NCBI GenBank assembly: GCA_005191425.1 | Contig: SUPR01000057.1 | Location: 1-23,593, forward strand | DNA: 23,593 nucleotides | Direction of reading: 5' to 3' | DNA from: Candidatus Helarchaeota ASGARD archaeon Hel_GB_B | GTDB lineage: Archaea; Asgardarchaeota; Lokiarchaeia; Helarchaeales; HEL-GB-B | Part shown: piece by piece, positions 1 through 23,593 of the stretch | Position numbering within the stretch: position 1 is the first letter of the stretch | Layout: the number at the start of each line of letters is the position of its first letter | Notes under the pieces: model-generated | What the model saw: the letters and a program-made list of their open reading frames with translations, nothing else | What the model was told of the DNA's origin: nothing | The model's database searches: none | Made by a program: the position numbers and the translations under genes

Positions 1-79
1 AAAAAATTCCAAAGAATGAAAGCAACGGAAATTAAAAAAACTCGATAATTCAAAAATATTAACAAAAAAATCAATCTTA

Positions 80-256
80 TTATCTGGAGCGTCGTCTCCG
101 CGTTTCTACTTCTTCACTCATTAATATTCGTTTAATATAATTTTTCCTGTTTCTAATTCTTGGAATTTCTTTTGGTGGTTTATGAGATTCAACTTTTGGA
201 GTTTGACTTCTTACTTTTCCAGCTTTAGTTAATGAACCATGACTACCTGGACTCAT
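80..256 (-). CDS. rps30e: 30S ribosomal protein S30e (eS30), 58 aa; not in the supplied ORF track
   Basis: Hand translation of the minus strand: MSPGSHGSLTKAGKVRSQTPKVESHKPPKEIPRIRNRKNYIKRILMSEEVETRRRRSR, then TAA TAA. The HGSLxKAGKVRxQTPKV motif is the eS30 signature. Confidence 0.95.
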   Translation of the reverse strand: MSPGSHGSLTKAGKVRSQTPKVESHKPPKEIPRIRNRKNYIKRILMSEEVETRRRRSR

Positions 257-508
257 CTTTATTCAACTCATTTAGAACTTTTATAATTCTACATTTAATT
301 TATTTGAATTATTATTTTTAGTAAATGAGACATAATTTATAAATCTTTTTAGTAAAATATTCCAAATGTTATTATTTATTAAAAATTAATTTTATAAATA
401 AATTTTCATCCTTTAAATAAAAACTATATTTTAAAAAGTTTTGGAATTGAGAATAATAAATTAAAATAATTCTAACAATGATGGTTTGAACATGGTTACT
501 CTTTTTTT

Positions 509-1114
509 TCAACTTTTTTTTATGTATTCCTTTTCCAATTCTTTCCAAAATTCATATCCTAACCGGTTTATAATAACTTCCTTCATAGTATAAATAATTG
601 GTCTAATCCCCAGTTTAATTTTCTCTTCTTTTGGAAGCCTTAAGCACCAGATATCAAATTCTTCATTTTCTAAGTCATTCATGAATTCAATTATATTTTC
701 ATGTGGTCTTATATCTAGAGGAAAAGTCACACATATATTAAATTTATAATCGATCCAATTAATTTTATTTTCAATACAAAACCTATGGACAGCGCATTCC
801 CCATTTTCCATAAGAAAAATACAGCTACCATTCCAGGTCCTTATTTTCCATAATTTATTCCAATCTTTATTTTCTACAAACTTATTGTGTAATTTATTTA
901 ATCGCTTGATTTTCTGTTCAGAAAGATATTTTTTTATTTTTAAAATATCTTTTCTTATCCGTTGAATTTCTTCTTTTGTAACATATGCGCCTAGATAGCA
1001 ACATTTCGACTTACAATTGGATTTGTTGATACATTTAAAATAGAAATCAAGAATTTTCTTTTCTACCTTAATTCCATTTATGATAATAAATTTAATGTCA
1101 TCTTTTATTGTCAT
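509..1114 (-). CDS. DUF3109 / YkgJ-like cysteine-cluster (putative Zn- or Fe-chelating) protein
   Basis: Cys pattern C-x4-C-x3-CC-x2-GA (CINKSNCKSKCCYLGA), then CIFL..GECAVHRFC and KFNICVTFPL, typical of this family. Confidence 0.75.
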   Translation of the reverse strand: MTIKDDIKFIIINGIKVEKKILDFYFKCINKSNCKSKCCYLGAYVTKEEIQRIRKDILKIKKYLSEQKIKRLNKLHNKFVENKDWNKLWKIRTWNGSCIFLMENGECAVHRFCIENKINWIDYKFNICVTFPLDIRPHENIIEFMNDLENEEFDIWCLRLPKEEKIKLGIRPIIYTMKEVIINRLGYEFWKELEKEYIKKS

Positions 1115-1239
1115 ATTTGTTTTACCGATTGAGAAATATTATTTCTTTTAATTAATGTTTAGAAAATAATATATATGATTTAAATTAATATTTCTATAAT
1201 TGGTTCATTTAATGAATAATAAAAAATTTGGGATGAAAA

Positions 1240-2109
1240 ATGAAAAAAAAATGGTATAAAGGTAAAGTTTTCGTGATAACTGGAGCAAGTGGTGATATTG
1301 GTTCAGAAGTATGTCGTTTATTTGCTCCTTTAGGTTTAAAAATGTATTTATTAGATTTACCAAATCCTAGGCTCGATAAACTTACAGAAGAACTCAAAGG
1401 TCTGGGTGCTGAATATGTAGAAGGGCTACATATGGACGTGACGAATAAAGAACAGGTTGAATCTGTTATAAAATCCATTGGAGAAAAAGAAAAATATATC
1501 GATATCCTTTTCAACAATGCAGGATTTGGAAATCAAACTTCGATAACAAATGGCGGGACTTTCGAAGAATATAGACGAATTATGTCAGTTAATACTGATG
1601 GTATGTGGCGGGTACTGCAAGCTGCGGTCCCATATATTGGTAGACCTGCACCGACCAAAAAATTCCCGGATCGTAGAGAAGGACAATTGATTTTCATGTC
1701 AAGTTCTGGAGGAAAAGTTGGAATTCCGAATATGGCTGCTTATTGTATGAGTAAATATGCAGTTGTGGGCCTAGCTGACTCTATTAGGGCTGAATATAAA
1801 ATGGCAGGCCATAAAATTCATGTTATTACAATTTGTCCAGCCCCAGCTAAAACCCGATTTTGGGACGCTACCCTTGAATTTCAAGAATGGCTTAAAAAGT
1901 ATTCCAAAAAAGGTGGAATTTATAGATTAGTAGACGCTCATGAAGTCGCAAAAGAAGTATTAAGAGCATCAAAGAAAAACATAAAAGAACGATTTGTACC
2001 AAAATGGTGGTGGTTATTGTCATTTTTAAGCGTCTTAAGCCGTGGATTTATTATGAATTTATTAATCAAAATTGAAAAAAGTAAAGAAGATATGCCAAAG
2101 AAAAAATGA
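1240..2109 (+). CDS. Short-chain dehydrogenase/reductase (probably NAD-preferring)
   Basis: TGASGDIG glycine-rich motif, acidic LLD after beta2, NNAG, catalytic YCMSK (YxxxK). Confidence 0.93.
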   Translation: MKKKWYKGKVFVITGASGDIGSEVCRLFAPLGLKMYLLDLPNPRLDKLTEELKGLGAEYVEGLHMDVTNKEQVESVIKSIGEKEKYIDILFNNAGFGNQTSITNGGTFEEYRRIMSVNTDGMWRVLQAAVPYIGRPAPTKKFPDRREGQLIFMSSSGGKVGIPNMAAYCMSKYAVVGLADSIRAEYKMAGHKIHVITICPAPAKTRFWDATLEFQEWLKKYSKKGGIYRLVDAHEVAKEVLRASKKNIKERFVPKWWWLLSFLSVLSRGFIMNLLIKIEKSKEDMPKKK

Positions 2110-2248
2110 ATTTTTTTACAAATTCATTATAATTAACTCAAAAAAATGTAAAGATACAAAAATTAGATTCTCGGAATCTTTTAAATTTTGATTAATACTC
2201 TTTTTTATATTCTTTTTTTTTAAATTGTTTTGAAAAAAAATAATAAGT

Positions 2249-2309
2249 TTTAATAGTAAATTTAATAGTAAACTAAAATTTTCAGTTTGACCAATTATTT
2301 ACTATTAAA
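2249..2309. repeat. Three copies of TTTAATAGTAAA: two tandem direct (2249-2260, 2261-2272) and one inverted (2298-2309); candidate operator
   Basis: Read directly from the sequence; lies about 150-200 nt upstream of the SSB/RPA start codon. Confidence 0.6.
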
Positions 2310-2455
2310 GAGAAGATTAATAATAACTTTATTTAATTCCTTGAGATAGTAATTTTAAAATGTGTTTAAAAAATTAATAATAATTAAATATACATTCTTC
2401 ATTTATTAGATCATTATCAGAATATAAACTTAACCGAATAATTCAGCTGAATAAA

Positions 2456-3181
2456 ATGTTTAAGATAAAAGATTTAAATTCAAATTCTAAAAAAATATCG
2501 TTAATTGCCAAAATAATTGATATCAAGCCAGAACGACATGTAAAAAGTAAAAAAGGTGCCGATTTAAGGGTAGCTGAGGTTAAAGTAGCGGACGAAACTG
2601 GTGCTATCATATTAAATGCATGGGGTTCATTAATCGATGAATTAGATATAGGAAATATTATTAAAATTGAAAATGGTTATGTCAGTACTTATATGAATAA
2701 ATTATTTTTAAATATTGGACGATATAGTAGATATTCTATTATTGATCCAAATTCTCCAGAAGCCAATTTCCCTATTAATGATAATTTAATACATGAGCCA
2801 GAAATTTCCAATATAGGAAAAAATGTTCCTTCTGAATTTATTAAAATTAAGGATTTAAATAACAATTCAAGAGGTATTAATGTAAAATTTAAAGTAATTA
2901 GAAAAGATGAACCAAGAATAGTCCAGACAAGATATGGGCCCAAATCTGTTTGCGAATTTTTAATCGGTGATGAAACAGGGTGTATTTTATTAAGCTTATG
3001 GGAAGATGATATTTATGAAATATCTTTAAATAATTATTTTGAATTAACGGGTGGATATACAAATAAATTTCGAGATGTATTAAAATTAAATAAAGGAAAA
3101 TTTGGCACCATAAAAAACATTTCTCGTGAAGATGCGGGTTTTGTAGAAGTAAATGAATCAAACAATTTATCAAGTGGTTAG
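2456..3181 (+). CDS. Single-stranded DNA-binding protein / RPA-like with two tandem OB folds
   Basis: Two homologous halves: KIKDL...VADETGAIILNAWG...IKIENGYV...LNIGRY and KIKDL...IGDETGCILLSLWE...GGYT...LNKGKF. Each resembles the crenarchaeal SSB / hSSB1 OB fold. Confidence 0.9.
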   Translation: MFKIKDLNSNSKKISLIAKIIDIKPERHVKSKKGADLRVAEVKVADETGAIILNAWGSLIDELDIGNIIKIENGYVSTYMNKLFLNIGRYSRYSIIDPNSPEANFPINDNLIHEPEISNIGKNVPSEFIKIKDLNNNSRGINVKFKVIRKDEPRIVQTRYGPKSVCEFLIGDETGCILLSLWEDDIYEISLNNYFELTGGYTNKFRDVLKLNKGKFGTIKNISREDAGFVEVNESNNLSSG

Positions 3182-3241
3182 ATTAATATAAAAGGTATAT
3201 TATTATAATTAAAATAATTAAGAAAATATTAAAATGATTTA

Positions 3242-3715
3242 TTGGTGTTAATTAAAATGGACGTGCATAAGACGCAATTAGGGTTCTATATGTTTTGTTT
3301 TCTAGGACTTTTAGCCGGGTGTTTTGTTTCAATGTTTTTACCGTTTCAGTTAGATATTATATCATTTAAATGCTTCCTTCAAGTAGAAACTATCGGGTTT
3401 TATGCATTTATCGGAATCTTTATTATGATCGCTAGTTTTATTTTGTATTGTTTTCAAATCTGGACGAAAAGAAATGTATTTAAATATTTGGGTTTTTATT
3501 TAGGGCTTTCAGGTTCAATAGAATCAAGTATTTTTGGAATTTTCGGATTCTATTATTTTTACGAAGCTGCACGACTATATGGCGTTATTCTATTGGGGGC
3601 ATTATGTTCGGGAATATGTTCTTTAGCTTCTATTGTATTTATAGGACTTATATATATAAAAATGGGGACAATTGAGGACGAAATGATCGATGATGAAATT
3701 GTGTATATTGATTAA
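3242..3715 (+). CDS. Hypothetical membrane protein (about 4 TM helices, acidic C-terminal tail)
   Basis: Four hydrophobic stretches and the tail TIEDEMIDDEIVYID. The real start may be the ATG at 3257. Confidence 0.75.
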   Translation: MVLIKMDVHKTQLGFYMFCFLGLLAGCFVSMFLPFQLDIISFKCFLQVETIGFYAFIGIFIMIASFILYCFQIWTKRNVFKYLGFYLGLSGSIESSIFGIFGFYYFYEAARLYGVILLGALCSGICSLASIVFIGLIYIKMGTIEDEMIDDEIVYID

Positions 3716-3733
3716 AACTTGAGGCTTTCTATT

Positions 3734-4795
3734 ATGCCATTATTATTAGTTAAATTTCCTGAAGAAATGAGTAAAAAAGTAAATATGAGTAGATTTCTTT
3801 CTAAATTTTCCAAATTAGATGTAAGCGTTGTAGTTAATATCCAATTAAATGATTTAAAACATGTTCTAGAAATCCTAAATAGAAATGATTGCGAAATAAT
3901 TATTGCAGAAGAAATGGAGGACCATATTATTAATACGCTCTTACCTATTATAAAAAAAATTAGAGCCGGGTTAATTGCGCCAGAAAAAATTGGTGAATAT
4001 TGCAATAAAATAATTGAAACATATGGTGAATCTAATCTAAAACCCGAAATAATCGATGTCTTAAAAGACGGCATTAAATTTAGTGAAAATTTACAAATTA
4101 ATACACTTAATGACTTACAAACTAAAATTGAATTATTATTAAAAAATAGCTCTTTTACTTCTTATTCTAACTTTCTTACAATAGATGTAGATACATATTT
4201 AATGCTCTATCGCGTCCAAAAAGGTATTAATAAATTTAATGATTATACCAGATTTAACAGATTTAGTGAAATTTTTCTGAAAATTTTTAGAAAACATAAG
4301 ATAATTGACGAAAATCAAAATTTTAATGTCGTTTCAGACTGGAAGGAAAAAGTCAGAGTATTATTCGATAGAGTTAGCGTTAGAGGTACTAACTTAAACC
4401 CAGAAGATAGAATCTGGGTTAATTTCTGGGAAGTACTTCGGATACTTCAAGATTTTACGTCTAAAAATAAGATATTATATAAATTAGACATTGATCCTAA
4501 TGATCTTGACGAAATTCTCAATAAAATGCTAGAAGTACAATTGATTTATATTAAAAAAAATGAATATAAGATTAGACAATTGGGACTAGATTTTTATAAT
4601 TTTATCAATAAACAAATAGAGAAAAGATTTAAATTTAAACCGGCAAAAATTATTCCAGAAGAATTTCAAGATTTCGTTTCTTTGTTAGTTCAAATCGCAT
4701 TGATTGATTTAAAGATTATTTTAAAACGGGCTAAAAAGCCTATTTCTAGAATAACATTTCATAGAACTACTATAAATATAGAAAAATTTTATTAA
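3734..4795 (+). CDS. Hypothetical protein with a winged helix-turn-helix domain near the C-terminus
   Basis: Start moved to ATG 3734 (GAGG at 3721-3724 upstream). Segment LRILQDFTSKNKILYKLDIDPNDLDEILNKMLEVQLIYIKKNEYKIRQLGLDFY fits the archaeal wHTH pattern (HTH_45-like). Confidence 0.7.
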   Translation: MPLLLVKFPEEMSKKVNMSRFLSKFSKLDVSVVVNIQLNDLKHVLEILNRNDCEIIIAEEMEDHIINTLLPIIKKIRAGLIAPEKIGEYCNKIIETYGESNLKPEIIDVLKDGIKFSENLQINTLNDLQTKIELLLKNSSFTSYSNFLTIDVDTYLMLYRVQKGINKFNDYTRFNRFSEIFLKIFRKHKIIDENQNFNVVSDWKEKVRVLFDRVSVRGTNLNPEDRIWVNFWEVLRILQDFTSKNKILYKLDIDPNDLDEILNKMLEVQLIYIKKNEYKIRQLGLDFYNFINKQIEKRFKFKPAKIIPEEFQDFVSLLVQIALIDLKIILKRAKKPISRITFHRTTINIEKFY

Positions 4796-4834
4796 TTGTA
4801 TATAATTTAAGCATGTATAAATTGAGGTATTTAT

Positions 4835-5239
4835 ATGGAAGGAATGCATATAGGTTTTTTAAAGACAATTATATTTTTTGGAATTTTACATGATTTTATT
4901 TTTGGTTTTTTCTTCATATTTTTCTTACCCCAACTTGAATATATATTATTAATTACGATCCCATTGAATTATCCCATTTTTGCACATTTTTTGGGGCTAT
5001 TATTATTTACCATGGGTGTTATTCAACTTATATCTTTTTTAAATTTGGAACGCTTTATTCTCCTGCCATTTATTATTAATTGTGAAAGATTTGCATTTTT
5101 CATTATTGGTATTGTTGATATGTTTCAATTTCCATTAGCGATCCCTCAAATTTTAATTTTTATATCGCTAAATTTATTTTTAAGCCTTTTAACAATAATT
5201 GCGATAAGAATTTCGAAATTATCTCTCAAATTACACTAA
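4835..5239 (+). CDS. Hypothetical membrane protein (about 4 TM helices)
   Basis: Almost entirely hydrophobic 134 aa ORF; GAGGT Shine-Dalgarno-like site at 4824-4828. Confidence 0.75.
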   Translation: MEGMHIGFLKTIIFFGILHDFIFGFFFIFFLPQLEYILLITIPLNYPIFAHFLGLLLFTMGVIQLISFLNLERFILLPFIINCERFAFFIIGIVDMFQFPLAIPQILIFISLNLFLSLLTIIAIRISKLSLKLH

Positions 5240-5267
5240 AATTGGTCTTTTATCTTAAAATATTTTC

Positions 5268-5293
5268 TTTTTTTTCTGATTGACAAAAAAAAA
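5268..5293. terminator. Putative bidirectional oligo(T) terminator between convergent genes
   Basis: T8 run (5268-5275) on + and A9 run (5285-5293, T9 on -) in the 100 nt gap between convergent ORFs; archaeal termination uses oligo-U tracts. Confidence 0.4.
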
Positions 5294-5339
5294 TGATAGT
5301 ATTTGAAATTATTTTCTAGTTTCATGTTTTTATTTGTGA

Positions 5340-6485
5340 TTATTCTAAATTTCTAGAATCTTTTCCAAAAATTATTACTATAACCAACGCTATACAGCTT
5401 ATGATTGCACCACTTATATAGTAGAACATTGAATATAATGGATTCAAACCCCCAATTCCAATAATTTGTCCGACCAGGAAACCAATTAAGATCAAACCCA
5501 TAAAAATTCCTGAATATCTGCCTCTTAATTCTGATGGTGCCAAATCTGCCAAAATTACAAAAATTACTGAAATTAAAATTGCTATCCCAGATATAAGTAC
5601 TGCACCCATATTAAATAAATAAACAACAAACGAAGTGGTCGTTAATATCATACCATAAATTACCATATTTTTTCTGCCTATTTTATCAATCATATATCCT
5701 CCAGCAACCAGAATAAGTCCTCCAGTAGCAAACCCCAAGGTGCAGATTTGTGGAAAATTTAGACCCGTTAACGAACTTAATTGACTTAGAATACCTTGAG
5801 CAATCCAAATTAGCATATAAGATATTAAATAGACTAAATATTTCCTATCTGAAAAAATAAAACCAAACGAATCACTTAAAAATCCTTTTATTCCACCAGT
5901 TAATTCGTATTTTTTGATAGATTGATCCTCGCCTTCTGTAAATTTTATTATAATTGCACAAACACCACCCGCAAATTTAATTACACCAAAAATTATTAAT
6001 AAAACACTAAAGATTTGGAGCCCAATTGGGGACGTTAATGATGTTATATAGGCAGAGATTGCTATTGCTATTATTATCCATGTAATTGAAAATATAAAGC
6101 CCGCAATTGTACTTCTGTCCATTTTACCGAACTGCTCGTCCGTATGGTCTGCAAAATGGGCCATTAGAGCACAAGTAGTAAGACCGCTTAATAAACCCAG
6201 AATGATTAATAATAAATTGATTGCAAATGCCTGTAAAGTAATATATATGAGTCCTAAAACTATTAATAAAATGCCCTCCGCTAATAATAGAAACATTGGA
6301 TATAATCGATATCCTTTATCTATTATAACTCCCGATAAAATTAATGTGATGATAAATGGTATACCAAAAGAATAAATTGAAACAGTAATAATCTCGGCAA
6401 GCATAAATGAAATTGCAAATGTCATTATAAAAATAAGCATATATATAAAATGCTTTTTATTAAAACTTGGTTTTGATAGTTCCAT
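5340..6485 (-). CDS. Major facilitator superfamily transporter
   Basis: About 11-12 hydrophobic segments, motif-A-like GYMIDKIGRK, and PSELRGRYSG loop. Confidence 0.85.
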   Translation of the reverse strand: MELSKPSFNKKHFIYMLIFIMTFAISFMLAEIITVSIYSFGIPFIITLILSGVIIDKGYRLYPMFLLLAEGILLIVLGLIYITLQAFAINLLLIILGLLSGLTTCALMAHFADHTDEQFGKMDRSTIAGFIFSITWIIIAIAISAYITSLTSPIGLQIFSVLLIIFGVIKFAGGVCAIIIKFTEGEDQSIKKYELTGGIKGFLSDSFGFIFSDRKYLVYLISYMLIWIAQGILSQLSSLTGLNFPQICTLGFATGGLILVAGGYMIDKIGRKNMVIYGMILTTTSFVVYLFNMGAVLISGIAILISVIFVILADLAPSELRGRYSGIFMGLILIGFLVGQIIGIGGLNPLYSMFYYISGAIISCIALVIVIIFGKDSRNLE

Positions 6486-6618
6486 AAAATAGATATTATT
6501 TTTTTAAAATTAAAAATTTGTTGAATATAATTTAATTAAAAATTTAAGATAAAAATTATTTTTTATTAAGATTTTTTTTTCCAATTAAATTGCTTGAATA
6601 ATTCAACAAAAGGAAAAA

Positions 6619-8289
6619 TTAGTTTTTTCTCTTTGTTTTGAACTTTTTATGTGATTTTTTAGTCTGTTCTTCTTTTTTAAATTGAGGCAAAACATAAATT
6701 GCGATTGTTATAAGAATTAATAAAATGGAAACGATAATAATAACCCAAATCCAATCGAAACCTAATAACCTTATTAATATTCTCATATCCTGATGGTCTG
6801 TCATATCACTTTCAAATACCGAATATTTATTATTGACACGAGCAATGATCCAATGATATAAAATATTACGCATCGAAGATGGGACAATTAATGTAATTTC
6901 CGTTGAATTTCCAACATTAAGAATATTGATAGTTTTTTCTGCGCCGAGTTTATATGCCAAGGTTATGTCATCCCAATATATGCCTACTGAGATATTATAG
7001 GCAGGGTAATCGCCAATGTTTGATATATTAACAGTTGCAGTTAATACTTCGCCTCTATATAAAATAATTTTGTCAATCTTAAACGAATTTATTATTAAAT
7101 CTGCTAAATGCAATTTATATACTGATAAGTTATTCAAACAGCCTACTACAATTTCAAAAAGTGGGTCATTATCTAAATTTCCTGCCTTGATTGAAGAAAT
7201 ATTGGTCTTAGTCAGGACCGAACTTATCATATCAATTTTATTATCAATAACAGTCCAAATAGATAGATTACCAGTTTCTGTTCCTATCAAAATTTCTTGA
7301 ATACCGTCGTTATTTAAATCTGAAATATCCATAGCTGAGATAGCCTTGTAAATTTTAGTTGTAAAGATAATTTTAACAGCAACTCCAGGAATATTCTTCC
7401 AAACACTTATATTTCCATTTGAATCACAAGTTAAAAGTTCAGAACCTCTACGATTATCAAAATTTAAATCCATAATTTGAAAATTATGTGTTGTAGTAGA
7501 AATGATAGTAGAATATGCTTTTACCAATTTTGGTACCCAATTCCACCATAATAATGTAAAGTTTCCTGAATCCGTAACAACAGCTAAATCCATATTTCTA
7601 TTAGCGGTAAAATCATTAACAGCCATCCCAGTAATTTTGTCTGAAAATTTTATTGATTGTATAATGGAAAATTTATCTGTTATCATATCAAATCTCCAAA
7701 TTGTAACATTACCTACTTCATCCCCAGTAATAATTTCTAGTTTTTTAGCACCAGATAATTCTCTTAATATATCTTTTACTAATAAAACAGTAATATTCCT
7801 AGAGACTAAGATTGAAGCCCTTAAACTTAAATTATTTACATAAGTGTAAATCGATAAATTATTTCCATTTGCACAGACCAATTCATTATGTGAATTTGAA
7901 TCCAAATCTGCTATGGAAATTAGTGTAGTGTAATTATTTGTGAGCCCTAAAGTTTCATTTAACTTGTTATCATTAAAAATACTGATATTACCCAAATTTC
8001 CACTAATAATATCATTATGTGCATTTTTTGTCAAATCTGCTATATCAAGACTCCATTTATCTGTCTGATTTTTTGTAATAGACCAATTTAATTCCCATTT
8101 AATCGGTGAAAAAAATGAAGAATTTTTAATGGATATTGAATCTGATTTTGCCATTTTGGGAATTGTAAAAATATTAAATGAACTGACAAATAATAAATTG
8201 AAGAATAATATAATAATAACTACCTTTAAAATAACTTTCTCATTATTGATTAAGAACAATCTCATTAAACAATCACTTTTATTAGTCAA
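6619..8289 (-). CDS. Cell-surface protein: signal/TM segment, 7 FG-GAP-like beta-propeller repeats, CARDB (Ig-like) domain, C-terminal TM and basic tail
   Basis: Repeats such as DLDSNSHNELV, DLNNDGIQEILIG and NLDNDPLFEIVVG. CARDB-like ADLII...LTATVNISNIGDYPAYNISVGIYWD...IIARVN...FESDMTD. TM WIWVIIIVSILLILITIAIYVL then a Lys-rich tail. Alternative ATG start at 8265. Confidence 0.8.
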   Translation of the reverse strand: MTNKSDCLMRLFLINNEKVILKVVIIILFFNLLFVSSFNIFTIPKMAKSDSISIKNSSFFSPIKWELNWSITKNQTDKWSLDIADLTKNAHNDIISGNLGNISIFNDNKLNETLGLTNNYTTLISIADLDSNSHNELVCANGNNLSIYTYVNNLSLRASILVSRNITVLLVKDILRELSGAKKLEIITGDEVGNVTIWRFDMITDKFSIIQSIKFSDKITGMAVNDFTANRNMDLAVVTDSGNFTLLWWNWVPKLVKAYSTIISTTTHNFQIMDLNFDNRRGSELLTCDSNGNISVWKNIPGVAVKIIFTTKIYKAISAMDISDLNNDGIQEILIGTETGNLSIWTVIDNKIDMISSVLTKTNISSIKAGNLDNDPLFEIVVGCLNNLSVYKLHLADLIINSFKIDKIILYRGEVLTATVNISNIGDYPAYNISVGIYWDDITLAYKLGAEKTINILNVGNSTEITLIVPSSMRNILYHWIIARVNNKYSVFESDMTDHQDMRILIRLLGFDWIWVIIIVSILLILITIAIYVLPQFKKEEQTKKSHKKFKTKRKN

Positions 8290-8456
8290 TTGATCTTTTA
8301 CTTAGTTTAAATCTGGTGCTTATTTAATCTTAATGATTAATTATAAATATTTTTCTTGTGTTAGAAAAATTATTGATTGTTCCATTTTCGAATTTATTAA
8401 TTTTTGTGAAGAGACTAAAAACTTTAAAAAATTGAATAAAATTTAGAGGTAATTAC

Positions 8457-8951
8457 TTGAGTTCTAGTAACAACTTTAAAGAAAATTATGATATTATTTT
8501 AAATGAATCAATAAAATATATTGAAAAAAATAATATATTAACTATAGCCACAGCAAATGAAAATGGAATACCAAGAGCTGATGCATTAGAATATGCAAAT
8601 GAAGGAATTAATATTGTAATATTATCTAGAAAAGATTCGTGGAAAGTTTCTAATATTAGAATAAATTCTCGCGTTTTTTATGAAATTCACCATTCTCAAG
8701 AAATAAATATGGAAAGTCTAAAAGGAATTATTGGAATTCAAGTAGAAGCTACAGCAGAAATTATTGAATATTCGGACGAAAATTTTATGAGATATTTTAA
8801 TTTAATGATTAAAAAATTTCCCATTTTCAAGAAATTTCCTGAAAATGCGTTAAAAAAACGGGTCATTCTATTATTAAAACCAAAAAAATTATGGCTTTTA
8901 AATTATACAAACAAATTTTTTCATAGAGATTATATCCAATTTGAAAATTAA
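8457..8951 (+). CDS. Pyridoxamine 5'-phosphate oxidase-like (split-barrel flavin-binding) protein
   Basis: LTIATANENGIPR, then RKDSWKVSNIRINSRV, GIQVEATAEI and ILLLKPKKLWLLNY match the PNPOx-like fold. Confidence 0.85.
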   Translation: MSSSNNFKENYDIILNESIKYIEKNNILTIATANENGIPRADALEYANEGINIVILSRKDSWKVSNIRINSRVFYEIHHSQEINMESLKGIIGIQVEATAEIIEYSDENFMRYFNLMIKKFPIFKKFPENALKKRVILLLKPKKLWLLNYTNKFFHRDYIQFEN

Positions 8952-9099
8952 CAATATATATTTTCTATTTCCCATATTTTTAAATTCAGACATTCTTTTT
9001 TTATTAAATTTAATAGACAAAGTTTTCTTATTTTCCATTGCTTTCATTAATTGAAATTTTTTATATAAATAGGGGCAGACTTTGATTTTTCGCCTACTT

Positions 9100-9327
9100 T
9101 TAATATCGTCCATAATCTGTGGCGTTTTTGAGCGTCTGGTATAGTATTGCCATGGCTTCATTGACTGCGGTCTGGTTTTTAGATATAATGCCTTTTATGT
9201 GTTCACTTACAGATTCTTCATTTCTATTTATGCCATAAAAGTCATTTGCAATCCCTGAAGCAGAATTTTCGCTCAATATGTCCGGTATCTCTCGGAGTAT
9301 TTTTATTTGAAGATACTCACTTTTCAT
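9100..9327 (-). CDS. Small hypothetical protein or gene fragment (75 aa from ATG 9327) with atypical GC
   Basis: MKSEYLQIKILREIPDILSENSASGIANDFYGINRNEESVSEHIKGIISKNQTAVNEAMAILYQTLKNATDYGRY. Protein-like composition, no recognised family. Confidence 0.4.
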   Translation of the reverse strand: MKSEYLQIKILREIPDILSENSASGIANDFYGINRNEESVSEHIKGIISKNQTAVNEAMAILYQTLKNATDYGRY

Positions 9328-9492
9328 CAGCAACGGAATTAGTAAAAGGTCATTTAAAAATATATAATCACATAATAAAACCATAATAAAAAATATATAC
9401 TCTGAATGTTTTTAAAATTTTCAAATATATTTCTTAGATTTATATTTCTATTTATAATTTATAAAATAACAGAATATCGCCATTGATTTATT

Positions 9493-10587
9493 ATGAAAAC
9501 ATTTAAATTATTTGGAGCTTCATTTGACCCTTCAGATTCACTGACCAAAATAATGATTAAAAGAAAATATCTTGATGATATTAGTAGAAATATTCAAACT
9601 AAACATAATATTTATCAAGATGTATATGATGCATTGATATCTGAATCTAAGGTAATAAATGAACTTAAATTACAAAAAATAGGGAAATTTCCAGTAGAAA
9701 GTTGGCTTCAATCAAAACCAGAAATTGAAGATTTAATTTTCATGATGCCCGAGGAGTTCAGGACTTTTTTAGATACAAATGGTTGTATGGAATATACTTT
9801 AGAACTGGAAAAATTTATTGAAGAAAAAGTATTTCCGGATTTTCCAGTAATGGTCGGAGTAGACCACTCGCTTACCGGTGGTGTACTTAAGGCATTGTCT
9901 AAAAAATATGGCGCAGATAATATCACAGTTATTATTTTAGATGGTCATTTTGATGCAGTACCCACTGATTTAAGATTAGGACTTGCAAGCTATTCTAAAG
10001 AACATAAGGACGAAATTGATGTTATTTTTCCAAGTTTATTAGACTCAATTGATGAAAATTTAGATATCCCTCAGTCCTATAATTGTGGGACATTTCTTTA
10101 CTATCTAATAAAAGAAAACATTATAATTCCAAAAAATCTAATAATCTTTGGAACAATGGATTATCCTGGGGAAAGTTATAAAAAAATTAATGATATTAGA
10201 GTCAAAAAATATATTGATTTCTATTTGAAATTTGAGGAACAAGGTACTAAGTTTATTCCAAATAACGGAAATTGCCAATCTATGAATAACAAACTTGAAA
10301 ATATATTACAAGCGGTCGAAACTCCCTATTTATATGTATCAATTGATGTGGATATTGGGTCTTTAAATTCAATTCTTGCAGCTCGTTTTATGGAATTTAT
10401 TGGTCTAGATGAAGCATGTTTAATTGACTCTGCACAAATATTAAGAGAAGTTCTAAACAAGAATAAATTAGAATTAATTGGATTAGATTTAATGGAAATA
10501 GATATCTACTTTTTAAATGCTAAATTAAAAAGCGGTAAATCTGATAAAACAATCAAGGTAATGGATAATTTTTTAAAAATTATTTAA
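9493..10587 (+). CDS. Arginase/agmatinase (ureohydrolase) family protein
   Basis: Metal ligand motifs GVDHS, LDGHFDA, SIDVD and the C-terminal DLME. Confidence 0.85.
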   Translation: MKTFKLFGASFDPSDSLTKIMIKRKYLDDISRNIQTKHNIYQDVYDALISESKVINELKLQKIGKFPVESWLQSKPEIEDLIFMMPEEFRTFLDTNGCMEYTLELEKFIEEKVFPDFPVMVGVDHSLTGGVLKALSKKYGADNITVIILDGHFDAVPTDLRLGLASYSKEHKDEIDVIFPSLLDSIDENLDIPQSYNCGTFLYYLIKENIIIPKNLIIFGTMDYPGESYKKINDIRVKKYIDFYLKFEEQGTKFIPNNGNCQSMNNKLENILQAVETPYLYVSIDVDIGSLNSILAARFMEFIGLDEACLIDSAQILREVLNKNKLELIGLDLMEIDIYFLNAKLKSGKSDKTIKVMDNFLKII

Positions 10588-10600
10588 AAATTGCTAAAAA

Positions 10601-11437
10601 TTGGTAATTTATATGAATTATAACAAGGCAATATTAATAACGGGCGCAAGTAGCGGAATTGGTAGGGCCATTGCAGAGTATCTTTCGTCCAAAGGTTTTA
10701 AAATATATGCCGGTGCTAGGAAAAATAAGGATTTAGATGCCTTAAATAAATTAGTTAATATCACTGCTGTAAGATTAGATGTTACAAACCAAGAAGAAAT
10801 TAACTCGGTATACAATTTTATTAAAAGTCAAAATACTGGACTTTTTGGATTGGTCAATAATGCAGGAATTGCATATGCTGGTCCCTTAATGGACATGCCT
10901 GTTGATTTTATGTATAAACAATTTGATGTAAATTTAATTGGAGTCCACCGAATAACAAAAACATTTTTTCCATTTTTATTACAATCTAAAGGAAGAATCA
11001 TAATGATAAGTAGCGATTCGGGGTTTTTTGCAACACCTTTTTTTGGGCCATATAGTGTCAGTAAATTTGCCTTAGAAGGGTATTCGGATTCGCTAAGACG
11101 TGAATTATTATTAGTGGGGGTAAAAGTTATTATAATAGAACCGGGAAGGATAAAGACGCCTATTTGGGATAAAGGAAAAGAATTATTCGACAAATTCCCA
11201 GAAGATTCAATTTTTTCTGAAAAAGCACGTAAAATAGGGGAATATGCTATTGAAAAAGGAAAAACATCAGGCTTATCTCCTTATAAAGTGGCAAAAGTAG
11301 TTTTTAAGGCATTGACTAGAAAGAAGCCTAAATTACGATATTTAATTGCACCCAACAAATTTGAATATAAAATAATTAAAATTATGACAGATAAAATGGT
11401 AGATTCAATGGTTAAAAAGAAACTTGAAAAGTTCTAA
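10601..11437 (+). CDS. Short-chain dehydrogenase/reductase (17beta-HSD / retinol-dehydrogenase-like, probably NADP-preferring)
   Basis: TGASSGIG, basic GARK after beta2, LVNNAG, catalytic S...YSVSK, SLRREL, IEPG. Only 13 nt after the arginase-family gene. Confidence 0.93.
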   Translation: MVIYMNYNKAILITGASSGIGRAIAEYLSSKGFKIYAGARKNKDLDALNKLVNITAVRLDVTNQEEINSVYNFIKSQNTGLFGLVNNAGIAYAGPLMDMPVDFMYKQFDVNLIGVHRITKTFFPFLLQSKGRIIMISSDSGFFATPFFGPYSVSKFALEGYSDSLRRELLLVGVKVIIIEPGRIKTPIWDKGKELFDKFPEDSIFSEKARKIGEYAIEKGKTSGLSPYKVAKVVFKALTRKKPKLRYLIAPNKFEYKIIKIMTDKMVDSMVKKKLEKF

Positions 11438-11519
11438 ATCAATTTATAAAATTATTTAGGATATAAATCGATGATTGACCAGATCTTAAAATTTTAATAA
11501 TATATTTAGGAAATCTACA

Positions 11520-12101
11520 TTATTTTTTCTCTTTTTTGGTAATAATAACCTCATATCTATTATCTCCAGCAGCTAAGGATTTAGTTACGAATGATGTTAA
11601 ATCCTTATTAACTGCGTTCACTAGACCATCTTCCCAAGAAACAAAACCTTGGCAGACTTCCGGGCATTTCATTCCTCTATGAGGACATTTATATGGACGA
11701 CCAGGAAAAGAAATGGAAACGGTATCTTTAGAATGAATTTTCACTTCAGGCTGATTTTGAGGATAAATGTGTTTTTCCCACCCAGATAACCCAAATAAAA
11801 CATAGAAAAACATTATTAATTGCATAGCTTTTAATGCATCATTTTTGTTATCGAATATTGGGTCTTTTAGATATTTTTTCCCATAATAATATCCGATAGG
11901 AAACCCTGCCCTTCTTGTAGCTTCTATAAAAGAGTCCTTATAGAACCTACTACAAATCCAATTTATAGCTGAGCCAGAAAATGAACCTGTAAATTCAAGA
12001 TATGCTTTAATTGGGTGTCTAATAAATTTATTGAAGCAATAAATAGGGTGAATAAAAAGTTTGAAAGTCTTGACAAAAATAATTTTAAGTGAATATGCCA
12101 T
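11520..12101 (-). CDS. V4R / ATC-hydrolase-like small-molecule-binding domain protein
   Basis: C-terminal KCPH...CPEVCQGF..WEDGLVNAVN..L....TKSLAAGDNRYEVII resembles the V4R/ATC hydrolase CP...C...G..C pattern, with the last Cys replaced by Tyr. Confidence 0.65.
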   Translation of the reverse strand: MAYSLKIIFVKTFKLFIHPIYCFNKFIRHPIKAYLEFTGSFSGSAINWICSRFYKDSFIEATRRAGFPIGYYYGKKYLKDPIFDNKNDALKAMQLIMFFYVLFGLSGWEKHIYPQNQPEVKIHSKDTVSISFPGRPYKCPHRGMKCPEVCQGFVSWEDGLVNAVNKDLTSFVTKSLAAGDNRYEVIITKKEKK

Positions 12102-12119
12102 TAATTGGGGTAAAAAATA

Positions 12120-12476
12120 TCACCCTAAATTTTTACGTGCTTCTCGACTTCCAGATCGTAATAATAAATGCCAAAAATATGCTCGGTCCTTCCATGTTAT
12201 TCTACTTTTAAGTTTAATAACATCTTCAGAAAGCCAGTCGGGTGGAACTTTTTCAATTTCCCATGCTTCATATAAATTTTTAGAAGTAATCCGATTCAAT
12301 AATTTTATAGGTATATGGGTTATTTTGAATAAGGATAAAATAAAACCGCGACTTGCTGAAATATTAATATAGGACTCACTTCTATTAAAAATAAAGAATA
12401 CTATTACAAGAATTAACAATGTAGGAAATGCATATGGAAAAATTTGAATTAACATATCAATTATTTTCATCAACAA
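12120..12476 (-). CDS. Hypothetical single-pass membrane protein
   Basis: N-terminal TM IFPYAFPTLLILVIVFFIF, then a basic soluble region. Gaps of 8 and 18 nt to its neighbours suggest an operon. Confidence 0.7.
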   Translation of the reverse strand: MLMKIIDMLIQIFPYAFPTLLILVIVFFIFNRSESYINISASRGFILSLFKITHIPIKLLNRITSKNLYEAWEIEKVPPDWLSEDVIKLKSRITWKDRAYFWHLLLRSGSREARKNLG

Positions 12477-12484
12477 CTATTAAG

Positions 12485-13369
12485 TTATATTTCATCTTCA
12501 ATAAAAGGACAATTAGAATCCCTCATTTGATTTATTCTTAAAAGAACACTTTTATACAATATTTCCATAAAATTTTGGACTTTTTCATTATAAATAACTC
12601 CATAAACTTTTCTGTTTAAAATTTTTTCAATTAATTCGGGTTTTAAATAGTTTTTTTCACCATAATGCAAGCCAATTACAAGACATAATGCAAATGGATT
12701 ATGTTTATAAAGCATTGGTAAAATTTTTGTTTTTATTTTTGTTACATCAATAGAATCCGAATCTGAAATTATTAAAAAACCATAAACATCTTTTATAAAT
12801 TCTAATATGATAGGTGCAGGTCGGTCTGAAATTAAATTTTCAAATATCGGTTTTGAAATAATGCACAATTCAATTAATAATTGGGGAAATGTTTCTAAAA
12901 TTTTACACTGGCAATTTTTTAAAAAATCAACTTCAATAACCTCACCTTGTATTTTGTGAAAAATTTCGCTAATTTCCTGATCATTAAATCCTAAAATAAT
13001 AAATTTTATTCTTTTTATTTGTTCTTTTAATTGTAATTTTATTTCTTCAATATCTATTTTTTCTGGATATTCTATTATTGTCAGTATTTTACCTAAACGC
13101 GAAATATCTTCATTGGTAAGATATTCCATGTCATTCCAAATATATTCTGTAGGTGAAATATCTATATATATAGTCTTATTACAATCAAGGTCACATTTAA
13201 AGCAACTGGGGTACTCTACTTCAATTAAATTCCCCCACAAATATATTTTAAATAATAAGTCTTCTTTATTTATTATGATATATTCATCTTTCCTAATATT
13301 AAGTCCCATTTCATTAATTATTTTTTCTATAATTTGCCTTCTTTTTAATTTTTGCTTGTTCATTTTCAT
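12485..13369 (-). CDS. Hypothetical protein with a degenerate Ras-like small GTPase fold (pseudo-GTPase) in the C-terminal half
   Basis: Strand order IKFIILG / ELCII / IKDVYGFLIISDS / LCLVIG / NEKVQNFMEILYK parallels small GTPases, but the G1, G3, G4 and G5 motifs are not intact. Confidence 0.55.
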   Translation of the reverse strand: MKMNKQKLKRRQIIEKIINEMGLNIRKDEYIIINKEDLLFKIYLWGNLIEVEYPSCFKCDLDCNKTIYIDISPTEYIWNDMEYLTNEDISRLGKILTIIEYPEKIDIEEIKLQLKEQIKRIKFIILGFNDQEISEIFHKIQGEVIEVDFLKNCQCKILETFPQLLIELCIISKPIFENLISDRPAPIILEFIKDVYGFLIISDSDSIDVTKIKTKILPMLYKHNPFALCLVIGLHYGEKNYLKPELIEKILNRKVYGVIYNEKVQNFMEILYKSVLLRINQMRDSNCPFIEDEI

Positions 13370-13450
13370 TCTAAAACCATAAATAAATTATTAAATAAAT
13401 TAAAATAGAGTCTCTAATATTTAGGAATAATAATTATATTTATAATTCCC

Positions 13451-13492
13451 TTAATATTATAGATAATTAATTTAATATTATAGATAATTAAT
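13451..13492. repeat. Perfect 21-bp tandem duplication (TTAATATTATAGATAATTAAT x2) in a divergent promoter region
   Basis: Copies at 13451-13471 and 13472-13492, read directly. Confidence 0.85.
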
Positions 13493-13555
13493 AAAATATT
13501 AATTTCAAATCACAGACTTTCAAATATAAATTTTTAATAATAAGGACGAGAAACA

Positions 13556-14245
13556 ATGGCTAATAGATTTAAACCATGGAGTGTGGAAAGAGAAATACCA
13601 AACACAGATTGTACAATTCAAGTTGGGGATATTAATGGTAAATGGGCGGTAGTAATAAGAAAAAAACTCAATGATGGAAATAAAAAGGCATTAGCTCTTA
13701 AAAAAATCCAAAAATTGACAGATACGAATATAATAAATGTTATAAAAGACACTATCGGAAAACAATATTCACTGGACACTTTTACACTCGGGTCTACAAT
13801 GAGCGTAATTTTAAGAGAGGTTTATGATAAAATAAAAAGTCACGGTGAGTCAAAAGCCACACCCCAAACAGAGAAGACCCTTAAACAGCCTGCTACGACA
13901 CAATCTAATGTAAAACCTATTTCTTCAATTCCTACTCCTAAAAAAAGAGAAGCAGACTCGTTTTGGTCCTCTTATGATGCAGCTAGCAGTTATACATATC
14001 CGCAAAACAATGTACCTCCTCAGCAACCTGTATCAGATAGTACTACCTCTTTACAACCATCTCAGACTCAGCAATATATACCGCAAGCTACATCTCAGCC
14101 ACCTGAAACTACCCCAGATTCTGATGAATCTTCCGATTTAGATGCCATTTTGGGAGATTTAGGTCTTAGTTGCCCATATTGTGGCGCAGAAATTGGCCCG
14201 GATGATGAAATCTGTCCTCGTTGTGGTAAAAAAATACCACTCTAA
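13556..14245 (+). CDS. Hypothetical protein: N-terminal globular domain, P/Q/S/T-rich disordered linker, C-terminal zinc ribbon
   Basis: C-terminal CPYCGAEIGPDDEICPRCGKKI (zinc_ribbon_2-like) and a low-complexity linker such as NNVPPQQPVSDSTTSLQPSQTQQYIPQATSQPPETTP. Confidence 0.85.
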   Translation: MANRFKPWSVEREIPNTDCTIQVGDINGKWAVVIRKKLNDGNKKALALKKIQKLTDTNIINVIKDTIGKQYSLDTFTLGSTMSVILREVYDKIKSHGESKATPQTEKTLKQPATTQSNVKPISSIPTPKKREADSFWSSYDAASSYTYPQNNVPPQQPVSDSTTSLQPSQTQQYIPQATSQPPETTPDSDESSDLDAILGDLGLSCPYCGAEIGPDDEICPRCGKKIPL

Positions 14246-14275
14246 TATGATATTCTTATCAATAAAAATCTTAAA

Positions 14276-14770
14276 TCAAGTTAATTTTATTTGTAATAAT
14301 TGGTCAATTCTTTTCTTTAATAATTCAATATACTGTGAATTATCTATACTAGTCAATGGGGATTTGCAATATGGACATTTAAACATACAATCAAATGCAA
14401 TAAAATACGGGTATCTTTTACCACATTTCTCACAAATAAAATATGTTTGATTAGTTTCTACCTCTAATAATTCTCTTAACTGTTTAATACTCTTTGATAT
14501 CTTACGATTAATTACCCAATCAATCGAATTTTTCCTTAACTCCCAGTAAATTGTTTCATTATCGATTTTTTTGTATGATATTAATCCTAAATCAAATAAA
14601 TCATACAATATTTTTAATATACTCCGTTGGTTCATCTTTAAATCTGACATTAATTCTTCAGTAGTTAATTTTTGATTTCTGCTCAATATATCTAGAACCT
14701 TTTTATAATAGAAATTTTTTCTTGAATCCATTTCATCTTTAAATAATACCTTAATTTCCTTAAAGTTCAA
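14276..14770 (-). CDS. tfe: Transcription factor E alpha subunit (TFE / TFIIE-alpha homolog)
   Basis: wHTH LTTEELMSDLKMNQRSILKILYDLFDLGLISYKK, then YW, a coiled coil and the Zn ribbon YFICEKCGKRY...AFDCMFKCPYCKSPLTSIDNS. Confidence 0.88.
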   Translation of the reverse strand: MNFKEIKVLFKDEMDSRKNFYYKKVLDILSRNQKLTTEELMSDLKMNQRSILKILYDLFDLGLISYKKIDNETIYWELRKNSIDWVINRKISKSIKQLRELLEVETNQTYFICEKCGKRYPYFIAFDCMFKCPYCKSPLTSIDNSQYIELLKKRIDQLLQIKLT

Positions 14771-15050
14771 AAATTACACCCTACATTTTCTATTATTGTT
14801 TATTCTTTTCTTAAAAACTGATGATAATTTCTAAATTTTAAAGCAATTTTTTCTAAGTATTTAATATTTATAAATTTTATTTCAAATTATTCGGAAATTC
14901 CTCATAAATTTATTATCTACTTTCTTAATAATTAAAATAATTTATTTCTAAATCATATTATTATTTTAAAATAAATTTCGAATTCTAAAGAAAAAACATG
15001 TTATTTTTAATTTAAAAATTTTTAATTTCTTTGTTAAAATGAGTAAATTA

Positions 15051-16547
15051 TCAATAATTTTTAACATAATTTTTGTATTTTTTAAATCCTTCATCCCAAA
15101 ATGATCTCTCTTCAGGTCTAAAAGTAATAATATTTTGTGAATTTCTAACAATTTTCCTGATTTCCTTTAAAGATTTAATATTATATTCGTTATATGCTTG
15201 AATTAATAGATTTCCTATTGCAGTAGCTTCAATCGGGCCTGCTTTTACTGTAATACCAGTTGCATTTGCAGTGAATTGTGATAAAGCTGAATTCTGGGCA
15301 CCCCCACCTACAATATAAATGGTCTTAAAAGTTTTCATTGGAAAAATTTCTTTAATATTTTTATAAATTTCCCGATATCTAAATGCAATACTTTCCAATA
15401 TACACCTAACCATTTCTCCTTTTTTATGAGGAATTTTTTGTCCTGTTTTTTTACAAAAGTCTTTAATAGCTTGCGGCATATCTATTGGATTTAAAAAGTC
15501 AGGCGAATCTGGATATATAAAGAATGAAAATGGTTTAATACTTGGGTCTAAAGCCTCTTCTGTAAGTTTTGAAAACGTCATTTTTTTTCCAGATTTCTCT
15601 TCCCAAATTCTCCTACATTCTTGAATTAGCCAAAAACATGTAATATTTTTTAAAAACCTAATAGTCCCAAAAACTCCACCCTCATTAGTAAAATTATATT
15701 TCAGTGCATTCTCAGAGGTATTCGGTTCATTAAGTTCAGTACCAAATAATGCCCAAGTACCAGAGCTAATATACAAAAAATCTTTTTCATCAAATGGTAC
15801 TGGAACTGAAACAATAGCTGAAGCCGTGTCATGAGTAGCTGGCGCAATTATTTTCAAATTTTTATTAATACCAGTTTCTGTCGAAATTGATCCCAATATT
15901 TTCCCTATTATAGATCCGGGCTCTATAATTTTTGGAAATATCTTTTTAGGAAATCCAAACTCTTCGATTAATTTATATGACCAATCTTTTGTTTTCAAGT
16001 CTAAAAGCTGACTTGTCGTGGCTATTGTATATTCAGAAAATTTTTTACCCGTTAATAGATAATTAAAAAAATCTGCAATCATCAAAAATTTATCTGCAAT
16101 ATTTAGAAAATGATTTTCATAAATTTTTGAAGAATATAACTGAAATAATGAATTTATTTGCATAAATTGGATCCCTGTAATTTTAAATATTTTTTTAGGA
16201 GGTACTACCTTAAAAGCTATGTCCATTATATTATTGGTCCTTTTATCTCGATAATGATATGGATTGCTTATTAAACGGCCATTCTTGTCCAACAATACAA
16301 AATCAACACCCCATGTATCAATACCACAAGTTCTCAATTTTCCTTTTTTCGATTGTACGCTTAGTGCCTTTTTTATCTCACTATAAAAGCCAAGAATATC
16401 CCAGTAAATTGAGTCTAATACTTTTACACCACCTGTAGTAAAGCGATAAATCTCTTTTATTTTAAGTTTGCCGTTTTCTAACTTACCTGCTATTGCTCTT
16501 GCATTTGAAGCTCCAAAATCAAAAGCTAAGTGCTCCGCATCTTCCAT
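15051..16547 (-). CDS. rhaB: Rhamnulokinase-like FGGY family sugar kinase
   Basis: LAFDFGASNAR, GIDTWGVDFVLLD, YHYRDKRT, TGIQFMQINSLFQL, HDTASA, YISSGTWAL, NFTNEGG, RFLKNITCFWLIQEC, VGGGAQN, GPIEATAIGN. Confidence 0.88.
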   Translation of the reverse strand: MEDAEHLAFDFGASNARAIAGKLENGKLKIKEIYRFTTGGVKVLDSIYWDILGFYSEIKKALSVQSKKGKLRTCGIDTWGVDFVLLDKNGRLISNPYHYRDKRTNNIMDIAFKVVPPKKIFKITGIQFMQINSLFQLYSSKIYENHFLNIADKFLMIADFFNYLLTGKKFSEYTIATTSQLLDLKTKDWSYKLIEEFGFPKKIFPKIIEPGSIIGKILGSISTETGINKNLKIIAPATHDTASAIVSVPVPFDEKDFLYISSGTWALFGTELNEPNTSENALKYNFTNEGGVFGTIRFLKNITCFWLIQECRRIWEEKSGKKMTFSKLTEEALDPSIKPFSFFIYPDSPDFLNPIDMPQAIKDFCKKTGQKIPHKKGEMVRCILESIAFRYREIYKNIKEIFPMKTFKTIYIVGGGAQNSALSQFTANATGITVKAGPIEATAIGNLLIQAYNEYNIKSLKEIRKIVRNSQNIITFRPEERSFWDEGFKKYKNYVKNY

Positions 16548-16688
16548 TAAATTTGCACCGCGCTAATTTATTTTTTTAGAAAAACCGTACTTTTTAATTA
16601 AATAAAATTTTAATCAATCTCTTAAATAAATTTATTAATTTTATATTTTATATCTCATTATAAAAATTAAATTTGGTGTTTGTTTCAT

Positions 16689-17201
16689 ATGTCTGAATTA
16701 GGATTTAAAATGATGGCTTTTTTCTTTAGAATTAGAGACCTTTTTTCTCCACCAATAAAGAAAATAAAATTACTTAACATCAAAAAGGGTAGTATAATAT
16801 TAGATTATGGTTGCGGACCTGGGAGTTTCTCTATAGCGGCAGCTCAACTTGTAGGAAATACAGGAAAAGTATATGCCCTAGATATTCTTCCAATTGCAAT
16901 TGAATATGTTAAGAAAAAAGCAGAAAGAAAAAAATTAACGAATATTGAAACTATTATCTCAAATTGCGATACAGGTTTAAATGATGGATCTGTGGATATT
17001 ATTTTCCTATTTGATATCTTACATGACCTAAAAGATCCAAATAAAATTATTACTGAATTATTTAGAATATTAAAAGTGAATGGAATTTTATCTATTTCGG
17101 ACCACCACCTAAATCAAGAGAAAATCGATTTAATAATAAATAGTAATTTATTCAAATTTAAAAACAAAATTAACGGATTAATTAATTATATTAAAATTTG
17201 A
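16689..17201 (+). CDS. Class I SAM-dependent methyltransferase
   Basis: Motif I ILDYGCGPG, YALDI, SVDIIFLFDILHD, RILKVNGIL. Start placed at ATG 16689. Confidence 0.88.
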   Translation: MSELGFKMMAFFFRIRDLFSPPIKKIKLLNIKKGSIILDYGCGPGSFSIAAAQLVGNTGKVYALDILPIAIEYVKKKAERKKLTNIETIISNCDTGLNDGSVDIIFLFDILHDLKDPNKIITELFRILKVNGILSISDHHLNQEKIDLIINSNLFKFKNKINGLINYIKI

Positions 17202-17303
17202 TTTGTTTTATAATTTAATTTAATTTCAATGTATAATTTAATTTGGTCAATTTGATTTGGAATTAATTTTAAACTGTAATTAAGAAATTATGCTATGATT
17301 TAA

Positions 17304-18170
17304 TTATATATAAAAAAATACCGATTTAAATAAAATATAAATTAAAATTGAAAAAATACTACCTGCACTTGATGCAATTAGATTGACAACATTATTATCA
17401 ATCATAGCTATCCCACGAATTTTATCTGTTCTTGTTCCACAATTATGTATTTTTTTTTCAGTTAATTTATTGCATTTAGGACATTTATATATACCTTGAA
17501 TCGTAGCTCCTATAATACTATCAACTAAACATCCTAATATTCCTCCTCCTAGAGCAATAATAAAAACGGGAAATTTAAATGAAAAAGAGCAATCAATTAA
17601 TCCCAAATAGGTGAAAATCCAAGCAGCTAACCCCATAATACTGGCCCCTAAAAACGATGCAAATTCCCCAAGAAGTGTTACTCCACCACTAGTCCCAGGT
17701 ACTACCTTCTTAAAATTGGTAATTAGTCTAGGACTTTTTTTTGATAATAGCCCTAGCTCCGTAGCTACTGTGTCAGCACACATAGCCGAAATAGCACCTA
17801 AAAAGCCGAAAAAAAGCAAATCATAATAAATTTTTAATGTTATATAATATATACCAAAAAATAAAGAAAAAAATGATGCTATTAGACCATTTGCTAATAC
17901 ATTTGGATAACCTCTTGCACCACCTTTTTCTTGAGCAAGACCAGATTGCTCCTTTCTCTTGTATTTATATTTAGTCATCATCGCTGCAAATAAATGAAAA
18001 ATAAGAATTATCACAAACCAATTCCAACCTCCAAAAATCCAAATAGTTAACCCAACAAAAATTCCAGCAATAAACCCGCCAATGTCCACTACCTTTGAAA
18101 CATATGAAAATACTCCAAATCCTACTACTACTATTATTCCAATAGTGACGTTAATTATACTAATGTCCAA
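17304..18170 (-). CDS. DUF92 (TIGR00297 / TMEM19 / VTE6-like) membrane protein
   Basis: EKGGARGYPNVLANG, ADTVATELG, PGTSGGVTLLGE, LVDSIIGATIQ, internal CPKC...HNCG and NNVVN. Confidence 0.9.
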   Translation of the reverse strand: MDISIINVTIGIIVVVGFGVFSYVSKVVDIGGFIAGIFVGLTIWIFGGWNWFVIILIFHLFAAMMTKYKYKRKEQSGLAQEKGGARGYPNVLANGLIASFFSLFFGIYYITLKIYYDLLFFGFLGAISAMCADTVATELGLLSKKSPRLITNFKKVVPGTSGGVTLLGEFASFLGASIMGLAAWIFTYLGLIDCSFSFKFPVFIIALGGGILGCLVDSIIGATIQGIYKCPKCNKLTEKKIHNCGTRTDKIRGIAMIDNNVVNLIASSAGSIFSILIYILFKSVFFYI

Positions 18171-18615
18171 AATAATAACCTATTTAAAATTTTTAAGGAA
18201 ATTCGTACTCTTTAATTATAATTATCTAATCTCGTTCTTGTATTAAAATTAATTGTCTCCTACAAATATAAATCTAATTTCTCCTTACAATATCAAATTG
18301 AAAATAATTAATATTAGAATAAATATTATCACTATTTCATGCACACATCTTACTATAATTTATTAAAGATGTTTAATTTTAGAAATTAGGAATTAATTCA
18401 AAATTTTAATATAATTTCCGTCTTATTTCAAAGATATTTATAATAAAAAGTAGTATTAATTGAATTTTTTCAATGGTTCCAAATTCGCACAAAATCATCT
18501 TAAATTGAGAAATCCTCAAAATTTTTATATTAAATCATTATCAATTTTAAAAAGTGCTAAAAAATTTGAAGAATGTAGGAACAATTTTCATTTAAAAAAA
18601 TTAAAGGTTAGTTAA

Positions 18616-20106
18616 ATGTCTGATAAATTAAAATTACCCTCTAAATCAGAGAACTTCTCCGAATGGTACCCCGAAGTTTTATTTAGGACCATGATTGTTG
18701 ATAAAAGAATTAGGGATTCACGTGGCTTTTATGGCTATCCACCTTATGGTGCTCAAATTCTCTCTCTTCTTGAAGAATTGTTTATAGAAGAACTAAAGAA
18801 GACAGGTCATTTACCAATTAGAACACCTTCTGTAATTCCTGAAACGCTTTTGGAAATTGAAAAAGAACACGCCGAAGGTTTTGCACCAGAAGTCTGGCAA
18901 ATTACTCACGGAAGAGACAATAAGGAATTAAATATTAAAAAAGTTTTAAGACCTACAGGTGAAACTATCATATATTCTTTATTTTCTTATTGGGTTAGAA
19001 GTCATGCTGATCTACCACTTAAAACATATGAAGTCCGATCTGTATTTAGAGCAGAACCTGAAAAAGCTATATTTCCTTTAATGCGTACCCATGAATTTTA
19101 TTGGATTGAAGCTCATGATGTCCAACAAAATTTAGATGGCGCCGATGCTCAAGTTAAAGAAGATATTAAAATGTTTGAAAATGTTATAAAAAATAAAGTT
19201 GGACTACCCTTTAAGCGTCTTAAACGCCCTGAATGGGATAAATTTGCGGGAGCTTTGTATACCATTGCCTATGATGTCCCACTTCCAGATGGTAAAGTTT
19301 TACAGATCGGTACTACACACAATCTTGGTCAAAATTTCTCCAAGGCATTCAATATAAGGTATGAAACCACTAACGGAAAGTTAGAATATGCATATCAGAC
19401 CTGTTTCGGGCCAGGTATTAGCAGAATCCTTGGGGCTATTGTTAGCGTCCATGGAGATGAATTGGGACTTGTCCTCCCTCCTGCTATTGCACCCATTCAA
19501 ATAATTATCATAACAATTCCAAAAAAAGGTTGGGACGAAAAAATTAAGGAATACGCTAAAAAAGTCCAAAATATCCTAAATAAACATTTTAGAACTCATT
19601 TTGATGAACGAGATATAACTCCTGGTAGAAAATATTATGAATGGGAGGAAAAAGGAGTACCTCTCAGAATCGAAATTGGAAGTAGAGAAGTTTCTAATCA
19701 AGAACTAATGCTAGTTAAACGATATAATAGAAAAAAAATGGTAATTAAATTTGATAATTGTATCGAAAAAATTAATGATTTGATTAAAAATTATCCACAA
19801 GAATTATTGAATTTTGCTAATACTAAATTACTGGTAGACTCCGCAGATGACTATAACAAAATGATTGAACTTATTAATAAAAAAGTCCATTTAATTGAAA
19901 TCCCTTTTTGCGATAATGAAGAATGCATTAACCACTTAAAAGATGAATTAAATGTAAAAGTACGCGGAGTTCCTCTTTTTGAACATGGAGAAAAAAATGT
20001 TGATGAATGCGAAGAAAATGCGGCTAAAAGAGCGGGAAAAAAATTATGCATAATCTGTGGTAAACGATATGCTACAAGATTAGTGTTTATTGCAAAACAA
20101 TATTAA
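18616..20106 (+). CDS. proS: Proline--tRNA ligase, archaeal/eukaryotic type
   Basis: FSEWY, LRPTGET, VFRAE...LMRTHEFYWIEAH, KFAGA, LQIGTTHNLGQNFSKAF, anticodon-binding domain, Zn-binding C-terminal domain and terminal Tyr. Confidence 0.97.
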   Translation: MSDKLKLPSKSENFSEWYPEVLFRTMIVDKRIRDSRGFYGYPPYGAQILSLLEELFIEELKKTGHLPIRTPSVIPETLLEIEKEHAEGFAPEVWQITHGRDNKELNIKKVLRPTGETIIYSLFSYWVRSHADLPLKTYEVRSVFRAEPEKAIFPLMRTHEFYWIEAHDVQQNLDGADAQVKEDIKMFENVIKNKVGLPFKRLKRPEWDKFAGALYTIAYDVPLPDGKVLQIGTTHNLGQNFSKAFNIRYETTNGKLEYAYQTCFGPGISRILGAIVSVHGDELGLVLPPAIAPIQIIIITIPKKGWDEKIKEYAKKVQNILNKHFRTHFDERDITPGRKYYEWEEKGVPLRIEIGSREVSNQELMLVKRYNRKKMVIKFDNCIEKINDLIKNYPQELLNFANTKLLVDSADDYNKMIELINKKVHLIEIPFCDNEECINHLKDELNVKVRGVPLFEHGEKNVDECEENAAKRAGKKLCIICGKRYATRLVFIAKQY

Positions 20107-20162
20107 AAATTTATTATTAATTTTATATATCTCCTCAATTGCACTCGTTTATTACGAACTAA

Positions 20163-20582
20163 TTTGGAAACCATTTCCTTACATCAATAAACAATAATTA
20201 ATGCTATCATATTCTTATAAAATGGAATGCTAATTACTGGGAATTAAAAATTGATAACAAAACTTATGGGGATGGATGTAATATCAAATTTAAAAATAAT
20301 ATAAACGAAGGCTTGAAATCATTCAAATTTATGACGGGGACTAACGATAGCAATTACGAAGTCTATATCGATGCGTTCGACTACTCCTAGGCTTGGGGTT
20401 ATTACGAGGGCAGAAATCTATACGATAAAGGTGGACTAACAGGAGGACACTACCTAAGCATTGAACGGTTTAATGTAATTATTTTAGAATTCCAAGACCC
20501 AATTGGACCATTCGTAAAGAGCATTAACATAAATTTAATTTCAGTTAGCTTATTCTATACTAAATTTACATGTAATGATTGA
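20163..20582 (+). pseudogene. Decayed fragment of a LamG/ConA-like surface-protein gene with in-frame stops
   Basis: One frame reads FGNHFLTSINNN*CYHILIKWNANYWELKIDNKTYGDG...FKFMTGTNDSNYEVYIDAFDYS*AWGYYEGRNL... Stops are TAA at 20199-20201 and TAG at 20388-20390. There is no start codon or upstream gene body. Confidence 0.55.
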
Positions 20583-20835
20583 AAAATAAGAGATACCTGA
20601 TGAATTGGACGAATTTAACTTGACAATTATAAAAATTCGTATATTAAGAATAATTTGGAAATTATTAATTCTTGACCGTATTTTGGGGATTTCCAAATAT
20701 TTTGGGCTTCGTAATATTATTAATAATTATTATGATGCCCAAACAATATTCAATTAAGAGTCCAATAATCAATGCAGCTTTTTATAAATTATTTATTTTA
20801 AGTAAGGTAAAATAAGAAATGTGTTATTATCATAT

Positions 20836-21012
20836 TTAGTGAGTTAAGATCGGTATTTTTAATGGATTATGTTTATCGCAATAAAAAAATAATTTATTAT
20901 CATCAATTATTGCTACTCCTTCTGATAAAATATAATAATTTTTATCAAGATATTCTTTTTTTATTCTAATTCTTTTACCACATATTCTACATTTTACCCA
21001 AACTTTTTGCAA
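20836..21012 (-). CDS. Small putative zinc-binding protein, 58 aa (paralog B); not in the ORF track
   Basis: TTG start. MQKVWVKCRICGKRIRIKKEYLDKNYYILSEGVAIIDDNKLFFYCDKHNPLKIPILTH. GGAGGT site at 21025-21030. Homologous to 21297-21461. Confidence 0.85.
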   Translation of the reverse strand: MQKVWVKCRICGKRIRIKKEYLDKNYYILSEGVAIIDDNKLFFYCDKHNPLKIPILTH

Positions 21013-21024
21013 TTTTTAAAATAT

Positions 21025-21030
21025 ACCTCC
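21025..21030 (-). promoter_or_regulatory. Shine-Dalgarno-like GGAGGT upstream of paralog B
   Basis: Plus-strand ACCTCC, 12 nt before the TTG start at 21012. Confidence 0.65.
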
Positions 21031-21296
21031 AAGTTTTTTTTTTATTATTTTTTTAAAATTTTCCGATTAATATAAAGAGTTGGTAGGATTTAAAGATTAC
21101 TCATTTTTTTCTTTAAAAATTGCCAAATTTTATTTAACCATTTTAAAATAATTTCATTCAATCTCTTTTTTTGGTAATTTCTTTTTCAGTTAAGATTTTT
21201 AAAATTTCAATAACAAGTGGGATCAAAATGATTAAATTCAATAGTAATAAAAAATCGATATGTTATAAGTTCAAGAATTTAAAATAGAAAGAGATA

Positions 21297-21461
21297 TTAT
21301 AAATCGATAATTGAGCTGTCATTATTACAATAAAATACGATTCTATTGCCAATAACTTTTGCAATTCCGCCTTCAACATAATAGACAGCTCTAGGGCCAA
21401 TTTCTTTTCTAATTCTTAATTTTTTATTACAATAATGACACCTTACAAAAATTTTCTCCAA
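21297..21461 (-). CDS. Small putative zinc-binding protein, 54 aa (paralog A); not in the ORF track
   Basis: TTG start. MEKIFVRCHYCNKKLRIRKEIGPRAVYYVEGGIAKVIGNRIVFYCNNDSSIIDL. AAGGAG site at 21474-21479. Homologous to 20836-21012. Confidence 0.85.
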   Translation of the reverse strand: MEKIFVRCHYCNKKLRIRKEIGPRAVYYVEGGIAKVIGNRIVFYCNNDSSIIDL

Positions 21462-21473
21462 ACTAAATCACGA

Positions 21474-21479
21474 CTCCTT
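21474..21479 (-). promoter_or_regulatory. Shine-Dalgarno-like AAGGAG upstream of paralog A
   Basis: Plus-strand CTCCTT, 12 nt before the TTG start at 21461. Confidence 0.6.
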
Positions 21480-21513
21480 AGGTTAAATATTAAATTGTTA
21501 TTAAATCAAATAA

Positions 21514-22710
21514 TTATATTAAATTTTCATAAAATTTTGATTTATTAGTTTGAATAATTTCAAACACAATATCAGTTAATTTATCATCTATATGTAAATT
21601 TTTCTTTAATCGATCACGAGAGAAATCTTTTAAATCTTTCGGAAAATGTTCTATTAAATTAACTGCAGTTATAAATTTTTTCAATTTGTAAGGTGGAACT
21701 CTATAGACCCATCGTTTTAAATAAATTATATTATTAAGTATTTCACTTATACGCAAATTAGTTTTATTCGACAATTCGGGGATATATCGAGGCATTCTAT
21801 CGAGGATTCCGTATTTTTTACATAAATTATGAGCTATTTTCATAAATTCTCGTCGTTCATAATCATGAGGTATAATAGGATTTCCGTATTGGTCGGCATT
21901 CAAGTACATTTTTTTATAAAGATTTGATAAATATGGGAAATTTTCATAGATAAATTTTAAGAAGATTTCGCGATTTCCAGGTTTTAGTGTTAGTCCAGAA
22001 AAAAGAATATATTTTACACCGATATCTGCTGCTTTTGAAATTATACCTTCAATATTTTCTGTAGTATCGCCAATTCCTGGAAGGATGGGCATAGCCATTA
22101 TTCCGGTTGTACATCCAAGTTTGCTAAATTTTTTCAATGCACCAAACCGTTCAGAAGTTGTTGAAGATTTAGGTTCGATCAATTTTTGAATTTTTTCGTC
22201 CATTAATGTAATTGTAAAAGCGATATTGACATAAGACATGTCTTTAAATTTTTGAATCAAATCGATATCTCTTAGTATTAGGTCAGATTTAGTTAAAATA
22301 AATAATGGTAATCCAAAATCAAGCATTATTTGTAAAAGTTTTCTTGTAATTTTGAATTTTTTCTCTGCAGGTTGGTAAACATCGCAAATCCCTCCACCAA
22401 TAGCAAATAATGGCGCTTTTAAGTTAGGTTTCATTACCTTTCGTTTTTCCGGAAAATAATGTAAGATAGTTCCATTTCCATATCTATTTATTGGACGAAA
22501 CCCTAATTTAATAAGTTCCTTATTTAGTAATTCTGGAGCATTTTTCTTTATCCGAATATGAGTTGTATATTCAGATATGTTGTAATGATTAGCTTGTCCA
22601 TCACAATAAATACATGCATGTTCGCACCCTCTATACGGGTTTATACTCCCGGATATCCAAAACCAAGTATCTACATTTTTATAGATATTAAGAATTTTTG
22701 ATTTGGACAT
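21514..22710 (-). CDS. Radical SAM protein (SplB / Rv2578c-like) with a C-terminal PolX-type HhH domain
   Basis: SINPYRGCEHACIYCDG (CxxxCxxC), DVYQPAE, ILTKSDLILRDID, EPKSSTTSERF, PILPGIGD. The last about 75 aa resemble the Pol beta/PolX 8-kDa HhH domain. Start placed at ATG 22710 (MSKSK). Confidence 0.88.
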   Translation of the reverse strand: MSKSKILNIYKNVDTWFWISGSINPYRGCEHACIYCDGQANHYNISEYTTHIRIKKNAPELLNKELIKLGFRPINRYGNGTILHYFPEKRKVMKPNLKAPLFAIGGGICDVYQPAEKKFKITRKLLQIMLDFGLPLFILTKSDLILRDIDLIQKFKDMSYVNIAFTITLMDEKIQKLIEPKSSTTSERFGALKKFSKLGCTTGIMAMPILPGIGDTTENIEGIISKAADIGVKYILFSGLTLKPGNREIFLKFIYENFPYLSNLYKKMYLNADQYGNPIIPHDYERREFMKIAHNLCKKYGILDRMPRYIPELSNKTNLRISEILNNIIYLKRWVYRVPPYKLKKFITAVNLIEHFPKDLKDFSRDRLKKNLHIDDKLTDIVFEIIQTNKSKFYENLI

Positions 22711-22796
22711 TATGACTTCATATTTCAAATAAAAGACCTTAAATTGATTAATATATAAAAGCATAAAAAAAAGTTATTGAATATTTAAAAGTAATA

Positions 22797-23593
22797 CTAT
22801 TCAGAATTTATTTTTTCATCAGCAATTTTCAGCAAATCATCATATTCTTTTTGGAAATATGATTTTATTATTTCTTTATATCTTAAAGCCATTGAGCTTA
22901 TCTCTTTTAATATAGATATAATTTCTTTTTGGTCCTCTGAAGTGGCCAGAATCTCTTTAAATTCTTTAAGTTTGGTGCCGACCCCTAATTTTAATTTTTG
23001 TTCGACCGAAAGCGGGAAATATTTTTCTATCAGAGTGTCTACACCCTTAAATACTTTAGTTTCGCCTCGCCATGTCTTTATCTTATTTCCATACAATTCA
23101 CCGAATTCTGAAGAAAATTTGTCGAGTCTATTCCTAATTATATTTAAATCTTTTTCCGCCATCAGTGCGATAATATAATTTGGACCGTGAGATAAAATCA
23201 CTTTCTTATCTTCGTGGTCAATTACTCTTAATACTTTTTTAGATTTCATTGTTTCAGTCACAAAATTCGTAATAGCAGCAATCATACCCGAAATTAAAGC
23301 AGGGTCTTGTAAATCTATTCTAAATGTCTTACCAAAAAGAGAGCCACCTTCTTTTGTCAGCCCAAAAATGTATAAAAGACTTTTTTCCCAATTTCGCTCT
23401 TCCAATTTTCGTAAGACATAAAGGCTAGTTGGAACGGTAATAATAATACCAATAATTATTGATAGAAGTATTGCCCAAGGAAAACTGATTTTAATCATTG
23501 AAAATGAGAATTTACTGTTCCCATATGCTGAGCCATCTGTCCAAAAAATAGTAATGGAACCTGTTCCTTCTTTCCATACAGAAGTTGAAATCA
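22797..23593 (-). CDS. Partial (5'-truncated by the window) type I membrane protein with a cytoplasmic longin/roadblock-like domain
   Basis: The frame stays open from 23498 to the window edge (ISTSVWKEGTGSITIFWTDGSAYGNSKFSFS precedes MIKISF). TM FPWAILLSIIIGIIITVPTSLYVL. Longin-like LYIFGLTKEGGSLF...DPALISGMIAAITNFVTE...IDHEDKKVIL...RLDKFSSEFGELY...W.GE...F. Confidence 0.82.
   Translation of the reverse strand, partial: ISTSVWKEGTGSITIFWTDGSAYGNSKFSFSMIKISFPWAILLSIIIGIIITVPTSLYVLRKLEERNWEKSLLYIFGLTKEGGSLFGKTFRIDLQDPALISGMIAAITNFVTETMKSKKVLRVIDHEDKKVILSHGPNYIIALMAEKDLNIIRNRLDKFSSEFGELYGNKIKTWRGETKVFKGVDTLIEKYFPLSVEQKLKLGVGTKLKEFKEILATSEDQKEIISILKEISSMALRYKEIIKSYFQKEYDDLLKIADEKINSE

Follow-up and report, generated by a model that had tools for sequence, protein, structure and literature searches.

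A conserved pseudoGTPase-like protein with a four-cysteine domain in Helarchaeota-type Asgard archaea

The locus and its features

We analyzed a stretch of 23,593 nt (the window) that covers positions 1 to 23,593 of contig SUPR01000057.1 of Candidatus Helarchaeota archaeon Hel_GB_B (GCA_005191425.1) and has a G+C content of ~27%. A gene of 294 codons on the minus strand is followed by a co-directional gene for a membrane protein and faces a divergent gene for a zinc-ribbon protein. According to Pfam, the window also encodes archaeal TFE-alpha, an FGGY kinase, an arginase-family protein and a short-chain dehydrogenase. The features discussed here are as follows.

12485..13369, minus strand: the whole gene, 294 aa plus stop, a cysteine domain followed by a predicted pseudoGTPase domain (ORF, translation, full-length orthologs, AlphaFold2 model)
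13016..13369, minus strand: N-terminal domain, residues 1-118 (stand-alone model)
13175..13204, minus strand: CxxCxxDCxK motif, read as CFKCDLDCNK, residues 56-65 (C56, C59, D62, C63 and K65; invariant in the family)
12518..13015, minus strand: domain of small-GTPase fold, residues 119-284 (VIA-align, Foldseek, Pfam-positive orthologs)
12968..13000, minus strand: former G1/P-loop, residues 124-134, with GFN..EI where GxxxxGK[ST] is expected (ortholog column alignment)
12848..12868, minus strand: former G3 and start of switch II, LCIISKP, residues 168-174, DxxG gone (ortholog alignment)
12656..12679, minus strand: former G4, VIGLHYGE, residues 231-238, with LHYG where relatives have NKQD (ortholog alignment)
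12587..12610, minus strand: former G5, a deletion of two residues where relatives have SA (ortholog alignment)
12809..12928, minus strand: end of switch I, interswitch and switch II, including the conserved ETFPQL and RPAP; a candidate fixed binding face (clade conservation)
12509..12511, minus strand: C287, the fourth invariant cysteine, just past the last helix (invariant in all members)
11520..12476, minus strand: downstream membrane protein of ~316 aa with a Cys-bearing C-terminal end (co-directional, 8-bp gap)
13556..14245, plus strand: divergent protein of 229 aa with a conserved N-domain, a P/Q-rich linker and a C-terminal zinc ribbon (Pfam Zn_ribbon, alignment)

Full-length copies of the 294-aa protein, either identical or 51-60% identical, occur in many independent assemblies, and the gene is therefore real. 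The strings in which a first-pass annotation had read eroded G-motifs (ILGFNDQEIS, LCIISKP and VIGLHYG), together with CFKCDLDC in the N-terminal half, are all present where it had placed them; the span that it had described (12485-13010) corresponds to the G-domain half of the ORF, residues about 120-294. The positions of the G-motifs given above were set by alignment to orthologs with canonical G1, G4 and G5 rather than by eye. This alignment bears out the erosion of G1, G3 and G4 and the missing SAK, with the two-residue deletion at G5.

Fold of the C-terminal domain

The window protein itself has no Pfam match at E values up to 1, and a PDB sequence search returned nothing useful, just chance matches to RIO2 at E 0.5. 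We modelled the whole protein with AlphaFold2 from 13 family sequences (mean pLDDT 89.7, pTM 0.78). In the model, the C-terminal half has the six-stranded sheet and five helices of a small G domain. Foldseek placed residues about 115-288 close to Arf1, Arf2 and Sec4 (E about 4e-7), and VIA-align of residues 115-288 gave Z scores of 14-15 against Rab11, Ypt1, Sec4, Arf and Ran, with an rmsd of 2.5-3.5 over 145-162 residues. Z was at least 8 for every one of the 999 top structural matches that were re-aligned, and each of the 50 rows listed was a small GTPase. The AlphaFold and Foldseek check that had been proposed for the small-GTPase fold thus came out in its favour. A receiver or other Rossmann-like fold, named in advance as the outcome that would speak against it, was rejected because the 50 structural matches listed were all small GTPases.

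At the level of sequence, the Ras superfamily is reached through full-length homologs that are positive for the Pfam Arf profile (phmmer E down to 1.7e-31). With respect to the Arf family proper, the window protein lacks the N-terminal amphipathic helix before the G domain, having a globular domain of 118 residues before strand 1, and it does not reach the PF00025 gathering score (no match).

The motif loss is conserved in one lineage

Relatives gathered by word-indexed and exhaustive HMMER searches fell into two groups. The first consists of eight proteins, 51-60% identical, with the same replaced motifs as the window protein, whose closest database relatives are labelled as Candidatus Helarchaeota or Lokiarchaeota MAGs. 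The second consists of P0010-P0014 and genome copies in G123 and G124, which are 24-33% identical over the full length and match the window protein full length in phmmer at E values from 1.7e-31 to 4e-16. The proteins of this second group have a canonical P-loop (G..VGK[ST]), NK[QS]D at G4 and SA at G5; P0010-P0013 pass the gathering cut-off of Pfam Arf (PF00025) with 27-34 bits, and one ortholog is named "Rab family GTPase" by NCBI. Among the relatives, P0011 alone has a canonical G3 (DYGG); the rest have DYG[AKT] or no motif at all. Since G3 is mostly degenerate even in the motif-bearing group, the family seems to have been atypical before the full loss of its motifs.

All eight motif-less orthologs are full length and share 44 invariant columns, and GFN..EI replaces the P-loop GxxxxGK[ST] in every one of them. 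Pairwise identity in the G1, G4 and G5 segments is 0.55, 0.65 and 0.53 within this clade and 0.53, 0.61 and 0.53 within the motif-bearing group, but just 0.23-0.27 between the two. The former motif segments are therefore conserved in a different pattern, with new residues fixed at the old sites. Within the clade, the interswitch and switch II reach a pairwise identity of 0.59-0.64, compared with 0.54 overall; F161 and P186 are invariant across the whole family.

A maximum-likelihood tree, for which two canonical GTPases of the window's genome served as the root, unites the motif-less proteins in one clade (support 100/100) on a long stem of 1.32 changes per column, and the motif-bearing proteins do not form a single clade under this root. 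The alignment and the tree together indicate a single loss of the nucleotide motifs in the ancestor of the window's lineage. The orthologs of the sister families keep the motifs and pass the Pfam Arf cut-off, which suggests that the ancestor was a real GTPase. The ortholog alignment that the first-pass annotation had proposed as a check thus showed the loss to be common to all eight close orthologs. Its own counter-scenario, orthologs with intact motifs beside a simply decaying copy, held in its first part but not in its second: such orthologs exist, and the copy is not decaying. Because these orthologs are single-copy counterparts in other families of the order, the difference points to a lineage-wide shift of function rather than decay.

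We surveyed 400 Asgard genomes for full-length matches at E values up to 1e-20, with seven genomes in the window's order and 393 outside it. The cysteine domain-GTPase family was found in six of the seven genomes of this Helarchaeota-type order and in none of the 393 others, each time as one full-length member; the seventh genome (G127) is without it. The copies are motif-less in family f1 (the window's genome and G126) and motif-bearing in families f2 (G123-G125) and f3 (G128). The pseudoGTPase family, its cysteine domain and the pair of motif-bearing and motif-less orthologs are thus specific to the order.

Besides its one full-length member, the window's genome encodes at least nine ordinary small GTPases, whose match is limited to the G domain. 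The idea that a motif-less copy lies beside a motif-bearing paralog in the same genome was ruled out by the single full-length member per genome. Separately, a gene at C19:43515-44423 of the same genome is one of several fusions of an N-terminal domain to a GTPase; at G1 it reads GK and then R, DxxG is missing and NKQD is intact, and it may be a partly degenerate GTPase.

The cysteine domain and its putative metal site

Modelled alone, residues 1-118 gave a pLDDT of 89.3 and a fold of one helix, four strands and two helices. The structural searches with this domain returned only weak matches. The best Foldseek hit against the PDB had an E of 0.48. A VIA-wide search gave a best Z of 4.9 and no match with Z of 5 or more, with RWD/UEV/UBC (E2)-like rows recurring weakly, all at Z of 4.9 or less. 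In the ESM Atlas, the feature search gave no usable match and the shape search only unrelated bacterial clusters (TM 0.36-0.58). The cysteine pattern matches no Pfam profile, and a profile search for other architectures with this domain recovered only proteins of ~300 aa from the family described above and from a second family treated below. The four-cysteine domain is previously undescribed, and it was found just fused to GTPase-like domains, in both domain orders.

C56, C59, D62, C63 and K65 are invariant in 13-15 members over both clades, between which overall identity is only 27%. C287, which lies three residues past the last helix, is likewise invariant in both clades. The protein thus offers the four conserved ligands of a cysteine metal-binding domain (C56, C59, C63 and C287), and when the second family is added, C56 and C59 stay invariant and C63 nearly so. 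Judged from this conservation, a four-cysteine metal site is likely, in which C56, C59, C63 and C287 would be the ligands of one ion.

In the second family, the order of the two domains is reversed. G127 encodes a 301-aa protein in which a Ras/Roc-profile domain with degenerate motifs is followed by the same cysteine domain; hhalign aligned the cysteine domains of the two families with a probability of 96.5% (E 8e-10). This family comprises P0019-P0028, and one of its copies lies on contig C96 of the window's genome. Its fourth invariant cysteine comes right after the last helix of the cysteine domain, in a context (NQI....C.KF) that resembles the C-terminus of the window protein (NQM....CPF). 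This position directly behind the domain points to a four-cysteine metal site. Similar to the window family, the reversed-order family joins the cysteine domain to a Ras-like domain with degenerate motifs, but it has the G-like domain first and the cysteine domain last, still scores above the Pfam Ras and Roc thresholds and keeps a partial G1 (K[ST]) and G4 (N..D).

The copy on contig C96 (C96:17909-18802; L043 1282-2397, minus strand) is a 371-aa paralog in which a Ras/Roc-profile domain with degenerate G1, G3 and G4 precedes the cysteine domain. It is likely a second pseudoGTPase of the genome.

Neighbouring genes

The divergent neighbour has a conserved N-domain of ~95 aa and an invariant D.FWS.Y motif inside its P/Q-rich linker. 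Its head-to-head arrangement with the GTPase-like gene was seen in G000, G126, G123, G124, G125, L001, L002, L004 and L035-L038, that is, at all f1 loci that we looked at and in each of the three f2 genomes; in G128, the zinc-ribbon gene is located elsewhere, and the pair is thus absent. This zinc-ribbon family occurs in 7/7 genomes of the order and in 0/393 other Asgard genomes. A complex prediction for the pseudoGTPase with residues 1-145 of the zinc-ribbon protein scored 0.00 in both runs, a result counted neither for nor against binding. As a separate matter, the gene order FGGY kinase, TFE-alpha, zinc-ribbon gene and pseudoGTPase (window 14276-16547; L001, L002, L004 and L035) is kept across several Helarchaeota-type assemblies.

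The downstream membrane-protein gene is adjacent in f1, adjacent but convergent in G128 (f3) and located elsewhere in f2. Its family, too, is present in 7/7 genomes of the order and 0/393 elsewhere, so that the pseudoGTPase, zinc-ribbon and membrane-protein families share the same order-restricted phyletic range. In the window, an in-frame TGA at 12120-12122 (minus strand) splits the gene into ORFs of 118 and 193 aa. Two sibling assemblies of the same population have AGA (Arg) at this codon, and the orthologs are all unbroken, single ORFs of 314-331 aa. Either a nonsense variant at the strain level or an error of assembly accounts for the TGA, and the locus is not a three-gene operon. Selenocysteine or another recoding at this codon was rejected on account of the AGA in the sibling assemblies and of the variability of the residue among the orthologs.

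The C-terminal part of the downstream protein has conserved Cys and a V4R-like GD..CE ending. Three of the seven orthologs gave weak ATC_hydrolase matches, and a true V4R protein gives a similarly weak match. Comparison by hhalign with two V4R proteins of the same genome was weak (probability 26% over 22 residues), no PF02830 match appeared at E values up to 1, and a profile search against the PDB gave nothing. Assignment of the downstream protein to V4R is therefore only tentative.

Proposed mechanism and alternative explanations

With a GTPase fold, lost G-motifs and maintenance under selection, the window protein has the features of a nucleotide-free pseudoGTPase, and the retained fold and the clade-wide conservation of the loss support the pseudo-GTPase proposed at first pass, as far as alignments and models can tell. 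Based on these data, we provide a putative mechanism. The ancestor would have been an order-specific Rab/Arf-type GTPase composed of a four-cysteine N-terminal domain and a G domain. In the ancestor of the window's lineage, the P-loop, NKxD and SA would have been lost once, after which purifying selection would have held the fold and both domains. As the motifs suggest, the protein would no longer bind guanine nucleotide; instead of switching, it would serve permanently as a scaffold or adaptor. A fixed binding surface may be provided by the interswitch and switch II face; these parts are among the better conserved of the motif-less clade, which fits a frozen effector-type surface. C56, C59 and C63 together with C287 may hold one metal (Zn or an Fe-S cluster) that would clamp the two domains and connect the end of the G domain on its C-terminal side to the N-domain. 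Synteny and distribution suggest that the likeliest partners would be the divergent zinc-ribbon protein and the co-directional membrane protein with the V4R-like end; the latter would bring the complex to the membrane. We consider this explanation as a whole (a conserved pseudoGTPase whose motifs were lost once and that now acts as a nucleotide-free scaffold or adaptor with a metal clamp and neighbouring partners) to be probable.

A less probable explanation, which still deserves some weight, is that the functional center of the protein is the four-cysteine site. The protein would then be a module that responds to metal or redox conditions, as an Fe-S or Zn sensor of an anaerobe might; its conformation would be set by the redox or metal state and not by nucleotide, and the G-shaped domain would be just a structural platform. 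No features are conserved more strictly than the cysteine motif and C287, in both clades and in the reversed-order family, and the cysteine domain persists beside G domains with and without their motifs. The arrangement C-x2-C-x3-C plus a distal cysteine fits Zn or a cubane cluster. However, the cysteine pattern has no Pfam profile behind it, and the strong conservation of the interswitch and switch II argues for a binding function of the G-shaped domain. Additionally, this explanation overlaps with the pseudoGTPase scaffold favoured above rather than excluding it.

We also speculate, at a somewhat lower probability still, that a membrane-bound complex is built around the motif-less protein as its fixed core and imitates a GEF on a nucleotide-free Rab. 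The membrane protein would be co-transcribed with the pseudoGTPase, and its V4R/TRAPP-Bet3-like end would grip the pseudoGTPase permanently, as TRAPP holds empty Ypt1, and the four-cysteine metal site would replace the nucleotide in setting or sensing the conformation. If true, an archaeal trafficking-type switch would have turned into a scaffold, with its still-switching ancestor alive in the sister families.

It is improbable that the protein still binds nucleotide in a noncanonical way and works as a slow or regulated switch like Rnd or the N-terminal domain of p190RhoGAP. The relatives do tolerate a degenerate G3 while keeping G1, G4 and G5, which speaks for an unusual chemistry of the family, and pseudoenzymes with migrated residues are known (PMC10211241). 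However, the P-loop Lys and Ser/Thr, the Asn and Asp of NKxD and the SA of G5 are all gone, G5 carries a deletion, and the eight orthologs have no compensating conserved Lys or Asp at the motif sites.

We attach very little weight to the explanation that the window gene is a decaying copy, or pseudogene, of an ordinary Asgard GTPase. The absence of all catalytic motifs and the long stem branch to the motif-less clade would agree with it, but full-length ORFs persist in at least eight divergent lineages from several assemblies, the 44 invariant columns and the replacement residues at the motif sites are conserved, and the window copy is the sole family member in its genome. Finally, a C-terminal half of another alpha/beta fold (receiver or generic Rossmann-like) that does not derive from a GTPase can practically be dismissed: the window protein has no Pfam or PDB sequence match of its own, but the Z scores of at least 8 for the 999 re-aligned structures, the 50 small-GTPase rows and the strong full-length homology to Arf-profile-positive proteins speak against it.

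Comparison with known systems

The nearest comparison is with the motif-bearing orthologs (P0010-P0014 and the copies in G123, G124, G125 and G128). They share the architecture, the length, the four invariant cysteines and the single copy with the window clade, and in f2 also the divergent zinc-ribbon neighbour; unlike the window clade, they retain GxxxxGK[ST], NK[QS]D and SA and score above the Pfam Arf threshold. Such a pair of living orthologs with the same architecture, and in one family the same neighbour, may serve as a natural before-and-after of the change from switch to scaffold.

The Rab/Arf-like GTPases of Asgard archaea (ArfR/AArf and Thor-Rab; bioRxiv 10.1101/2024.02.28.582541, PMC11914678, PMC10933270) have the same G-domain fold, and the window protein also has, following strand 4, the DS motif characteristic of Arf-like proteins. 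In contrast to them, the window protein has a 118-aa cysteine domain, no amphipathic helix and no nucleotide motifs. Its homologs place the window protein, by descent, within the Asgard Rab/Arf-like radiation. The only derivatives mentioned in the ArfR preprint are unannotated and fast-evolving (bioRxiv 10.1101/2024.02.28.582541).

Similar to the window protein, CENP-M, the pG1 and pG2 domains of p190RhoGAP and the G domain of the dynein light intermediate chain (PMC10211241) have kept the fold and lost the G-motifs. These nucleotide-free pseudoGTPases of eukaryotes are conserved as scaffolds for protein interaction, as we suppose for the window protein. Unlike them, the window protein would have an independent archaeal origin and is fused to a cysteine domain, and the transition from active to motif-less is visible here between living orthologs.

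To our knowledge, pseudoGTPases have been described almost exclusively from eukaryotes. A full-text literature search for pseudoGTPase and archaea found no archaeal case, only general reviews of pseudoenzymes and pseudokinases, which agrees with the remark at first pass that archaeal examples are little characterized. The alignments and the model suggest that, in the archaea most closely related to eukaryotes, a switch of the Rab/Arf type has become a nucleotide-free module, and our analysis points out two order-specific candidate partners for it.

A last comparison concerns V4R/TRAPP-Bet3-like proteins paired with Rab GTPases. Similar to such pairs, true V4R genes adjoin Ras-like genes in the window's own genome (contig C105) and in G127 (L042), and the downstream membrane protein has the V4R-like GD..CE end; unlike V4R proteins, the downstream protein is without a PF02830 match. 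In the own-genome example (L032, C105:24900-26500), a V4R gene of 199 aa overlaps the gene of a 180-aa Rab-like GTPase by 4 bases; this GTPase is canonical (Pfam Ras, E 4.5e-49), and the pair looks like a V4R-GTPase operon. In G127 (L042, C1:198500-203500), a double-V4R gene (PF02830, E 1.7e-23) lies directly upstream of the gene for the reversed-order protein, and the row continues with a RING/zinc-ribbon-like protein (sub-threshold matches) and a 343-aa AAA-ATPase-like ORF, presumably, from its look by eye, a proteasome-activating nucleotidase.

Follow-up and report, generated by a model that had tools for sequence, protein, structure and literature searches.

Of all parts of archaeal genomes, the small proteins have been charted least. 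The ribosomal protein eL24 is universal in archaea, and its zinc finger (PF01246, clan CL0175) starts with an N-terminal strand that runs into a C-x2-C knuckle, continues with a hairpin ending in [FY]-C and has its second pair of ligands where a helical turn begins. In 20 Asgard L24e sequences, the ligands follow the pattern C-x2-C-x~22-C-x3-C, after which comes a basic KRNPRK..WT tail; the motif of the TRASH domain (PF08394) is C-x2-C-x19-22-C-x3-C. The carrier protein LysW/ArgW, an archaeal zinc-binding protein of about 55 amino acids, is a Cys4 ribbon whose acidic C-terminal tail (EDWGE) bears the substrate, and the spacing in rubredoxin (PF00301) is C-x2-C-x29-C-x2-C. Aspartate is an unusual ligand for zinc, and few zinc sites are of the Cys3Asp type.

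Among archaeal proteins, zinc-finger microproteins form an established class (PMC11241148, PMC10716476). In Haloferax volcanii, HVO_2753, HVO_0758 and other C(P)XCG proteins are stand-alone proteins of <70 amino acids with a predicted zinc site, mostly of unknown function (PMC11241148, PMC10716476). They contain two or four C(P)XCG motifs that form Cys4 zinc ribbons. Nine of the 14 predicted zinc-finger microproteins that were purified from this organism held zinc and five were zinc-free; another metal was present in three of the five zinc-free C(P)XCG microproteins, and HVO_2753 had one of its two predicted fingers empty (PMC11241148). The LIM domain, a two-zinc eukaryotic module, has the consensus CX2CX16-23HX2CX2CX2CX16-21CX2[C,H,D] (PMC2139825).

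The two genes analyzed here, A and B, lie in a window of 23,593 nucleotides, the whole of the analyzed DNA (contig SUPR01000057.1 of Candidatus Helarchaeota archaeon Hel_GB_B, assembly GCA_005191425.1). A and B are probably functional, independently translated, old tandem duplicates that encode basic five-stranded beta modules, each most likely with one structural metal ion. They are a new family of a known class, the archaeal zinc-finger microproteins, with a fold that looks familiar, and they add a well-supported family, tested for selection, to the members of this class in Asgard archaea.

A tandem pair of small genes under purifying selection

ORF A (positions 21297..21461, minus strand, 54 amino acids) and ORF B (20836..21012, minus strand, 58 amino acids) both start with TTG, and an in-frame stop immediately precedes the TTG in each case, so that no longer frame is possible. 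The two proteins align in BLASTP without gaps, with 17/51 identities and 33/51 positives (E 6e-13, a single-comparison value). The residues identical in both include K3, V6, C8, C11, K13, R16, I17, K19, E20, Y27, G32, A34, N39, F43, Y44 and C45, and at position 48 A has Asp where B has His. The motif of both is C-x2-C-x33-C-x2-H/D, with the candidate ligands C8, C11, C45 and D48 in A and C8, C11, C45 and H48 in B; 6-10 residues remain after the last ligand, and the C-termini read SSIIDL in A and IPILTH in B. Both proteins are basic, with a pI of about 9.4. These results agree with the preliminary description of the window, which had reported two minus-strand ORFs of these lengths with TTG starts, a basic strand and a gap-free alignment that retains Cys8, Cys11, Cys45 and the FYC triplet, with His or Asp at position 48. 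The same description had called the genes hidden, which is true only of the ORF track that it used: A and B, along with orthologs, are already in public protein collections, and in NCBI the orthologs are the hypothetical proteins ACTSRP_07830 and ACTSRP_07835 of "Candidatus Helarchaeota archaeon".

In DNA of 27% GC, the chance of an open frame of 55-59 codons is ~0.006-0.009 per start; beyond this probability, the real proof that A and B are genes comes from conserved orthologs. The single other genome of the same genus that was compared (G001; the window's genome is G000) contains the same tandem A/B pair with both frames open. The ortholog of A (P0005) is 74% identical at the protein level and starts with TTG, and that of B (P0003) is 71% identical, with ATG at the aligned codon. 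Both ORFs align with the congener free of gaps and with 75% nucleotide identity, compared with 36-44% and many gaps in the flanking and intervening spacers. The dN/dS value across relatives, which the preliminary description had proposed as a check, is 0.075 for A and 0.111 for B (Nei-Gojobori, window versus G001), at a dS of 1.6-2.2, that is, with near-saturated synonymous sites. Third codon positions account for 25/42 of the differences in A and 24/44 in B, and the excess of synonymous changes is supported by Fisher p values of 2.5e-9 and 2.3e-8, respectively. Judged by these sequence comparisons, A and B are genuine genes under purifying selection, the real duplicated small-protein genes that they had been taken for; a lack of homologs or frame-disrupting changes in them had been named as evidence to the contrary, and the orthologs in the congener are open and gap-free.

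The distribution of the family is narrow. Word-indexed searches of 5.8 billion proteins returned only the window's own clusters and those of the congener. When 1.84 billion representatives were searched exhaustively with an HMM, the family members obtained were two clusters and one more A-type protein, P0006 (56 amino acids, E 5.6e-16, 56% identical to A). Its gene is on a 2.5-kb ENA metagenome contig (ERZ23498365), directly downstream of a radical SAM gene (411 aa) and ahead of a gene for an HhH protein of 68 aa; the A-type gene is followed by a gap of 329 nt. The same search also gave multi-repeat matches to WG and choline-binding beta-hairpin repeat proteins, which were judged to reflect generic hairpin similarity (hhalign 36%, with scores summed over 4-7 repeats). 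In six-frame profile searches, which covered 60 relatives and 400 genomes of the phylum, G000 and G001 were the only genomes with the family, and pattern scans of contig collections, both metagenomic and genomic, turned up the congener alone. Among the sequences searched, the family is thus seen in one Helarchaeota genus and on one metagenome contig, and not across the Asgard archaea (2/400 phylum genomes in six frames, both of the one genus).

The five available sequences are invariant at C8, C11, C45, K13, R16, K19, E20, Y27, G32, A34 and F43; each contains exactly three Cys and has a pI of 8.9-9.4. Position 48 is Asp in 3/3 A-types (C-[NDE]-x-D-S) and His in 2/2 B-types (C-D-K-H-N-P), so that the His/Asp difference, first noticed between the two proteins of the window, is fixed within each paralog lineage. 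According to the five-sequence alignment, the A/B duplication is older than the split of these lineages. The statement of the preliminary description that the pair corresponds to no recognized family holds for the scans of Pfam, NCBIfam, PHROGs and PADLOC, which gave only sub-threshold CxxC-knuckle matches (PyrI_C, zf-CW and DUF6757), and the Pfam zinc-finger models matched neither A nor B. The sequence profile search of PDB returned nothing below E 0.098, and the feature search of the ESM Atlas produced weak leads only, DUF2197 and DUF4428, with 113-129 of 256 features in common.

Predicted fold and comparison with eL24

The AF2 models, built on small family alignments in two independent runs, have a mean pLDDT of 78.6 for A and 74.3 for B and are alike in topology, with five strands (residues 4-7, 14-20, 26-30, 32-37 and 40-45 in model A). 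In these models, strand 1 leads into the C8-x2-C11 knuckle, C45-x2-H/D48 is located on a short helical turn and the C-terminal 5-10 residues are disordered. A ladder of basic residues is predicted to be exposed on strand 2, namely K14/R16/R18 in A and R14/R16/K18 in B. Metal ions are not part of what AF2 models. For the geometry of metal sites, AF2 has been reported to be unreliable (PMC11241148).

A Foldseek search of PDB and the AFDB clusters gave no match with E < 0.4; the Sac7d rows in its output have an rmsd of 9-10 Å and are meaningless. In the VIA-align search of 48,161 PDB chains, all Z scores were below 4. Zinc fingers, which we take to be of the treble-clef type, make up nearly all of the best rows for model A: Pcf11 CCHC (Z 3.9), RIM, eS27, LIM, FYVE, ZZ, C1 and PARP-1; many entries of eL24/Rlp24 are also matched, with Z 2.8-3.2 and an rmsd of 2.1-2.6 Å over 40 residues. 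The best match of model B is LysW (PDB 3VPB chain F; Z 3.7, rmsd 2.4 Å, 45/56 residues), followed by PHD, eS27 and eL24/Rlp24. When Swiss-Prot was searched with Foldseek, the list was filled by archaeal eL24 (TM by query 0.50-0.53, rmsd 1.9-2.5 Å, E > 1), with residues 2-48 mapped on residues 1-36 of eL24, and the shape matches in the ESM Atlas were Zn_ribbon families. Judging from the models, the nearest folds are most likely treble-clef zinc fingers, above all archaeal eL24, every score being weak. The preliminary description had set TRASH/eL24 aside; going by the predicted models, the fold is not foreign to it.

The difference in motif spacing from TRASH/eL24, on which that description had relied, does exist. 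The genome's own L24e (contig C105, the sole six-frame PF01246 match) has the pattern C-x2-C-x22-C-x3-C, compared with a spacer of 33 residues and a final C-x2-H/D in A and B, which also depart in both respects from the TRASH motif. The 11-residue offset in the Swiss-Prot alignments is the same as the difference in ligand spacing, 33 versus 22, and an insertion of about 11 residues is the best reading of the longer spacer. Apart from the spacing, the strand leading into the knuckle, the hairpin ending in [FY]-C and the position of the second ligand pair, all as predicted for A and B, are common to eL24 and the pair, as are the similar size and the basic character, and eL24 is their best predicted-structure match; the differences are that A and B lack the KRNPRK..WT tail as well as the C-x3-C pair, are matched by no HMM of the domain and belong to a genus-restricted family, compared with the presence of eL24 in all archaea.

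The L24e sequences of Asgard relatives, 19 in all, were combined into a profile, which was aligned with the family profile by hhalign. The local probability was 44-49%, and the local score was reached by 3/200 shuffles in which all columns except the three Cys columns were permuted. The global score of 21.2 was reached by 0/200 of these shuffles (3.4 +/- 3.0); the underlying alignment pairs MxKI..C.[FY]C.K.[IL], Y-V-x-[DE]-G and [FY][FY]C, with gaps of 4 and 7 residues. In the eS27 control, an equal local score was obtained via the CxxC knuckle alone, and the global score was only 11.0. At the level of HMM searches, Ribosomal_L24e (PF01246) was not matched by A or B in hmmscan against Pfam at E up to 1, and the TRASH HMM (PF08394) had no match at E up to 0.001 in the six-frame search of G000 and G001.

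The strongest of the competing explanations, although still an unlikely one, is that A and B are true, fast-diverged homologs of eL24 within the TRASH clan, tail-less and associated with the ribosome or pre-ribosome, loosely like eukaryotic Rlp24. The dominance of archaeal eL24 among the Swiss-Prot fold matches, the recurrence of Rlp24/eL24 among the PDB matches and a global profile alignment that beats 200/200 shuffles all speak for such an origin, but the hhalign probability stays within 9-49%, neither the Ribosomal_L24e nor the TRASH HMM matches, and the C-x3-C second pair and the whole rRNA-binding tail are missing. Moreover, a bona fide L24e is encoded elsewhere in the genome, and a core ribosomal role is unlikely for a genus-restricted gene. 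The profile comparison is suggestive of a distant eL24/TRASH relationship and not proof of it, which is why membership is not claimed; that A and B work like a treble-clef zinc finger is the better-supported statement.

Candidate metal site

In the explanation that appears most probable to us, an old tandem duplication would have given rise to A and B as two functional, independently translated genes, and each microprotein would fold as a small five-stranded beta module. The C8-x2-C11 knuckle and the C45-x2-(His/Asp)48 turn would most likely coordinate a single structural metal ion, probably Zn(II), in a Cys3His site in the B lineage and a Cys3Asp site in the A lineage, with a choice of ligand like that at the last position of LIM. 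The preliminary description had proposed that the His/Asp swap alters metal affinity or specificity. A swap of this kind has a precedent in LIM, whose final C-x2-X position accepts Cys, His or Asp (PMC2139825).

The second finger of LIM (C-x2-C-x16-21-C-x2-[C/H/D]) resembles the predicted models of A and B in being of the treble-clef type, and the two proteins themselves in its C-x2-[C/H/D] end, and LIM domains are found among the weak structural matches (FHL2, PINCH, LMO2 and LMO4, Z 2.0-2.7). Unlike A and B, LIM is a eukaryotic module that binds two zinc ions and has a shorter spacer, and there is neither sequence similarity nor any sign of common descent. With the Haloferax microproteins, A and B share the stand-alone state, the length of <70 amino acids and the predicted zinc site, but not the architecture: each has one CxxC and one CxxH/D, no CPxCG motif and no sequence relationship to the Haloferax proteins. 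LysW/ArgW is likewise comparable in size and in being an archaeal zinc-binding protein; however, A and B end in IIDL and ILTH, are basic and are encoded outside a lysine/arginine biosynthesis cluster. Membership in LysW/ArgW was rejected, given that both the tail and the Cys4 ribbon are absent and that the sole link is the structural Z of 3.7.

Somewhat less probable than eL24 homology is the possibility that A and B are metal-free small beta proteins, in which the Cys residues would serve as a redox switch, form a disulfide or contact a partner. Zinc-free preparations of predicted fingers (5/14 in Haloferax volcanii) and the empty finger of HVO_2753 (PMC11241148) are compatible with a site of this kind. 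So is the presence of Asp, given its rarity as a zinc ligand. Against it, neither the three Cys nor the H/D varies within a lineage, at dS > 1.5, and the structural neighbors are nearly all zinc-binding domains.

The pair can be viewed as a natural experiment, with side-by-side paralogs that differ by a fixed His versus Asp at the presumed fourth ligand, and might be used to study ligand tuning of small metal sites. Its value is mainly one of annotation, namely that the genes are real and that their products are basic and, by prediction, probably zinc-binding; nothing links A and B to a process of wider importance, the family being known from one genus and having a familiar-looking fold.

Neighboring genes and start signals

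Upstream of A, on the same strand, lies a radical SAM gene of the PA0069/Rv2578c (SplB-like) group (21514..22764, minus strand; Pfam Radical_SAM 1.3e-10). Among the NCBIfam models, rSAM_PA0069 (4e-49) and rSAM_Rv2578c (1e-44) match it, both below the curated cut-offs. In all three lineages, a gene of this kind lies ahead of the A-type gene, at a distance of 52 nt in the window, 518 nt in G001 and 60 nt on the ERZ23498365 contig. The next gene upstream, encoding a 751-aa membrane protein, is syntenic too (74% identical in the congener), and downstream the synteny stops at B, which is followed by ProRS in the window and by a ZIP transporter in G001. Radical SAM homologs from other families of the class, 32-39% identical, come with no microproteins and are followed instead by an AlkD-like DNA-alkylation-repair gene (PF08713, 6.8e-36). 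The link between the radical SAM gene and the microproteins is accordingly weak: the lineages are close, the synteny extends upstream and ends at B downstream, and the distant homologs are paired with the AlkD-like gene. A conserved module of the two was for these reasons rejected in favor of ordinary congener synteny. The ZIP-family gene of G001 is convergent and lies 33 nt after B, and a zinc-transporter link was considered and dropped as a coincidence, because the ZIP homologs in the window's genome (~33% identical) lie on other contigs.

The pairing with AlkD-like genes supports a DNA-repair setting for the radical SAM enzyme family, and the enzyme is a possible partner of A and B. On the basis of this setting, of the basic charge and of the K/R ladder predicted on strand 2 (positions 14/16/18), we tentatively prefer binding of nucleic acid or of an acidic partner protein as the function of the pair; the ladder would make such binding the most likely activity, with a probability that nonetheless stays short of even. 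Four readings rank lower than a binding module: a ribosome-associated factor like eL24, a protein with a redox function or with another metal, a precursor of a RiPP, and a fold that holds no metal.

A more elaborate proposal, which we consider doubtful and place slightly below the metal-free fold, combines several of these elements: the pair would be a lineage-specific offshoot of eL24/TRASH, recruited as metal-differentiated Cys3His and Cys3Asp subunits. These might form a heterodimer that targets or regulates the neighboring radical SAM-HhH enzyme of the DNA-repair type or, as a tail-less mimic of eL24, acts on the ribosome. Were this the case, the His/Asp difference would tune the affinity for the metal or its identity.

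It is improbable that A and B are redox or metal-handling proteins with Fe, Co or Ni in a rubredoxin-like site, the paralogs differing in metal or potential and supplying electrons, for instance, to the radical SAM enzyme encoded next to them. The spacing C-x2-C-x33-C-x2-X is indeed close to that of rubredoxin, the radical SAM gene adjoins in all three lineages and a metal other than zinc was present in 3/5 of the zinc-free C(P)XCG microproteins from Haloferax (PMC11241148). However, no rubredoxin match was obtained in Pfam or in any of the fold searches, the fourth Cys is absent in 5/5 sequences, each of which has three Cys, and A and B are strongly basic and devoid of the aromatic core motifs of rubredoxin.

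Less probable still is a role of A and B as RiPP precursors modified by the upstream radical SAM enzyme, as could be imagined for small Cys-containing ORFs located right after such a gene (52 nt in the window, 60 nt on the ERZ contig). The enzyme belongs to the DNA-repair-type PA0069/Rv2578c/SplB-like group, with no SPASM or RRE domain detected, and the conservation runs along the whole peptide rather than separating a leader from a variable core. In addition, the models predict a compact beta module for each peptide, 518 nt separate the A-type gene from the enzyme gene in G001, and B has conserved upstream elements of its own.

These elements, and the corresponding ones of A, were read from the sequence. 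An SD-like AAGGAG (21474..21479, minus strand) is located 12 nt upstream of the TTG of A, and an SD-like GGAGGT (21025..21030, minus strand) 12 nt upstream of that of B, or 13 nt if read as GGAGG. Before the long ORFs of this genome (28% GC), the spacing of GGAGG has a mode of 7-10 nt and that of AGGAG a mode of 8-10 nt, so that the sites of A and B are farther out than usual. The preliminary description had stressed a distance of exactly 12 nt; this is correct for both genes in the window, and for B the distance is kept in the congener, where TTGGAGG stands at the same place before an ATG at the aligned start codon. For A it is not kept: G001 carries AAGGTG 8 nt upstream and not AAGGAG at 12 nt, and the exact distance is therefore no conserved feature of this gene.

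Farther upstream of A, an A/T box, TTTAATAT (21487..21494, minus strand), lies 25 nt from the TTG, and in G001 TTAAATAT is found at the identical distance of 25 nt from the TTG of the A ortholog; this box is a possible archaeal TATA element. In the decayed spacer before B, two short blocks survive between the window and G001, TTGGAGG and the A/T box TTTATATT (21069..21076, minus strand), an invariant block in the alignment that lies 56 nt upstream of the start of B. The box is a possible TATA element of B's own promoter, and the survival of TTTATATT along with TTGGAGG would fit a dedicated promoter and ribosome-binding site for this gene.

That A and B are chance ORFs in AT-rich intergenic DNA rather than genes, as their shortness, TTG starts, unusually long SD spacing and lack of expression support might suggest, is an explanation already refuted, as far as sequence evidence can go, by the gap-free orthologs with dN/dS ~0.1 amid decayed flanking spacers, by the paralogy of A and B at E 6e-13 and by the A-type copy in a third lineage. 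Rfam and tRNA scans of the A/B region returned no match and no RNA datasets containing this stretch are listed; the DNA datasets that contain it are hydrothermal-vent and marine-sediment metagenomes.

Radical SAM gene and its partners in relatives

The radical SAM gene of the window (21514-22764, minus strand), which belongs to the PA0069/Rv2578c (SplB-like) group, has homologues in further families of the same class that are followed by a gene for an AlkD-like DNA alkylation repair protein of ∼247 amino acids (PF08713 match, 6.8e-36). These homologues are 32-39% identical to the radical SAM protein of the window. The two genes lie together at L037:1519-3404 in the genome of a relative (G007) and also at loci L041, L043, L045, L050, L051, L053, L057 and L058, and in several loci, the start of the AlkD-like gene overlaps the radical SAM stop codon by 4 nt. 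Judging by this gene order, the two look like a conserved pair in the other families of the class, which supports a role of this radical SAM group in DNA repair. In Hel_GB_B and in the other genome of its genus (G001), the PF08713 match is located on a different contig from the radical SAM gene.

The ENA metagenome contig ERZ23498365, which represents a third lineage with an A-type microprotein, carries genes at 505-1740, 1801-1971 and 2300-2506. The next called gene past the A-type one, after 329 nt, is not of the B type but encodes a 68-amino acid HhH (HHH_5) protein, and the radical SAM protein of this contig itself shows a weak HHH_8 match.

Repeat-like similarity of the microproteins

Residues 16-50 of the two minus-strand microproteins, A (21297-21461) and B (20836-21012), produced HMM matches to WG_beta_rep and choline-binding repeat proteins, with E-values of 8e-8 to 5e-4 that are summed over 4-7 repeats. 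The matching pattern, Y-x-x-x-E/G-G-x-A-x-V-x-x-x-x-x-x-F-Y, is located in the second half of the microproteins. Because hhalign yields a probability of only 36% against a single repeat, these matches probably reflect a generic beta-hairpin similarity.

Flanking regions and translation starts

Between microprotein gene B and the convergent ProRS gene lies a gene-free, very AT-rich stretch of 730 nt (20107-20835) that contains short ORFs and in which no tRNA and no Rfam family were found (best Yfr8, E 0.48). In G001, a ZIP-family transporter gene takes up the corresponding space; it is convergent and begins 33 nt past gene B. At the right end of the window, the ORF at 22797-23593 extends beyond it; the G001 orthologue of this ORF is a 751-amino acid membrane protein (74% identity over 262 residues) without a Pfam match, and in assembly GCA_964646355.1 (L025), gene calling splits the same gene into parts of 175 and 570 amino acids.

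Among the long ORFs of Hel_GB_B, the first start codon is TTG in 25% and GTG in 11%, rough figures given that the first-start rule often takes the wrong start. Because, in this rough count, only a small fraction of these ORFs has a GGAGG-type site, SD-led initiation appears not to be the rule in Hel_GB_B; the spacing of these sites peaks at 7-10 nt upstream.
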